DNA of 64,000 bases from an uncultured bacterium (GTDB lineage: Bacteria; Babelota; Babeliae; Babelales; Vermiphilaceae). The position numbers and the translations under genes are program-made. Positions 1 to 64,000 of the stretch are shown here, piece by piece. The DNA lies in the NCBI GenBank assembly GCA_963701085.1, contig OY969561.1, positions 224,001 to 288,000 on the forward strand, written 5' to 3'. The notes beneath the pieces were generated by a model that saw only the letters and a program-made list of their open reading frames with translations, had not been told where the DNA came from and did no database searches. Position 1 is the first letter of the stretch. Every line of letters begins with the position of its first letter.

Positions 1-3000
1 AGGTATGCGCACGGGTCGTGTTGTTGTGTAGCAGCATATTCCATAAGAAGAACACTTTTTGTTATATCTCCTTGAATGGTGGCTTTTAAAGCGGCATGAA
101 AATCAGGAGATACATTACTATTTTTGAGGTCTTTAACCATACTTTTCTTCAGGTCAGCGATCGATGGTTTAGCCTGCAAAGGTGTTTCTATTTTTGTCCC
201 TATCCATGCTGGGTGTAAAGGTAAGTTTATTCTGTTCACATCATGAACTATTTCATAAAAGTGCGTAAGGTTGATGTGGTGAGTTATGAGATTGTTTTTG
301 ATTATCGATAATAAACGTTCTTTGATGTGCGACGGTTTATTTTGTATCGTGATGATGGTATCAATATATGTACATAAAGCGGATAAGAACTCTTTATGGC
401 AAAATTGATTGTCTATTAAGCCATATAAAAAAGCGTCCTGTAAAAAAGCTTCTGCGGTATTGCTTGGTGTTGATTCGTCACAGAGTAGAAAATGGTGATT
501 TGAAAGAATGACTAAAGCACAAGGGTGGTTTTTGTTAGCAGCTTGATGCATTAAGATCAAATAGTTTTCTTTGTCGCGATTTTCAGCTGCGCTCACTCCA
601 TTAAGGAAATCAGGTGAAGTTTCTTTGTATTCATGATCTTTTATCATATTTTTTTTAGAATTTTGAATAGAAGAAAGGATTGTAGGATTACCAACATAAG
701 AAATGACCGTGTCAAAAGCCGCCGTTTTGATTGGTTCAAAGACCAAGGATAAGTTGATACCATGTATTTCTTTAAATATTTCACAAAAATCGCTGATGTT
801 AATTCCAACGATTTTAAGAGTTTCTTTGATTGTTGATAACAAGTGGGATTTCATTGAGAAAGGTGGCGTTGTTGTTAATGATTTAATATATAAAAATAAT
901 GTATAGACAAAATACATGTTGTGGAACTGTTTTGGTGTGTTGCTATGAGCCGGCTTTATTAAACCATAGGTAAGAGCTTTGTTTAAGAATTTTTCTGAAT
1001 TGCTATAATCTTGCTTTTCTAGGTACCATAAAGCAAGCTCTATGCATGCGTTTTGATGATTTTTTTCAGCAGCTTTGTGCCAAAATTTAATGGTATCCTG
1101 TAATTTACCTTGTGATTTATAGTGCAGCGCGGTCTGACAATCAGCAGAGCTTTCCACATAGTTGATATTTTTTATCATATTTTTTTCAGAAGTACGTTTC
1201 TCAAGCAATGTCATTTTTTCATCAAGAGAGATAAGTTTTTTTTCCAATGCAGCAGCTTTGTTTTGAAGAGAATTTTTATTTTGAGTTTTTTTATTTTTTA
1301 TGAGCGCACAACATTCTGGATAAAGCTCAAGAGAGGTTGGATGAGGTGGATTGTTCGCTGTTACATCTTGAGTAAGTATGGGAAGAAAATCATCTATGCT
1401 CACTGATATATCAGTTTTTTCATCTTTGTGCTGTTCTATGTATATTTTTGCTAATGCGTGAGCTGCCGACATCAGTCCCAATTGTGCGCTTTTTCGCAGA
1501 TTTTCAATATCAATGATTCCTGTTGCTTTTTCGTGTGCAAGAGCATCTTTGTAATATCTGCTGGCAAGAAAGGTTTGAATAGGTTGCTTATAGTGAGGTA
1601 ATTTAAATGTAGTACAAAGTGGTCCTAAAACTATATCTAGATACAACATTCCCGCAGTAAGTAGATCTTCTTTGTTGCTGTGCTGATACATCACGCCGAG
1701 CGTGTAGGTACCAAGGGCATCTATGAGGGTTCTTTTTTTTGGCTGGTTCATATAACGCTTAACGTAGTCAAGAAGCGTGTCTCGGCAAGAGATTACTATT
1801 TTTTCAATAATATCATTTTTATTGTTCAAGTAATGGTGTTGTTTTTGTGCTTTACTAAAGAGCAGCATTGTCTTTTCTAGTTGTTGAGTGTCTTTTTTAT
1901 AGTAGTCGCAAAGAATATAGTAAGCTAAAGCAATTCCTTCTTCAGTAAACTGGTGTAAGAGCTGTATAATCATAGTTGTTTTATTTTGTTGTGCTGCATT
2001 GTGGGGGCTCAGCAGTGCCTCTCGGGCATAGTTGAGGCTTTCGGCAAGATAATTGATATCATCAACACCAAGATAATTTACGGCACCTAAATAAGGTAGC
2101 AGGGTGAGTTGCGCATTAAAATTACCTAACTTTGCAGCTGATAGGAGATAGTGGGCAAGTTCTTTTTGTTCGAGGGTCGTTTTGTTTGGATTTGGAGATG
2201 AGTCTAGAAAATCAGCAGCTATGTGTGCCTCTGCTGCTAAGCAGCACCAATCAATAGCATTATTGGTAAAAATTTTGTTTGTTATAAGATAGCGAGTGCG
2301 TTCTTTAATGTTTGATGAGTCGTCAAAAGTCACAAGACTATTTTTCCTATATGATCGTAATTGTTCAAGGCATTCAAGCGCTTGATTATATGCGCTATCG
2401 TCTGGAGTGTTATTCAAGAGAAATTGTATTTTGAATTCCAACAATTTTTCTTTGGTAATGCCGCTTGCATTGGATAAGTCTTGAGCGTTAAGCATGAGAT
2501 TTATATTTTCTATTACTTTTGCGGAGTTATTCATTTGAATATATATATACATGCGATGTGCTATGTAATCAATATTGTTGTTATTAGTGTTAATTAAAAT
2601 AGTTATGTATGTGAGCGATTCTTCTAGGTTTATATATTTTTCTCTAAGATGTTCATCTATATAGCTTGATGTTCCACCGAATATGTTAGCCAGGCAGTCT
2701 AATAGTTCTTTATTATTATTGTGTTCTTTGAGGTACGTAATTGCTTTGTCTATATTAAGTGGAATGCATTGTTGTATGATTGGCACACGTGTTGCATCGG
2801 ATGAATAATTGAGGTAAGCATATGCCAATTCTAGTTGAGATAGCTCTTTTGTGGGACGGTTTTTTTGAATGTTTTCTTCTAAAAGTTCTAATGCATGATT
2901 GATGAGATCTTTGTTGTTACTATTGCGTAGGATAAAACATGCTTTTTCATACTGAGCGGAGCTGTTATCATCATACTGTATTGCCTGATCAAGTAAGCGC

Positions 3001-5282
3001 AAAACAGCTTCTGTATCATGATGCATAGTTGCAGCCCAGTCGGAATATAATGAGCCACAGGCAATTCGTGTCACATGGATAGTGTGTGGTAATAGGTTGT
3101 CGTCTGCAAGTGCTGCAGTAAAATGTGAAATTATTTTTTCATAGTTGGGTACAGATTTTCTTTTAATGAAGAATACGCCTGCTGCAATATTTGTATCGCT
3201 GTCATAATATGAAGGAGCTTGAATTTTGTCATAAAATGGGGAGGCTTCGAGCTCCTTGAGCCATTGATTTTTGTAAGCATTATTCATGGCTGTCAGTGCT
3301 TTTGTTATATAAAAAGCCAATTGTATTATAGCGTGAGGTGTATGATTTTGTAGTTCCGTTAATTTGATGATTAGTTTAAGCGCGAGTGGATAGTTTTCCG
3401 TTTGAATAAAAAAATCATTACATGGTGTGAGTAAAGATAAAATTGTTGCTTGATCATCGGGTGATGGTTTTTTATTACTGATGAACTGTTTTAGAACAGT
3501 TTCGAGCTCTGTGGGAGACAACTCTTTTTCAGTAGCGACATAGATTGATGCTTTAAGCAGCAGTGCGGCGCTCGGTATTGGTCCGGATAGTTTTTCTATA
3601 TAATGACACGCTTTAGCATAATTACCATTGTTTTTATGAGCGAGCGCCATAACGGAGAGGATAGTGTTATTGGATGGTTTATTTGTTTTATATGCTTGTT
3701 CACAATAGGGCAATAGTTGTGCGCAAAGATCGGATGAAGCAAATTGAGGCAAGAGAGTATGATTTTTTTGTTTGCCTATGTCATTGTGTTGATTGGTGAT
3801 GAACTCTACAATAATTTTTGTTAAAGGAGCGAATTTGGCGTACAGTTCAGGGTTGGTTGTTTCTGCTTGCGTGAGAATGTGGATTATTTCATTGTGAGTG
3901 CAATTGTTGTGTGGTGATGTATATTTGAGCGCATTGCATAAGTGTTTAAGCGATGCAACGCTGTCATTTTTACCTTCATAGAGAGTAGATAATGATCTAT
4001 GGAATGTTCTATTCAGTTCTGTAGTGTGTTTCGCATATGCAAGGTGATCTAATCCATTGAGCAATAGGGCTGTTTTTTCCTCTATGTTCATAGTGGGGTT
4101 ATGTTCTATGAGCGTTTGAGTAAGGAGGCCCACACCATATGATAGTGCGAGATCTGTTTTCTCTAATTTTTTTAACTGATTTTCGATAGTGCCAACAAGA
4201 GAAGTAAGATAATTTATATCATCTTTGCAAAAACTCTTTGATGCTGCAATATATGCCTGAAAAACGTTGTTGGTTATTTTCTTTTCTTTAAGATAAGACA
4301 CTTTATTTTTGTCATAAAAAGTACGCGCTTTATGGTAATTTTTGCATTTATAGTGGAGTTCTGCCAGAACGTAATGCAGGTCTGATGCACGTGGATCGTT
4401 TTTTTCTAATGAGGTAGCCTCTAGTTTTGTGATAACGTGAGAACATATTGGTGTATTTGCTAATTCAGAAAGTAGGCGAGATATGCCTTTTTGAGACATA
4501 ATTGTTTGTATAAATTTTTTTGTAGCATCTTTGGCAGATAGAGCATTATCTCCATAATTAATAAGAAATCGACATGCCGCCTCAATTTCTGGATTCTCAG
4601 GGCAATGGTGGTCTTGTAAAATAGTAAGTCTTGTATTTTTCTGTGTATCGTTAGTTGCCTGTAAATAAAGAATGGTAGCGATGATAAGCGCTGTTGCAGG
4701 ATCTGCGTTATTTCTCAATTCGATAAGCTCTTTTTTGATACTGTCCGTTGTGGTGATGGGGATATTATTGTTAGTAAGGTTTATCGTAAAATCCAACTGT
4801 TCAAAAGCATATGCGCAATGTTTATCTTTCATCTTTGTAGAAAATTCAGGGTCATTAAAAAAGGGAGATAATCGCTGTACATTTTTTTCAGTAAAAGCTA
4901 TTTGTGCATTAATATCACCTTTATACGCAATTTTTTTTAACACATCATGTATTAATTCATAAGATTTTCGAGTTTTTGGATTAAGCATAGAAAGATCATC
5001 AGGTATGTAAGGTGCTATTTTTGCGTAACTGATAACTGCTTGTTCAGTTTGGTTGTTTTTGTATAATCCTTCGATCTGATTAGCCCAAATAGTTGAGCGA
5101 GGTAGTTTTAAATTGTTAGCAAGAGGCTGAAATTTAGGTCGGGTGTTTTTCGGAGTTTGCTGTATGTCATAGTCTTTGTAGAGCAAGGAATTGACAATGG
5201 TCTGCTGTTTGGCATTTTGTGAGCCATTGATTGAGGTGCAGATAAAAAGTAAAAATAAAGACTGAATTAATTTGATCGGCAT
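1..5282 (-). CDS. Giant (>1760 aa, runs off left edge) exported Sel1/TPR-like helical repeat protein; absent from ORF track
   Basis: ATG at 5282 gives MPIKLIQSLFLLFICTSINGSQ (signal peptide-like). The same frame still reads open at the window start (IQGDITKSVLLMEYAATQQHDPCAY), and the track lists no terminated minus-strand ORF here. Sel1-like stretches include SAQLGLMSAAHALAKIY and HKAAEKNHQNACIELALWY. Confidence 0.85.
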   Translation of the reverse strand, partial: MPIKLIQSLFLLFICTSINGSQNAKQQTIVNSLLYKDYDIQQTPKNTRPKFQPLANNLKLPRSTIWANQIEGLYKNNQTEQAVISYAKIAPYIPDDLSMLNPKTRKSYELIHDVLKKIAYKGDINAQIAFTEKNVQRLSPFFNDPEFSTKMKDKHCAYAFEQLDFTINLTNNNIPITTTDSIKKELIELRNNADPATALIIATILYLQATNDTQKNTRLTILQDHHCPENPEIEAACRFLINYGDNALSAKDATKKFIQTIMSQKGISRLLSELANTPICSHVITKLEATSLEKNDPRASDLHYVLAELHYKCKNYHKARTFYDKNKVSYLKEKKITNNVFQAYIAASKSFCKDDINYLTSLVGTIENQLKKLEKTDLALSYGVGLLTQTLIEHNPTMNIEEKTALLLNGLDHLAYAKHTTELNRTFHRSLSTLYEGKNDSVASLKHLCNALKYTSPHNNCTHNEIIHILTQAETTNPELYAKFAPLTKIIVEFITNQHNDIGKQKNHTLLPQFASSDLCAQLLPYCEQAYKTNKPSNNTILSVMALAHKNNGNYAKACHYIEKLSGPIPSAALLLKASIYVATEKELSPTELETVLKQFISNKKPSPDDQATILSLLTPCNDFFIQTENYPLALKLIIKLTELQNHTPHAIIQLAFYITKALTAMNNAYKNQWLKELEASPFYDKIQAPSYYDSDTNIAAGVFFIKRKSVPNYEKIISHFTAALADDNLLPHTIHVTRIACGSLYSDWAATMHHDTEAVLRLLDQAIQYDDNSSAQYEKACFILRNSNNKDLINHALELLEENIQKNRPTKELSQLELAYAYLNYSSDATRVPIIQQCIPLNIDKAITYLKEHNNNKELLDCLANIFGGTSSYIDEHLREKYINLEESLTYITILINTNNNNIDYIAHRMYIYIQMNNSAKVIENINLMLNAQDLSNASGITKEKLLEFKIQFLLNNTPDDSAYNQALECLEQLRSYRKNSLVTFDDSSNIKERTRYLITNKIFTNNAIDWCCLAAEAHIAADFLDSSPNPNKTTLEQKELAHYLLSAAKLGNFNAQLTLLPYLGAVNYLGVDDINYLAESLNYAREALLSPHNAAQQNKTTMIIQLLHQFTEEGIALAYYILCDYYKKDTQQLEKTMLLFSKAQKQHHYLNNKNDIIEKIVISCRDTLLDYVKRYMNQPKKRTLIDALGTYTLGVMYQHSNKEDLLTAGMLYLDIVLGPLCTTFKLPHYKQPIQTFLASRYYKDALAHEKATGIIDIENLRKSAQLGLMSAAHALAKIYIEQHKDEKTDISVSIDDFLPILTQDVTANNPPHPTSLELYPECCALIKNKKTQNKNSLQNKAAALEKKLISLDEKMTLLEKRTSEKNMIKNINYVESSADCQTALHYKSQGKLQDTIKFWHKAAEKNHQNACIELALWYLEKQDYSNSEKFLNKALTYGLIKPAHSNTPKQFHNMYFVYTLFLYIKSLTTTPPFSMKSHLLSTIKETLKIVGINISDFCEIFKEIHGINLSLVFEPIKTAAFDTVISYVGNPTILSSIQNSKKNMIKDHEYKETSPDFLNGVSAAENRDKENYLILMHQAANKNHPCALVILSNHHFLLCDESTPSNTAEAFLQDAFLYGLIDNQFCHKEFLSALCTYIDTIITIQNKPSHIKERLLSIIKNNLITHHINLTHFYEIVHDVNRINLPLHPAWIGTKIETPLQAKPSIADLKKSMVKDLKNSNVSPDFHAALKATIQGDITKSVLLMEYAATQQHDPCAY

Positions 5283-5454
5283 TAAAAACCTTTTGTTCAG
5301 TAACATTATGCTTAATATTGAACATTAAAAAATTTTTTAATGCCTAATAGGTAGTAGTGTAACCGATGTGGTTAAAGTAGTCAAAAGCGTTGTTTTGAGG
5401 TATTCTTTTTTGCAACGAAACAATAGAGCTTTTTAAGTTATTTTAGAGGTATTT

Positions 5455-6690
5455 ATGATTGATCTTACGTTACTTCGAGAAAACCCTGAACGTGTTATAG
5501 CTGCGCTTAGTAAAAAAGATCCTCATTATGATGTGACACAGCTTATATCGCTGGATAAAGAGCTTCGTGCATTAAAAAATGAAGTTGAATTGTTGCGTTG
5601 TACTAAAAATGAATTAGCTCAGCAGGGCAAATCGGGAATAACTCCTGAATTGCGTGAGCAATCGATTGCTCTTGGCAAATTATTAAAAGAAAAAGAATCG
5701 GCGCTTGAAGCATTAGAACACGAATTTAATGAACATTATCTTGCATGCCCAAATATTTTGCTTGATGAAGTTCCCGCGGGAAATAAAGAAGAAAATATGG
5801 TGGTGAGCATGTTTGGGCAAAAGCCATCGTATTCATTTACGCCAAAAAATCATCTTGATCTTGGTGAAAAACTTGGATGGATAGATTTTGAGACGTCCAC
5901 AAAAATAAGTGCTGCAGGACTTGCTTTATATAAAGGCGAAGGCGTTGCGCTTCTTTTTTCTTTGGCGATGTTTATGCTCAAGCATAACAAAAAGCATGGA
6001 TTTAACTTTGTATTGCCTTCATTGTTTGTGAATGAAAAATCATTAGAAACAACCGGTAATTTTCCTAAATTTAGAGATCAAGTGTTTGCAGTGCCTTCTG
6101 ATGATCTGTTTTTAACACCAACATCAGAAGTTAATCTTACCAATATGTATCGCGACCATATTTTTGCAGGTTCAGAGTTGCCGCTGCGCATGACAGCGTT
6201 CACGAGCTGCTTTAGACGTGAAGGTGGTGCGTATGGTTCCAGCGAGCGTGGTCTTATCCGTATGCGTCAATTTGAAAAAGTAGAAATTGTTTCTCTGTGT
6301 AGCCCTGAGACTTCTGAACAAGAGCATGAGCGTATGCTTGCATGTGCAGAAGGTATATTACAAGCTTTAGGCTTGCATTATCGCGTTATGTTGCTTGCAG
6401 GTCAGGATGCATCATGGGCTTCTGCTAAAACATATGATATAGAAATCTGGTGCCCAGGTCAGAATGAATACAAAGAAGTTTCATCAATTAGTAACTGTAT
6501 CGATTTTCAGGCACGTCGTGGTATGATTCGTTTTAAAGAAAAGCCGGAAAGTAAAACGCAGCTTGTTCATACATTAAATGGTTCATCTTTGGCATTACCA
6601 CGATTGATGGTAGCTTTGATGGAAACTTACCAACAGCCTGATGGCACTATTGCAATTCCAGAGATATTGAAAAAAGAAGGATTGTTTTAA
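5455..6690 (+). CDS. serS: Seryl-tRNA synthetase
   Basis: MIDLTLLRENP N-terminal coiled arm; PTSEV, FRREGG..RGLIR.RQFEKVE, EVSSISNC.DFQARR and HTLNGS.LA..R motifs. Confidence 0.98.
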   Translation: MIDLTLLRENPERVIAALSKKDPHYDVTQLISLDKELRALKNEVELLRCTKNELAQQGKSGITPELREQSIALGKLLKEKESALEALEHEFNEHYLACPNILLDEVPAGNKEENMVVSMFGQKPSYSFTPKNHLDLGEKLGWIDFETSTKISAAGLALYKGEGVALLFSLAMFMLKHNKKHGFNFVLPSLFVNEKSLETTGNFPKFRDQVFAVPSDDLFLTPTSEVNLTNMYRDHIFAGSELPLRMTAFTSCFRREGGAYGSSERGLIRMRQFEKVEIVSLCSPETSEQEHERMLACAEGILQALGLHYRVMLLAGQDASWASAKTYDIEIWCPGQNEYKEVSSISNCIDFQARRGMIRFKEKPESKTQLVHTLNGSSLALPRLMVALMETYQQPDGTIAIPEILKKEGLF

Positions 6691-6710
6691 TGAAATTGGC
6701 ATTAAGTTCA

Positions 6711-6819
6711 GCGCTTAATCCTTCAACAAGTTCAGGATGAGCGCAGCGAAGATCCGATAATCTTGTGTTATTTGTATATTCCCCGCGCTCATCCTGAACT
6801 TGTTGAAGGATTAAAGCGC
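6711..6819. repeat. REP-like family A doublet (inverted pair)
   Basis: GCGCTTAATCCTTCAACAAGTTCAGGATGAGCGC (6711-6744) and its near-perfect reverse complement (6785-6819). Confidence 0.95.
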
Positions 6820-6841
6820 ACATATTGAAAAGGATTACTTT

Positions 6842-7405
6842 ATGAAGGTTGCATCTTTTTGCATAGCATTATCACAATGGCTTCCGTTGTTTGTATTTTT
6901 AATGTTTGCACGGTTTTATGATATGACGGATGATTTGTGGCGGCAGGCATTTTATGTGAGTAGCCTTTGTGCTATTCTTGTTACCGCTTTTTTGCTCTAT
7001 AAAAAAATTATTATTGATCGCCTCAGATTTGGGATCAATTTGTTTTTAATGAGTGGAGCGGTTGCTTTTTTAACTGATTCAGAATCAGTTTTGCGTTTTT
7101 TTGAAATGTATAAGGGAGTGGTATTTTTTGGTGGGATTATTGTTGTTGGTATAATCACTACGTTCTTTTCACCGTTAGGCTTTATTGGTATTTCAGTTAC
7201 CAATCAACAGGAATTAAAAAAGAGTTCGCTACTGCTTTTGGGAGCAACAATTGGAGCATTGGTGTGGTCCTTCTTTATGAATGATTATGAATCTATTGTT
7301 TCTATAGTAGTGCCTTTTATAGCATTAAGACTTTTGCGAAAAAGTTTCATTGACTCCCTATTGAAGGGATCTGAAAAGCATAAAAGTGAAGAAGAATTGT
7401 TTTAA
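6842..7405 (+). CDS. Hypothetical multi-pass membrane protein
   Basis: 187 aa with about 6 hydrophobic segments; RBS-like AAGGA upstream. Confidence 0.8.
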   Translation: MKVASFCIALSQWLPLFVFLMFARFYDMTDDLWRQAFYVSSLCAILVTAFLLYKKIIIDRLRFGINLFLMSGAVAFLTDSESVLRFFEMYKGVVFFGGIIVVGIITTFFSPLGFIGISVTNQQELKKSSLLLLGATIGALVWSFFMNDYESIVSIVVPFIALRLLRKSFIDSLLKGSEKHKSEEELF

Positions 7406-7429
7406 ATGTTTATAACTAAATTAATTTGA

Positions 7430-7625
7430 GCGCTTAATCCTTCAACAAGTTCAGGATGAGCGCAGCGAAGATCTGAACGCGTGTTTACTACTGCGTGTCC
7501 TACGAAGCCTTAGCGAAGTTGGGAGCTTGCCGAAGGGTCAGGATGAGCGTAGCGAAGATTCGATAATCTTGTGTTATTTGTATATTCCCCGCGCTCATCC
7601 TGAACTTGTTGAAGGATTAAAGCGC
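7430..7625. repeat. REP-like family A doublet with an internal family B insert
   Basis: Same arms and spacer (GATAATCTTGTGTTATTTGTATATTCCCC) as 6711-6819, plus an inserted segment containing TGTCCTACGAAGCCTTAGCGAAG. Confidence 0.93.
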
Positions 7626-7630
7626 ACATA

Positions 7631-7942
7631 ATGAAGAAGTTTAACATGCAAAATCATTTTTATGTGTATATTTTAAAATGTAAAAATGGAGCGTATTATG
7701 TTGGACATACTGATAATATTGATAAAAGACTGTCAGAGCATCATCAGGGATTAATTGATAAATGCTACACAAAAAAGATGAGGCCTGTAGAATTAATTTT
7801 TGTTCAAGATTTTTGTACTCGAGATGATGCTTTTCACGCGGAACGACAAGTTAAAGGTTGGTCTCGCAAAAAAAAAGAAGCATTGATGAGAGGTAATTGG
7901 GAAGAAATACAAGAATTGAATGCTTTACAGAAAAAAATATGA
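7631..7942 (+). CDS. Small GIY-YIG nuclease (UPF0213/YhbQ-like)
   Basis: FYVYIL-C...YYVGHT...RL.EH...YT...RPV.L...A...ERQVKGWSRKKKEAL; the catalytic Arg and Glu positions appear intact; alternative start at 7646. Confidence 0.93.
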   Translation: MKKFNMQNHFYVYILKCKNGAYYVGHTDNIDKRLSEHHQGLIDKCYTKKMRPVELIFVQDFCTRDDAFHAERQVKGWSRKKKEALMRGNWEEIQELNALQKKI

Positions 7943-7945
7943 AGA

Positions 7946-7986
7946 GCGCTTTAATCCTTCAACAAGTTCAGGATGAGCGCGGGGAA
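7946..7986. repeat. REP-like family A copy, perfect inverted partner of 7585-7625
   Basis: GCGCTTTAATCCTTCAACAAGTTCAGGATGAGCGCGGGGAA is the exact reverse complement of 7585-7625 (41 bp). Confidence 0.95.
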
Positions 7987-8041
7987 AGATAGTGAAAAAT
8001 TTTTTCGTTTAAGTGTAAATAATAATAAAATGTAGATTATT

Positions 8042-8932
8042 ATGATAACAAAAAAAAGCTTAGTGTCTTCTGAAATTGCGAGCAGAATAAAGCAGCTAGA
8101 GATTTTTACGCGTCGCTTGCTCAATGGTTCATTGGTAGGCGATAGCCGTTCTGCAATCAAAGGTACGGGTTTTGAATTTGATCAAATCCGTGAATATAGT
8201 TTTGGTGATGATATTCGGTTTATTGATTGGAAAGCATCCGCCCGCAATGATAAACTTTTAGTAAAACAGTATATTGAAGAACGCAGTAGGACAATATTTT
8301 TAGTAGTTGATGTTTCTCAATCCAGTATTTTTGGTTCTGGAAAACATAATAAAAATGCGCGCATTGTTGAACTTGCAAGTGTATTAGCATTAGTAGCCCA
8401 GCATGGTAAAGATCATGTAGGGCTTTTGTTATTTTCTGACAATATTGAAGAATATATACCACCGGGAAGTAGTTTGCGTCATGTGCATCATATTATGGAG
8501 CGCATGCTCAGTTTTACGCCAAAGCAATCCAAAACTGATATATCAAAAGCATTGCAACATCTTCTTTCAATAAAAAAAAGTGATGCAATAGTGTTTCTTA
8601 TTTCCGATTTTATTGATGATGCATTGGATACGTATCTTGCGCAGGCAGCGCGTAAATATGATCTGATTGCGGTGCGCTGTTTGGATGCAAATGAAAAAAT
8701 TATTCCAGCGGTTGGATTTATTACGGTGGAAGATTTGGAAACGGGTGAATTGGTTGAACTTGATTTGCGTGATACGCGCAATAATGAGGTAAAGAAATTT
8801 TTAGCCGCGCGTGTTGATGCACAAGATAAATTGTTCCGCCGTTGCGGCGTTGATCTTTTTGAAGTGTCGCCAGAAAAAACTGATTATTTAGTTGAGATGA
8901 TTAACTTTTTCAGGCGCCGCATGATGTACTAG
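8042..8932 (+). CDS. DUF58 (MoxR-associated vWA-like) protein
   Basis: G.GFEFDQIREY..GDDIRFIDWKASAR...VKQY.EER; DVSQS; LISDF. Confidence 0.93.
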   Translation: MITKKSLVSSEIASRIKQLEIFTRRLLNGSLVGDSRSAIKGTGFEFDQIREYSFGDDIRFIDWKASARNDKLLVKQYIEERSRTIFLVVDVSQSSIFGSGKHNKNARIVELASVLALVAQHGKDHVGLLLFSDNIEEYIPPGSSLRHVHHIMERMLSFTPKQSKTDISKALQHLLSIKKSDAIVFLISDFIDDALDTYLAQAARKYDLIAVRCLDANEKIIPAVGFITVEDLETGELVELDLRDTRNNEVKKFLAARVDAQDKLFRRCGVDLFEVSPEKTDYLVEMINFFRRRMMY

Positions 8933-8971
8933 TAGGCACTTGCGTGCCGTAATTATGAATTGTTTTTTACA

Positions 8972-9082
8972 CCGTTCGTTTCCTTCGACAAGCTTCTTAC
9001 TTCGCTAAAGCTACGAAGGACAGGCAGGACGAACGGAGTTTTATTTATCCCGTTCGTGGTGAGCCTGTCGAACCATACGAAC
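8972..9082. repeat. Composite repeat: family A with nested family B, plus a second A copy
   Basis: CCTTCGACAAGCT[TCTTACTTCGCTAAAGCTACGAAGGACAGG]CAGGACGAACGG followed by CCGTTCGTGGTGAGCCTGTCGAACCATACGAAC. Confidence 0.88.
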
Positions 9083-9098
9083 ACAACTAAATATAATT

Positions 9099-9614
9099 AT
9101 GAAATTAAATGAAAAAACTGGTTTATATGAAAATTATGGTTTGTGGCACGTGCCATTTTGGCAAACACAAACGTTTCGGCTGACAGTGGAAATTGTCGCT
9201 TGTGTTGTGTTGTTATTGGTTGTTGCATGTGTTGTGAAAAAATATCTGCAATATCGCAAAAGAAAAAAACTACCAGTGTGGGATCAAGCACTTTTGGAGC
9301 TGAGTCATTTAAAAAGGGATCACAAGGTTGACGTGGTGCATGGTAGAGAATTTTACTTGACCGTTTCGGCATTAATTAAGAAATATTTTCATGATCGGTT
9401 TGGTTATGATGTGATGGGTAAAACGGATGATGAAGCGGTTCAGTATTTACAAGATAATTATTTAGATGTGCATGGAGTTGAAGAAATTAAGGCATTGTTG
9501 CAGGGTGGCGTAATTATTAAGTTTGCTAATGCACAAGCAGCTCAAGAACAAATTGATCATGATTATGTGCGTGCTGTTGCGATTATTACGCGTACTATTC
9601 CGGAAAAGAAATAG
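9099..9614 (+). CDS. Single-TM protein of the type found after DUF58 in MoxR/Bat loci
   Basis: TM helix followed by basic RKRKK, then AL.EL..L...FY..VS..IK.Y...RFG...KT.DE and KFA motifs. Confidence 0.75.
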   Translation: MKLNEKTGLYENYGLWHVPFWQTQTFRLTVEIVACVVLLLVVACVVKKYLQYRKRKKLPVWDQALLELSHLKRDHKVDVVHGREFYLTVSALIKKYFHDRFGYDVMGKTDDEAVQYLQDNYLDVHGVEEIKALLQGGVIIKFANAQAAQEQIDHDYVRAVAIITRTIPEKK

Positions 9615-9692
9615 CAGAATTCTCAATAGTTGATAAACTAAAGTAAAAAATATAGCGGTATTGTTATTGTTACGAAAGAGATTGTTGCATCT

Positions 9693-10721
9693 ATGAAATT
9701 ATCTACTGTTTTTTTATCAGGTTTACTTATTTCATCACGGTTGATTGCCTCTGAAGGTAATCACGGTGTTTATTATGCTGAATTACAAGCTTTTAAAGAA
9801 GCGCCTAATACTAAAGCTCTTTTTAATGAAGATGCGCATCCGGAACTTGTTGCCATTCAGCGCGACATTACAATATACAAAGCGTTAACACCCATGCAAA
9901 GATTGGCACAATTTATTTTGTTAAGTCTTGATGTTATTGTTGTTACGCCAGATAATTTGCCTTTATTGTATGCGTGTGTAGATCAGATTTGTAAAAAGGG
10001 TGATGTAATAATGCCTGTTGTGTTTGTAACGCGTAAAAAAAGTTTTTTTAATGCATTTGCTTTAAAATTATTGAAAAGTAATGGCGGTATTGTTATAGGA
10101 CAGGAATTAATGTGTAATATGTCTGATGAGGCATTAGAAGCTATCGTTGCGCATGAAATTGGTCATATTAAACATAATCATAATAATAAACTGCTTGCAT
10201 TGAATGCATCTCTTTTTGCTGCGGTGGCAGTGATGTGCCAGTGTCTTAAGCCCGGCTTTTTAAAAAAGGTGCCACTTCCAAGGCCGTTTAGTGATGTTGA
10301 GATAGGTCGGTTTGCTCGTGAATTATTTACTCTTGAATTGAAGTTGGAGACTATTTTTTTTGTATCATCAGTAATAGCTGCGTTTATTATTAATAAGCGA
10401 TATGAAAAAGAAGCAGATGAGTTTGCATGTAAAACAATTGGTAAGTCTGCGGGACTTATTGAATTTTTTGAATATTTTCTGAAAAAAGATCAATTACGAG
10501 AAGATGAATTTGCTATAACGCACAATATGATCCAACAAAGTAAGATAAATCTTCCGGATGAGTATTATGAGTTTGTATTGAGGTATTATGTGGCAAAAGG
10601 AGGACATAATATGTTTAACGTGTATAAAAAACTTTATTACAATACATTCTGGGGCGCACATCCAAGCAATCAAGCGCGTATTGATGCTGCAAAAGAATAT
10701 TTAGCGCAACAAGAAGCGTAA
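9693..10721 (+). CDS. M48 (HtpX-like) zinc metalloprotease with signal peptide
   Basis: NAFA, AHEIGH (HExxH), E.EAD and HPS...R motifs. Confidence 0.9.
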   Translation: MKLSTVFLSGLLISSRLIASEGNHGVYYAELQAFKEAPNTKALFNEDAHPELVAIQRDITIYKALTPMQRLAQFILLSLDVIVVTPDNLPLLYACVDQICKKGDVIMPVVFVTRKKSFFNAFALKLLKSNGGIVIGQELMCNMSDEALEAIVAHEIGHIKHNHNNKLLALNASLFAAVAVMCQCLKPGFLKKVPLPRPFSDVEIGRFARELFTLELKLETIFFVSSVIAAFIINKRYEKEADEFACKTIGKSAGLIEFFEYFLKKDQLREDEFAITHNMIQQSKINLPDEYYEFVLRYYVAKGGHNMFNVYKKLYYNTFWGAHPSNQARIDAAKEYLAQQEA

Positions 10722-10790
10722 TTTAGTTTAGTTTTTAGATTCAAAAATAACCCTGCTGTTGAGTGGGATTATTCTATAAAAGGTTTTTGT

Positions 10791-11108
10791 ATGAATATCA
10801 AAAATATAGTTCTTTTTGTTTTTATGTTGAATGGATTGTTTTTGAGCTCATTGGTGATGGCATCTGAGCATCGTAATAAATCTACATTATCTCAGCGTGA
10901 TAAAGATGAAATATTTTTTGTTAAATTTGGAATTATAATAGGAGCGGTAGCGAACACTATTTCAATTCCTGAGGTTTACCAACATGATTCATATAAAAGA
11001 GCAACGGTGAGAGTAATATCCAGAGCAGCACGCGGAGGAGTTATGGGATATGTAGGAGCACTTTTTATAAATACAATTGGGGAGAGTTTTTCTGGTAGAA
11101 GAGAATAA
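10791..11108 (+). CDS. Hypothetical exported/membrane protein
   Basis: Signal-like N-terminus and Gly-rich hydrophobic segments. Confidence 0.65.
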   Translation: MNIKNIVLFVFMLNGLFLSSLVMASEHRNKSTLSQRDKDEIFFVKFGIIIGAVANTISIPEVYQHDSYKRATVRVISRAARGGVMGYVGALFINTIGESFSGRRE

Positions 11109-11165
11109 TAATTAAAAAAGTTTATAAAAAAGCATAATACAATTTTTTTGATTGAGATAAAACAT

Positions 11166-11190
11166 AACCCCGCTGAAAGGCGGGGTTTTT
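11166..11190. terminator. Intrinsic terminator between convergent genes
   Basis: AACCCCGC-TGAAAG-GCGGGGTT hairpin followed by a T run. Confidence 0.8.
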
Positions 11191-11191
11191 G

Positions 11192-12931
11192 TTATTTTAT
11201 AAACTGGTCTTCATATAATCGTTTAATTTCATGGTCAGTGGTTGCTTCATCAGCACCTTTATCAAGTCTGTAATCCATAAAGCGTGGGAATCTCAATGCG
11301 TATCCAAGATGCTTTTCGGTTTTACCAGCACTGTGCAATGGTGATAACGTAATTTCATCGGCGCGGACTCTACAAACAATATCCGGCGTTACCCATGTAT
11401 CAGGAGTGAGTTCTTTAGCGCATTGAACATTTTTAGGTTTATGTTCGACTGCCAATGAATCACATTTTTTCTTTAAGGCACGCCATTCATCATCAGTCAT
11501 GCCAGTACCAATTTTTGCAACAGTTTGGAACATATCGAGCTGTTTATTAAGTACACCAACCAAAAATGCACCAATGCCAAAATGTGCACGCTTACCTTTG
11601 CCGGCATAATAACCCAAGACAACACAATCAATGGTATCTTCAAGGTGTCCTTCTTCTTGGCGTTTTAATTTAATCCAGTTGAAGTTACGTTTGCCTGGTT
11701 GGTAGTTGGCATCAGGGCGTTTCACGACAAGGCCTTCAAGTCCTGTTGCTACTGTTGCAAAGAAATAATCTTCAAGTTCTTTTGCGTTGTGCATTTTGGT
11801 GTGTTCAATAACAAAAAGATGTTCTGTTTTTATCCCGTGTAACAATTTTTCCAGCTGGGCGTGACGTTTGATATAGTTTGTATCCAAATAACTTTCGTTG
11901 TTTAAATAGAGCAAGTCAAACAAAAATAGTTGCAGAGGGTATTCTGTTGCAGCTTCTTCAATTCCATGTTTACGTTTGCGTTTAACTGTTTCCTGGAAGG
12001 GTAAAAATCCGCCAGTATTGGGGTCATAACCAATTGCCTCACCTTCACAAATGAGGTTGTCTACATCAAGTTTGACCAGCTCTTTAATGAGATCGGGGAA
12101 CATTGCTGACATATCTTGTAAGTTGCGTGAAAAGAAATGAACTTTGGGGTGAGATTTTGTTTTATCAAGATGTATTTGTAATCTAAATCCATCAAGTTTT
12201 GGTTCTGCATAACATTCCCCAAGTTTTTCAAAGATCGCCTTTGCTGTTGGTAGCCGTTCAGCTGCTGCAGGTAAAATGGGCGTGCCGAGTTTAATGTTCA
12301 TGTGCTCAATTGCCTTGCTACCACCTTCTTTAAGGGTTTTTGCGATAAGACCAATATCGGCGCAAATATTATACGCATTTTCCAGTGCGGGCCGCAGTGA
12401 TTTATCCCCTGCTTCCATCCATGACAGTGCATCAATAATGGTCATATCAGAAAAACCAAGACGTAATTTTCCAATGATAATACGGCTAACAAATTTGGCA
12501 GATAAAGGATCAAGTTTTTTAAAGAGTTGTACCAAAAAGCTTGTTTTTTCTTCTTGTGATCCGGTTCCGCCCATCTCCTCTAATTTGCACAGTGCATGAT
12601 AAACTTCAGTTACTGAAAGCTCTGTGCTGTGCTTCCATTCATGGTTGCTGAGAACAAGGCCGATGTCGCCAGCATGTTTCATCTGTTTTTTTATGGTTTC
12701 TTCTGATACATCCAAAAATTCAGCAACAGCCTTTATTAAGTTTTTTTCTGCAATATTAAACTGCGTTCCAATGTGTGGTGGATGTAACTGTCCAAGAGAG
12801 AGTGATGCAATTATTTCCGCTTCATGCGGTGATGCTTTTTTAAAGAGATCCGCGAGTAAGCGCGTTATTTCCAAACGTGCGGCAATTGGTTCAATTTCAT
12901 CAAAACTGTGTGCTACTTCAATAAACTTCAT
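11192..12931 (-). CDS. ATP-dependent DNA ligase (full-length: DBD + NTase + OB)
   Basis: Motif I EPKLDGFR, EGEA, FDLL, EGLVVK, WIKLK, D.VVLGYY.GKGKR, ALRFPRF. Likely start MKFIEV at 12931; the track extension runs through a repeat. Confidence 0.95.
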   Translation of the reverse strand: MKFIEVAHSFDEIEPIAARLEITRLLADLFKKASPHEAEIIASLSLGQLHPPHIGTQFNIAEKNLIKAVAEFLDVSEETIKKQMKHAGDIGLVLSNHEWKHSTELSVTEVYHALCKLEEMGGTGSQEEKTSFLVQLFKKLDPLSAKFVSRIIIGKLRLGFSDMTIIDALSWMEAGDKSLRPALENAYNICADIGLIAKTLKEGGSKAIEHMNIKLGTPILPAAAERLPTAKAIFEKLGECYAEPKLDGFRLQIHLDKTKSHPKVHFFSRNLQDMSAMFPDLIKELVKLDVDNLICEGEAIGYDPNTGGFLPFQETVKRKRKHGIEEAATEYPLQLFLFDLLYLNNESYLDTNYIKRHAQLEKLLHGIKTEHLFVIEHTKMHNAKELEDYFFATVATGLEGLVVKRPDANYQPGKRNFNWIKLKRQEEGHLEDTIDCVVLGYYAGKGKRAHFGIGAFLVGVLNKQLDMFQTVAKIGTGMTDDEWRALKKKCDSLAVEHKPKNVQCAKELTPDTWVTPDIVCRVRADEITLSPLHSAGKTEKHLGYALRFPRFMDYRLDKGADEATTDHEIKRLYEDQFIK

Positions 12932-13034
12932 GGTATTTTTCCTATGGGATAAATAATCTTTTTTGAGTATTGTGCATGCTGCAACAATAATTGTGCCAAT
13001 CAAAAGAGATGAGATATAGTATCTTTTGTTTTCT

Positions 13035-13073
13035 GCGCTCGTCCTGAACTTGTTGAAGGATATCTTCGAGCGC
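13035..13073. repeat. REP-like family A copy
   Basis: GCGCTCGTCCTGAACTTGTTGAAGGATATCTTCGAGCGC. Confidence 0.9.
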
Positions 13074-13089
13074 TCTCGTATATTTTTAA

Positions 13090-13656
13090 TCAATGATTTT
13101 TCCAGTATGCCTGTATATTAGATCTGTGCTTCCAAAAGATTATACCTGTTGCAAAATATGTGAATAATAAAAACTGATAATCAGCGTAAAAATATGCATA
13201 GATTGGCAAGCATGCAGCAGCACCTACGGATGCAATCCCAACAGTTTTAGTTATGAGTAATAGCAATGCCCATACGCATAACAAAGGTAAGACTGCCATT
13301 GGACATAAGGCTGCTATTAATCCACAGAGCGTGGCAACCCCTTTACCGCCACTTCCGCGCAAAAAAAGTGAATAGCCATTACCTAGCAATAGAAGACTCG
13401 CAAAGATACAGAGATAATTATTATCAAAGTAAGGCGTTACTACATATATAAATAAAAAAGCTTTGCCCGCATCAAGTAAAAAAATAAGAAAAAAATAATG
13501 AAGACCTAAGAACCGAGAAACATTTGTTGCTCCAATGTTTCCTGAACCGTGCGCGCGAATATCTGCAATGCCTTTGAGTTGCGCTATGAGATAGCCAACG
13601 GGAATCGCTCCAATTATATACGCGAGAAGTCCGATAATTATTACAAACATATCCAC
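13090..13656 (-). CDS. plsY: Glycerol-3-phosphate acyltransferase PlsY
   Basis: GSGNIGATNV.R, D.GK, GGKGVAT and KHRSNI motifs. Confidence 0.95.
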   Translation of the reverse strand: MDMFVIIIGLLAYIIGAIPVGYLIAQLKGIADIRAHGSGNIGATNVSRFLGLHYFFLIFLLDAGKAFLFIYVVTPYFDNNYLCIFASLLLLGNGYSLFLRGSGGKGVATLCGLIAALCPMAVLPLLCVWALLLLITKTVGIASVGAAACLPIYAYFYADYQFLLFTYFATGIIFWKHRSNIQAYWKNH

Positions 13657-13808
13657 AACAAATCCTTTTTAATTATAATGTTATCTATGTTTTTAATGTA
13701 CCATGTTTGTATTAAAATCGAAACGTTGAATTAGGACTGTTTTTTATGTGATTATTATACACATGGTAGGCTATGTGGGGTAATGTCTATAAAAAAAGGA
13801 GGGTCGCG

Positions 13809-14633
13809 ATGAAAAAAAATATGGTGATGATAGTATTCATGTCAACTACATTGGTGCATGGAATGGAGCATCAAAAAATTAAGCATTCTAATACGGTAAG
13901 CTTTGTGGTTGATCAAACCACGGTGCAGCTTACAAAGTGCCCTATTTATAAGCTTGATAACGTAGATCTTGTGTTTGTTGGGAGAGTTCAGCAACAAACA
14001 TTAAAAAAACCTAATTCTTTCCATGATATTCATGAGGTTGGGCTTATGGAGGTTGTTGATAATAATATGGTTTATATAAAAACTAAAGATGTTGATAGTG
14101 GCTCTGATGATGATACGTATAAGCCGTACGATAATTTTAAGCTGAGGGAAGCAAAATTATGGGAAAGTGCGTATCAAGAAGTAGTGAAAGGTGAGGTGCT
14201 CAGCATTTTAGAACCTCGTATTATGAGCAGACGTTATTTTGATAAACAGCAAGATCAGTTTGTAACAGGATTTCACTACTATGCTCATAGAAGGTCTTTA
14301 AATGAAGAAAATAAATATATCAACGTGGAAGAAAATGGTGAAGATGCAATCGCGCAGGCTTGTCTAGATTTGGCTTTCTGCTATAAAAAAGCGTTGATTG
14401 AAGGATGGAAAAGAATTGATAAAAAAGAGAAGAAAAGTATAGCTTTATCAGCGCTTGGTATTGATGTTGGGTTTCCACGAAATGAAGCGGCTTTTGTTAC
14501 GGTAACAACAATTCTTGAATTTATAAAAAACAGTTCAGAGAAATTTTCATTAATACATTTATTTGTAAAAAAACGGTCTGATTTTACGCGTTACAATGAG
14601 TTGTTAATGCAGTATGCGGTTGAACAAAAATAG
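13809..14633 (+). CDS. Exported degenerate macrodomain-like protein (paralog 1)
   Basis: RBS AAGGAGG; signal peptide ending VHG-ME; LAFCYKKAL...SIALSALGIDVGFP..AA resembles the macrodomain C-terminal half. Confidence 0.7.
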   Translation: MKKNMVMIVFMSTTLVHGMEHQKIKHSNTVSFVVDQTTVQLTKCPIYKLDNVDLVFVGRVQQQTLKKPNSFHDIHEVGLMEVVDNNMVYIKTKDVDSGSDDDTYKPYDNFKLREAKLWESAYQEVVKGEVLSILEPRIMSRRYFDKQQDQFVTGFHYYAHRRSLNEENKYINVEENGEDAIAQACLDLAFCYKKALIEGWKRIDKKEKKSIALSALGIDVGFPRNEAAFVTVTTILEFIKNSSEKFSLIHLFVKKRSDFTRYNELLMQYAVEQK

Positions 14634-14725
14634 TAATTTCTTGTCTCGATTAATAGTATGGGTTGTGTATACTTAACAAGTATACGCAGCCCATTTGTAA
14701 TTAATATATATTGACAAGGATTGTG

Positions 14726-15472
14726 ATGAAAAAAATTATAATGCTGGTAGCAGCATGCGCGGCTACTGCATTTTTGCAAGGCATGGAAAATCAAAACAGT
14801 GTAAGTTTTTTGCTTGGTAAAACAATGGTGCGGCTGACACAGGGCTGTATCTATGATTTTGATCGGACCGTTGATCTTATGGTTGTCGGCAGAAATGAAC
14901 AGCGAATTTTGAAGGATTTTGATTTTGTTGACATCTCTTGGGTAGGGAGGGTCCGTGAAGTTGAGAATGACACTGTGTATATAAAGAATAAAGGTACTGA
15001 TAGTCCTTCTGATTCTGATGATGATACCTACACGAAATTATGGCATAATGCGCCTACAAAGCAATTGAATTGTAGAGTTATTTCAGTTGTAGAGCCATGG
15101 ATTGTGCAAGAGGGGTATTGTGGTGACATTTGTCCATTAAAGCCAGGTTGTTTTTACAGTAAGAATCAGTATCAGAGTTTTTATGAAAATGGACTAATAA
15201 TGGAAGCTAAAAAAGATTTAGCATGCTGTTATCATGAAGTTTTTGATGCGGGGCAAAGAGGGGAAAGACGTATTGCCTTGCCACTACTTGGTATTGGTTT
15301 TTCAATAGAAGATACAGCTTCTGCTGCAGTAACAGCAATACTTACCTATATAAGAACAACTAAAAAAAATCCGTATCATCTTATATATTTAGTTGTAAAA
15401 AAACAGTCTGTTTTTGAGTTGTGTAAAACGTTGCTGTACAAGGAATTAGAGAATAAAAAAGAGTTTTTATGA
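14726..15472 (+). CDS. Exported degenerate macrodomain-like protein (paralog 2)
   Basis: Signal ending LQG-ME; VRLTQGCI...VDLMVVG; LACCY..VF...IALPLLGIGF; shares SDDDTY with paralog 1. Confidence 0.7.
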   Translation: MKKIIMLVAACAATAFLQGMENQNSVSFLLGKTMVRLTQGCIYDFDRTVDLMVVGRNEQRILKDFDFVDISWVGRVREVENDTVYIKNKGTDSPSDSDDDTYTKLWHNAPTKQLNCRVISVVEPWIVQEGYCGDICPLKPGCFYSKNQYQSFYENGLIMEAKKDLACCYHEVFDAGQRGERRIALPLLGIGFSIEDTASAAVTAILTYIRTTKKNPYHLIYLVVKKQSVFELCKTLLYKELENKKEFL

Positions 15473-16296
15473 AAAAAAATATGTTACTCGTCGCGTCTCT
15501 TTTTACTGCATGTGTTCAGGGAATGGAAACAAATTTTTGGACAATCACGTTTGTTGGTACAAAGATTAATCTGAATAAAGGATTTATTAGTGATGCCGGT
15601 GATAAGGTAGATGCAATAGTTGTGGGGATTAATCAACAATTAAACAGTCATTTTTATAATGTAGGAGAACTGTTTGAAAAGCCTCGTTTTGTTTATGAAG
15701 AAAGTAGGGATACTGATGATGCTTCTGATGATAGTTATCAACCGTATCCATATTATCTTGTAGATAAAGTAAGAAGCTACAAGAGTTTGAAAAAAGGAGT
15801 GGCCTGTCGCGTTTTTTTTATGACAGAACCATGTATAAGAAGGGATGAATTTTTTGGGTATTCTGTAGATAGGCCCCATCCATGGCAGAAAAATCTTTGG
15901 TTTGGAGGTAATAAGGCTATTGAAGAGGCCACAAAAGATTTGGCTTTTTGTTATAAAGAAGCTTTTGATGGAGTGTTGAAAAGATTAACTGATAAAGTGG
16001 GAAGAAGTATAGCTTTTGCAACACTGAGTGCAGATGTTGGGTTTCCCAGAGAAAAAGCAGTGCCAATTGCGGTAAGAACACTTCTTGAATGTATAAAAAA
16101 TAATCCTGGCGCATATGATCGTATAGAATTGTTTGTGAATAAAAGATTTGAATTTGCTTGGTATAAATTATTATTGATGGAAGATTGTGGGTTAATAGAA
16201 AAAATATGCCTTTTATATTGCGCAAACAAAGATCCTGAACATTTAATATCAATGTGGCCGCGTGAAATAATTTATTATATAGCGAAGTTGGTTTAA
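15469..16296 (+). CDS. Exported degenerate macrodomain-like protein (paralog 3)
   Basis: Signal ending VQG-ME; INLNKGFI...VDAIVVG; LAFCYKEAF...SIAFATLSADVGFP.EKAVPIA. Confidence 0.75.
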   Translation: MKKNMLLVASLFTACVQGMETNFWTITFVGTKINLNKGFISDAGDKVDAIVVGINQQLNSHFYNVGELFEKPRFVYEESRDTDDASDDSYQPYPYYLVDKVRSYKSLKKGVACRVFFMTEPCIRRDEFFGYSVDRPHPWQKNLWFGGNKAIEEATKDLAFCYKEAFDGVLKRLTDKVGRSIAFATLSADVGFPREKAVPIAVRTLLECIKNNPGAYDRIELFVNKRFEFAWYKLLLMEDCGLIEKICLLYCANKDPEHLISMWPREIIYYIAKLV

Positions 16297-16874
16297 TTAT
16301 TACGAAATTGCTTCATAAAGAGAGCACAGTAGTTGTAGGCGCTACCGACAGATAGTGCAGTTCCGAGCAGCAAGAGAAGAAATTCTGTTCCATTCCAGTA
16401 AAGAGAAGAAAAGCAATGCGCATGGTAGGGATTGATGATCACGAATGCTAAGCAAGCAATTTGTGAGACGGTTTTAAGTTTGCCATATGATGAGACGGTA
16501 ATTAAAAAGTTGTTTTCAAGAGCAATTTGACGAAGCGCCATAACAAAAAATTCTCTACCAATCCAAATGATAGCCCAAAAAAAATAAAGCTTATGCGCAG
16601 CAACGAGTGCGATAAGTGTTGAATAGAGTAAAAATTTATCAGCGACATGATCAAGCATTGCACCAATCGATGTAACCTGATGATATCTGCGCGCTAAATA
16701 ACCATCAAAAAAATCGGTTAATCCAAATAAAACAAAAAGTGTAGATAAACTGCAGTTAAGCCAAAAGATATTGTATGGCAGTAAATAGACAAGAAAAAAA
16801 GGAAGTATAATAGGAGAGCCTATTAAGCGAATGAATGTAAGAAGCATTGGAAGAGAAAGTTCTGTATTCCACAT
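16293..16874 (-). CDS. pgsA: CDP-diacylglycerol--glycerol-3-phosphate 3-phosphatidyltransferase
   Basis: LP.LLTFIR; TDFFDGYLAR...G.MLD.VADK (CDP-alcohol motif); GKLKT.SQ. Confidence 0.93.
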   Translation of the reverse strand: MWNTELSLPMLLTFIRLIGSPIILPFFLVYLLPYNIFWLNCSLSTLFVLFGLTDFFDGYLARRYHQVTSIGAMLDHVADKFLLYSTLIALVAAHKLYFFWAIIWIGREFFVMALRQIALENNFLITVSSYGKLKTVSQIACLAFVIINPYHAHCFSSLYWNGTEFLLLLLGTALSVGSAYNYCALFMKQFRNN

Positions 16875-16902
16875 ATTGTGTATGTTGTTTTTTTATAATT
16901 TC

Positions 16903-16979
16903 TGGTAGCGGCGCAGGGATTTGAACCCCGGACCTACGGATTATGATTCCGCCGCTCTAACCAACTGAGCTACGCCGCC
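16903..16979 (-). tRNA. tRNA-Met(CAT), elongator-type
   Basis: GGCGGCGTAGCTCAG...TCATAA...GGTTCAAATCC...CGCCGCTACCA; paired 1-72 position, so not the initiator; Ile2 cannot be fully excluded. Confidence 0.92.
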
Positions 16980-17003
16980 ACTAATACCAATAAACTATTT
17001 TTC

Positions 17004-17037
17004 GCGCTTAATCCTTCAACAAGTTCAGGATGAGCGC
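17004..17037. repeat. REP-like family A copy
   Basis: Identical to 6711-6744. Confidence 0.93.
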
Positions 17038-17081
17038 ATAGGAAATGTCAAAATATCTTAGTTATAGGATTAAGTATAACA

Positions 17082-18635
17082 TCAAATAGAAAGCTTTTGA
17101 ATACTAAAGTTATTTAAAATAAAGTTAAAGAATGATTTTAAGAAAAAGAGTGTTGCAATTAATGTTGCGATGATTCCCAACATAAGCGTCACTGCAAATC
17201 CTTGGATCGGTCCTGATCCTAAATTATATAACACAATGCCACTGATAAAGGTGGTAATGTTACCATCTAAAATTACACCCATTGCGCCAGAAAATCCGGT
17301 ATCAACAGCATTTTTAACACTGCTACCTTTAGCAATTTCTTCTTTAATTCGTTCAAAAATTAAAATTGATGCATCAATTGCCATACCAATAGTAAGTGTC
17401 ATACCAGCGATACCAGGCAATGTTAATGTTGCGTGCATCCATGCAAGACCAATAAGAATGAAAATTAAATTATAGAGTAATGCTAAGAATGCCAACAACC
17501 CGCATAATTTGTAGTAATAGATGCTAAACAGGAATACAAGTCCAAAACCACCAAGACAAGAATAGAGACCATGTTTGATTGATTCAGCACCGAGTGATGG
17601 CCCAATTTGACGTTCTTCTTCAAAGGTGACGGGTGCTACAAATGATCCTGATTTGAGAAGATATGATAATTTTTTAACCTCTTGTGTGGTGAAGTTTCCG
17701 GTAATATGACCTGTGCTGCGAATTGCAGATTCTATTCTTGGTGCAGATATAACTTCACCATCAAGTACTATTGCAAGTTGGCGGTTGTGATTTTTGCTCG
17801 TGAGTTCGTAAAATTTATCAGCGCCTTCTTCATTAAATGAAAATTGTACAACTGGTTCAACACCTGTTTTACCGCCCATTCCAGGACGTGCATCAGAAAG
17901 CATATTACCCGTTACTTTTGCATATTTTTGTACAACAAAATAGGGAGTGCGTCCATGTTCACGTTCACCAGGCAAAATTTGCAAATCATCAGGAAGTTCG
18001 CCATCGTATTCAAGTAATAATTCTGATTCGCTTGAACCCATTTTTTCAACAATTTTGAATTCGAGAAGCGCAGCACGACCAATCATTTCTTTTGCTTCTT
18101 GTGGGTTTGAAACATCAGGAAGCTCAATAATAATTTCTTTTTCACCTTGCTTTGCGATAGAAATTTCAGCAACGCTGAATTTATCAAGACGAGTGCGTAA
18201 TACTTCAATGTTACGCAACACTGAATCTTCTTTGATTCGTTTTTCCATTTGCTCGGAAAAACTTAATGAAATACTGTTTTTATCAACTGATTGTACCAAC
18301 TCGCGTTCATCAGATTTTAAGATACGAGCTGCTTCTTGTGTTTGCTGTTGATTTTCGAAGGTGAGAATAATTTTTTGATCTTGGATTGTTTTTGAGAGGA
18401 GAGAAATTGATCGTTCGCGTTTAAATTTTGCATCAATTGTTTGGAGTTTTCTAATAAGTTCTGCTTCGACAGCTTTTTCGGTTTTTACTTCAAGAGTGAG
18501 ATAGCTTCCTCCAACCAAATCTATGCCGAAACGTAATGATTTACGTAATGGATACAAGAAGTAGATACCAATCACACACAATACTATCCAAAACATTAAT
18601 CCAGAATTTGCAATGCGCTTCGCTGCTGTTTTCAT
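17082..18635 (-). CDS. secD: Protein translocase subunit SecD
   Basis: GIDLVGG, IIIELP, LAIVLDG, IGPSLG, LTLPGIAG, GMAIDASILIFERIKEE, G.IQGFAVTL. Confidence 0.97.
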   Translation of the reverse strand: MKTAAKRIANSGLMFWIVLCVIGIYFLYPLRKSLRFGIDLVGGSYLTLEVKTEKAVEAELIRKLQTIDAKFKRERSISLLSKTIQDQKIILTFENQQQTQEAARILKSDERELVQSVDKNSISLSFSEQMEKRIKEDSVLRNIEVLRTRLDKFSVAEISIAKQGEKEIIIELPDVSNPQEAKEMIGRAALLEFKIVEKMGSSESELLLEYDGELPDDLQILPGEREHGRTPYFVVQKYAKVTGNMLSDARPGMGGKTGVEPVVQFSFNEEGADKFYELTSKNHNRQLAIVLDGEVISAPRIESAIRSTGHITGNFTTQEVKKLSYLLKSGSFVAPVTFEEERQIGPSLGAESIKHGLYSCLGGFGLVFLFSIYYYKLCGLLAFLALLYNLIFILIGLAWMHATLTLPGIAGMTLTIGMAIDASILIFERIKEEIAKGSSVKNAVDTGFSGAMGVILDGNITTFISGIVLYNLGSGPIQGFAVTLMLGIIATLIATLFFLKSFFNFILNNFSIQKLSI

Positions 18636-18825
18636 CAAATAACTCCTTAAAAATCTAAATGCTACACTACTTTTTTTTACGAAATTTTTTAACTATTTTT
18701 GCTGCGAGGAGGCTTAGTTTAAATTAAAAAATGATTTTACGCTTCAGCCATAACGCTCTGCAGCTTCGACAGGGCATACTTCTTAAGTCTTGCTGGCTGC
18801 GCCATACGAAGCCTTGGCGAAGTAC

Positions 18826-18912
18826 TGGTGCCAGAGAGGGGACTCGAACCCCTATGGGATTTCTCCCACAGCCACCTCAAGGCTGCGTGTCTGCCAATTT
18901 CACCACCCCGGC
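18826..18912 (-). tRNA. tRNA-Leu(GAG)
   Basis: Cloverleaf with long variable arm; anticodon loop TT-GAG-GT; encoded CCA. Confidence 0.95.
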
Positions 18913-19016
18913 ATTTCATTATATAATGTGTTTTTAGTATAGCGATAAATTCTGTATTATCAATATTTAAAGTGATGTTTATAGTTATAATTTAACCAAG
19001 TTTGTTCTATTCTCTT

Positions 19017-19080
19017 GCGCTCATCCTGAACTTGATGAAGGATTAAGCGCTATAATCCTTCAACAAGCTCTGGCTGAGCC
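19017..19080. repeat. REP-like family A doublet (second arm degenerate)
   Basis: GCGCTCATCCTGAACTTGATGAAGGATTAAGCGC followed by TAATCCTTCAACAAGCTCTGGCTGAGC. Confidence 0.85.
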
Positions 19081-19124
19081 TGGAAGTTCAAGATGGGTTT
19101 GCGAGTAAAATGAAAGGGTAAATA

Positions 19125-20455
19125 CTATTTACCAAAAATCATGTCGTAGGGTAATCGAATAATAGAAAAAACAACATTGAAGACATTGGTAAATCCGGAC
19201 ATAATCCAAGCGAACCAGCCTAATTTAGGCTTTGGCGCAACTTCTTCTTCCTCGTCTTCTGCTTGTTGTTGGGCTTGTTCTTTTTGTTGTTCAAGAAGTT
19301 CGGTTTGGCGCTTAAAATTAACACCTTGTTCTTTGAGTGCTTCTATTTGATTTTGCACACGAGTAACATGTTGTGTTGCTTCGCCAATCAGTTTATTAAA
19401 ATGAGATAAGAAGTCTCGTTCTAGATAGGTACTTATATTTTTTATGTTACGAGCGGCACCTTCTATCATGTAATAAAGTTCGCGTGCTTTTGTATCATTT
19501 AATATATGAGCAATTTCTTTAAAGTTGTCCCATGCTTGTCGTTCAAACTGTCTTACGCGATTGATTTGGTTCATGAGGGTGCCTAAAGCGTCATCAATAG
19601 CATGGTCAAGGTTTGCAATTGATTCAACATCACGCATGAGTTGTTTTAATGCTTCTTCTTGTGGTGCAATTGTTTCATAAAGTGTGCGTTCTTGTTCGCT
19701 GAGATCGCCCTGTGCCTCACGATGTTTTTCAAAGAACTCAACCATCTCTGATAGTATTGTTTGGAGTTCACCTTGTCCAATACCAACATTAAGATAAAAA
19801 GGATCTAAGGCATTTCTATCGAGTTCATTGCGTTTAACAAAAAATACGGTGCGCGATTCCCATATTGCATCAACAAGAAGACGTATTTTTTCATAGCGTT
19901 CTTCGGCGCGTTCCCACCAGATGCGTTTGTAGAGCCAGTTGCCTTGTGGATTTTCAAGAGAAACGGTATCTATTCCTGTGGGTTTTTCTGCTTTTACTGG
20001 TTCTTCCGGAATTACGATAGGTTCATCTTGTACCGGTTCTGGCGCGCCTTCAGGAGCCTTGGGAGATCCCTCTGCCGATGTGTCCCCGCTCGTCCTTGAT
20101 GCTTCGTCAAGCTCAGCAGTAAACGCGCCGCCTGCCCGCAGAAGCCTTGGCGAAGGCGGGTCGAAGGATGGAGTGGAAGCTTCATGCTTTTCCTCCATGG
20201 GTTCTTTGGAGGGAGATGGAATCATCGGGATTTGCTCAGTTGGCATTTGCTCAGTTGGCATTTGCTCAGTTGGCATTTGCTCAGTTGGCATTTCTCAGTT
20301 GGCATTTGCTCAGTTGGCATTTGCTCAGTTGGGGCTTTTTCTGGCGCGATTAGTTGCTCCACTTGATCCCCAGTGGGTGAAGTTTTTTCCTGGGAAAAAG
20401 TAAAACATGGTACTATACTGAGTGCTGTTATCATCATTATTTTAGGTATACGCAT
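19125..20455 (-). CDS. Exported coiled-coil protein with PTEQM repeats and C-terminal hydrophobic anchor; one frameshift near 20294
   Basis: ORFs 20222-20455 (signal peptide) and 19125-20291 join if the 14-bp repeat copy at 20291-20304 regains one G (about 443 aa). Confidence 0.8.
20084..20176. repeat. Composite family A/B repeat inside a coding sequence
   Basis: CCCCGCTCGTCCTTGA...CCTGCCCGCAGAAGCCTTGGCGAAGGCGGG-TCGAAGGATGGAGTGG. Confidence 0.8.
20231..20332. repeat. 15-bp tandem repeat x7 (TTTGCTCAGTTGGCA), encoding PTEQM
   Basis: Seven copies counted directly; the fifth lacks one base. Confidence 0.95.
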
Positions 20456-20479
20456 AACATTATCTCCTTTTTTTATTTT

Positions 20480-20941
20480 TTAAAGAGACTCGGAGAGCTC
20501 TTCTAGTTCAGCCATTAAGGCATTTGATAGCTCTTCAGCATCAGGTGAAGTATAACTCCATCTTACGCCACTTTCCACTTTAGTTAAAACTGATCTATCG
20601 CATTTAATATCAATAATGTCAATGCGGACAACATTCATAAAAGGATGAACCATTGATGGCGCGCGTACAACACCAGCACGGCCTAAAACGCTGTAAGCAA
20701 CATTGCCTTCATCCAAAAAGCAGATCATAACTTTTTTTTGCCATACCATGTTATGATAGCCGGTGTGGTCCTTGTGAATGGTGAGTAAAATGCTTTCGAG
20801 TCCTTTAGCGCCAATGCATTGAACAGGAGTTGTGTTAGGTAATCCTTTTTCGGAGAAAGTTGCAAGGATTCCTACAGTTTGTCCTTTTTTTAAAACAGCT
20901 AATAAATCTTCCGGTAATTTTACGCCAACATGTTTTGCCAT
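20480..20941 (-). CDS. Pyridoxamine 5'-phosphate oxidase-like FMN-binding split-barrel protein
   Basis: ILATFSEKGLPNTTP N-terminal pattern; T..NM....KV.I; SV.GRA; 153 aa. Confidence 0.7.
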   Translation of the reverse strand: MAKHVGVKLPEDLLAVLKKGQTVGILATFSEKGLPNTTPVQCIGAKGLESILLTIHKDHTGYHNMVWQKKVMICFLDEGNVAYSVLGRAGVVRAPSMVHPFMNVVRIDIIDIKCDRSVLTKVESGVRWSYTSPDAEELSNALMAELEELSESL

Positions 20942-21014
20942 GAATACCCTAACTTACATAAATAAGCACTATAAATTTGACACATTTTTTAGTTTATTAA
21001 AGAAAAATCGACTT

Positions 21015-22169
21015 TTATAAAGAAAGTCTTGTTATGATTTCGTTTTCTACTACTAATCCAGCGGGAGTTAATTGTAGACGGCCATTGTTTTCTGTAATTA
21101 ATTTTTTTTGTTGTAATATATCAATGGTTGATCTAATCTTTTCTTTTTGCACGAGATTTAAATCGCTACTAATTTCTTCCCAGCAAACCCCCTTCATTCT
21201 TCTTAGCCCAAGCATAATTTTTTCAACGTATATTTGATCTTTGGTAATTGTCTCTACAAATATTGGTTTATACCTGTTTTGTTCCATGGTTTCCAAGTAT
21301 TTGATAAGATTTTTTTCATTTTGCAGGCGGGATGTTCCATCAAACGAGCATGCGCCAAGGCCAAATCCGCGGTATGGCTTGCGTTCCCAATAAGTGGTGT
21401 TATGTCGTGATTCTTTTCCCATTCGAGCAAAACTAGAAACTTCATATTGATTAAAGCCATGGTTGGAAAGAAATTCACGGGACCAATGGTATGCATCAAC
21501 AACATCATCATCGCATGGTAACGTAACCTTGTTTGATTTGACGTTAAAAAACAATGGTGTGCTGTCATGAACTTCTAAAACATACATCGATAGGTGCGTG
21601 ATCTTCCACGTAACTATTTTTGCTAATAACTCCTCCCATTCAATTGTGCTAACTCCTGGTAGTCCCAAAATGACATCTACAGAGATGTTATCAAAATAAT
21701 GAGGTGCATTATCAAGCAAAGAATAAACATCAGTAGCTTTTTGCAAGCGATTCAATTTCTGTAACACTGAATCATTGAGGCTTTGTACCCCAATGCTGAT
21801 ACGGTTAATTCCCAATTCTTTCCATAAGGCTAATTGCTCAAATCGCACTGTGCCAGGGTTAACTTCAAGAGTTATTTCTGTGTTCTCATCAAAAATAAAG
21901 AACTCTTTTAGGAGAGCAAACATGTCAATAAGCAGATGGTCAGGGTAGGTGCTTGGGGTCCCTCCACCAAAATAAATGGTATCTAATGGGAGTTTTTCTG
22001 TATATTTATTGCCAAATTCCTTAATTTCTTTGATCAGGGCATTGTGATACCGTTCCATAAATGGATCGTGTGATGCCAGTGCCACAAAAGGGCAGTAATG
22101 GCAACGATAGGGACAAAACGGCCAATGAATATACAGCGAGCGTGTATTGGCTGAGGTATCATAATGCAT
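21015..22169 (-). CDS. hemW: Radical SAM heme chaperone HemW (HemN-like)
   Basis: LYIHWPFCPYRCHYC (CxxxCxxC), YFGGGTPS, EVNP, RISIGVQS, YEVSSFA...SRHN..YW. Confidence 0.92.
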   Translation of the reverse strand: MHYDTSANTRSLYIHWPFCPYRCHYCPFVALASHDPFMERYHNALIKEIKEFGNKYTEKLPLDTIYFGGGTPSTYPDHLLIDMFALLKEFFIFDENTEITLEVNPGTVRFEQLALWKELGINRISIGVQSLNDSVLQKLNRLQKATDVYSLLDNAPHYFDNISVDVILGLPGVSTIEWEELLAKIVTWKITHLSMYVLEVHDSTPLFFNVKSNKVTLPCDDDVVDAYHWSREFLSNHGFNQYEVSSFARMGKESRHNTTYWERKPYRGFGLGACSFDGTSRLQNEKNLIKYLETMEQNRYKPIFVETITKDQIYVEKIMLGLRRMKGVCWEEISSDLNLVQKEKIRSTIDILQQKKLITENNGRLQLTPAGLVVENEIITRLSL

Positions 22170-22272
22170 AAAAACCTATTTTTTTTGAAAAGCTAAAAAG
22201 TAGTACATTTTATTGTATCATAGGTCCTGTAATGCAGCAAATTGTAGTAGAAACTTAAAGTTTTTAAATCTT

Positions 22273-22947
22273 TTATTGTTGTTCTTTGTTTATATCAAGG
22301 CCATAGAGGATATCTGCAAGTGTTTTAATTTCGCTCGGTGATGTTTCTCTTATTATGGCAATATCCTTGAGCAAATCATCAAATTCTTGTGTTGCTATAG
22401 AAAAAGGAATGTGAGAGACGATTTTTTTTTCAGCATTTATTTTTTCTAAATCAAGCAAAACTCTAAATGTTGCTGCTTTGCCAATGATAGCAGTGTTTTT
22501 TTGATTGTTTGTGTATTGATTGAATTGTTCTAGGGTTGGTGAGGTGAAATTGTTTTTTTCAAGATTAGCGTTGTATTGCGCGATTCTTTCAAAAAGAACG
22601 CTGATATAAAGGGGGCTGTTATAGGGAGGGTTTTCCGGTGAAAAAATTTTAGTTTTGATTGGTTGGTTGTAAGCAAATATTCCAATATGTTTTGGCTCAA
22701 TGTTGCAAGATTTTAATTCTTTGGTTTTTGTTATTATGTTGATTATATTTTCTGCGCTTTGGATAGTGGTTGGATTGTAAAAGTCAAGCGCGGTATAGGC
22801 TTTTTTGTATAAATCATTTTTTTTATAAAAATTGTTATTGTTGTGATTTGTAGTTGCACTGTCGCTTGTGGAGACAAGTTTGTCTTCCATTGCATGCAAG
22901 GGAACTGATAGGCTGGTAACGATTACTATTTTGTGTGTTAGTTTCAT
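22273..22947 (-). CDS. Hypothetical exported protein
   Basis: Likely start MKLTHK after AAGGAAG; signal ending LHA-MED. Confidence 0.75.
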   Translation of the reverse strand: MKLTHKIVIVTSLSVPLHAMEDKLVSTSDSATTNHNNNNFYKKNDLYKKAYTALDFYNPTTIQSAENIINIITKTKELKSCNIEPKHIGIFAYNQPIKTKIFSPENPPYNSPLYISVLFERIAQYNANLEKNNFTSPTLEQFNQYTNNQKNTAIIGKAATFRVLLDLEKINAEKKIVSHIPFSIATQEFDDLLKDIAIIRETSPSEIKTLADILYGLDINKEQQ

Positions 22948-23066
22948 ACTTCTTCCTTTTTGTATACGTTGATTTTTTTGGCTATGCCATAGTACTCTAT
23001 TGTTAAAAGTAATTTTTGTGATGTTTACCATAAAATTTTTTATTATCAAAAGCAAGAGTTCATGTT

Positions 23067-23873
23067 GTGTATAAAAATAGAATTGTTGTAATCGTTGTTT
23101 TGATCATTGTTTCATTTTTTATCTTTAAGCATTATGTAGGGGTAGGAGTTTCTGTTGTTGAAACAATTTCTTCTTATATGGTGTATCCCTTTTTGCGCGT
23201 GCAACAGTTAGTTATTGAGCCAATTTCAAGATGGTCCGAGCATTCCTCAAATGTACAAGAACTTGAAAATGTTATTGAAAATTTACAACAAAAATATGAT
23301 GAGATTTTTGCAGAAAATATTACGTTAAAAGCAATGCATCATTATGCAGATGAAACAAAAGAGTTGCGTGGTTTTAATAAAAGATATTTGTTAGATCGCG
23401 GACATATAGCACATGTGTTGGCACGTCATTTTTCTCCAAGTAATCAGTTTTTTCTTGTTGATGCGGGTACTGCTCAGGGTATAAAAAGGGATATGGTAGC
23501 GTTGTACGGTAACTCTATTGTAGGCAGAGTTGTTGAAGTATATCCATGGTATTGTAAAATTTCTCTTATTACTGATGTTGATTGTAAGGTTGCAGCATTA
23601 TCTTTATCTCCCAAAGTTTGTGCGAGTGGCATTCATGAAGGAATAAATGATGCAAGACATACAGTTATGCGCTATGTGAGTCATTTGGATGTGGTGAAAG
23701 TGGGCAATGATGTGCTTTCTAGCGGAGAGGGATTGGTATTTCCTAAAGGATTTGCATTAGGCAAAGTTATTTCTGCCGATAAAGGTGATTTGTTTTATGC
23801 TATTACGGTGCAACCAGCTTTAGATTTTAACGCACTACGTTATTGCACGCTCATTGCTAAAGAAGATATTTAA
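23067..23873 (+). CDS. mreC: Rod shape-determining protein MreC
   Basis: N-terminal TM, coiled coil, VDAG..QGIK..M, VGRV, LITD, SSG.G.VFPKG..LG.V. Confidence 0.92.
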   Translation: MYKNRIVVIVVLIIVSFFIFKHYVGVGVSVVETISSYMVYPFLRVQQLVIEPISRWSEHSSNVQELENVIENLQQKYDEIFAENITLKAMHHYADETKELRGFNKRYLLDRGHIAHVLARHFSPSNQFFLVDAGTAQGIKRDMVALYGNSIVGRVVEVYPWYCKISLITDVDCKVAALSLSPKVCASGIHEGINDARHTVMRYVSHLDVVKVGNDVLSSGEGLVFPKGFALGKVISADKGDLFYAITVQPALDFNALRYCTLIAKEDI

Positions 23874-24587
23874 TATATTTTGTTTTTTTTCATTATGTTC
23901 AACCCATTCAATTTCACCTTCAATGAGCGCTTTTTCTTTGATGGTTTTTATAACAGTGCACAATGACCCAATTTCATTAATCAGTCCGAGCGCTATTGCC
24001 TGTGTTCCGGTGAATGTTTTCCCATCAGCCCAGTTTGACGTAGTAGTAAGCGATAGTTTTCTGCTTAAAGCAATCTGTTTGGTGAGGTGTTGATATGATT
24101 CATTTTCTATTATCTCAAGACTGCTGTTCGGATCTGTAATGGCTTGGTGTGTTGACCAAGCACTGAACGTTTTTCCAATGTTTCCTATTATTGCCGATTC
24201 GGGCGCGATAATAGAGTCACATGCGCTTGCAATGAGGTAGGCACCTGAAAGACACATATTTTCCACCAGGGCTATTATAGGTTTAGGGTATTCTTTTTTA
24301 AGTTGTCGAATGTCATGAAAAATAGTTTGGCCTGTACCAGAGGCAGTTTCAGCACAATTTATTTTAATGACAATTCCTTTAATGGCCGGGTCTTTAAAAA
24401 AACAATGGAGCTGTTCGGTGGTAAAATCAGCGTCATGAAGAGGTTTTGTTAATGATAAAATACCAACAGGAGTTCGTGGTTCTAGTATAGCCATATATTG
24501 TTTTTTAATGCCATCGACTAAGGCGGGGGCTACATAGAGGATAATGATTAAAAGAAAGATAGTTTTAAGGGTGTTAAGTAGTGTCAT
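23835..24587 (-). CDS. sppA: S49/SppA-family signal peptide peptidase (short, divergent)
   Basis: KPIIA...CLSGAYLIASACD.IIA...AIIGNIG; ADG.TFTG.QA..LGLI.EIG. Confidence 0.82.
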   Translation of the reverse strand: MTLLNTLKTIFLLIIILYVAPALVDGIKKQYMAILEPRTPVGILSLTKPLHDADFTTEQLHCFFKDPAIKGIVIKINCAETASGTGQTIFHDIRQLKKEYPKPIIALVENMCLSGAYLIASACDSIIAPESAIIGNIGKTFSAWSTHQAITDPNSSLEIIENESYQHLTKQIALSRKLSLTTTSNWADGKTFTGTQAIALGLINEIGSLCTVIKTIKEKALIEGEIEWVEHNEKKQNILNIFFSNERAIT

Positions 24588-24685
24588 AGTGGAGCCTTGC
24601 GATGGTAAAAAGAAGCTTTTTTAGGATATTGGTTTAGTAGCATATAGAAAAAAGCGGTATTGTGAAAGAAATGTGTTATATTTTT

Positions 24686-24714
24686 TTGACTTTTGTTCCC
24701 ATATCCTTTACACT
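24686..24714 (+). promoter_or_regulatory. Sigma70-like promoter of the tRNA cluster
   Basis: TTGACT-17 bp-TACACT, 28 bp upstream of tRNA-Val. Confidence 0.7.
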
Positions 24715-24742
24715 TTCTTCAGTAAGTTTAGGTGGGATTTCA

Positions 24743-24817
24743 GGGCGATTAGCTCAGTGGTAGAGCATCAGTCTTACAAACTGGGGGTCGTAGGTTCGAA
24801 ACCTACATCGCCCACCA
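24743..24817 (+). tRNA. tRNA-Val(TAC)
   Basis: GGGCGATTAGCTCAG...CT-TAC-AA...GGTTCGAAACC...ATCGCCCACCA. Confidence 0.96.
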
Positions 24818-24825
24818 TACTTTTA

Positions 24826-24915
24826 CCCAACTTTCGCTAAAGCTACAGTTGGGGCCCATTTAAGAAGTTTTTGAAATTGCTCCGTTCGTCCTGAGCCAGT
24901 CGAAGGATACGAACG
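24826..24915. repeat. Family B hairpin and family A copy in the tRNA spacer
   Basis: CCCAACT-TTCGCTAAAGCTAC-AGTTGGG (24826-24853); CTCCGTTCGTCCTGAGCCAGTCGAAGGATACGAACG (24880-24915). Confidence 0.85.
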
Positions 24916-24943
24916 TAAAATTGGTTTTTTATTGAAATTTTAT

Positions 24944-25018
24944 TCCTCGGTAGCTCAGTGGTAGAGCAAACGACTGTTAATCGTTGGGTCGCAGGTTCGA
25001 ATCCTGCCCGGGGAGCCA
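24944..25018 (+). tRNA. tRNA-Asn(GTT)
   Basis: TCCTCGGTAGCTCAG...CT-GTT-AA...GGTTCGAATCC...GGGGAGCCA. Confidence 0.96.
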
Positions 25019-25024
25019 CAAATT

Positions 25025-25102
25025 GGGGTGGTAGCTCAGCTTGGATAGAGCGTCCGCCTGTCACGCGGAAGGTCGCGGGTTCAAGTCCCGTCCACCCCGC
25101 CA
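25025..25102 (+). tRNA. tRNA-Asp(GTC)
   Basis: GGGGTGGTAGCTCAG...CT-GTC-AC...GGTTCAAGTCC...CCCCGCCA. Confidence 0.96.
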
Positions 25103-25136
25103 GCCTTCGCTAAAAGTGAAGGATGGCGGTTTTTTT
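25097..25136 (+). terminator. Terminator-like hairpin overlapping the tRNA-Asp 3' end
   Basis: CCGCCAgCCTTCgC...GtGAAGGaTGGCGG followed by T7. Confidence 0.7.
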
Positions 25137-25166
25137 ATTCTTATCGTTTTAACTTTGTTATTAAAT

Positions 25167-25207
25167 AAAAAGAGCTCCTGATTCAGGAGCTCTTTTTTGT
25201 GTCTAAT
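25167..25207. terminator. Bidirectional terminator, copy 1
   Basis: AAAAAGAGCTCCTG-ATT-CAGGAGCTCTTTTTT; a second copy lies at 28476-28516. Confidence 0.85.
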
Positions 25208-25303
25208 ATAGATTAGTCTCACATGTTTCTGAACTAAAACATCGGGTATCCATGTACGGATTAGTAATGATTTACGTTTTTTTGTTTTATTTAATGTATT
25301 TTA

Positions 25304-28369
<3,066 letters not shown>

Positions 28370-28475
28370 TGTATGTACCTTGTTTTTAAAAATAATTATT
28401 TTTTATTATAAAAAAATTAATGGTACAAAAAAGAAGAGAATTGTTGTTATGTTTTTTTATTGTAAAAATATCTAA

Positions 28476-28516
28476 AAAAAGAGCTCCTGATTCAGAAGCT
28501 CTTTTTTGTGTCTAAT
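28476..28516. terminator. Bidirectional terminator, copy 2
   Basis: 40/41 identical to 25167-25207. Confidence 0.8.
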
Positions 28517-28526
28517 TACGTTGAGT

Positions 28527-29645
28527 TTATTTTTTAATGTTTTCAAGAAATTTAGGTTGACTGCTACAGTTTTTAACATTTTCAAACTGTTGTTCAAATT
28601 GAGCTATCATGTCAGCATCATCTGAAATTGTCATGTCTTCCCAGTTGCGTTGTAGAGCGCTATCAGTGTAATTAAATGAGCCATGGCAGAGGAGTTTTTT
28701 GTTGAGCAAGTTACGTTTGAATAAAGTAAATTTATGGTGGTTCATTTCAAAATTATCATTCTGTGGAGATAATACGTTAATGTCATTGTCGCGTAGAAGA
28801 TTTATTACATTAAGGTTGTTTTTCTTTGGTCCTTGTCTGCTGTCTGTAATCACTTCAACAAAAATGCCGTCCTTCTTTTTTTTTCTTACAAGCGCATTTG
28901 CAATAGGCATAAGATCAAAGGAAAAACAACATACTGATATTTTTTCTTGTTCATTTTTAATGAGCGCTATAAGTGCTTGATCAGGTGTTTGATTTTGGTG
29001 CGCGTCTCTATAGCGTGGAGCATTGGTAAAAAAAGCTTGAGGAAACGTTAATTTAGGTAAGGTTTTAAATGCATAGAGGTGTCGTGATATTTTTTGTGCA
29101 TTGTTATATTCAGAGTCATATGAAAATTTTGCTTTAATTTCTTCATTATCGCTTTTGCTCGTAATTTCATATCCTATGATGCACATGTCTTTAATGCGTT
29201 TCTTGTGTTCTTTTGCTTCTGCATGAAATTCTTCTTTTCCTTCTTTACTTAATTGAGTTGCTTCATTGGTTATCAATAAGTTGCCAAGCGCACTAGGGTT
29301 AATATCGTAAATTGATTTTTTGATAGTGAGAGTGTGTGGAGAGAGTTGGAGAGCTGTGTCTTGTTTGTCTTCTGACGCAATGTTGGCAAGGGGATCGCCT
29401 TGTTTTGTTTCTTTGGAAAAAAATAGACACAATTCGGATCTTTGTGGAGATTCTGTTCGTTGTTTTTTTTCGAAAGAAGGAGAAATGAGTGTATCTTCAG
29501 CCGATCTTTTTTGATTTTGAAAGCAATTTTCTGTTGAAGGAGTTTTGTTGAAGCCGGTATTCACTGCGAGTTTGGGGTACATGCCGCACAATTGGATGGA
29601 AGAGAGGGAAATAAGGGTTATAATAAAAACATTTCTAATATTCAT
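28527..29645 (-). CDS. Exported phospholipase D/Nuc-family protein (single HKD-type domain)
   Basis: C-terminal VEVITD, NHHKFTLFK...GSFNYT.SA..RN.E; likely start MNIRNV with signal ending LCG-MY. Confidence 0.85.
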   Translation of the reverse strand: MNIRNVFIITLISLSSIQLCGMYPKLAVNTGFNKTPSTENCFQNQKRSAEDTLISPSFEKKQRTESPQRSELCLFFSKETKQGDPLANIASEDKQDTALQLSPHTLTIKKSIYDINPSALGNLLITNEATQLSKEGKEEFHAEAKEHKKRIKDMCIIGYEITSKSDNEEIKAKFSYDSEYNNAQKISRHLYAFKTLPKLTFPQAFFTNAPRYRDAHQNQTPDQALIALIKNEQEKISVCCFSFDLMPIANALVRKKKKDGIFVEVITDSRQGPKKNNLNVINLLRDNDINVLSPQNDNFEMNHHKFTLFKRNLLNKKLLCHGSFNYTDSALQRNWEDMTISDDADMIAQFEQQFENVKNCSSQPKFLENIKK

Positions 29646-29843
29646 GGTTTCCTTAGCTTGGCGATTAATAAGATTACTAACTTGACTTGATGTGTTTTTC
29701 AATTAGTATTAGTTTATCATTAAATAAACCTGTTGGCAACCGGGTATCCATGTACGGATTAGTAAGGATTTACGTTTTTTAGTTTTATTCAATGAAAAAA
29801 GATGGTATAAATACCGATACGATAAAATAAAAATGTTAGATAA

Positions 29844-31526
29844 ATGGGGATTATTATGGCTATTGGTATGCAAGATCAGTTAACTATTCCTGCCGGTTTA
29901 TTGGTAACAGCAGGCTTATCACCAGCATTTGTTGCTCAGTTTGCGTTGTTTCTCGCCATTATTTTGATGTGGACTATTGCGTGGGGTAAAATTTTTAAAA
30001 AATTATTCGGCTTGCCCGTGATAGCAGGGCGTATTATTGCCGGTATTTTACTGGGGCCATCATTGTTTAATATTGCCTCCTTTTCTTTTTTTGCTCAACC
30101 TCTCTTATTGCTTGATCGTATGACAGGGCAATTGTATAGCCTTGCAAGTTATGATGTTATGCTTTTCGTTGTTTTGCTTATTTCATCAGCGTTGACGGTA
30201 TCCTATTTGCTGTGGATTGCGGGACATGAAACTGATTTGCAAGATATTTTCTCCATTGGACCTGTTGCCATTTTAGCTGGAATTTTTGGTGCGGTACTGC
30301 CGATTGTTATGATTGCAGCGCCATTATATTATGGTTTTGGTGGTGAATGGAGTACTGTTCAGGCGATTGGTATGGGCCTTATTTTTGCTGCTACGAGTGT
30401 TTCAATTCCCGTGGCAATGTTGTTTGCGTACAATAAAATGCACTTAAAAAGTTCTAAAGCAGCGCTTGGCGCCGCGGTAGCAGATGATATTTTTGCCGTT
30501 ATTTTATTATCAGTTTTTTCATTGAGTGTGCAGGCAGGGTTGTTAGGGCATGTTGAAGGTTCGTTATTGGAGGGGCATGGATCGTCGTTATTTGCTTCAC
30601 TCTTTTTCATAGTCATCGCGTTTGTTGTTATGGGTGGTGTGGGGTATTATTGTGTACGACCTTTTATTGAGTGGCTCAAACGTTCTCATCTATCGCATCT
30701 TATTGCGCCAGCAGCCAATGGGATTATGCTTATTTATTTTGCCTTTGCTGAAATTATTGGTGGTTTGGCTGGTATTACCGGTGCTTATTTTGCAGGTCTT
30801 TTCCATCGCATGGGTGACCATAGACATGGAGCGGAAAAAGTTATTTCTCCTTTCGTGAATGCGTTTTTACTCCCATTGTTTTTGGGATCAATAGGCTTGC
30901 AGCTTGATGTGCGTTTATTGAGTGGATATGATTGGTTATTAGTTGGCTTTCTTTTGGTTATTGCAATTATTTCTAAATTGCTTGGATGTTGGCTTGCTAC
31001 CGCGCTGAGCAACCGTTTTGCGCATAAAGATAGTTACCAGTGGACAGCGCTTGATACGTATTTATTTGGTTCATCAATGGTTGCGCGGGGTGAGGTTGGT
31101 CTTGTGGTGACGACTATTTTGTTTGGGTCAGGTATTATTTTGCCTTCTCATTATGTGATTGCCATTGTGGTGATTGTGCTGACGACTGTGGCAACGCCTA
31201 TTATGCTTGCGCAGGGGTTTGAGCGCCTTGCCTTAATCGCTAAGGATCAGGTTTTTGCGCTTAATATTGGGCTTTTTTCATTTATTGGAACTACCCAAAT
31301 GTTTCATATTATCACCGGATGTTTGGAAAAACAGGGTACACATTTTACGATTGTACAGATTAGTGACGGCTCCACGGTGGCTAGTCTTGAAGGGGCAAAT
31401 GTAAAGATTGTGTTGAATGCTGATGATGGAATTCTCTTTGAGGGGGACAAGGAGAAGATTGAAAGTATCGTACGGATGGTTAAAGAGAGCATAGTTGATG
31501 ATATCGTAGGTTTGACGAGTAATTAA
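29844..31526 (+). CDS. Cation:proton antiporter (CPA2/KefB-like)
   Basis: G.I.AGILLGPS, ATSVSI, AAVADDI, GAYFAGL, PLFLGSIG, MVARGEVGLV; about 13 TM segments. Confidence 0.92.
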   Translation: MGIIMAIGMQDQLTIPAGLLVTAGLSPAFVAQFALFLAIILMWTIAWGKIFKKLFGLPVIAGRIIAGILLGPSLFNIASFSFFAQPLLLLDRMTGQLYSLASYDVMLFVVLLISSALTVSYLLWIAGHETDLQDIFSIGPVAILAGIFGAVLPIVMIAAPLYYGFGGEWSTVQAIGMGLIFAATSVSIPVAMLFAYNKMHLKSSKAALGAAVADDIFAVILLSVFSLSVQAGLLGHVEGSLLEGHGSSLFASLFFIVIAFVVMGGVGYYCVRPFIEWLKRSHLSHLIAPAANGIMLIYFAFAEIIGGLAGITGAYFAGLFHRMGDHRHGAEKVISPFVNAFLLPLFLGSIGLQLDVRLLSGYDWLLVGFLLVIAIISKLLGCWLATALSNRFAHKDSYQWTALDTYLFGSSMVARGEVGLVVTTILFGSGIILPSHYVIAIVVIVLTTVATPIMLAQGFERLALIAKDQVFALNIGLFSFIGTTQMFHIITGCLEKQGTHFTIVQISDGSTVASLEGANVKIVLNADDGILFEGDKEKIESIVRMVKESIVDDIVGLTSN

Positions 31527-31548
31527 GAGGGTAAAAGGCGCTCCTGCT

Positions 31549-31577
31549 TTGACAAAGGGGCGTTTTTAGATTACATT
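31549..31577 (+). promoter_or_regulatory. Sigma70-like promoter of rpmE-prfA
   Basis: TTGACA-17 bp-TACATT. Confidence 0.65.
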
Positions 31578-31625
31578 TAGAATATTATTAGATTATATAA
31601 AAAAACATAAATAGTAGGGCGTTAT

Positions 31626-31829
31626 ATGAAAAAAACTATTCATCCAGAGCTTCATGAAGTTACTGCACGCTGTGCATGTGGTAATGCGTTTGATACTCAT
31701 TCAACAAGCAATGAATTAAGAGTTACTATCTGTTCTAATTGCCATCCTTTCTTTACCGGCCAACAGAAGTTTCTTGATACCGCTGGTCGTATTGATAAGT
31801 TCAATAAAAAATATGCAAAAAAAGCATAA
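31626..31829 (+). CDS. rpmE: 50S ribosomal protein L31 (zinc-binding type)
   Basis: MKK.IHP...CACG...[25 protein letters not shown]. Confidence 0.98.
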
Positions 31830-31835
31830 TTATTT

Positions 31836-32903
31836 ATGGCTATGACCGATCTGGCGATATTGCAAAAAAGATATGATGATCTTGCAAGCGAGCTTGCTAC
31901 TGTTACTGATAGCGCAAAACGAATAGTGCTACAGAAGGAGCTAGCTCGTCTTTTGCGTATTATTGATGCGCATAAAGATCTGGCTCATTGCGATGAATTG
32001 ATTACTGATGCAAAAAATCAGTTAAAGCATTCATTGGAAGATCCAGAAATGGCAGAGCTTTTTAAGCTTGAGCTGCATGATTTGGGATTAAAAAGATTAG
32101 AAAAAGAGCGTGCGCTTGAAGATTTGATGATTCCTTCTGACGAACATGATGAGCGTTCAGTTTTTATAGAAATACGTGCAGGAGCTGGTGGACAAGAAGC
32201 AGCGTTGTTTGCAGCAGATCTCTTGAGAATGTATACAAACTATGCAATAAAAAAGGGATGGCGAGCAACAGTAGTTGATGAAAGCTTTACCGATATTGGT
32301 GGTATTCGTGAGGTTACTTTGCATATTCAGGGAACTGGTGTGTATGGATACCTCAAATTTGAAGCGGGTGTTCATCGCGTGCAACGTGTGCCAAAAACTG
32401 AAACGCAGGGGCGTGTTCATACATCAACAGCAACGGTGGCGGTGTTGCCTGAAGCTGAAGAGGTTGATGTGACTATTAATCCAGCTGATTTACGCATAGA
32501 CGTGTTCCGTGCGAGTGGTGCTGGTGGCCAGCATGTTAACACAACTGATTCAGCCGTTCGCATTACGCATATTCCTTCTGGTTGTGTTGTTTCATGCCAG
32601 GATGAGCGATCTCAGCACAAAAATAAGGCTAAAGCACTTAAAGTTTTACAATCACGTTTGCTTGTGTTTGAAAAAGAACGCCATGCAGCAGAAGTTGGAA
32701 AACAGCGCAAAGAGATGGTTGGTAGAGGTATGCGTGCAGAAAAAGTACGTACTTATAATTTCCCACAAAATCGTGTCACTGATCACAACGCTGATATAAC
32801 ACTTAAAAAACTTGATTATGTTATTGAAGGCGATCTTGATGAAATTATTGAAGCGCTTCGTACGCTTGATCGTGAAGAAAGACGTAAGTTGGCATTGCAA
32901 TAA
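31836..32903 (+). CDS. prfA: Peptide chain release factor 1
   Basis: GGQHVN; PxT (PKT) RF1 signature; [13 protein letters not shown]; follows rpmE. Confidence 0.97.
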
Positions 32904-32928
32904 TAAATTTTATTTTAGTTTTTTTATG

Positions 32929-32968
32929 AAGAGGGTTGATTGTTACAGTCAACTCTCTTTTGTTTTTT
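32929..32968 (+). terminator. Probable terminator after prfA
   Basis: AAGAGGGTTGA...TCAACTCTCTT followed by a T-rich tail. Confidence 0.6.
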
Positions 32969-33006
32969 AATAAAAGCCTATCTCCAAAGTCGAAAAATAT
33001 TAAATT

Positions 33007-33147
33007 TTCTTCCCGCGCTCGCCCTGAACTTGTTGAAGGGTTTCCTGAGCGCTCAAAGATATCCTTTAGCCCCAATTTTCACTTTATTCCAATTGGGGTC
33101 CCCATCGAAAGAATGAAGATGGGGGATAGCTGACGAGCGCGGGAGAA
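33007..33147. repeat. Composite family A element
   Basis: CCCGCGCTCGCCCTGAACTTGTTGAAGGG...GAGCGC closed by CGAGCGCGGG; internal TTGGGGTCCCCATC...GAAGATGGGGGATAGCTGA shared with 42005-42107. Confidence 0.85.
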
Positions 33148-33185
33148 TATTGACCAGGTTATTTAAATGACTTGTGTTATGTTAT

Positions 33186-34319
33186 TTATAATTTTGCTGG
33201 TTGTTTTTGATAATTTTTGTTGAGAAGTGAAAGCCACTCTGATAGTAGTTTTTTATAAAATTTCAAAATATACGCATTAATATGATTACTTTTTGTAACT
33301 GGTGTTGTGTTCCAACTATCTTTGCGTGGTATTAATTTTTGTCTAATATGTTCTTTATGTGGTGCTTTATTGCCGTATGAAACCAATCCAATATTGCTAT
33401 CTTGAGTTCCTAAAATTTTCAGTATGAGTGGATAGAGTGTGGTAGTAAGTTCATGTATCTCTTTGTATGTTTCTACCGATAAATTTTGAATTGATTCCTC
33501 ATGCTCATGAGGGATAATATCAATTTCTCCAAAATAGGTTGGAAAATGAGAGAGCATAGCTGTTGCATATTTTCCTCGATGGATAATTAGATTTTTTAAA
33601 GCATCATTTTCTTTGAGAATGGTGCAGAAGTAACAGTTTTTATGCAGATTATTTTTTACTAATAATTCTATAACAAGACGTTGCCTTATATAGCCTTGCT
33701 CTGGTATAATCAAATCGTCTAATTTGTGCATATGTGCCTGTAATGTGTTGAATAACACCGGTAAATTAACAACGGTTTTTGTTTTTTGCATTGCTTCAAT
33801 AAGATTATGATAACGCGGTGCATTATTGATCATGATATGTTTATGATGGTGTTCTGGTATGCTGGCTCCTGCAGCTAATCCTTGATTGGTGTTGATCCAT
33901 GTTTCATGACAATTTTGTGCAAACAAATAACATAATTTTTGTGTAAAGATATTTTCTTCTTGATGGGTTTCAGACGATAAGTTGCTGATTTCTCGCGTAT
34001 GTTCGTAAGGAATAATTAAAAAATGTATACCATTATCTATATATGGTTGGCTTGCGAGCATGATGAGTGAATGATTTCCACGATGGAGGACAAGATTTTT
34101 TGTACTGTTTTTATCAGCAATAATGCGACAAAAAGTGCAGGGTCTTTGTAGAATTTGTTCTGGTTGTTGTTGTATTTTGCTCGTTTCATTACAATAATCT
34201 TCTCGCCATGGTGCATAAACAATGCCGTGTGGTTGTGGTTTATACATGAGTTGTGTTTCCATACAAAAAGTGTGTGAGATATGAAGTATAATGATAACAA
34301 TAGTGAAAGATTTCTTCAT
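33186..34319 (-). CDS. Exported tandem HIT-domain protein
   Basis: YAPWR..Y, CTFC, N.G.AAGASI.EHHHKHI (HxHxH); second domain CYFC...LIPR with a degenerate triad; signal ending TFC-ME. Confidence 0.85.
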   Translation of the reverse strand: MKKSFTIVIIILHISHTFCMETQLMYKPQPHGIVYAPWREDYCNETSKIQQQPEQILQRPCTFCRIIADKNSTKNLVLHRGNHSLIMLASQPYIDNGIHFLIIPYEHTREISNLSSETHQEENIFTQKLCYLFAQNCHETWINTNQGLAAGASIPEHHHKHIMINNAPRYHNLIEAMQKTKTVVNLPVLFNTLQAHMHKLDDLIIPEQGYIRQRLVIELLVKNNLHKNCYFCTILKENDALKNLIIHRGKYATAMLSHFPTYFGEIDIIPHEHEESIQNLSVETYKEIHELTTTLYPLILKILGTQDSNIGLVSYGNKAPHKEHIRQKLIPRKDSWNTTPVTKSNHINAYILKFYKKLLSEWLSLLNKNYQKQPAKL

Positions 34320-34966
34320 GGTTTACCTGTATTCTTGTTCTGGTTTTTCTGTGACCATTGATAACAATCGTTAGTATATTCTTTAAATAGTTTTACTCGA
34401 TGTTTGAGAATAATCAGTAAAGATATTGTTTTTGCGGTCTGTTCTAGAAGATATTTTCCTTCTGTTTCTAATTGAAGGATTGTTTTTTTTAGTCGATTAT
34501 TTTTTATATCGGTAGATTGTTTTTTGTAATAATTAATTTCTGCTAATTGTTTGGATAGAGCTATATGATGGTTACTTAAAATTAATGATGCATTTGTAAG
34601 ATCTGTATAATATCTTAAAAACGGATATGTTTTTTTATTGTTGTCTAAGATTATTTCTTTAAGGTCCCAATCACTGATTTGAGCATCACTGTGGTAAAAA
34701 TTGTGATATTCTTGAACGTCCTGGTAGATGCATGCATAGAGTGATTGGCAGTTTTCGATAACTTTTTTAGGGCTTATCTGGTGAGTTTGATAATAATTAT
34801 ATGATAATTTTCCGATAATAAGAGCGGTAGCCACACCTGCAATGCACCATTGTAGGGGATATGGTGAGGTAAGTATGGTGTGCCATTGTTTTTCCGACGG
34901 AGTGGTTGTTGAGAATATTAGGAATAAAAAAATAAATATGGTTTTTTTAATAATGGTTTTATACAT
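34316..34966 (-). CDS. Hypothetical exported/membrane protein
   Basis: 216-aa ORF with signal-like and TM segments; stop overlaps the next start. Confidence 0.7.
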   Translation of the reverse strand: MYKTIIKKTIFIFLFLIFSTTTPSEKQWHTILTSPYPLQWCIAGVATALIIGKLSYNYYQTHQISPKKVIENCQSLYACIYQDVQEYHNFYHSDAQISDWDLKEIILDNNKKTYPFLRYYTDLTNASLILSNHHIALSKQLAEINYYKKQSTDIKNNRLKKTILQLETEGKYLLEQTAKTISLLIILKHRVKLFKEYTNDCYQWSQKNQNKNTGKP

Positions 34967-35172
34967 AGTTATTACCTTGCATAATAGAGTACTGATTTAT
35001 AGAACCATTATATGTAAGTAACTGGGTATGTCAAAAGAGGGTGATGTGTGGTGAATATACTTATTGGCAAGAGCCTTTGGTGCTATTTGTTTTTTGACTC
35101 TTCTATAAAATTGTATATGATTTAAGGCAGTATAATTACAACGTCGATAACTTTTACAAAAAGGGTATTCTT

Positions 35173-35715
35173 ATGATGAGTTTTAATGGGCGTGCAAAAT
35201 CGGCTTTGCTAGCATTAACAATGATTGCTTCTTCAACACAATGTAATGTGGTTGCTGATTTTTGTACTAATAATGCGGTAGTATGTTCTATGTTAGCTGC
35301 TGGTTTAATGGCGTTGAAGGTGCGTCTTGATACAAAACAACGATGTCATTATACATTTGACAATTGGCAACAAGATATTGCAGGTGTATTGAGTTCTTAT
35401 AATGTTTTTAATCCTGCATCACGCGCAACAATAATGAATTTTATTGATAAATATTTTGTGGGAGCAAAATTTAAGAGAGTAGATACAACAACAAGAACTA
35501 AAGAAGATGATGGAACAGTTGTTACGGTTAAAGGGACTAAGGTTGTACAAAAACCGTCAGGATTTATGGGAAATATCGATGCATATGTGTTCCAACAACT
35601 TGAAGCAGATAATAAGCTTCTGCCAGCCGTAGTAGCAATGTATTTCTTTATTGCGGAACCACAAAAAGCATGGAATAATGCGTATAATGCTGCTTCGACA
35701 CCAAAAAACAGCTAG
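35173..35715 (+). CDS. Hypothetical exported/membrane protein
   Basis: Has its own TTGACT/TATGAT promoter-like sequence (35094-35121) and a downstream terminator. Confidence 0.75.
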   Translation: MMSFNGRAKSALLALTMIASSTQCNVVADFCTNNAVVCSMLAAGLMALKVRLDTKQRCHYTFDNWQQDIAGVLSSYNVFNPASRATIMNFIDKYFVGAKFKRVDTTTRTKEDDGTVVTVKGTKVVQKPSGFMGNIDAYVFQQLEADNKLLPAVVAMYFFIAEPQKAWNNAYNAASTPKNS

Positions 35716-35741
35716 TTAATTATTTTATATTGTAAAACAGT

Positions 35742-35772
35742 AAGGCCCGTGGAAACACGGGCCTGTTTTTTT
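35742..35772 (+). terminator. Intrinsic terminator
   Basis: AGGCCCGTG-GAAA-CACGGGCCT followed by a T run. Confidence 0.88.
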
Positions 35773-35874
35773 GTATAAGAGTTGCTCATATTGTACAAAA
35801 CTTGAAAAGATAGAGGCTATTCTTTTAGGATGGATGTATTGATTTTTAATGAGTTTATTTTAAAGGAGTCGCTT

Positions 35875-37080
35875 ATGAAAAGAGCATTCTGGAAGGGTTT
35901 ACTGTGCGTGAGCGTCTCTTTTTTCATTGGAATGATGTATGCTGCATCACAAAAGCCATGGACTTTTTTGGTTTATATGGCGGCAGCGAATGATTTGAAT
36001 CAATATGCTTTATTAGATTTACACCAAATGATGCAGGCCGGGTCTAATGATAATGTAAATATTATTGTTTATCTTACGATACAAGAAGATGGTCAACCAA
36101 AAGTAACAAAAAAATTATATGTTGAGCAGGGAGCATTGAAGCAAATTGGTGAGGTAATGGTTCGTGATAGTGGTGATTTAGTGGTATTAGAAGAAGCATT
36201 GTTGTGGGCGTGTAATGATTATCCTTCAGATTATATTGCAGTTGTCTTGTGGGGTGATGGTTCTGGACCATTAAATAAATCTCATAAAATTATGCCATCC
36301 AGGGGGTTTTGTTATGATCGTGATACAGAGTATTATTTAACTGAGCATGATTGTTTAGAAGCGTTTTCATGGGCGCGGGATTATGTGAGGGATGGTAAAA
36401 AGTTTGACATTATAGCCTTTGATACTTCTTTTTCGGCATCGCTCGAGATGGCATATGCCTTGTCTTTTTGTGCAGATTATATGGTTGCTTCTCAAGATGA
36501 TCTTTCTGATCATGGATACCAGTATGCATATATTTTAAATCAGTTTGCTACTCAAACTTTTGATCCACTTTCTTTTGCGCAACTCATGGTGAGTGTGCCT
36601 CATCAGGAAGAATATGCGGAGATAAAGGATTATATTTTTTCAGTAATAGATCTCAATGTAGTGCATTCATTGGTAGACAATTGCAATGCCTTGGCTCACG
36701 TTCTACTATCGCAACTTATGGGCAAGCATAGGGTTATTGCTAAGGCTACTATTAAAAAATGTATTAACATAAACAACTGTCCTTCTTTTGATGAAGGTAT
36801 GTATATTGATTTATGGCAGTTTTATAAAAATGTGTTAAAACACAGCGCCGGGTTACATGTGTCAAAATCATGTATTAATCAGTTCAAACAGTTGCTGAAT
36901 AATGGTATAAAATTGTTTGCAAATGTTGTTAAGGCTCATGTTATGAGTGGCAATTATCAACAAGCTGGTGGTATTTCTATTTATTTTTCTCGCTATTCTC
37001 TTGATCCATCCTATTATGGTCTTTATTGGGCCAAACAGAATCCAAATTGGTTGAATTTTTTGGAAGCATTTCTCCTATAA
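35875..37080 (+). CDS. Clostripain (C11)-family protein with substituted catalytic dyad
   Basis: KPWTFLVYMAAANDL, GSNDNVNI, DSGD...L...L.W...YPSD, DII.FD...LEMAY...ADYMVASQ, GISIYF; His and Cys sites read WGDG and FDTS. Confidence 0.85.
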   Translation: MKRAFWKGLLCVSVSFFIGMMYAASQKPWTFLVYMAAANDLNQYALLDLHQMMQAGSNDNVNIIVYLTIQEDGQPKVTKKLYVEQGALKQIGEVMVRDSGDLVVLEEALLWACNDYPSDYIAVVLWGDGSGPLNKSHKIMPSRGFCYDRDTEYYLTEHDCLEAFSWARDYVRDGKKFDIIAFDTSFSASLEMAYALSFCADYMVASQDDLSDHGYQYAYILNQFATQTFDPLSFAQLMVSVPHQEEYAEIKDYIFSVIDLNVVHSLVDNCNALAHVLLSQLMGKHRVIAKATIKKCININNCPSFDEGMYIDLWQFYKNVLKHSAGLHVSKSCINQFKQLLNNGIKLFANVVKAHVMSGNYQQAGGISIYFSRYSLDPSYYGLYWAKQNPNWLNFLEAFLL

Positions 37081-37109
37081 AAAGAGTAAAACAAAGAAAG
37101 TAAAAAAGT

Positions 37110-39500
37110 ATGCGTTATATTAAATATTTTGAGGATATTCGTCTGACTGATGTTACAACAGTTGGAGGAAAAAATGCATCGTTGGGTGAGATGATAACGC
37201 AGCTTTCATCTCAGGGAATAAGAGTTCCCACTGGTTTTGCCATTACTGCAGATGCATACTGGCACTATCTTGAATCAAATCAGCTTGTTGAAACGATGAA
37301 AAACATTATGGGTCGCTTGCATGATGCGGGTGATGTTGCTGTTTTGCATAAGGTTGGGTCAGAGATTCGTGATCTTATTATAAATGCTGATATGCCAGAT
37401 GATTTGGCGCAAGAAATTATTACCGCGTATCATAAACTTTCTCAGCATTATGATCAAAATGAGACGGATGTTGCCGTGCGTTCTTCTGCAACAGCTGAAG
37501 ATTTACCAACCGCATCATTTGCTGGGCAGCAAGATACGTTTTTGAATGTGGTTGGTGATAAAACATTATTGAATGCATGTAAAAAAAGTATGGCATCGTT
37601 GTTTAATGATCGCGCAATTATTTATCGCATTGATCAAGGATTTGATCATTTTAAAGTAGCACTTTCTATTGGTGTGCAAAAAATGATTCGTTCCGATGGC
37701 GCGGTCTCTGGCGTTGCTTTTTCATTGGATACAGAAAGTGGTTTTAAAGATGTGGTAATGATTGAAGCTTCGTATGGTCTTGGTGAATCTATTGTGCAGG
37801 GTCTTGTTACGCCTGATGAATATGTGGTGCATAAACCAACGCTGCAGTTAGGATTTACACCCATTATAAAAAAGATGTGTGGTGATAAAAAAACAAAAAT
37901 TGTGTATGGCAGTGGTACTAATGAGGTAAAGACCGTAGCAGTCCCGCTTGCTGATCAGCATAAATTTGCATTGTCTGATAAAGAAATTATTGAATTAGCA
38001 CAGTTTGTTGTTGCAATAGAAAAACATTATTCAGCGCTTGGCAACAGTTGGTCTCCGATGGATATTGAGTGGGCAAAAGATGCGCATGATGACAAAATAT
38101 ATATTGTGCAGGCACGACCAGAAACTATTTATGCGGGTAAAACAGCGTTAACGTTACAGCAGTATGTGTTGAGTGGTGATGCAAAGGTAAAAAAGGAAGT
38201 GATTGTTATCGGTTTGAGTATAGGTCATAAAATTGTTTCTGGTGTTGCACGCGTGGTAAAAGGGGCACAAGATATTGCGCAGGTTCGTGATGGCGATATT
38301 ATTGTGACAGAAATGACTGATCCCGATTGGGTGCCGGTAATGAAGCGCGCAGCCGGAATTGTAACTGATCGTGGAGGGCGTACGTGTCATGCAGCAATTG
38401 TGAGCCGTGAACTGGCAATTCCGGCAATTGTAGGTACAAAAAATGGGACCGTGGCAATAAAAAATGGTGAGCTTATCACGCTTGATTGCTCTGCTGGTGC
38501 TACTGGCACCGTTTATAAAGGAAAATTGGAATATACAATACAAGAAACATTGCTTGATACCATTCCAACATTACCCGTTGCGGTGATGGTTAATATTGCT
38601 GATCCTGATAGTGCATTCCAAACATCCTTTTTACCGGTTGCCGGTGTTGGGCTTGCGCGTCTTGAATTTATTATCTCTAATTTTATAAAAATTCATCCAA
38701 TGGCCTTGGTGCACCCCGAACGTGTTGAAGATAGTAAGCTGAGAGCGGAGATAGATAACTTGACCGCATTGTATACAAATACAACAGATTTTTTTGTGGA
38801 ACAGCTGGCGCAGGGTATTGGGATGATTGCGGCAGCATTTTATCCGCGTCCGGTTATGGTACGCTTGTCCGATTTTAAAAGTAATGAGTATCGCAATTTG
38901 TTGGGCGGTAGTTATTTTGAACCGATAGAAGAAAATCCTATGATTGGGTTCCGTGGTGCTTCTCGTTATTACAATGAACGTTACAAAGAAGCATTTGCAT
39001 TAGAGTGTCAGGCGTTGCTCCGTGTTCGTTCCGTGATGGGACTTAAGAATGTAAAAATTATGATTCCTTTTGTGCGAACAGTGCAAGAAGCGCAATCTGT
39101 TGAAGATGAAATGGCAGCGCATGGTTTGATTAAGGGTGAAGATGGTTTGGAGTTAGTGATGATGTGTGAGGTTCCATCGAATGTGATTATGATTGAAGAA
39201 TTTAGTCGCTATTTTGATGGATTTTCAATTGGGTCGAATGATTTAACGCAATTAGTTCTTGGTGTAGATCGTGATTCCACTATTCTTGCATCACTGTTTG
39301 ATGAACGTGATCCAGCAGTTAAAAAGATGATGGCAATGGCAATTGCAGGTGCACATAAAAGTGGTCGATATATTGGTATTTGTGGTCAAGCACCATCTGA
39401 TTATCCTGAAATTGCGGAATTTTTGATTAAAGCGGGCATTGATTCATTGTCATTAAACGCAGATTCAGTGTTACCGTTTCTTATGAGTTGCGCAAAATAA
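37110..39500 (+). CDS. ppsA: Phosphoenolpyruvate synthase
   Basis: GGKNASLGEM, VRSSATAEDLP.ASFAGQQ, GGRTCHAAI, EENPMIGFRGA, FSIGSNDLTQL, GICGQAPSDYP. Confidence 0.98.
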   Translation: MRYIKYFEDIRLTDVTTVGGKNASLGEMITQLSSQGIRVPTGFAITADAYWHYLESNQLVETMKNIMGRLHDAGDVAVLHKVGSEIRDLIINADMPDDLAQEIITAYHKLSQHYDQNETDVAVRSSATAEDLPTASFAGQQDTFLNVVGDKTLLNACKKSMASLFNDRAIIYRIDQGFDHFKVALSIGVQKMIRSDGAVSGVAFSLDTESGFKDVVMIEASYGLGESIVQGLVTPDEYVVHKPTLQLGFTPIIKKMCGDKKTKIVYGSGTNEVKTVAVPLADQHKFALSDKEIIELAQFVVAIEKHYSALGNSWSPMDIEWAKDAHDDKIYIVQARPETIYAGKTALTLQQYVLSGDAKVKKEVIVIGLSIGHKIVSGVARVVKGAQDIAQVRDGDIIVTEMTDPDWVPVMKRAAGIVTDRGGRTCHAAIVSRELAIPAIVGTKNGTVAIKNGELITLDCSAGATGTVYKGKLEYTIQETLLDTIPTLPVAVMVNIADPDSAFQTSFLPVAGVGLARLEFIISNFIKIHPMALVHPERVEDSKLRAEIDNLTALYTNTTDFFVEQLAQGIGMIAAAFYPRPVMVRLSDFKSNEYRNLLGGSYFEPIEENPMIGFRGASRYYNERYKEAFALECQALLRVRSVMGLKNVKIMIPFVRTVQEAQSVEDEMAAHGLIKGEDGLELVMMCEVPSNVIMIEEFSRYFDGFSIGSNDLTQLVLGVDRDSTILASLFDERDPAVKKMMAMAIAGAHKSGRYIGICGQAPSDYPEIAEFLIKAGIDSLSLNADSVLPFLMSCAK

Positions 39501-39508
39501 TTGTTAAT

Positions 39509-39826
39509 TTATCTGTTTTTTAAATAGTGCGCGGCAAGTTTTTTAAGCACATCTTGTGGATTGTCAGGTGTATGTAGGGTTGATTGTGCAATTCTACTCG
39601 ATTGTGTTGGTTTAACGATCTCGTACGTACGAGCATATTGTAAGTGACCACACTCAGTGCAATAACCATTTTTTATAATTTCACAACTACAGTCGCACGC
39701 AACTGAATGCCATTCTTTATTGTCGCCTGATTTTGCTAAATGTTCACTATTATCAATGCAATAAGGGCCGGCAAGAAGTGGTGCGCCTATGAGAGTGAGC
39801 GTGAGTAAGAGTATATGTTTTTTCAT
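39509..39826 (-). CDS. Small exported Cys/His-rich protein
   Basis: Signal peptide; CxCxC and CxxCGH. Confidence 0.75.
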   Translation of the reverse strand: MKKHILLLTLTLIGAPLLAGPYCIDNSEHLAKSGDNKEWHSVACDCSCEIIKNGYCTECGHLQYARTYEIVKPTQSSRIAQSTLHTPDNPQDVLKKLAAHYLKNR

Positions 39827-39990
39827 GATCTTTCTTCCTTTTTTTCTTGAGTAACGGTAGTGATTTCTATTTCATACTGTTCAAAAAATGGTCGTTTATC
39901 ATCGGGTGAGAATCCGCAAGGGCATGATGATATGGTGCCGATGTGCATGGCATTCATCATGATGAAAACAAAAAATATATATTTTCTCAT
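39823..39990 (-). CDS. Small exported peptide with CPCG
   Basis: MRKYIFF signal after GGA; stop overlaps the start of the 39826 gene. Confidence 0.55.
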   Translation of the reverse strand: MRKYIFFVFIMMNAMHIGTISSCPCGFSPDDKRPFFEQYEIEITTVTQEKKEERS

Positions 39991-40243
39991 AGCCATATCC
40001 TGTTTTTTCAATGTAATAAATAAATCTAAGTATTACTTTTATTATACAGTTGCTAAAATTCAAATTGCAATAACATGAAATGATTTGGTGAAAAAAGTGA
40101 GTAGGTAAGCATCTTTTATAGTCTGGATGATCGATTGTTTGTGACCTGTTGAACAAAACCATTGATTTTCAGTTTGCCTATTTAATACAATATCGATAGA
40201 TACGATATTGTGTATTTTGAATAATTAGTGGGGGGGGGTTAGG

Positions 40244-41941
40244 ATGAAAATGGTTAAAAATAGTGTAAAAAAAAGTTCCCTACTTCGACTGGTAGCGTTG
40301 TTGGCTATGGTTTTTGTTGCAAACATTTTTTCTATGCAGGAAAATTCTTATTTTATATACGACCAGGATAATTCAGAGAATGGCATTTGGGTTGACAAAG
40401 AACTAGTTAAGAAAAATAGTGAGACCCTTAAAAATATGATTGCAGATCTTGGTGAGGAGACAAATAAAATTTCATTTCCTTATTCTTTTAATCTCATAAA
40501 ATTTGGCTTTGATTTTTTGGATAACAAAGTTGATATAAGAAAGTTTTCATTTGGACAGTTGGTTGATGTGGCTAATTTTTTTAATTTTTTAGATGTTCCC
40601 GCAGATAAGATGAAGATTGTTTTGGTGAAAATTAAGGAAAATATCGATAAAGGTGATGCAAAAAATATAAATGTAGCATTAAAAACATTGCATCCTGATT
40701 TACAAAAATTGATAATGACTGAGCCGGCCATTACATACTTAAAAGATTGTATTATCAAAAAATATGCAAAAGATAGAGGAAAATCGCTTGTTGGCCATCC
40801 AGATACTGTTTATTCAGTAGCATTTAATTATGATGGTACAAAAATTGTTTCCGGATGTAAGGGTCATCAAAATAATCTTATTCTCTGGGATATCAGTAAT
40901 CCACACAACATTGTGTATCAAACATTTGTTGGCCATCCAAGCAGGGTGAACTCAGTAGCATTCAATCATGATGGGACAAAAATTATTTCCGGATGTGATG
41001 GTAACCAAAACAATCTTATTCTCTGGGATATCAGTAATCCACATAACATTGTGCGTCGAAAACTTATTGGCCATCCACGAGGTGTTAGGGCAGTAGCATT
41101 CAGTCATGATGGCACAAAAATTGTTTCTGGATGTTATGTCAACCAAAACAATCTTATTCTCTGGGATATCAGCAATCTACAAAATATTACGCAAAAAACG
41201 CTTGTTGGTCATCCAGATGATGTTTACGCAGTAGCATTCAGTCATGATGACACAAAAATTGTTTCTGGATGTAAGGGTCATCAAAATAATCTTATTCTTT
41301 GGGATATCAGCAATCCAGACAACATTACGCCAAAAACGCTTGCTGGTCATCCAGATAATGTTACTGCAGTAGCATTCAGTCATTATGATACAAAGATTGT
41401 TTCCGGATGTTGGGATGACAAAAATAATCTTATTCTCTGGGATATCAGCAATCCACAAAATATTACGCAAAAACCACTTGTTGGCCATCCAGATACTGTT
41501 TTCACCGTAGCATTCAGTCCTGATGACACAAAAATTGTTTCTGGATGTGATAGTGATCACAACAATCTTATTCTCTGGGATATCAGCAATCCAGACAACA
41601 TTGTGCAACAAATACTTATTGATCATCCAGACAGTGTTTCTTCAGCAGCATTCAGTCCTGATGGTACAAAAATTGTTTACGGATGTTATGGCGATGAAAA
41701 CAATCTTATTATATGGACTCTTTTGACTGATCAAGAAAATACCCTTTTAAAACAGTTAAAAAATTATACCGTCGACCAAATACGATTGATATATCAATTG
41801 TGTTTACAATTATTAAAGGGTCAAGCAATGGCATTAAAACAGGGCAGTGAAGAGCAGGAGATATTTATGACATTGCCACAAGATATGCAAAAATTATTGA
41901 CTGATCTGTTTGCTAAGAGTTGGTTTTCTGGTTGGTGGTAA
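40244..41941 (+). CDS. Exported Skp1/BTB-like + 7x WD40 protein
   Basis: SETLKNMIADLG...VANFFNFLDV resembles Skp1/POZ; seven 46-aa (138-bp) GH..WD repeats. Confidence 0.9.
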   Translation: MKMVKNSVKKSSLLRLVALLAMVFVANIFSMQENSYFIYDQDNSENGIWVDKELVKKNSETLKNMIADLGEETNKISFPYSFNLIKFGFDFLDNKVDIRKFSFGQLVDVANFFNFLDVPADKMKIVLVKIKENIDKGDAKNINVALKTLHPDLQKLIMTEPAITYLKDCIIKKYAKDRGKSLVGHPDTVYSVAFNYDGTKIVSGCKGHQNNLILWDISNPHNIVYQTFVGHPSRVNSVAFNHDGTKIISGCDGNQNNLILWDISNPHNIVRRKLIGHPRGVRAVAFSHDGTKIVSGCYVNQNNLILWDISNLQNITQKTLVGHPDDVYAVAFSHDDTKIVSGCKGHQNNLILWDISNPDNITPKTLAGHPDNVTAVAFSHYDTKIVSGCWDDKNNLILWDISNPQNITQKPLVGHPDTVFTVAFSPDDTKIVSGCDSDHNNLILWDISNPDNIVQQILIDHPDSVSSAAFSPDGTKIVYGCYGDENNLIIWTLLTDQENTLLKQLKNYTVDQIRLIYQLCLQLLKGQAMALKQGSEEQEIFMTLPQDMQKLLTDLFAKSWFSGWW

Positions 41942-41948
41942 ATTGGGC

Positions 41949-42136
41949 GCGCTTAATCCTTCAACAAGTTCAGGATGAGCGCGATAAGGATATGGAGTTC
42001 TTATTGGGGACCCCATCGGTCCTTCGACAAGCTTCCTCCTACGCATAAAGCTTCGTAGGACACGGCAGGATGAGCGGGCTGAAGATGGGGAATAGCTGAT
42101 GAGCGCGATAAGGACATGGAGTTCTTATTGGGACCA
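41949..42136. repeat. Composite repeat cluster (A, A with nested B, ~38-bp direct repeat)
   Basis: A copy at 41949-41982; CCTTCGACAAGCT[B]CAGGATGAGCGG at 42021-42077; GATGAGCGCGATAAGGAYATGGAGTTCTTATTGGG occurs twice. Confidence 0.9.
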
Positions 42137-42265
42137 CTTACCTGATATATTCAGGAAGGATAAAGTTAATATAACGATAAGATTAACAATGATCCAGATG
42201 GTATATTCATCATTTAAAATTAAGCAGAAAATTTACTAAAAGGTTTATAAAAAATAATTTTAATA

Positions 42266-42295
42266 TTGACAATGTATGCCACAGGGTAGTATAGT
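42266..42295 (+). promoter_or_regulatory. Sigma70-like promoter of the TA operon, probably leaderless
   Basis: TTGACA-18 bp-TATAGT; ATG 42303 lies 8 nt after the -10 box with no SD. Confidence 0.6.
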
Positions 42296-42302
42296 TTATG
42301 AT

Positions 42303-42650
42303 ATGAAAAGGAAGATCAGTCGAACTAAATATTTTAGTAGAGCCCTCAATAGTCTTTTAAAGAAAAGACAGATTTTGGAAGAAGATTTTGATGATTTTCA
42401 AGAAGAGCTTGCAAGAAATCCAGAGATGGGTGATATAATTCCTGGAACAAATGGAGTACGTAAGGCTCGATTAAAATCTGCTTCTCGCGGAAAAAGTGGC
42501 GGATCTAGAGTATGTTATTACGATATAACTAGTAAAAATGAGATATATTTACTTCTTATTTATGCAAAGAATCAACAGGAAGATATAACAGCTGAAGATA
42601 AAAAAGACTTCAAAGAATTAGTGAATGAATTACGGAGGAGTTCACGATGA
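42303..42650 (+). CDS. RelE/HigB-family toxin
   Basis: NPEMGDIIPGTNGVRKAR...RGKSGGSRV.YY...IYLLLIYAKNQQEDI. Confidence 0.92.
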   Translation: MKRKISRTKYFSRALNSLLKKRQILEEDFDDFQEELARNPEMGDIIPGTNGVRKARLKSASRGKSGGSRVCYYDITSKNEIYLLLIYAKNQQEDITAEDKKDFKELVNELRRSSR

Positions 42651-42958
42651 GCAGTAAATTTGCTAAGGATTTAAAAGCAGCACTGAAAGAAGCTATTGCC
42701 CATAAACAAGGTAAGCTTGATCTCTATTCGGAATATATAGAAATTCCTGAACCACCAGCTGAATACAAACCAAAAGAAATAAAAAAAATACGAGAAAAGA
42801 ATCATTATTCTCAAGGCATGTTTGCTTTGGTTCTCAATGTTAGCATAAAAACCGTGCAATCATGGGAAGCGGGTAAACGTGTTCCGACACATTCAGCATT
42901 ACGTTTATTAGAGATAGTTGATAAAGGTATTTATCGTCCTGAAATTATTAAAAAATGA
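42647..42958 (+). CDS. HigA-like Xre/HTH antitoxin
   Basis: IKKIRE...SQ..FA..LNVS.KTVQSWEAG.R.P...ALRLL; ATGA overlap with the toxin. Confidence 0.92.
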   Translation: MSSKFAKDLKAALKEAIAHKQGKLDLYSEYIEIPEPPAEYKPKEIKKIREKNHYSQGMFALVLNVSIKTVQSWEAGKRVPTHSALRLLEIVDKGIYRPEIIKK

Positions 42959-43038
42959 GAACAAAAGATTACGAAGAAAGTTTAGCAGAAGTGCTTAAAG
43001 ATCCTGAAGAAGCTTCAGCTTATCTTGATGAAAAATAT
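42955..43038 (+). pseudogene. Truncated N-terminus of a second addiction-module antidote
   Basis: MRTKDYEESLAEVLKDPEEASAYLDE resembles the antidote start L.DPE.A..YL, then runs into a terminator. Confidence 0.6.
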
Positions 43039-43039
43039 A

Positions 43040-43067
43040 AAAAAAGGAAGCATGTGCTTCCTTTTTT
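43040..43067. terminator. Bidirectional terminator
   Basis: AAAAAAGGAAGCA-TG-TGCTTCCTTTTTT. Confidence 0.8.
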
Positions 43068-43071
43068 AGTT

Positions 43072-44520
43072 TTAATATCCAGCAGGCGTTTTTGTGTGCC
43101 AATCAGTTTTTTGCTGAAATGCATGGCCAACTTGATACAACAGTTCTTCAGATAAATGAGGGCCGGCGATTTGGAACCCGATAGGCATGTTGTTGCTGCT
43201 CATACCGCAGGGGAGAGAAAGAGCAGGGATGCCTGCTAAATTCATTGCACAAGTAAAGTAGTCTTGTAGATCCATCTTGAGTTTATCGTTGGCAAATGCG
43301 CCTAATTTAAATGCAGGTGCAGGGTGAACTGGCATAACCAGGACATCAACATCAGCAAATGCTTGTTTAAATTCGTGGCTAATGAGGCGTTGCACTTTTT
43401 GTGCATTGTTATAAAACTGTCCCGCATGTCCGGCAGAAAGAACGTAATTGCCAACTAAAATGCGGGAGCGTACTTCTTCACCAAAACCATCATGACGTGA
43501 ATTGTAGTACATTTTAGATAATGTTTGTGCTTTTTTATCGCGTAATCCATAACGAACACCATCAAAGCGTGCCAAGTTTGATGCCGCTTCCGCGCGGCTT
43601 AAAATAAAATACGTTGCCGCAGCATAATTAAGTGTTGGTAATTGCATGTGTTTGATTGATGCGCCGTTGTTTTCAAAAACTTTGAGTGCTGTTTCAATGG
43701 CGTTAACAATTTCTTTTTCTACACCTTCTGCGTGTAATGCATTATCAACAACACCAATGCGTAAATTTTTTGGTAACGTGCCGCTTAAATTTTGTGTGTA
43801 ATCTTTTTTGTCTGTTTGTTGCATTGAAGCATCTCTATCATCTTTTCCTGCAATAACAGAAAGTATGCGTGCGTTATCATACACCGTGCGCGCCATGATA
43901 CCTATCTGATCAACAGAAGAACCATAGGCAACCAATCCATAGCGAGAAATTAAACCATACGTTGGTTTTAAGCCAACAATACCGCAGAGTGCTGATGGTT
44001 GATTAACAGAGCCACCAGTTTCAGAACCTAACGCCCATGGTACTAATCCTGCTGCAACAGCTGCTGCCGAACCACCGCTGGATCCTCCAGGTACGCATGT
44101 TTTATCCCATGGATTGTGTGTTTTTTGGAATGCAGATGTTTCTGTTGAACTTCCCATGGCAAATTCATCCATATTGGCACGGCCGATGAGTAATGCACCA
44201 GCTTTTTTTAAACGGGTAATTGCTGTTGCATCATACGTTGCAACAAAATTCTCTAATATTTTTGATGCACAAGATGTAATGCGGCCTTGTTGACAAATGT
44301 TGTCTTTAATAAGACCAGGAATACCAAAAACTTCTCCACCATCCTGGTGGGTTTTTTCGAGTATGGATTGTTTGTCGAATATTTCTAATGCAGAACCAAT
44401 TTCACCATCAAATGCTTCAAAGCGTCTCAAGTAAAATTCGAGAATTTCTTCTCGATTGATCTCTTTTTTTGCTAATTTTTCTTCTAACTCTTTAATTGTT
44501 ATAAATGGATGAATGCTCAT
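43072..44520 (-). CDS. gatA: Asp/Glu-tRNA amidotransferase subunit A
   Basis: IKDNI, NMDEFAMGSSTE, PGGSSGGSAAAV, GSETGGSV.QP, SNLARFDGVRYG. Confidence 0.97.
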   Translation of the reverse strand: MSIHPFITIKELEEKLAKKEINREEILEFYLRRFEAFDGEIGSALEIFDKQSILEKTHQDGGEVFGIPGLIKDNICQQGRITSCASKILENFVATYDATAITRLKKAGALLIGRANMDEFAMGSSTETSAFQKTHNPWDKTCVPGGSSGGSAAAVAAGLVPWALGSETGGSVNQPSALCGIVGLKPTYGLISRYGLVAYGSSVDQIGIMARTVYDNARILSVIAGKDDRDASMQQTDKKDYTQNLSGTLPKNLRIGVVDNALHAEGVEKEIVNAIETALKVFENNGASIKHMQLPTLNYAAATYFILSRAEAASNLARFDGVRYGLRDKKAQTLSKMYYNSRHDGFGEEVRSRILVGNYVLSAGHAGQFYNNAQKVQRLISHEFKQAFADVDVLVMPVHPAPAFKLGAFANDKLKMDLQDYFTCAMNLAGIPALSLPCGMSSNNMPIGFQIAGPHLSEELLYQVGHAFQQKTDWHTKTPAGY

Positions 44521-44543
44521 AATAATGCCCTAAGATGTTTAAG

Positions 44544-44831
44544 CTACTGACCTTCAATAATTACGGGAACAACGAAAAAGTCACCTTCACGTTCTGGTGC
44601 TTGCGCGAGGATGGTTTGTGCATCGGTAGGAATAACAATATCCTCACGTTCTATGTTGCTGTTTTTTAGTGAAGGAACATCAACATCTTGTGCTATTTCT
44701 TGTACGCGTGCAGCATAACTGAGAACTGCATCAAGATGTTTCATAGCGTTGATTATTTCTGTTTCAGAAAGCTCAATGTGTGATAAACGCGCAATTTTTT
44801 CAACTTCTTCTTTGGTGATAAGTTGTGCCAT
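44544..44831 (-). CDS. gatC: Asp/Glu-tRNA amidotransferase subunit C
   Basis: ITKEEVEKIARLS.I, N..RED, L.QAP....FF.VP.II; upstream of gatA. Confidence 0.93.
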   Translation of the reverse strand: MAQLITKEEVEKIARLSHIELSETEIINAMKHLDAVLSYAARVQEIAQDVDVPSLKNSNIEREDIVIPTDAQTILAQAPEREGDFFVVPVIIEGQ

Positions 44832-44845
44832 AATTTTCCTTTGTT

Positions 44846-46246
44846 TTAAACCGTTGGTGTCTTCCAATATTCGCTACGGAATCTTCTGATGTACCATATG
44901 CTCATTAATGCATTCCCGAGGTAAAATGATCCGTATAAAAGAACAAGTTTTACCAGTTCATTGCTAAATGTCCATTTTGATAATAGATAAGAAATAGGAA
45001 CAAAATAGAAAAAACAGGTTACAAATCTTACTATCATCACAATGCGCACATTACCGGCACCACGAAGCGCTCCAGACAAAATTAATTGTAACAAATCAAA
45101 GATAATAAATATACTCAGAAGAGGAAACGCTTGCATCGCTAGATCGGTAAAATCACCTTTTTTATCAAAGATGTTAATGATGTATTCGCGCTTGTAGATA
45201 AAAAAACAAAGAATAACAGAGACCATGCCAGAAGCCAAAAAGAGTACTTTTTTGATGTTTACTTTGACGCCATCCCAGTTTTTTATGCCAACATCATTGC
45301 TCACTAAAAAAGTAATAACTTGAGCGAATGCAAGAGCAGGTAAAAACGCAAAACGTTCCATATCTTTCACCACGCATGCAGCAGCAATACCATTGGTTCC
45401 CATAGTAGCTACCATTTTTCCAAGCCATACATAGGCCCATGCCATAATCGCTTTATCAAGAACTACGGGCCATGATATAGCAAGTAAATGTTTAACGTAG
45501 GAAATATCGGTAAGAGCAGAGAAAAGATTGATGCTGTACTTTAAGTTCTTTTTATTAAAGAGCACATAACAAAGGGCAAGAATCATCATGCTTCCATATT
45601 GTATAATGGTTGCGAGGGCAGACCCTTGCAGGCCCATAGCAGGAAATCCCCATTTGCCAAAAATGAGTACATAATCAAAAAAAACAAAGAGAACTGATCC
45701 AAAAATAAAAATCTTCATGGGAGTACGTGTGTTTTTGATTCCTCGCAGAAATCCTACCAATGCAAGATAAATAAACATGCACAATACGCCAATTGCGCGT
45801 AGTCGTAAAAAAGGAACACCGAGGGCTATGATATCCTCCGAGACTCCATACCATGAATAAATGGTGTGCGCACCAAAGAAAAGAGCACTTCCAAAAAGTA
45901 TCCCTAAGATTGTTGTTATCCAAAAAGCATCACGAATGGTGCGACCTACATTTTCAAAGGAACTTTGTCCGTTGAATTGTCCGCTGAGTACGATGGTACC
46001 AACAGAAAGAGCTTCTCCAACTTTGATAATTAAATGGAGAAAGCTGTTGGTGACGCCAAGAGTTGCATACGTGTGTACTGATGCAAGAGAACCAATAAAG
46101 GCTGCATCAAGCCAAAAAGGCATTGCGTATAATAAAAAATTAGTGATAAATTCAGGAAAAAAGTAGCGCAACAATGTGCTATATTTTTCACCTTTTTCAT
46201 TATTGTAAATGTCGCTTGCGTAGCGTGCGATAAAGCTTCTTACCAT
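44846..46246 (-). CDS. MATE-family efflux transporter
   Basis: D..FIG.L, GFLRG..NTRTPM, LIFG.WGFP.MG.QG.ALAT, GALRGAG; about 12 TM segments. Confidence 0.93.
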   Translation of the reverse strand: MVRSFIARYASDIYNNEKGEKYSTLLRYFFPEFITNFLLYAMPFWLDAAFIGSLASVHTYATLGVTNSFLHLIIKVGEALSVGTIVLSGQFNGQSSFENVGRTIRDAFWITTILGILFGSALFFGAHTIYSWYGVSEDIIALGVPFLRLRAIGVLCMFIYLALVGFLRGIKNTRTPMKIFIFGSVLFVFFDYVLIFGKWGFPAMGLQGSALATIIQYGSMMILALCYVLFNKKNLKYSINLFSALTDISYVKHLLAISWPVVLDKAIMAWAYVWLGKMVATMGTNGIAAACVVKDMERFAFLPALAFAQVITFLVSNDVGIKNWDGVKVNIKKVLFLASGMVSVILCFFIYKREYIINIFDKKGDFTDLAMQAFPLLSIFIIFDLLQLILSGALRGAGNVRIVMIVRFVTCFFYFVPISYLLSKWTFSNELVKLVLLYGSFYLGNALMSIWYIRRFRSEYWKTPTV

Positions 46247-46260
46247 GATGTTCCTTGTAG

Positions 46261-46908
46261 TTATTTTGTTTGTTTAAAGAAAACAAATTTTCTTTGAATG
46301 GTGTCTATTGTATAGAATACCTCTTTTTCTATAAAAGGCGCTTCTATTTTTTCAGGTTCCCATTGTTGTGATGCCCAATAGACGAGTGTTGCATCTTTGT
46401 AAGGAGATGATGGTTTGAATATACGCACGAGCTCCTCTGGTTGTAGCGACGCGCGTGCAAAAAAGTAATCAATTGGATAGTTTGTGGTGCGCAAAAATGT
46501 TCGCCAATCATATGGATAAATAGTGATATTATCCAATGTAAGCTCTTGAACAATATGAGCTAAAAAGCTTCTTTTTTTGTTATTTACTTCAATAAGGACC
46601 GTTTTTAAATGAGGAAACAGTATTTTTAAGGGAATTCCCGGAAAACCAGCTCCGGTGCCAATATCGGCGGTTGAATATATTGTAGTAAAGTCAATATGTT
46701 GTGCCAGAGCGAGTGAATCATCAAAATGGTTGTGTATAATAGCTGCGGGGTCTGTAATGGCAGTAAGGTTAAATTTTTTATTCCATTCAATTAAAAGTTC
46801 CAAATAACGGTCTAATTGAGCAGTTTGTGCTGTTGTTAAAGTATATTTATTGGCTAATTTGTCCAACTGAATAGGTGCAAAATTGCTCTCTAGATGCGGT
46901 TTGTTCAC
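46261..46908 (-). CDS. rsmG: 16S rRNA m7G527 methyltransferase
   Basis: WNKKFNLTAI, HFDDSL, DIGTGAGFPGIPL, ARA. Confidence 0.95.
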   Translation of the reverse strand: MNKPHLESNFAPIQLDKLANKYTLTTAQTAQLDRYLELLIEWNKKFNLTAITDPAAIIHNHFDDSLALAQHIDFTTIYSTADIGTGAGFPGIPLKILFPHLKTVLIEVNNKKRSFLAHIVQELTLDNITIYPYDWRTFLRTTNYPIDYFFARASLQPEELVRIFKPSSPYKDATLVYWASQQWEPEKIEAPFIEKEVFYTIDTIQRKFVFFKQTK

Positions 46909-47000
46909 TTTTATTCCCCTAAAATATAGCTTTTCTTTCTTCCCTTATGATATCATGGTTATGAGTAAAATACAATTTGTATTACCGGTGAAGTGGGTAT

Positions 47001-47693
47001 ATGAAAAAAAACTATTATGTTCTCGGATTGCCGCTCTTACTGCTCGTTTCTATGGGGATTAATGCTAATCCTACGATTACGTTTTTTTTCCGGCCATTCC
47101 ACGATATGGAAAAAGTGAATAAAAAAATAAGAAAACCAGGTAAATTGGCTCGGCATACCGTTCATGGGATTGTTGAGCATGCTCCTGTTGCAGGCATTTT
47201 GGTTACGTATGGTGGTTATGTAACAACATCGAGCTATAATGGGGAGATCATTTTACCAAGAAAGCATCAAAAAGCTGCTGTTACTATTTTGATAACACCG
47301 GAAATGGTACCTGTACCTTTATTTGAAAATACCATTTTACATTGGAAGCTTATACCGGCAATGCCGGCAAAAATGTATTTATGTCAGCAAAAGTGTCATG
47401 ATAAAACAGGGCAATGTTATTGGGCTACGCAAGAAATACCTTTACCAGAAGACGGAATAATTCCTCTTGCAGCAGTAATTATTGTTGCAGATCCAAAAAA
47501 TATTGTCATTAATAGTGGTGAAACAGTAACAAATGAGACGGCAAATCTTGTGTTGCCCGATATACAGGTAAAAAAAGGAATTAATATTATAGAAAACAGT
47601 TCTTATATGCTTACCATTCGGAATCTTTTTAAACCTGTTGGAACGGAAGAAAAGCGTGAACCATTTAAAATGCTTACACATATTATTGAATAA
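47001..47693 (+). CDS. Hypothetical exported protein
   Basis: Signal peptide ending INA; 230 aa. Confidence 0.75.
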   Translation: MKKNYYVLGLPLLLLVSMGINANPTITFFFRPFHDMEKVNKKIRKPGKLARHTVHGIVEHAPVAGILVTYGGYVTTSSYNGEIILPRKHQKAAVTILITPEMVPVPLFENTILHWKLIPAMPAKMYLCQQKCHDKTGQCYWATQEIPLPEDGIIPLAAVIIVADPKNIVINSGETVTNETANLVLPDIQVKKGINIIENSSYMLTIRNLFKPVGTEEKREPFKMLTHIIE

Positions 47694-47795
47694 AAGGAGC
47701 GCCATTTTTTTTAAATAATAAATCCTGCTATACTGAACGAGCATTATTCATAATGATTATTAAAAATAGTAATCACATTCTTTGAGGAACGTGAT

Positions 47796-48422
47796 ATGAA
47801 GTTACAAATTTCATTTGATCTTATTGATTTGGACAAGGCAATTGCCATTGCTTTAGATGTTGCCCAATATGCGGATATTATCGAGATAGGGACGATTCTT
47901 ATTTATCATCATGGAACAGAAGCTATAAAAAGATTTAAGGAAGCTCTTCCTGAAAAAGTAATTCTTGCTGATACAAAGATTGTTGATCGTGGTAAAGAAG
48001 TTGCTGAACTTTTTGCTGATGCAGGAGTAGATTGGATTACCGTGATGGCAGGAACGTCTCATCACGTGATTCATGCAACAACTACCGCAGCGCACAATGC
48101 TAATGTTAAGGTGATGCTTGATCTGATTGATTCAGATTCGGTTGGGCAATCAGCATTGGAAGCAAAAAATCTTGGTGCTGATGCATTGTTATTTCATCAG
48201 CCGTATAGTGAGACCGAATCGCTCGTTTTTCTTGATAAGTGGGATATGATAAAAGGCAACAGCAGTTTGCCTATTTTTGTTTCTGCAAAAATTAATCGCG
48301 ATAATGTTGATAAAATTGTTGCGCTTAAGCCTGATGTTATTATTGTTGGTTTGAGTATTACTGATGCAGAGGATAGTGCTCACGAGGCGCACTATTTTGC
48401 TGAGTTGGTGAGTAAATTGTAA
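47796..48422 (+). CDS. HPS/KGPDC (3-hexulose-6-phosphate synthase-like) family protein
   Basis: MKLQISFD, IEIGT, AD.KIVD.G, AGVD.ITV, IVG..IT.A.D. Confidence 0.85.
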   Translation: MKLQISFDLIDLDKAIAIALDVAQYADIIEIGTILIYHHGTEAIKRFKEALPEKVILADTKIVDRGKEVAELFADAGVDWITVMAGTSHHVIHATTTAAHNANVKVMLDLIDSDSVGQSALEAKNLGADALLFHQPYSETESLVFLDKWDMIKGNSSLPIFVSAKINRDNVDKIVALKPDVIIVGLSITDAEDSAHEAHYFAELVSKL

Positions 48423-48431
48423 ATAGGGCTA

Positions 48432-49346
48432 TCAAAATTTCATAGCTAATTTCATAACAGGATGACCTTGATCATTGGTACCTAAGCCAAGTTGAAGGTC
48501 TCTTTTTTTTGCTAATTTTGAGTCTATGAGTTTATTTGCCGAAAACGCATACATTGCACCAAATCCTGCACCGGCGACCATTTGGGAAAGATAGTGGCGG
48601 TTGCTTGATAAAAATATTATTGAGACAAATGCGGCAATACTGCCCAATGGTACTGCATAATTGGGGCCATAGCGCATGCCATAGAGTACGGCGGTATACG
48701 TTGCTTCAGCTAAATGACCTGATGGAAATCCGCCATATTTTCGTTGGTTTTTTGCAAATTTTTCATGGAATGGTCGTTTGCAGATATCATAATCTAGTCT
48801 TGTTTTAAAGAAATCTTTTGCTATTAAAACAAATGGCATACCGGTAAGGAATATCTGACTTGTCATTTGCATATCCTCATTTCGGCTGAGAAACGCTTGT
48901 GTGCCAAGGAGTACAATGGGAACACCAATGCTTAAGCGTGCAACTTCTTTACTCCACTGCGAAGGTTCGTTTTTATTCTTTTTATTTTTATGATCAAAAA
49001 AGCAGTTGTGGAGTTTTTCATCAATCATACGTGCGCCAACAAAAAAGGGTGCGGTAGTCACAAATATTTTGAATGAATCCCATGAAAAAAGACCTAAATT
49101 AATTTTTACAACATCCTCAACAAATCCTCCAAGCATTTGAGTGATGCGATGTTTAGCAGGTGGTCTATTGCGTAACCATGGACGATTATTGCGTTTTGCG
49201 CGGATTGCAGCGGATCCTTCCCTTCTTTCTCGAGTACGTTCGTTACGGCGTTGGGTATAGCTGAGTGGTTTTTTATTGTCAGAACAGAGCGCGGTAACGC
49301 AGCTTGTTATTGTAAGAAAACAAATTATTTTTTTTGCACAATTCAT
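48432..49346 (-). CDS. PAP2-family phosphatase with signal peptide
   Basis: K...RP, FPSGH and RH..SQ..AG motifs; likely start MNCAKK after GAGGT. Confidence 0.85.
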   Translation of the reverse strand: MNCAKKIICFLTITSCVTALCSDNKKPLSYTQRRNERTRERREGSAAIRAKRNNRPWLRNRPPAKHRITQMLGGFVEDVVKINLGLFSWDSFKIFVTTAPFFVGARMIDEKLHNCFFDHKNKKNKNEPSQWSKEVARLSIGVPIVLLGTQAFLSRNEDMQMTSQIFLTGMPFVLIAKDFFKTRLDYDICKRPFHEKFAKNQRKYGGFPSGHLAEATYTAVLYGMRYGPNYAVPLGSIAAFVSIIFLSSNRHYLSQMVAGAGFGAMYAFSANKLIDSKLAKKRDLQLGLGTNDQGHPVMKLAMKF

Positions 49347-49534
49347 TGTTACCTCACTTGTTAGGCTTGCGATGCTGAGAGTTATTATTCTTAAGATATA
49401 ATTTTTGCAATGCATAATACAAGGGTGCTGCGGATGAAGTAAGAGTGGGTATGGTAGAAATTTTATGTTATTGAAAATGGGCAAGCATTATGGTATGAGA
49501 GTTGATAATTCATAGTAATCAAAAGGAGTAAGAA

Positions 49535-50623
49535 ATGATAAGAAACTTTTTTTTAGGATTAATTATCTTTTTCAATATATCTCTTTGTGGTATGGATTGC
49601 TCTGTGCCGATAGAAAATGATCAGTTGTTATTAACAATGAGCATGCCTATAATAGGACGATATTGTGACCTTCGATCTTTAGGATCTTTAATGAGATTAA
49701 ATCATACCTATCATTATGTATGTGACATAGCAAACATATGTCCCTCTGTTAAAAAAGATGAATGTTCTACCTTTGTGTGTGCTGAGTTGGCACAGCATTA
49801 TTATCTCTGCAGTAGGGCACTTGCATATTGTGCTAAACAAGGTAACAGTGCAATGTTTGTCCATTTATCTACGCCTTATAAAGAGGTGATATATGAGGAA
49901 TTAAGCTCTGTTGATTCTTTTGATATGAAAAATTTGGATAAGCAGTCGAGAGTGGATGTACTTTCTTGGTATGCCAAATACCATGGTACTCAAGAAAAAG
50001 CAGAAAAAGCTTTCAATGATCTTGTATTAGATAGATTTTGCGATAAAGATGCAGATACATTAAAAATTTTATTTCAGGGCAGAAATCTTTACATACCTCA
50101 TATAAAAAATTCGTCTATTTTTAAAGGTATTTGCCGTATGGGAGATATTGATCTCCTTTTTAGCTATTTTAAGTCGTATGGCTATAACGATGATCAAAAA
50201 AGCTTAAAACGAATAATAAAATACGGAACATTTTCTCTTATAAAGGCATTGCTTGAAAATGGCTCTCTATTATTAGGGGATGTTGGAAAATGTGATAGGA
50301 CAGTGGTTCATTTTGCAGTGTTGTATGATCAATGTAGGCGTTTGCGGCTATTGATTGAGCATGGCTTTCATGTAGATGCCTATGATAGTTATGGAAGAAC
50401 GCCACTGCATTATGCTGCTAAGAAAAGCAATATTGATGCAGTCAGGTTGTTGCTTGAAAAAGGTAGTAATGTTCATCTTGTTGATAACAAAGGAAAAACA
50501 GCATACGATTACGTTCCTCTTACTCACATAAAAATATCCCATGCAATGGGATTTGATGTATCTAATTTGAAATATCGCAATACGGTGATACGGAAACTTC
50601 TTGAAGAATGTACAAGGATATAA
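49535..50623 (+). CDS. Exported ankyrin-repeat protein with degenerate F-box-like N-terminus
   Basis: GRTPLHYAA...AVRLLLEKG; IIGRYCDLRSLGSLMRLNH. Confidence 0.88.
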   Translation: MIRNFFLGLIIFFNISLCGMDCSVPIENDQLLLTMSMPIIGRYCDLRSLGSLMRLNHTYHYVCDIANICPSVKKDECSTFVCAELAQHYYLCSRALAYCAKQGNSAMFVHLSTPYKEVIYEELSSVDSFDMKNLDKQSRVDVLSWYAKYHGTQEKAEKAFNDLVLDRFCDKDADTLKILFQGRNLYIPHIKNSSIFKGICRMGDIDLLFSYFKSYGYNDDQKSLKRIIKYGTFSLIKALLENGSLLLGDVGKCDRTVVHFAVLYDQCRRLRLLIEHGFHVDAYDSYGRTPLHYAAKKSNIDAVRLLLEKGSNVHLVDNKGKTAYDYVPLTHIKISHAMGFDVSNLKYRNTVIRKLLEECTRI

Positions 50624-50625
50624 GA

Positions 50626-51795
50626 ATGACTGATCGAAAACTGTTTTTTTTACTAACTGTTTTGTCTGTTATGTCAACCAATTCCATGTACGTATCTGAG
50701 TCGTTGCCATGTGGTATGCTATTGTTGCCGCACGATGTTGCTCGTAATAAAATACAATCGTTACTTTCTTTTCAGGAGATTGCTCGGCTTAAACAATCAT
50801 CTCAATGGTGTAATAGAGTGTGTGACGTTGAGCACGTATGTCCGTTGTTTTGTACGCATACATGCTCGACGTATGCATGTGCGCAACTTGCAAAAAATTA
50901 TTATGCTTGCAGCAAGGCATTGAGTCATTTTGCTCGCAACAAAGATGAATATATGTTTATGCATTTATGGATGCATCACGCACAGGTGAGAAATAAAGAT
51001 ATCATTGAGATTTGTAAATGTTCGGTGGTGAGCGTAAAAAATCAGATGGATGTATATAGTAAGCGTTATAGTAACGAAAAGAATATTCGCAAGCATATTG
51101 TGAAGTGCGGAGCAAGAGCAATATGTAAATATCATGATAGAGATTGCGCCAAAACAGTATTTGCAGGTGGAGGTTTATCCATTTTTGATTTGTTAAAAGA
51201 GTATGGTTGTCAGAAAGAATCTAAAGACTATTTTAATGTATATTTTATTTTTTATAAGGCAGCTTGGTTGGATGATTCAGAGCTTATAAAGCATTTGTGT
51301 GGAGGAACTGTTGATGAACGCTCATTTAAGTACATTATGAGGTATGCAGATCCTGGTTTGCTGAGCAATTTGATTTGTGATGATATATTGACTCCTGATA
51401 TTACGAGTAAATCAAGAAAATCATTGCTTCATTATGTTGCACACAAAGGGCTTGCTCATATTATAAAGATTCTTCTTGATAAGGGCGCGTATGTAAATTG
51501 TGTTGATGAAGAGGGGATGACTCCGCTTCATTATGCAGTAAAAAAAGTTCATATTGATGCAGTTTTGATGCTTTTAACAAGTGCAGATGCGGATGTTCGT
51601 TTTGTGGATAAAAGAGGCAAGAAAGCTCTCGATTACGCTATTCCGACACAACGGTTTATGTTAGGCATGTCGGATGACCTAGCTGATAGAAAAACTATTC
51701 AAGGCATATTGCAATCTCACCTTGAAAAAAGCAGTGCGCATGCGTATAGTTATGCTAAAATTCATAGTAATGGTTATCAAAAGTTGCGTGTATGA
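50626..51795 (+). CDS. Exported F-box-like + ankyrin protein
   Basis: LLPHDVARNKIQSLLSFQEIARLKQSSQW; SLLHYVA, GMTPLHYAV. Confidence 0.88.
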   Translation: MTDRKLFFLLTVLSVMSTNSMYVSESLPCGMLLLPHDVARNKIQSLLSFQEIARLKQSSQWCNRVCDVEHVCPLFCTHTCSTYACAQLAKNYYACSKALSHFARNKDEYMFMHLWMHHAQVRNKDIIEICKCSVVSVKNQMDVYSKRYSNEKNIRKHIVKCGARAICKYHDRDCAKTVFAGGGLSIFDLLKEYGCQKESKDYFNVYFIFYKAAWLDDSELIKHLCGGTVDERSFKYIMRYADPGLLSNLICDDILTPDITSKSRKSLLHYVAHKGLAHIIKILLDKGAYVNCVDEEGMTPLHYAVKKVHIDAVLMLLTSADADVRFVDKRGKKALDYAIPTQRFMLGMSDDLADRKTIQGILQSHLEKSSAHAYSYAKIHSNGYQKLRV

Positions 51796-52895
51796 ATAAA
51801 TTATTTTTATTTTTTTTGGTATTTGTTGGAATGCAGAGTGAATGTATGGAGTTGTCTCTGGTCAGACAAAGCACACAGCAACATCCTAAGTTGACTGAAG
51901 ATATTGTATGCCACGTGATACGTTCATATTTAAGCTTACAATCATTAGCACGCTTTGGATCTACGTGCAAAACATATGAAAAAATATTTGAACCGGGGAA
52001 AATAGAGTACTATGCATTAGGTTTGCGGGAAGTTAGAGACAATTATTATCGTTGTACTCAAGCTCTTGGCAGATGTGCTCAGTATGAAAATAGTGTACTA
52101 TTTAAACGTTTGTGGAGAAGAGATGGTGCTATCAGGGATTACAATATAGCAAAATTGGAACAAAAATTGCATCTTACTCTTGGTGATAAAATGAATGCTT
52201 ATCGTAAGTATTATAGCAATTTTCAAGATGTAGACAACAATATTACTAAGGATTTACGAAGTGCTATCATGAATAAGGAGAATTTACTTATTGGCAGGAT
52301 AGTACAGAGTAAAAAATACAATATTTTTGAGCTATTTAATAATGAGACTCTCGAAGCAGCGTTTCAAACTTTGTGTTCAATAAAAGACTTTTTCATTGGA
52401 GTTGATAATATATTGGCGCTTTTACCCGTAGAGAATGGCGAATATAAAAATAGAGCTGTGCAATATATAGCTAAGTATGATGAATTTAACGTTTTGATTC
52501 AAGCACTGGAAAAAGGGTATCTTAAGGCAGATGAAGAGTATGGATATGAATGTACAGCATTACATTATGCAGCTTTGCGTGGATGTAGAGCATTAACAGA
52601 CAGGTTGCTTAAGAAAGGTGCTGATGTGCATGCTGTTAATAAATGGGGTAAGCAACCATTATATTATGCTGAGAGATTTAATCAAGAACATCATAACTTT
52701 GGCCATTTATATGCGTATAGGGGTAATGGGGTTGAGGATTTGTTAAACGCATATTGTTATAGAAAACATGGGTGTCTACTAAAAATAACGCAACAATGTG
52801 GATCATCATATAAATCGTGGGATATATCGCAAGAGGAAGCTGCTTGGTTGCGCAATTCTTGTACTTATTCACTGAAAGAATCAGACATTATTTAG
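51792..52895 (+). CDS. Exported F-box-like + ankyrin protein
   Basis: LTEDIVCHVIRSYLSLQSLARFGSTCKTY; TALHYAA...LLKKGADV..VNKWG.QPL. Confidence 0.88.
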   Translation: MNKLFLFFLVFVGMQSECMELSLVRQSTQQHPKLTEDIVCHVIRSYLSLQSLARFGSTCKTYEKIFEPGKIEYYALGLREVRDNYYRCTQALGRCAQYENSVLFKRLWRRDGAIRDYNIAKLEQKLHLTLGDKMNAYRKYYSNFQDVDNNITKDLRSAIMNKENLLIGRIVQSKKYNIFELFNNETLEAAFQTLCSIKDFFIGVDNILALLPVENGEYKNRAVQYIAKYDEFNVLIQALEKGYLKADEEYGYECTALHYAALRGCRALTDRLLKKGADVHAVNKWGKQPLYYAERFNQEHHNFGHLYAYRGNGVEDLLNAYCYRKHGCLLKITQQCGSSYKSWDISQEEAAWLRNSCTYSLKESDII

Positions 52896-53838
52896 TTTGT
52901 AGCAATTTTGCACAATAATCTTTAACAGCTGGCCCAAAGGTTGGATGTTGGAATGCAATATCAATATTTGCTTGTATCCATCCGAGAGGGTTGCCAATAT
53001 CGTAGCGTGATGTGTTCATAACATAGGCAATAACGCGCTCCCCATTACGCATCATATCTGCAATGCCATCAGTGAGTTGAATTTCATTACCAGCACCTGG
53101 TTTTGTGGTTTCTAGAGAATCAAAAATGCGTGGAGATAAAACATAGCGACCTACAATGGCAAAATTAGATGGAGCTTGATCAACAGAGGGTTTTTCAACG
53201 AGTGCAGCAACATCAAAAATGCCGTCTTCTAACTCTTCTTTTACCGCGACAATGCCATATGATGAAACTTTTTCATGAGGAACTTGTAGCACACCAATGA
53301 CGGATGCGTTATATTTTTGTGCGACTGCAATAAGTTGTGCAAGCGCAGGAACATCACCAATCATAATTTCATCAGGTAACACAATACCAAAATATTCGTT
53401 ACTAATAGCTTCTTTTGCCATTAAAATTGCATGACCAAGGCCGAGGGCTTCTGGTTGTGGAACAAAAGTGAATTGTGCGGCATCAATTACTGCATTAACG
53501 CTATTAAGAAGGGCAGCTTTGCCATTTTTAGCCAATGTCGTCTCTAACTTTGGTTGGTGAGAAAGATGGTTTTTAAGCGCTTGTTTATCATCATTGGCGA
53601 TGATAATAAAATCAGTAATGTCTGATGCTAAGCCTTCTTCGACAATTATTTGGATTGATGGTTTTTCGAGAATGGGTAGCATTTCTTTGGGAACCGCTTT
53701 TGTATAAGGTAAAAAACGTGTACCAAGACCGGCTGCAGGAATAACTGCTTTATTTATTTTCATAGTCATACCCATAATTTGAGATGTTTGTGTTAGTGAT
53801 AGCGCACAAAAAACGATTGTTACTAATTTCATAAGCAT
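52888..53838 (-). CDS. galU: UTP--glucose-1-phosphate uridylyltransferase (start uncertain)
   Basis: KAVIPAAGLGTRFLP.TKAVPKEMLP, GLGHAI, VEKP, GAGNEIQLTD, RYDIG. Confidence 0.95.
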   Translation of the reverse strand: MLMKLVTIVFCALSLTQTSQIMGMTMKINKAVIPAAGLGTRFLPYTKAVPKEMLPILEKPSIQIIVEEGLASDITDFIIIANDDKQALKNHLSHQPKLETTLAKNGKAALLNSVNAVIDAAQFTFVPQPEALGLGHAILMAKEAISNEYFGIVLPDEIMIGDVPALAQLIAVAQKYNASVIGVLQVPHEKVSSYGIVAVKEELEDGIFDVAALVEKPSVDQAPSNFAIVGRYVLSPRIFDSLETTKPGAGNEIQLTDGIADMMRNGERVIAYVMNTSRYDIGNPLGWIQANIDIAFQHPTFGPAVKDYCAKLLQTK

Positions 53839-53879
53839 AGAAGTTTCTCGGTTAATATAATAAAATAAGTGAATCATAC

Positions 53880-54915
53880 TCAAGAGAACTGGTTGAGAAA
53901 TTTTATTTTACTGGAATGAAATAGGCGAATATCATTAATGCCGTATTTAATCATTGCAAGTCTTTCAATTCCTCCACCCAATGCAAATCCAGAGTAAATA
54001 ATTGGATCAATTCCACCAGCACGTAAGACATTTGGATGAATTATTCCACTGCCAAATAACTCAATCCAACGTGTATGTTTGCAAACAGAACATCCTGTTG
54101 TGCAGAATGGACATGATGCATCTATTTCAATTCCTGGTTCTACGAAAGGGAAAAATCCTGGACGTGCGCGAACTTCGATTCTGTTATTGTTTAAGATTTT
54201 TTGTAAAAAAGTTTGTGCGGTAGCAAGCAAGTTGCTGACCGATATGTTTTTATCAATCAGCATGATTTCATATTGAGTGAATTGAAAATCATGAGTTTGA
54301 TCTGTTGCTTCTTTTCTGTATGTTCTTCCTGGTGAAAATATTGCAATAGGAGGTTGGGAATTTTGCATAACACGAACTTGAACGTTTGAGCATTGGGTTC
54401 GTAGAAGAATTCCTTTTTTATGTAAATAAAATGAATCTTCTGCTTCACGTGCTGGATGATCTGCTGGAATATTAAGGGATTCAAAATTATAATATTCGTT
54501 ATCTATTTCAGGGCCATCGGCGATATCATATCCCATTGATATAAAAACATCTTCTAAGTCATTGATGATTTGTGTGTAAATATGGGATGTTCCTTTAAGT
54601 TCATTGTATTTGTATGCAGAAACATCAAAGTTTTTGTGCACGATATTTTTTTGTGCACTTTCTTCTTTTTTGAGGGCGGTTGCGCGGGCGTCAATTTGTT
54701 CTTGTGCTTCAGTTTTGAGCTGATTGAGGAGTGGCCCAACTATTTTTTTTTCTTCAACAGGCATATTTTTGAGTTGCTCCATAAGATCAGCAATCTTGCC
54801 TTTGCGTCCTAAAAATGCAACACGTACTGCTTCAAGGCTTGTTTCATTCGATGCTTGCAATTGCAGTGGTTAGTTCTTTTTTTATGATTTCAATTTCTTG
54901 TGAGAGATTTTTCAT
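53880..54915 (-). CDS. pheS: Phenylalanine--tRNA ligase alpha subunit; one frameshift near 54861
   Basis: FLGRKG, NF.SLNIP.DHPAR, FPFVEP, GFALG.GIERLAM. The ATG at 54915 (MKNLSQEIE) is one base out of frame with the body. Confidence 0.95.
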
Positions 54916-55050
54916 ACATATTCCGGTGTATTAACGGCGGTTTTTATACATAAACAAGATAACAAAGAATGATATTCTTGGCAATTTGGTCAAAATTATA
55001 TAATAGTGGAATAAGTGTACAAATGGGTTACTAAAAAAGAGGAGAGATGG

Positions 55051-55803
55051 ATGAAAAAGTTTTTATTGTCGATGCTTGCCTTTGGAGTTATAGCAACGGG
55101 TTATGCTGATGAAACACGTGGATCATTAGCGCCTTGCAATAAACATGAAGAAGTAATTAATGCGGAAAATAGTGTGTTTCTTGCGCAAGTTCTTGCGGCA
55201 GATGATGTATTTGAGGAAACATATATCCCTCAACCAGATATGTTCTCAGTAAGAAAAGCAGCCATTATAACGTGTATGGATTATCGATTGAATGATTTTT
55301 TAAGTGTGGTTACTCCTGGTACGTATATCTTGCGTAATGCTGGTGGAAGGGTAACTGAGGATTGGATTAGATCAATTATTATTCTCTATAAATTACTTGA
55401 AGTAGAACAAATAATGTTGATTCAACATACTGATTGCGGTATGCAGAAATTTACTGATCATGTTATGAATGATTTATTACGTGGCAGTTTAGTTAAGGCT
55501 AAACTTGTTCAGAATTGTAACACTACATTGTGTCCTTTAGAACCTAATAGCGCTTGTAAGTGGGTTAATACAAGTAGTTGTTGTGGAACAAATCCATGTA
55601 AAGGTGGATGCATTGATTGGCGTACTATTAATCATGGTTTGTTTGATTCAATGCTTGAAGATGTTAAAACGCTTCGTAACCATCCATTGATACCATCAAA
55701 CATTCCAATATATGCGTACATCTTTGATGTTATTACCGGTGATTTAATTCCGGTCCCCAAGGCAATGAGAGCTGGCAGGGCAAAACCGCTGTTTTGTAAG
55801 TAA
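55051..55803 (+). CDS. Exported beta-class carbonic anhydrase with Cys-rich insertion
   Basis: TCMDYR, RNAGGRVT, HTDCGM zinc ligands; HPLIP...Y.FDV.TG.L; signal peptide; RBS GAGGAG. Confidence 0.9.
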   Translation: MKKFLLSMLAFGVIATGYADETRGSLAPCNKHEEVINAENSVFLAQVLAADDVFEETYIPQPDMFSVRKAAIITCMDYRLNDFLSVVTPGTYILRNAGGRVTEDWIRSIIILYKLLEVEQIMLIQHTDCGMQKFTDHVMNDLLRGSLVKAKLVQNCNTTLCPLEPNSACKWVNTSSCCGTNPCKGGCIDWRTINHGLFDSMLEDVKTLRNHPLIPSNIPIYAYIFDVITGDLIPVPKAMRAGRAKPLFCK

Positions 55804-55878
55804 TTTTCACGCTTTTTTTATTGACAAAAGCTCACAAACAGGTACCATACATACTATATATTGATAGTTTTTGTCATC

Positions 55879-55953
55879 GCCGGGGTAGCTCAGTGGTAGA
55901 GCGGAAGCCTGAAGAGCTTCGCGTCGTTGGTTCAATTCCGACCCCCGGCACCA
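55879..55953 (+). tRNA. tRNA-Phe(GAA)
   Basis: GCCGGGGTAGCTCAG...CT-GAA-GA...GGTTCAATTCC...CCCCGGCACCA; TTGACA at 55821 upstream. Confidence 0.96.
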
Positions 55954-56045
55954 TACTTCGCGTAAAGCTTCGTATGGCACGGCCATCTTCGCCCGCTCAT
56001 CCTGAGCCTGTCGAAGGACGTCTGGCTTACGCCAAGGTTTCCTCC
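55951..56045. repeat. Family B hairpin, family A copy and a degenerate B after tRNA-Phe
   Basis: CCATAC-TTCGCGTAAAGCTTC-GTATGG; CCCGCTCATCCTGAGCCTGTCGAAGGA. Confidence 0.88.
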
Positions 56046-56201
56046 TTACGATCTAGATGAGTGTCTGTAAAGACAGGATTAAATCCATTCTTTTTCCAAA
56101 ATTCTTGCATTATATTTTTGTTTATTGTTAATTATTTTGTATCGTGGTAGATTTTTTTGTTCCCATATTTGTCACGAGTATTTTAATAAAAGGAGAATAC
56201 G

Positions 56202-56501
56202 ATGAACAAAATATCTTTTATAACGATATGTGTGTTAACACATTCTTGTTTGTTTTCCATGGATACAAAGCAGCAACCTTTACCAAATAAATTAGATAAT
56301 GGCCCTAGGCGAGATGGAATACTGAGAAAATTAAGTAATCCTGTATCAAGGGTGAGAACAGATGAAGAAATTGGTAATTTTATGCTAAAAACTGAAACAA
56401 GATCACCACGAGATAAGTATAGAGAAATATATAAAGAAGAAAAAAATAAAGAGCTTAATGAATTTCGAAGAGGGCGTAGCGAAAGTCTCGAAAAAAAATA
56501 A
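56202..56501 (+). CDS. Small exported charged protein
   Basis: RBS AAGGAG; signal ending LFS-MD. Confidence 0.75.
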   Translation: MNKISFITICVLTHSCLFSMDTKQQPLPNKLDNGPRRDGILRKLSNPVSRVRTDEEIGNFMLKTETRSPRDKYREIYKEEKNKELNEFRRGRSESLEKK

Positions 56502-56518
56502 TTAAAAAAGAGGGGAGT

Positions 56519-57043
56519 ATGAAACAGACGCAAGTTGATAAACACACAATTGCATGGTTTAAGATTGCTGAGTGTGTGTCGCGAGGTGAAAAAGAGCGCG
56601 CATTGGGTGTGTATCGTCTTCTCTCTCATTCATTTAATGATACTGCTATTAAATGTCAGCTTGAGGCTGACATTTATTGTTCTTTTGGTGAAACTGACCA
56701 GGCAATTATTTTATATCAACAGGCAATGGAGTCTTATAAAAAATCTCATCGTTTTCTTGAAGCGGCAGCAGTTGGTGAACATTTGGTTGTTTTACAGCCT
56801 TCTGAAATGATTTTGCATCGCAACTTAATTCAGCTCTATCTTTCTCTGGCAATGATATCAAAAGCGCAAGCGCATATTCAGGCGCTTGTTGATTTTTTTG
56901 CACAAAAGAAGCAATGGATAGAACAAGTTCTTGATGATCTTATCCTTGTTGATAATAAAAAATATGTTCAAGAGTTTGTAGCTTTATTGCAAGCATGTTC
57001 AGATGAGCTGCATCAGCATGCAGTTATCTATTTAAAAAAATGA
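56519..57043 (+). CDS. TPR-like helical protein
   Basis: ADIY..FG..DQAI.LYQQA; RBS GGGGAG. Confidence 0.7.
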   Translation: MKQTQVDKHTIAWFKIAECVSRGEKERALGVYRLLSHSFNDTAIKCQLEADIYCSFGETDQAIILYQQAMESYKKSHRFLEAAAVGEHLVVLQPSEMILHRNLIQLYLSLAMISKAQAHIQALVDFFAQKKQWIEQVLDDLILVDNKKYVQEFVALLQACSDELHQHAVIYLKK

Positions 57044-57080
57044 TTTTTAGCTCTTTGTTTTTGTACACATGATTTCCTCT

Positions 57081-57228
57081 CTCCGCTCGCCCTGAGTGCC
57101 CCGTTAGGGGTGTATCGAAGGGTGCGACAGAAAAAAGATTTTTTTATTTTTAATATTTTTCTTATTCCGCATCCTTCGATACATTCTCCTACGTTAAAAC
57201 TTCGGAGAACACTCAGGACGAGCGGAGG
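57081..57228. repeat. Family A inverted doublet with inserted loops
   Basis: CTCCGCTCGCCCTGAGTG[..]TGTATCGAAGGGTGCG ... CGCATCCTTCGATACA[B-like]CACTCAGGACGAGCGGAG. Confidence 0.88.
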
Positions 57229-57251
57229 GTGTGATAATCATTACAAACTTT

Positions 57252-60200
57252 TTATAAATTGCACTTTATCATAATATTATGTTTTTCAAGTAATTGAGCG
57301 CTTTCAGCATCAAGAAGAATTTTTTCTTTTGCTGTTAAGCGCAATTTTTTTTGGTTTTCCTGAAAGATAATATTAAGCGGGGCACTGCCCTTGGTCAAAT
57401 GTTCTTTGATGTTGGTTATTGTTTCTTCAGTCATATTGTCGGGAAGCGTGAGAGTGATATATTCAATGTTCGGCCATTCATTCAGTGCTAATTCGATAGG
57501 AACAATATCTTGAGCTTTTATTTTGCATCCAGCGCCTTCAACAACATCAACTACTCCTTTAACTATAAACACATGATGTGAGCCGAGCCATTTTTCAGTG
57601 CGGGTGAATGTTTTAGGAAATGCAATAATTTCCGCCGTTCCTGACATATCTTCAAATTGCAAAAAAGACATTCGATCACCTTTTTTGGTGACAATGTCTT
57701 TGCGTGTTTTCAGCAGGCCGCAGCAAATAGTTGTATATTCGCCCGAAGTTGTTTTTGCTTTTTCTGTTGCTACTTCGAATGACTCAATGGCAAACCAAGC
57801 AAGTTGTTTTTTGTATGTTTCAAGGGGATGTGAGCTGATATAAAAACCAAGTACTTCACGTTCCTTTTCTAGTTTTTCTTTATCAGACCATTCAGGCAAT
57901 GGTGCAAAAATATATAATTCATTATCATTACTGGCATTTTTGTTCGCGATAGCGAATAAATCCATTTGTCCGGTAAGGGCATTTTTTTTGTGCGTAGTTG
58001 CAAGATCAATACTATGTTCAACTTCATTAAATTGCTGTGCGCGATTACCATGCAAGGTATCAAACGCTCCTGCACAAATGAGACTTTCAATAACTCGTTT
58101 ATTGGCCGTGCGTAAATCTACGCGTTTACAAAAATCGAACAGATCTTTAAAAGGACCTTTCTTGGCGCGTTCTTCAATGATATTTTCAAGCGCTGCAAGA
58201 CCAACGTTTTTGATACCTTGTAATCCGAATAAAATATTGCTGTCCACAACTGAAAAATCGATACTCGATCTGTTAATATCTGGTGGTAATAAGGTAATGC
58301 CTAAATCTTTTGTTTCCTGTAAATAGAAAGACATTTTATCGGGATGTGTTGCTTCTAATGAGATAAGGCATGCTATAAATTCAGATGGGTAGTTTGCTTT
58401 GAGATATGCTGTTTGATAGGCGATAAGTGCATATGCAGCTGAGTGAGATTTGTTAAAGCCATAACCGGCAAAATAGGCCATGAAGATCAAAAAGTTCTTC
58501 TGCTTTTTTTCCGTCAAAGCTCCTGGTAGTTGCTTTTTCAACAAATATGGCGCTTTGTTCCGCCATCACTTCTGCTTTTTTCTTCCCCATTGCGCGGCGT
58601 AAAATATCAGCTTCTCCGAGTGAATAGCCGCCAATTGCAGAGGCAATTTTCATTACCTGTTCTTGATAGACAATAACACCATAAGTTTCTGCCAAAATTG
58701 GTTCAAGTTCAGGGAAAAGATATTTAATTTTTTGTCGACCATGTCGACGTTCAATAAAATCATCGACCATCCCTGATCCGAGTGGTCCTGGGCGATAGAG
58801 TGCGTTTACCGCAATAATATCTTCAAATTTGTCTGGTTGCAGTTTGCGAAGTACTTCTTTGAGCCCACTTAGATTCAAGTTGGAACACGCCTGAGGTTTT
58901 ACCCTCACAAATAAGTGCAAATGTTTGTGCATCATCAAGGGGAAGTTTGTTAATATCAAGCGTGACAGCATGATTTTTTTTGATCAGTTGTAACACTCGG
59001 TCAATAAGCGTTAAGTTTTTGAGGCCCAAAAAATCTATTTTTAGAAAACCAATACTTTCAAGTTCTGTCATTGCATATTGCGTTACAAGTTCAGTGCTTT
59101 TGGAAGGAATATAAACGGGCAGCACTTCATCAATTGGTTCTGGTGAAATTACAATGCCAGCAGCATGTTTTGATGCATGGCGCGTGAGCCCTTCAAGTCG
59201 AAATGCAATATCAAAAATATGTTTTGTGCTGTGGATTATTATCAATAAGTTCTTGTAGTCGGGGTTCTTGTTCAATGGCTTCAGTTAAGCGTAATTTTAA
59301 GTTGTTCAGGGATGAGATTGGTGATTGCATTTGAATCTTCAAAAGAAAAACCAAGGACGCGTGCAACATCTTTAATAACACCTTTTGCCATCATGGTACC
59401 AAAGGTGATAATATTGGCATACTTTGTCATGGCCATACTTATCACGAACATAATTGATTACTTTGTCGCGGCCTTCAATACAAAAATCGATATCGATATC
59501 AGGCATGCTGACACGTTCAGGATTTAAAAAGCGTTCAAAAAGAAGATTATATTTGAGAGGATCGATATTGGTAATTTGTAATGCCCATGCAACGAGTGAT
59601 CCTGCAGCAGAACCACGACCCGGGCCAACGGGAATGCCATTGCGGTATGCCCATTGAATAAAATCACTCACTACTAAAAAATATCCAACAAATCCCATAC
59701 TGAGTAATGAGATCAATTTCAAGTTCCAAGCGAGCTTCATATTCTCCTGCTTTGGCAAGATCAATAAGATTGTTCGTCTTTTAATCGTTCAAGACCGATG
59801 CTGGCACATGTGCGCAAAATATGTTTCTTGCGTATAATGTTCGGGAATATCAAATTGTGGGAAAAAAAGTTTTCCGGTTTCAAAATCAAAATTGCACATG
59901 TCAGCAATAACACCAGCATTCCAGACTGCTTCTGGATGTTCTTTGAAAATCCTCGAGCATTTGCTCTGTGGTACGCATGTAGACGCGGCAATCACCAAAG
60001 CTGAAGCGATTGGGGTTGTCTAATTTTGCTTGTGTTTGGATAGAGAGCATAATTTCATGTGCTTCGTGATCCTGGAGTGAAGTATAATGGCAATCGCCGG
60101 CAGCAATGCATTGAATGTTTTTTTCTTTGGCTAAAGCAAATAGTTTTTTATTTAAGATAGCTTGTTCTTCTTGATCTTCGGGCTGCACTTCAAGAAAAAA

Positions 60201-60704
60201 GCGATCTCTGCCAAATACCCTCAAAAACCAGTCAATACGCTCTTCAACTTCTTTTGCCGCATTCGCCATTAACAGTTTAGGAATATGGCCGCCAAGGCAC
60301 GCGGTTGTTACGATGAGGCCTTCTGAATATTTTTCAAGGATGTTGTAATCGATGCGGGGTTTAAAATAAAAACCTTCTTGATATGAATAAGAAATGAGTT
60401 TGCAGAGATTTTTATACCCCGTTGCATTTTGCACAAGAATAATGAGGTGATAATATTTATTTTCTGCATTTTTTACTTTTGCATCTTCCGTAAAATATGC
60501 TTCCATGCCTAAGATTGGTTTAATGCCAGCTTTTTTACATTTTTGAAAGAATTTTACCGCGCCAAAAATATTGCCATGATCGGTGATGGCAAGTGCTTTA
60601 TAATTGTTTTCTTTACCAAATGCTACCAGCTTATCTAATGATATGGCACCATCAAGGAGTGAATATTCGGTATGAAGATGTAAATGCGTAAAATGTTGCG
60701 ACAT
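57252..60704 (-). CDS. dnaE: DNA polymerase III alpha subunit, interrupted by nine +1 frameshifts (58482-59951)
   Basis: PHP domain [55 protein letters not shown] and OB fold are spread over successive frames; about 1147 aa when corrected. Confidence 0.96.
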
Positions 60705-60749
60705 ACTTTGTTTGTGTCTTTCGCGCTTGTTTTGCTGTGTCCAACGACT

Positions 60750-60808
60750 TGTCCTTCGTAGCTTAGCGAAGGAGGAATCCTCGGCGAAGGCTGGGTCGAA
60801 GGATATTC
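60750..60808. repeat. Family B / partial A composite upstream of dnaE
   Basis: TGTCCTTCGTAGCTTAGCGAAGGAGGA...GGCGAAGGCTGGGTCGAAGGATA. Confidence 0.8.
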
Positions 60809-60989
60809 AAGCTTATAAGTTGTAAGGATAAGAGATATTGAGAAAAATGTTGAGTAAAAAATATAAATCCTCATTCAGAATCCCTATAGAGAGCTTAATT
60901 TCCTAAAAATAGTTACAGGTTGACAATTTTATATATTTTGATACATTAAAAATAATAAGATAGTTGTTTTATCAAGTGGGGGATTATGT

Positions 60990-61970
60990 ATGAAAAATAG
61001 TATAAAAAGGTCTTTTCTTATGCCTATTTTGGCATTTTTTATAGGAATGCAGCCATCAGATGCTCATTCTAATATTTTTGATGGTAACAATAGCTATTTG
61101 AATGGTGCAATAGCGGGAATATCTGCTTTTGTAGGGATGCATATAATTTCTCATGTGATTCCTAAAGTATATGCTCAGACAGGATTATTTGGCAAAAGTA
61201 ATCTGAGTAATATGACTTTAAAAGATTATGTGGGTCCTGTTCCTCAGGAAGTTGCTGATCTTATTGCGCAACTTAAAAATTCCGAAGCATATGTAAAAAT
61301 GGGTGTTAAGTTAACTAAAGGATTTATTTTTTTTGGGGCACCTGGTTGTGGAAAAACGCATTTAGCACGTTCAATAGCAACTGAAGTTAACTGTCCTTTT
61401 TTTGCAGTAAATGCTACAGATTTTAAGCAACCGCATGTTGGAGAGGCAAAAAATGAAATAAAAAAACTTTTTGAACAAGCAAGAAATGGAGCAAGGCAGC
61501 ATTCTTCACGCGTAGCGATTGTATTTATAGATGAATTAGATGCTGTTGGAACAAGAAATGGTGAGAGGCTTGAAGGTGGTATAGATGAAACTATCAATAC
61601 CTTATTGAATGAAATGGATGGATTTGATCAACATAAGGATGTACATGTTGTTGTGATAGCAGCAACTAATATTTTAAAAAATATTGATGTCGCTCTTAAG
61701 CGTCCAGGAAGATTGGATCATAAAATTTATATTCCTTATCCAGATTTACAGGCACGAATGTTATTTATGCAAACTTTTTTAAAAAAATATCCAAGTGATT
61801 CTACTGTTTCACACGTTGAGCTTGCAGAAAAAACAGCAGGAATGAGCCCTGCTGATCTTATGTTATTATTTGAAATGGCAGGACGTATTGCTATAAGATC
61901 TCAGAAAAATAAGCGCGACATTGTTTGCTTTAATGAAGCGCTTAAGCAGATGCAATACAATAGAATATAA
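60990..61970 (+). CDS. Membrane-anchored/exported AAA+ ATPase (FtsH/CDC48-like module, no protease domain)
   Basis: GAPGCGKT, FIDELDAVG, LLNEMDGF, AATN...D.AL.RPGRLD; N-terminal signal and TM. Confidence 0.92.
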   Translation: MKNSIKRSFLMPILAFFIGMQPSDAHSNIFDGNNSYLNGAIAGISAFVGMHIISHVIPKVYAQTGLFGKSNLSNMTLKDYVGPVPQEVADLIAQLKNSEAYVKMGVKLTKGFIFFGAPGCGKTHLARSIATEVNCPFFAVNATDFKQPHVGEAKNEIKKLFEQARNGARQHSSRVAIVFIDELDAVGTRNGERLEGGIDETINTLLNEMDGFDQHKDVHVVVIAATNILKNIDVALKRPGRLDHKIYIPYPDLQARMLFMQTFLKKYPSDSTVSHVELAEKTAGMSPADLMLLFEMAGRIAIRSQKNKRDIVCFNEALKQMQYNRI

Positions 61971-62023
61971 TTCGTTGGCTTTGTGTATTAATGATCATCC
62001 AAATGCGAAAATAATTTTTGTTT

Positions 62024-63097
62024 TCATTGTAAAAATACTGATAATTCTAAAGAATGTTGAGGATTAAAATTTTTGTTGCAGGTGGGGCATGTATCAGCTA
62101 AATCAACGTTGCCGAGGGGGCAAGTTTTTATGATATGTTCAATTTCCTTGGCAGAATTATTTTTTTTGAGATCTATCATACGCGGACAGTTTGGGTTGTT
62201 TTTCATGAAATAACGTATGCAATAATTTTCAAAGCAGTCAGTATGAAATGTTTCGTAACATTGCTTGATGGTTATGATGACATTATTATATTCAAAATTT
62301 TTTTTGCACAACAAGCAATAGTTGTAATCTTTTACGTGAAAGCGTGGGGGGTTGCCTTTGCCAGAAAGTTCAATTGTTTGTATAAATTTTTTAAGTGGAT
62401 TATTACCGTAAATTAATTCAGAATTGCTTTCAAATGAATCTTTGTAGCACATTTTTTTTGTGTAATCTGCTCCAGCCATAACAAGATCCCAATAGCATTG
62501 GGCCTTGGCTCTCCCCGCAGCAGCTTGTAGTGCGGTGGAATTATCTCCAGAACATTCACGGCCGATATGCTCTTTATTGTTGTTAGTAAGTTCTAATAAC
62601 AGTGCTAGGCATTCTGTTGATCCTGCTTTTGCAGCCAGATAAAGAGGAGTGTTGCCTATTCCGGTTGTGTTTTCTTTGTAGCAACGTGCGTCGTACTTTA
62701 TAAGTTCTTTTAAGCACTGTGTTTCATTTTTCCACGCGGCACTATGCACTGGTGTACTACCATAACAATTGGTGATAGTAAGTTTTGCGCCACGTTTAAT
62801 GAGAATGGGAATGCAGTGAGCATGGCCAAACCAGGTTGCAATATGGAGTGGGGTGTCGTTGAAATCACATTCTGTTGAGTTAACATCGGCGCCGAAATCG
62901 AGTAAGAGATTTATTTTATCAATATCACCTTCTTTTGCTGCAAGATGCAGTGGTGCTGGTGTTGTGTTTTGTTTATAAATAGGTCTCTTTATTTTCATTG
63001 CGTGTAGACTAGACATGTGTAAGGATAACAAAAGTACGGTAGAGAATAGCGTGATGGAATATTGTGAGAATAACTTTATGAATGTCGTTATTATCAT
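62024..63097 (-). CDS. Exported ankyrin + RING-like protein
   Basis: Several TPLH/TPLY ankyrin repeats; C-terminal CLLC...C..TFH.DC...CPTC. Confidence 0.85.
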   Translation of the reverse strand: MIITTFIKLFSQYSITLFSTVLLLSLHMSSLHAMKIKRPIYKQNTTPAPLHLAAKEGDIDKINLLLDFGADVNSTECDFNDTPLHIATWFGHAHCIPILIKRGAKLTITNCYGSTPVHSAAWKNETQCLKELIKYDARCYKENTTGIGNTPLYLAAKAGSTECLALLLELTNNNKEHIGRECSGDNSTALQAAAGRAKAQCYWDLVMAGADYTKKMCYKDSFESNSELIYGNNPLKKFIQTIELSGKGNPPRFHVKDYNYCLLCKKNFEYNNVIITIKQCYETFHTDCFENYCIRYFMKNNPNCPRMIDLKKNNSAKEIEHIIKTCPLGNVDLADTCPTCNKNFNPQHSLELSVFLQ

Positions 63098-63101
63098 GTT
63101 T

Positions 63102-63995
63102 TTATACTATGTTTTGGATTTGTTCACGCATTTTTTCAATTTCTACTTTTACGTTGATTGCATGAGTGCTGATTGTTGAATCAGAGCACTTTGAGGTAAT
63201 AGTATTGATTTCACGTCCTAATTCTTGGAGGGTAAAATCAAGACGTTTACCTTTTTCAGCTTCTGGTGAACTGAGCGTTTTTATTAAATGATCAAGATGG
63301 CTGTTGAGGCGGGTAATTTCTTCATGAATATCAATTTTATCAAGCATGGAATAAAGACCGCTTTTTTGTGCATTGGCGATTAAATTTTCATCGGCGCCAA
63401 TTTCTTGCAATGTTCCATGGACTTTTTTCTTCCACTCTTCAACAAAAACATGAGCTCTTTCAGTAATTATTTTCATCTCTTTTTGGATAGCCGCTATGCG
63501 GTTATCCAGGTCAATGGCTAATGAGTTTCCTTCAGTAGCTCTATCGGTGATAACTTTTTCAATAAGTTCAGTTACTGCGGTGAGAATTTGTTGAGTTGAT
63601 GCTTCATCAAGTTGTTGTTCTTCTTTGGAAAAGATGTTAGGCAGGCGCAATATATTATCAAGTTTTATTTCATCAGTGAGTGCATATTTTATTTTAATGT
63701 TTTTCATGGCGGTCATATAGCCATCGATAATGGTCATTGCCGGTGTAATTGATCCTTCAAAAACATTAGGATTGCTTAAATACGCGGTAAAATAGATATG
63801 TCCTCGGCGCAATGTTTCTTTGAATTGCTTAACGAGTGTTGTTTCAAGATGAGATAATCCAAGGGGTAGTTTTACAGACGCTTCAAAAAAGCGTGAATTA
63901 AGTGATTTTAAATTGATTGAAATGCTGGAACGTTCCCCTGATGGCATTGTTACAACAAATGTTTTTGATGCAAATCCGGTCATGCTTGAAATCAT
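63102..63995 (-). CDS. yicC: YicC/YloC-family endoribonuclease
   Basis: SMTGF, KSLNSRF, RG.I, DI.EEI.RL.SH, GKRLDF.LQE..REINT..SK, EKMREQIQNI. Confidence 0.95.
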   Translation of the reverse strand: MISSMTGFASKTFVVTMPSGERSSISINLKSLNSRFFEASVKLPLGLSHLETTLVKQFKETLRRGHIYFTAYLSNPNVFEGSITPAMTIIDGYMTAMKNIKIKYALTDEIKLDNILRLPNIFSKEEQQLDEASTQQILTAVTELIEKVITDRATEGNSLAIDLDNRIAAIQKEMKIITERAHVFVEEWKKKVHGTLQEIGADENLIANAQKSGLYSMLDKIDIHEEITRLNSHLDHLIKTLSSPEAEKGKRLDFTLQELGREINTITSKCSDSTISTHAINVKVEIEKMREQIQNIV

Positions 63996-64000
63996 ATATT

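Follow-up and report, generated by a model that had tools for sequence, protein, structure and literature searches.

The stretch of DNA analysed here (64,000 nucleotides of contig OY969561.1 from an uncultured member of the Vermiphilaceae, phylum Babelota; hereafter the window) contains at positions 7585-7986 a cassette of 402 bp, in which a gene for a minimal GIY-YIG nuclease is placed between two inverted, hairpin-forming copies of a repeat. The inverted arms (7585-7632 and 7939-7986) are 48 nt long and 94% complementary, with 41-nt portions (7585-7625 and 7946-7986) that are 100% complementary in self-matches. Only 5 bp separate the left arm from the ATG, and 3 bp lie between the stop codon and the right arm. 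The initial annotation had described a 103-aa GIY-YIG gene inside a perfect 41-nt inverted pair with these gaps, and both the self-matches of the arms and the match to Pfam family PF01541 bear this out. Based on comparison with its paralogues, the gene may in truth start at the ATG at 7646 rather than at 7631. The cassette showed no terminator-like site, and a search of the whole window against Rfam at gathering thresholds returned only tRNAs, with no family matching the hairpin. The features of the locus and the hairpins recovered elsewhere in the window are listed in Table 1. ORF187, the neighbour of the cassette, likewise lies inside a convergent hairpin pair.

Table 1. Cassette features and hairpin copies in the window (positions are those of the window; loop+stem, loop-plus-stem definition).
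Feature	Position	Strand	Basis or remark
Exact-core hairpin copy, serS-ORF187 spacer	6711..6745	-	core search, loop+stem
Exact-core hairpin copy, serS-ORF187 spacer	6785..6823	+	core search, loop+stem
Exact-core hairpin copy, 120 bp upstream of cassette	7430..7465	-	core search, loop+stem
Degenerate copy, 67% identity to reference copy	7521..7556	-	strand taken from 7434-7469 reference copy (direct repeat)
Left terminal hairpin repeat of cassette	7585..7625	+	inverted repeat runs on to 7632 at 94%; ssDNA fold -5.9 kcal/mol, z -2.1
Small single-domain GIY-YIG nuclease gene, 103 aa	7631..7942	+	PF01541, E 7.6e-18
Right terminal hairpin repeat, exact reverse complement of left repeat	7946..7986	-	inverted-repeat self-match; ssDNA fold computed
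Hairpin core, widespread form (CCGTTCG arm, TGG/CCA inner stem)	9057..9075	+	loop+stem
Hairpin core, doublet-type arm	13042..13060	+	core search, loop+stem
Hairpin core with exact 22-nt core, adjoins tRNA gene	17012..17030	-	core search, loop+stem
Hairpin core; degenerate partner 19055-19076 (-)	19024..19042	+	core search, loop+stem
Divergent hairpin core	20100..20118	-	loop+stem
Hairpin core, widespread form, between tRNA genes	24889..24907	+	loop+stem
Hairpin core, doublet-type arm	33022..33040	+	core search, loop+stem
Hairpin core with exact 22-nt core	41957..41975	-	core search, loop+stem
Hairpin core, widespread form	56000..56018	+	loop+stem

The nuclease matched the Pfam GIY-YIG profile (PF01541) over residues 10-82 with 65 bits, compared to a cut-off of 22.6 (E 7.6e-18). 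Apart from an overlapping T5orf172 match on the same residues, nothing else in the 103-aa protein scored above the curated Pfam cut-offs, and a search of the NCBIfam profiles gave sub-threshold matches only. Among solved structures, the UPF0213 proteins 1zg2 (E 1.3e-14) and 1ywl (E 8.6e-13) are nearest to it by sequence. Conservation was assessed in an alignment of 80 family sequences, consisting of the window protein and homologues from 80 homologous loci, from which sequences with in-frame stops or fewer than 80 aa were dropped. Two tyrosines, an arginine and a glutamate belong to the active site of GIY-YIG enzymes; the corresponding residues Y13, Y23, R33 and E71 were conserved at 100%, as was a KGWSRKKK motif, and H37 was conserved at 97%.

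A search for the 22-nt core of the repeat (up to 3 mismatches) yielded 11 copies in the window, compared to none in 100 shuffled sequences, and a definition combining the loop with the stem yielded 14 hairpins. The latter recovered the units that had been noted as recurring at 6711, 6785, 7430, 13035, 17004, 19017, 33015 and 41949. Those at 9049, 20084, 24880 and 55992 proved to be members of the repeat as well, but more divergent ones, and those at 8972, 42021, 57081 and 57170 are variants with additional sequence within the loop. Across the genome (1.2 Mb), the repeat is present in 130 copies at up to 4 mismatches. Only 14 copies are exact, and since 5 of these lie less than 1.3 kb from the GIY-YIG gene of the window, the statement that the densest cluster of near-identical copies surrounds this gene holds true.

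The same genome encodes five small GIY-YIG proteins, and four of the five genes are located inside an inverted hairpin pair, each pair representing a repeat variant of its own. Hairpins less than 600 bp apart were mostly convergent (39 pairs), with three divergent pairs and none in the same orientation. They include 35 palindromic doublets without a gene, in which the cores are separated by 13-24 bp, and four pairs with long spacers (338-346 bp), three of which contain a GIY-YIG gene. The gene occupies the very point that forms the centre of the gene-less doublets, and the central palindromic GCGC or GAGCGCTC is retained on each side of it. The hairpins are strongly intergenic, with 29 of 146 centres falling into long ORFs, though these make up 83% of the genome. 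Single hairpins displayed no clear bias between replication arms.

The initial annotation had noted that no transposase or RAYT is visible in the window. This absence extends to the genome (a single contig, 92.6% complete by marker genes), in which a search for the Y1_Tnp (PF01797), rve, DDE_Tnp_1 and TnpB families returned no domain. Several other candidates were set aside. The long repeats of the genome are arrays of paralogues (BNR, WD40 and a family without assignment) rather than insertion sequences. An ORF of 367 aa inside a convergent hairpin pair was rejected as a transposase because it is single-copy, begins with a signal-peptide-like segment, contains an HExxH motif and has no match in PDB or Pfam. 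A junction from 6811 to 7943 in contigs from a sequencing run was unusable, as it joins two repeat copies and has only 28 letters on one side; these contigs were short and of low depth, and the best DNA run contained 0.29 of the sampled words.

The link between gene and repeat was then followed in 80 homologous loci (49-78% identity) from many phyla, as judged by record titles. The loop motif was present on both sides of the gene in 42 loci, only upstream in 8, only downstream in 16 and on neither side in 14, so that in 66 of the 80 loci this hairpin lies no more than about 100 bp from the gene. When a 3-bp stem was additionally required, the corresponding numbers were 31, 12, 20 and 17. The density of the motif was 8.1 per kb adjoining the gene and 0.29 per kb at distances of more than 600 bp (a 28-fold difference), and its orientation was predominantly + upstream (52 versus 15 -) and - downstream (61 versus 32 +). 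The association of gene and repeat, which the initial annotation had proposed to check on the flanks of homologues, is far beyond chance and recurs in the paralogues and in other phyla.

The hairpin itself has a loop of 13 nt that is conserved (TGAGCYTGTCGAA) and contains a G-C or A-T pair, and a stem that co-varies. Among 108 flanking hairpins, the inner-stem pair 14-32 was UA in 49 cases, CG in 45 and GC in 6; pair 15-31 was CG in 81 and GC in 19, and pair 16-30 was CG in 83 and GC in 16. None of 500 shuffles reached the covariation score of the stem. Loop positions 4 and 10 switch jointly, being A-T in 103, G-C in 43 and other combinations in 5 of the 151 hairpins of this genome and G-C in 205 of 210 cases in the 80 loci. 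Pairs of the G-T type outnumbered those of the A-C type (129 versus 60), which would follow from the folding of one particular strand and is the one indirect hint at strand-specific cleavage.

In 201 genomes of the phylum, through which the nuclease is distributed patchily, the motif was detected in 48 of 64 that encode a close homologue (E <=1e-17) and in 23 of the 137 others, a co-occurrence in line with the proposed one, in which related genomes do not count as independent. The coupling is incomplete: 16 of those 64 genomes were devoid of the narrow motif, and 14-17 of the 80 loci had no hairpin beside the gene. Conversely, hairpins were present in genomes in which no small GIY-YIG gene was found: in G110 (one contig, 95% complete, 10 copies of the motif), G084 and G174, the sole GIY-YIG domain belongs to a reading frame some 430-450 aa long, a candidate uvrC-like protein by its size.

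Comparison with related genomes provided evidence of movement. In the congeneric genomes G113, G006 and G015, serS and the DUF58 gene are 11-21 bp apart with no repeat in between; the expectation that relatives would carry these two genes joined and the cassette absent was thus confirmed. In G160, serS, ORF187 and the DUF58 gene are present without the cassette. The closest cassettes share 82-85% DNA identity with the one in the window and match it (7585-7986) end to end, from repeat to repeat. They reside at one site in G015 and G104 and at another in G005, neither of which is the serS-DUF58 site, and the first of these sites is an uninterrupted stop/start overlap in the present genome. Because the closest cassettes are found at other loci in congeners and the serS-DUF58 site is empty there, the cassette has moved as a unit. 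No target-site duplication or insertion-site rule was readable from the filled and empty sites compared. The second site (site B), which holds a cassette in G005 and a doublet in the present genome, was rejected as a case of homing or deletion. Since the subtypes of the two elements differ and their spacers do not align, they are read as independent insertions.

The nearest published counterpart is the group of small GIY-YIG Ssn nucleases, whose genes are flanked by hairpin repeats that occur genome-wide (Chenal et al. 2025, Nat Commun 16:2388, PMC11893778). According to that paper, Ssn cleaves ssDNA in vitro beside its own hairpin on one strand only, acting on neither dsDNA nor RNA, and 42% of the homologues are flanked by hairpins on both sides and 71% on at least one. 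Both groups comprise single-domain GIY-YIG proteins of about 95-100 aa (exemplified by SsnA of Neisseria meningitidis), with the gene placed between inverted copies of a hairpin that is present tens to hundreds of times per genome, and both are distributed widely but patchily. The hairpins are oriented + upstream and - downstream in an NTS-flanked Ssn example as in the present clade, and the spacing of the catalytic Tyr, Tyr and Glu reported for SsnA (Y6, Y17, E64) matches that of Y13, Y23 and E71.

Ssn proteins were defined in PMC11893778 by a length of <150 aa, a blastp match to SsnA (E <1e-10, at least 75% cover) and cd10448 (GIY-YIG_unchar_3) as the best CDD model. The 103-aa protein agrees with this definition in size and in its single domain, and the cassette likewise has the inverted multi-copy hairpin flanks. 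Compared with the NTS-flanked proteins of loci L111 and L114, which served as stand-ins and are not SsnA, the nuclease showed 36% identity over 76-78 of 103 residues (E 2e-12 and 2e-10, as single pairs; in a whole-proteome search E would most likely exceed 1e-10). Overall, it is 31-36% identical to NTS-flanked Ssn-type proteins and lies on a long separate branch of a tree that is a quick version, in which the L114 row is misframed and to be disregarded and the branch of the fifth paralogue is very long. The repeats also differ. The SRM search motif had no match in the whole genome (0-3 in five simulated genomes) and occurred at none of the 80 homologous loci on both sides and at one on one side, whereas the same expression detected the NTS copies at control loci L111, L114 and L124; reciprocally, the hairpin of this clade was present in none of seven Ssn-type or UPF0213-type loci, in keeping with nuclease and hairpin being paired clade by clade. 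Here, a conserved 13-nt loop is set within a variable stem, whereas the Ssn repeats have a CGTC tag outside a short-loop hairpin. Any analogy with Ssn thus spans a long branch, given the 31-36% identity and a hairpin that falls outside the SRM motif. Judged from these sequence comparisons, the cassette is a new branch, or sister, of the published pairing of Ssn nuclease and hairpin rather than a wholly new kind of element, and it belongs to a large family in many phyla (about 1,400 clusters at 50% identity, E <=1e-10).

Other known systems resemble the cassette in part. REP/REPIN-RAYT REPtrons (Nunvar 2010; Bertels and Rainey 2011; Ton-Hoang 2012) share with it a single small gene within inverted hairpins, abundant gene-less copies, inverted doublets and an intergenic location, but their enzyme is a Y1 HUH transposase (PF01797), of which no domain was found in this genome, and the GIY-YIG nuclease has a different fold. 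The criteria of insertion sequences or MITEs likewise found no counterpart, with no rve, DDE_Tnp_1 or TnpB domain and no recognisable duplication at the filled and empty sites. The CGTC-tagged REP super-family (Di Nocera et al. 2013, PMC3733652) consists of abundant palindromic repeats for which the authors found no dedicated transposase. These repeats have a stem of 8-9 bp, a loop of 4-5 nt and a terminal CGTC/TGTC tag, a layout that by our comparison seems no different from that of the NTS repeats, which were subsequently linked to Ssn, whereas the repeat described here has the conserved loop of 13 nt and a stem that is not followed or preceded by such a tag. The UPF0213 proteins (PDB 1zg2, BH0048; 1ywl, EF2693) have the same minimal domain as the nuclease, but the two UPF0213-type loci compared (L120 and L123) are without hairpins and have a different middle motif. 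According to Dunin-Horkawicz et al. (2006, PMC1564403), this prokaryotic 'Slx1-like' minimal GIY-YIG group is mainly vertically inherited and not mobile. Finally, GIY-YIG homing endonucleases possess a separate DNA-binding domain, whereas the nuclease studied here ends about 20 residues past its GIY-YIG domain and contains no further Pfam domain.

The reading that we favour, and hold to be probable though well short of certain, is that of a 402-bp cassette of a GIY-YIG gene and inverted hairpins, sister to Ssn, whose nuclease acts on its own hairpin and whose gene moves together with a pair of hairpin copies. On the model of SsnA, the enzyme would bind its hairpin when that strand is single-stranded and cut beside or within it; such putative binding and cutting would make the hairpin its recognition element, with which, in two copies, the gene would move. 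More speculatively, the roughly 130 gene-less hairpins (35 doublets plus singles) might be satellites of the cassette, either deletion derivatives or landing sites, and the nuclease might help to spread or keep them. Of the autonomous element with non-autonomous repeats envisaged in the initial annotation, the link between gene and repeat, their co-occurrence across the phylum, the presence of the unit at different loci and the failure to find a RAYT or common transposase stood. The idea is not new (PMC11893778), and spread of the gene-less repeats by the nuclease was not supported. Hairpins persist in genomes in which no small GIY-YIG gene was found. That paper already draws the comparison with REP/RAYT systems and insertion sequences in its Discussion and only proposes movement of nuclease and hairpins together; the empty sites described above give direct comparative evidence that such a cassette moves as a unit.

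A stronger version of this reading would place the cassette in a distinct class of minimal DNA transposons found in many phyla, with a nuclease of about 95 aa acting on ssDNA hairpins to mobilise both the 400-bp cassette and the gene-less repeats, while the joining is left to host replication or repair. It is put forward tentatively, at a likelihood clearly below even. No strand-joining or strand-transfer chemistry is known for GIY-YIG enzymes, and the integration step of the cassette is therefore unexplained in the favoured reading, too. If this version is true, the nuclease is the long-missing 'dedicated enzyme' of a very widespread REP-like repeat family.

Alternatively, the cassette may once have been mobile and its nuclease may now serve the host, a role that has been proposed for SsnA in Neisseria, by cutting hairpin-bearing ssDNA, thereby shaping recombination, repair or the uptake of foreign DNA, with the repeats persisting as genomic marks of the nuclease. 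A function of this kind was shown for SsnA of N. meningitidis, and the authors report symbionts to be enriched among repeat-rich genomes (PMC11893778); judged by the record titles of relatives, the present genome comes from a phylum of symbionts, and the catalytic residues are kept throughout the family. Set against this are a patchy presence across the phylum and the occurrence in a single 1.2-Mb genome of four cassettes that are paralogous but differ in their repeat variants, at positions that are non-syntenic between congeners, which looks more like ongoing turnover than like one conserved host gene. Domestication is accordingly regarded as possible but doubtful.

It is rather unlikely that the gene is a selfish element of the homing type. 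In that scenario, doublets spread by other means, the nuclease cuts an uninterrupted doublet at its centre, and the break is repaired from a copy that carries the gene and has arms homologous to the doublet halves; this copies the gene in and renders the interrupted site immune. The existence of GIY-YIG homing endonucleases is well established (PMC1564403), and both the excess of doublets over genes (35 to 4) and the position of the gene exactly at the doublet centre, with the central palindrome on both sides, speak for it. However, the syntenic sites of relatives are without any doublet, so that the initial insertion, at least, did not enter a doublet observed at these sites; moreover, the nuclease lacks the extra DNA-binding domain of homing enzymes, and the spread of the doublets themselves is left unexplained. 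The notion that ordinary terminators or RNA elements of intergenic regions account for the hairpins and, being so abundant, bracket small genes by chance, which would suit their intergenic bias (29 of 146 centres in long ORFs covering 83%) and the position of ORF187 within a convergent pair, is highly improbable and already contradicted by the 28-fold density beside homologues at 80 loci in many phyla, with fixed distances and orientation, and by the movement of the cassette as a repeat-bounded unit, and it also conflicts with the lack of a terminator-like site at the cassette and of an Rfam match.

If the enzyme of the favoured cassette reading cuts its own hairpin as Ssn does, the clade would enlarge the short list of ssDNA nucleases with site specificity, enzymes in demand as tools, by a new recognition element of sharp definition: a 13-nt loop carried by a free stem. 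The finding furthermore accounts for a practical nuisance in protein databases: many entries of this family, as well as many 'hypothetical proteins', bear tails that are translated hairpins, such as PELVEG or FDKLRANG, produced by read-through of the repeat.

The cassette, a small GIY-YIG gene enclosed by two inverted hairpin repeats, is a real feature of the window. Self-matches showed that the inner 41 nt of its arms are 100% complementary, just as the initial annotation had described the setting of the gene. The cassette protein may comprise 98 aa, given that its paralogues begin at the codon corresponding to the ATG at 7646. According to Pfam, the gene is neighboured by serS, a hydrophobic 187-aa ORF without a Pfam match and a DUF58/VWA gene. 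The 187-aa ORF is itself flanked by a convergent hairpin pair in its own genome; it lies at the same site in the related genome G160 and is missing from the relatives G113, G006 and G015, where serS abuts DUF58. The 22-nt repeat core was found 11 times in the window at ≤3 mismatches, compared to 0 times in 100 shuffles, and a loop-plus-stem definition yielded 14 hairpins in the window, none of which matched Rfam.

Coordinates of the cassette and of associated features (window positions unless marked as own genome)
Feature	Position	Strand/orientation	Details
Inverted arms	7585–7632 / 7939–7986	inverted	48 nt, 94% complementary, 306 nt between (repeat search)
GIY-YIG ORF	7631–7942	+	103 aa; Pfam GIY-YIG domain E 7.6e-18
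Hydrophobic ORF	6842–7405	+	187 aa; between serS and cassette
ORF with hairpin translation	6647–6823	-	
ORF with hairpin translation	8960–9112	+	
Second repeat type	8972–9040; 42021–42085; 57170–57230		CTTCGCTAAAGCTACGAAGG core
Second repeat type	own genome 843600–844450		flanks fifth GIY-YIG gene; outside window
Hairpin-in-hairpin	57081–57125		
Module outside hairpins	7466–7584		
Modules at doublet flanks	own genome 680249; 909783; 957704		
Paralogue arrays	own genome ~376–430 kb; 472–477 kb		outside window

By sequence, the closest solved structures were the UPF0213 proteins 1zg2 (E 1.3e-14) and 1ywl (E 8.6e-13). A search of 1.84 billion representatives returned 9,865 clusters at E ≤1e-3, 1,384 at 1e-10 and 7 at 1e-30, and many family clusters were 110–170 aa or longer. 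The family alignment contained 80 sequences, comprising the window protein and homologues from 80 loci, with rows carrying an in-frame stop or shorter than 80 aa dropped. Y13, C17, Y23, G25, R33, T47, E71 and the basic stretch KGWSRKKK were invariant, and H37 was conserved in 97%. In at least five of eight members inspected, the extra length was translated hairpin (PELVEG, PFVVSLSNHE, FDKLRANG, LRQAQAER). The same stretches, with PFVVSLSNH for the second, occur in many database family proteins and short 'hypothetical' window ORFs; hairpin translations were noted in proteins P0001, P0005, P0006, P0021 and P0023 and in the two window ORFs listed in the table. Since PELVEG-type stretches are hairpin translations, they are likely gene-calling artefacts.

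The window's own genome is a single contig of 1,198,634 bp with 37% G+C. It harbours 130 copies of the core at ≤4 mismatches, 14 of them exact, and the suggested concentration of near-identical copies at the gene was borne out genome-wide, with 5 of the 14 falling ≤1.3 kb from it. Six GIY-YIG domains were detected, in five small frames and one 348-aa open frame. An inverted hairpin pair brackets four of the five small genes at equal distances, each pair representing its own repeat variant (one with an additional small stem-loop within its loop), and the fifth, a divergent gene beside a tRNA, is flanked by a different repeat type. A second repeat type, in which the hairpin frame contains a long insert (core around CTTCGCTAAAGCTACGAAGG), occurs in the window and also flanks this fifth, 84-aa gene.

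Hairpin neighbours less than 600 bp apart were convergent in 39 cases, divergent in 3 and of the same orientation in 0. Of these pairs, 35 form gene-less palindromic doublets of ~85 bp, with 13–24 bp between the cores. Four convergent pairs had a long spacer, and in three of them (338–346 bp) it contained a GIY-YIG gene, which places the gene at the exact centre of a doublet, and the central GCGC or GAGCGCTC of the doublet was found on both sides of the gene. Many doublets have two unlike arms, and the recurrence of the same combination at several loci shows that the doublet itself was copied as a unit. Hairpins avoid genes, with 29 of 146 centres located in long ORFs, which cover 83% of the genome. 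Further repeated modules outside the hairpins, such as a ~25-nt unit with a terminal T-run and another containing GTAAACAC, form larger mosaic palindromes; the inverted repeat of the cassette in the related genome G104 measures 93 nt and comprises two modules.

A homologue scan with one genome per species gave 600 candidate stretches, of which 564 were confirmed as relatives and the best 80 of these 564 analysed. These 80 showed 49–78% identity and were assigned by database records to Proteobacteria (several classes), Nitrospirota, Cyanobacteria, Dehalococcoidia, Desulfobacterota, Verrucomicrobia, Fibrobacterota, Babeliales/Dependentiae and others. The hairpin flanking their genes was nearly identical, consisting of a CCGTTCG arm, a 3–4-bp inner stem and the loop TGAGCYTGTCGAA. 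The loop motif was present on both sides at 42 of the best 80 loci, upstream only at 8, downstream only at 16 and on neither side at 14; for the loop motif plus a 3-bp stem, the corresponding numbers were 31, 12, 20 and 17. The flanks of homologous genes thus carry the repeat, as anticipated, at a density of 8.1 per kb in near windows versus 0.29 per kb more than 600 bp away (80 loci), mainly in + orientation upstream and - downstream. The downstream hairpin frequently starts ahead of the stop codon, so that many called proteins extend into it. At loci L054, L056, L058, L065 and L082 (Sphingobium records), the GIY-YIG domain lies at the start of a ~350-aa ORF, which may be a genuine fusion or the product of reading through the hairpin.

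For covariation analysis, 108 flanking hairpins (106 distinct rows) were aligned, with loop columns fixed by selection and stem columns left free. Three inner stem pairs co-varied (UA 49, CG 45, GC 6 at one of them), with only 2–3 of the 106 distinct rows unpaired at each; the observed values were reached in 0 of 500 shuffles, and every slid version scored well below. Positions 4 and 10 of the 13-nt 'loop' pair as well, as A-T (103) or G-C (43) in 146 of 151 cases in the own genome and as G-C in 205 of 210 cases elsewhere. The outer CCGTTCG stem was paired in only ~55–65% of rows. Folded as ssDNA, the arms reached -5.9 to -7.5 kcal/mol (z about -2.1 to -2.4). Judging by these alignments, the hairpin is a structure and not merely a sequence. 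The excess of G-T over A-C pairs (129 vs 60) is consistent with one specific strand folding instead of a symmetric cruciform forming, but could also be explained by plain sequence conservation. In 13 nested forms and the loop-insert variants, the extra stem sits at one common place in the apical loop, which may reflect favoured insertion there or tolerance of an extension. Such hairpins within hairpins, in which this site is occupied by a duplicate loop module or by a small stem-loop of unrelated sequence, were seen in the window and at loci L011, L014, L024, L033, L054, L056, L058, L065, L076, L078, L082 and L086.

Co-occurrence was assessed in 201 genomes across the phylum, using a narrow 17-nt motif and E ≤1e-17 for close homologues. 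The motif was found in 71 of the 201 genomes (1 to ~120 copies each) and a reversed control motif in 0. It was present in 48 of the 64 genomes with a close homologue and in 23 of the 137 without, giving an odds ratio of ~15, for which p-values are overstated because the related genomes are not independent. Sixteen genomes had a close homologue without the exact motif. Genomes G110 (one contig, 10 copies), G084 and G174 had the motif without a small GIY-YIG gene, their sole GIY-YIG domain residing in an open frame of ~430–450 aa that is uvrC-like going by size alone.

The suspected empty serS–DUF58 site was recovered in three genomes of the genus (G113, G006 and G015), in which the gap measures 11–21 bp and contains no repeat. 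In G160, which has serS, the 187-aa ORF and DUF58, 17 bp take the place of the 636 bp of repeats and cassette present in the own genome. The closest cassettes (82–85% DNA identity) matched arm to arm, corresponding to window 7585–7986 (query 2130/2136 to 2526/2532). G015 and G104 carry a cassette at one shared site, which in the own genome reads as an unbroken TAATG stop/start overlap; in the relative G005, it occupies another site, whose counterpart in the own genome is a doublet without a gene, belonging to a different subtype. No target-site duplication or target rule was readable at the filled/empty junctions compared. These comparisons indicate that the cassette has moved.

The absence of a RAYT carrying the repeat held genome-wide, as no Y1/RAYT, rve, DDE_Tnp_1 or TnpB domains were detected among the families searched. 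The own genome encodes three tyrosine recombinases (two of ~310 aa), its long internal repeats are paralogue arrays, and none of the other ORFs bracketed by a convergent hairpin pair was transposase-like. Large arrays of diverged paralogues, 2–4 kb each, include one with BNR repeats and one with WD40, the rest lacking a Pfam match. Of the mobile system of GIY-YIG enzyme and hairpin originally proposed, the pairing and the mobility of the cassette are supported by comparative evidence; catalysis and the moving of gene-less repeats are plausible but unproven.

This idea has a published precedent in the small GIY-YIG nuclease family Ssn (Chenal et al. 2025, PMC11893778). According to that report, SsnA of N. 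meningitidis is a single-domain GIY-YIG protein of 94 aa, assigned to CDD family cd10448, that binds ssDNA and cleaves it immediately upstream of its NTS hairpin, on one strand only, leaving dsDNA and RNA untouched; three Ssn homologues cut beside their own repeats, and a related hairpin, described by the degenerate motif SRM, lies near 71% of homologue genes and on both sides of 42%. The authors point out that NTS-ssnA-NTS resembles an insertion sequence and draw a comparison with RAYT/REP. By analogy, the cassette most likely works like an Ssn system.

The SRM expression gave 0 hits in the own genome (0–3 in simulated genomes) and matched on both sides at 0 and on one side at 1 of the 80 homologous loci; at L111, L114 and L124, which served as control loci, the same expression recovered the NTS copies. 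To obtain these Ssn-type stand-ins, the NTS consensus was searched for in 401 genomes of a single order, 67 of which were positive, and small GIY-YIG genes were then picked from genomes rich in NTS; L111 and L114 carry NTS copies on either side, L124 downstream only. The window protein shares 36% identity with the L111 and L114 proteins over 76–78 residues (pairwise E 2e-12 and 2e-10); in a whole-proteome search, it would most likely fall short of the 1e-10 cutoff set in the paper. BLAST bits of 35–54 against four in-frame Ssn-type proteins, 51–53 against two UPF0213-type proteins and 114–126 within its own clade place it roughly equidistant from the Ssn and UPF0213 types. As the paper defines Ssn membership, the cassette has the wrong repeat, and it is doubtful that the protein would qualify. 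The protein clade was not encountered in the literature searched or in the parts of PMC11893778 consulted, whose large supplementary tables may bear on it; the same sources, to the same extent, contain no report of a cross-phylum 13-nt-loop hairpin with a co-varying stem, a gene at a doublet centre or empty-site evidence for cassette movement. A quick tree put the four Ssn-type rows that were usable into a clade of their own (branch 2.6 changes per site, support 100), and the 13-nt-loop hairpin was found at 0 of 7 Ssn-type or UPF0213-type loci. Compared to Ssn, the cassette clade has its own hairpin, built differently, and we conclude from these sequence comparisons that it represents a putative sister of Ssn.
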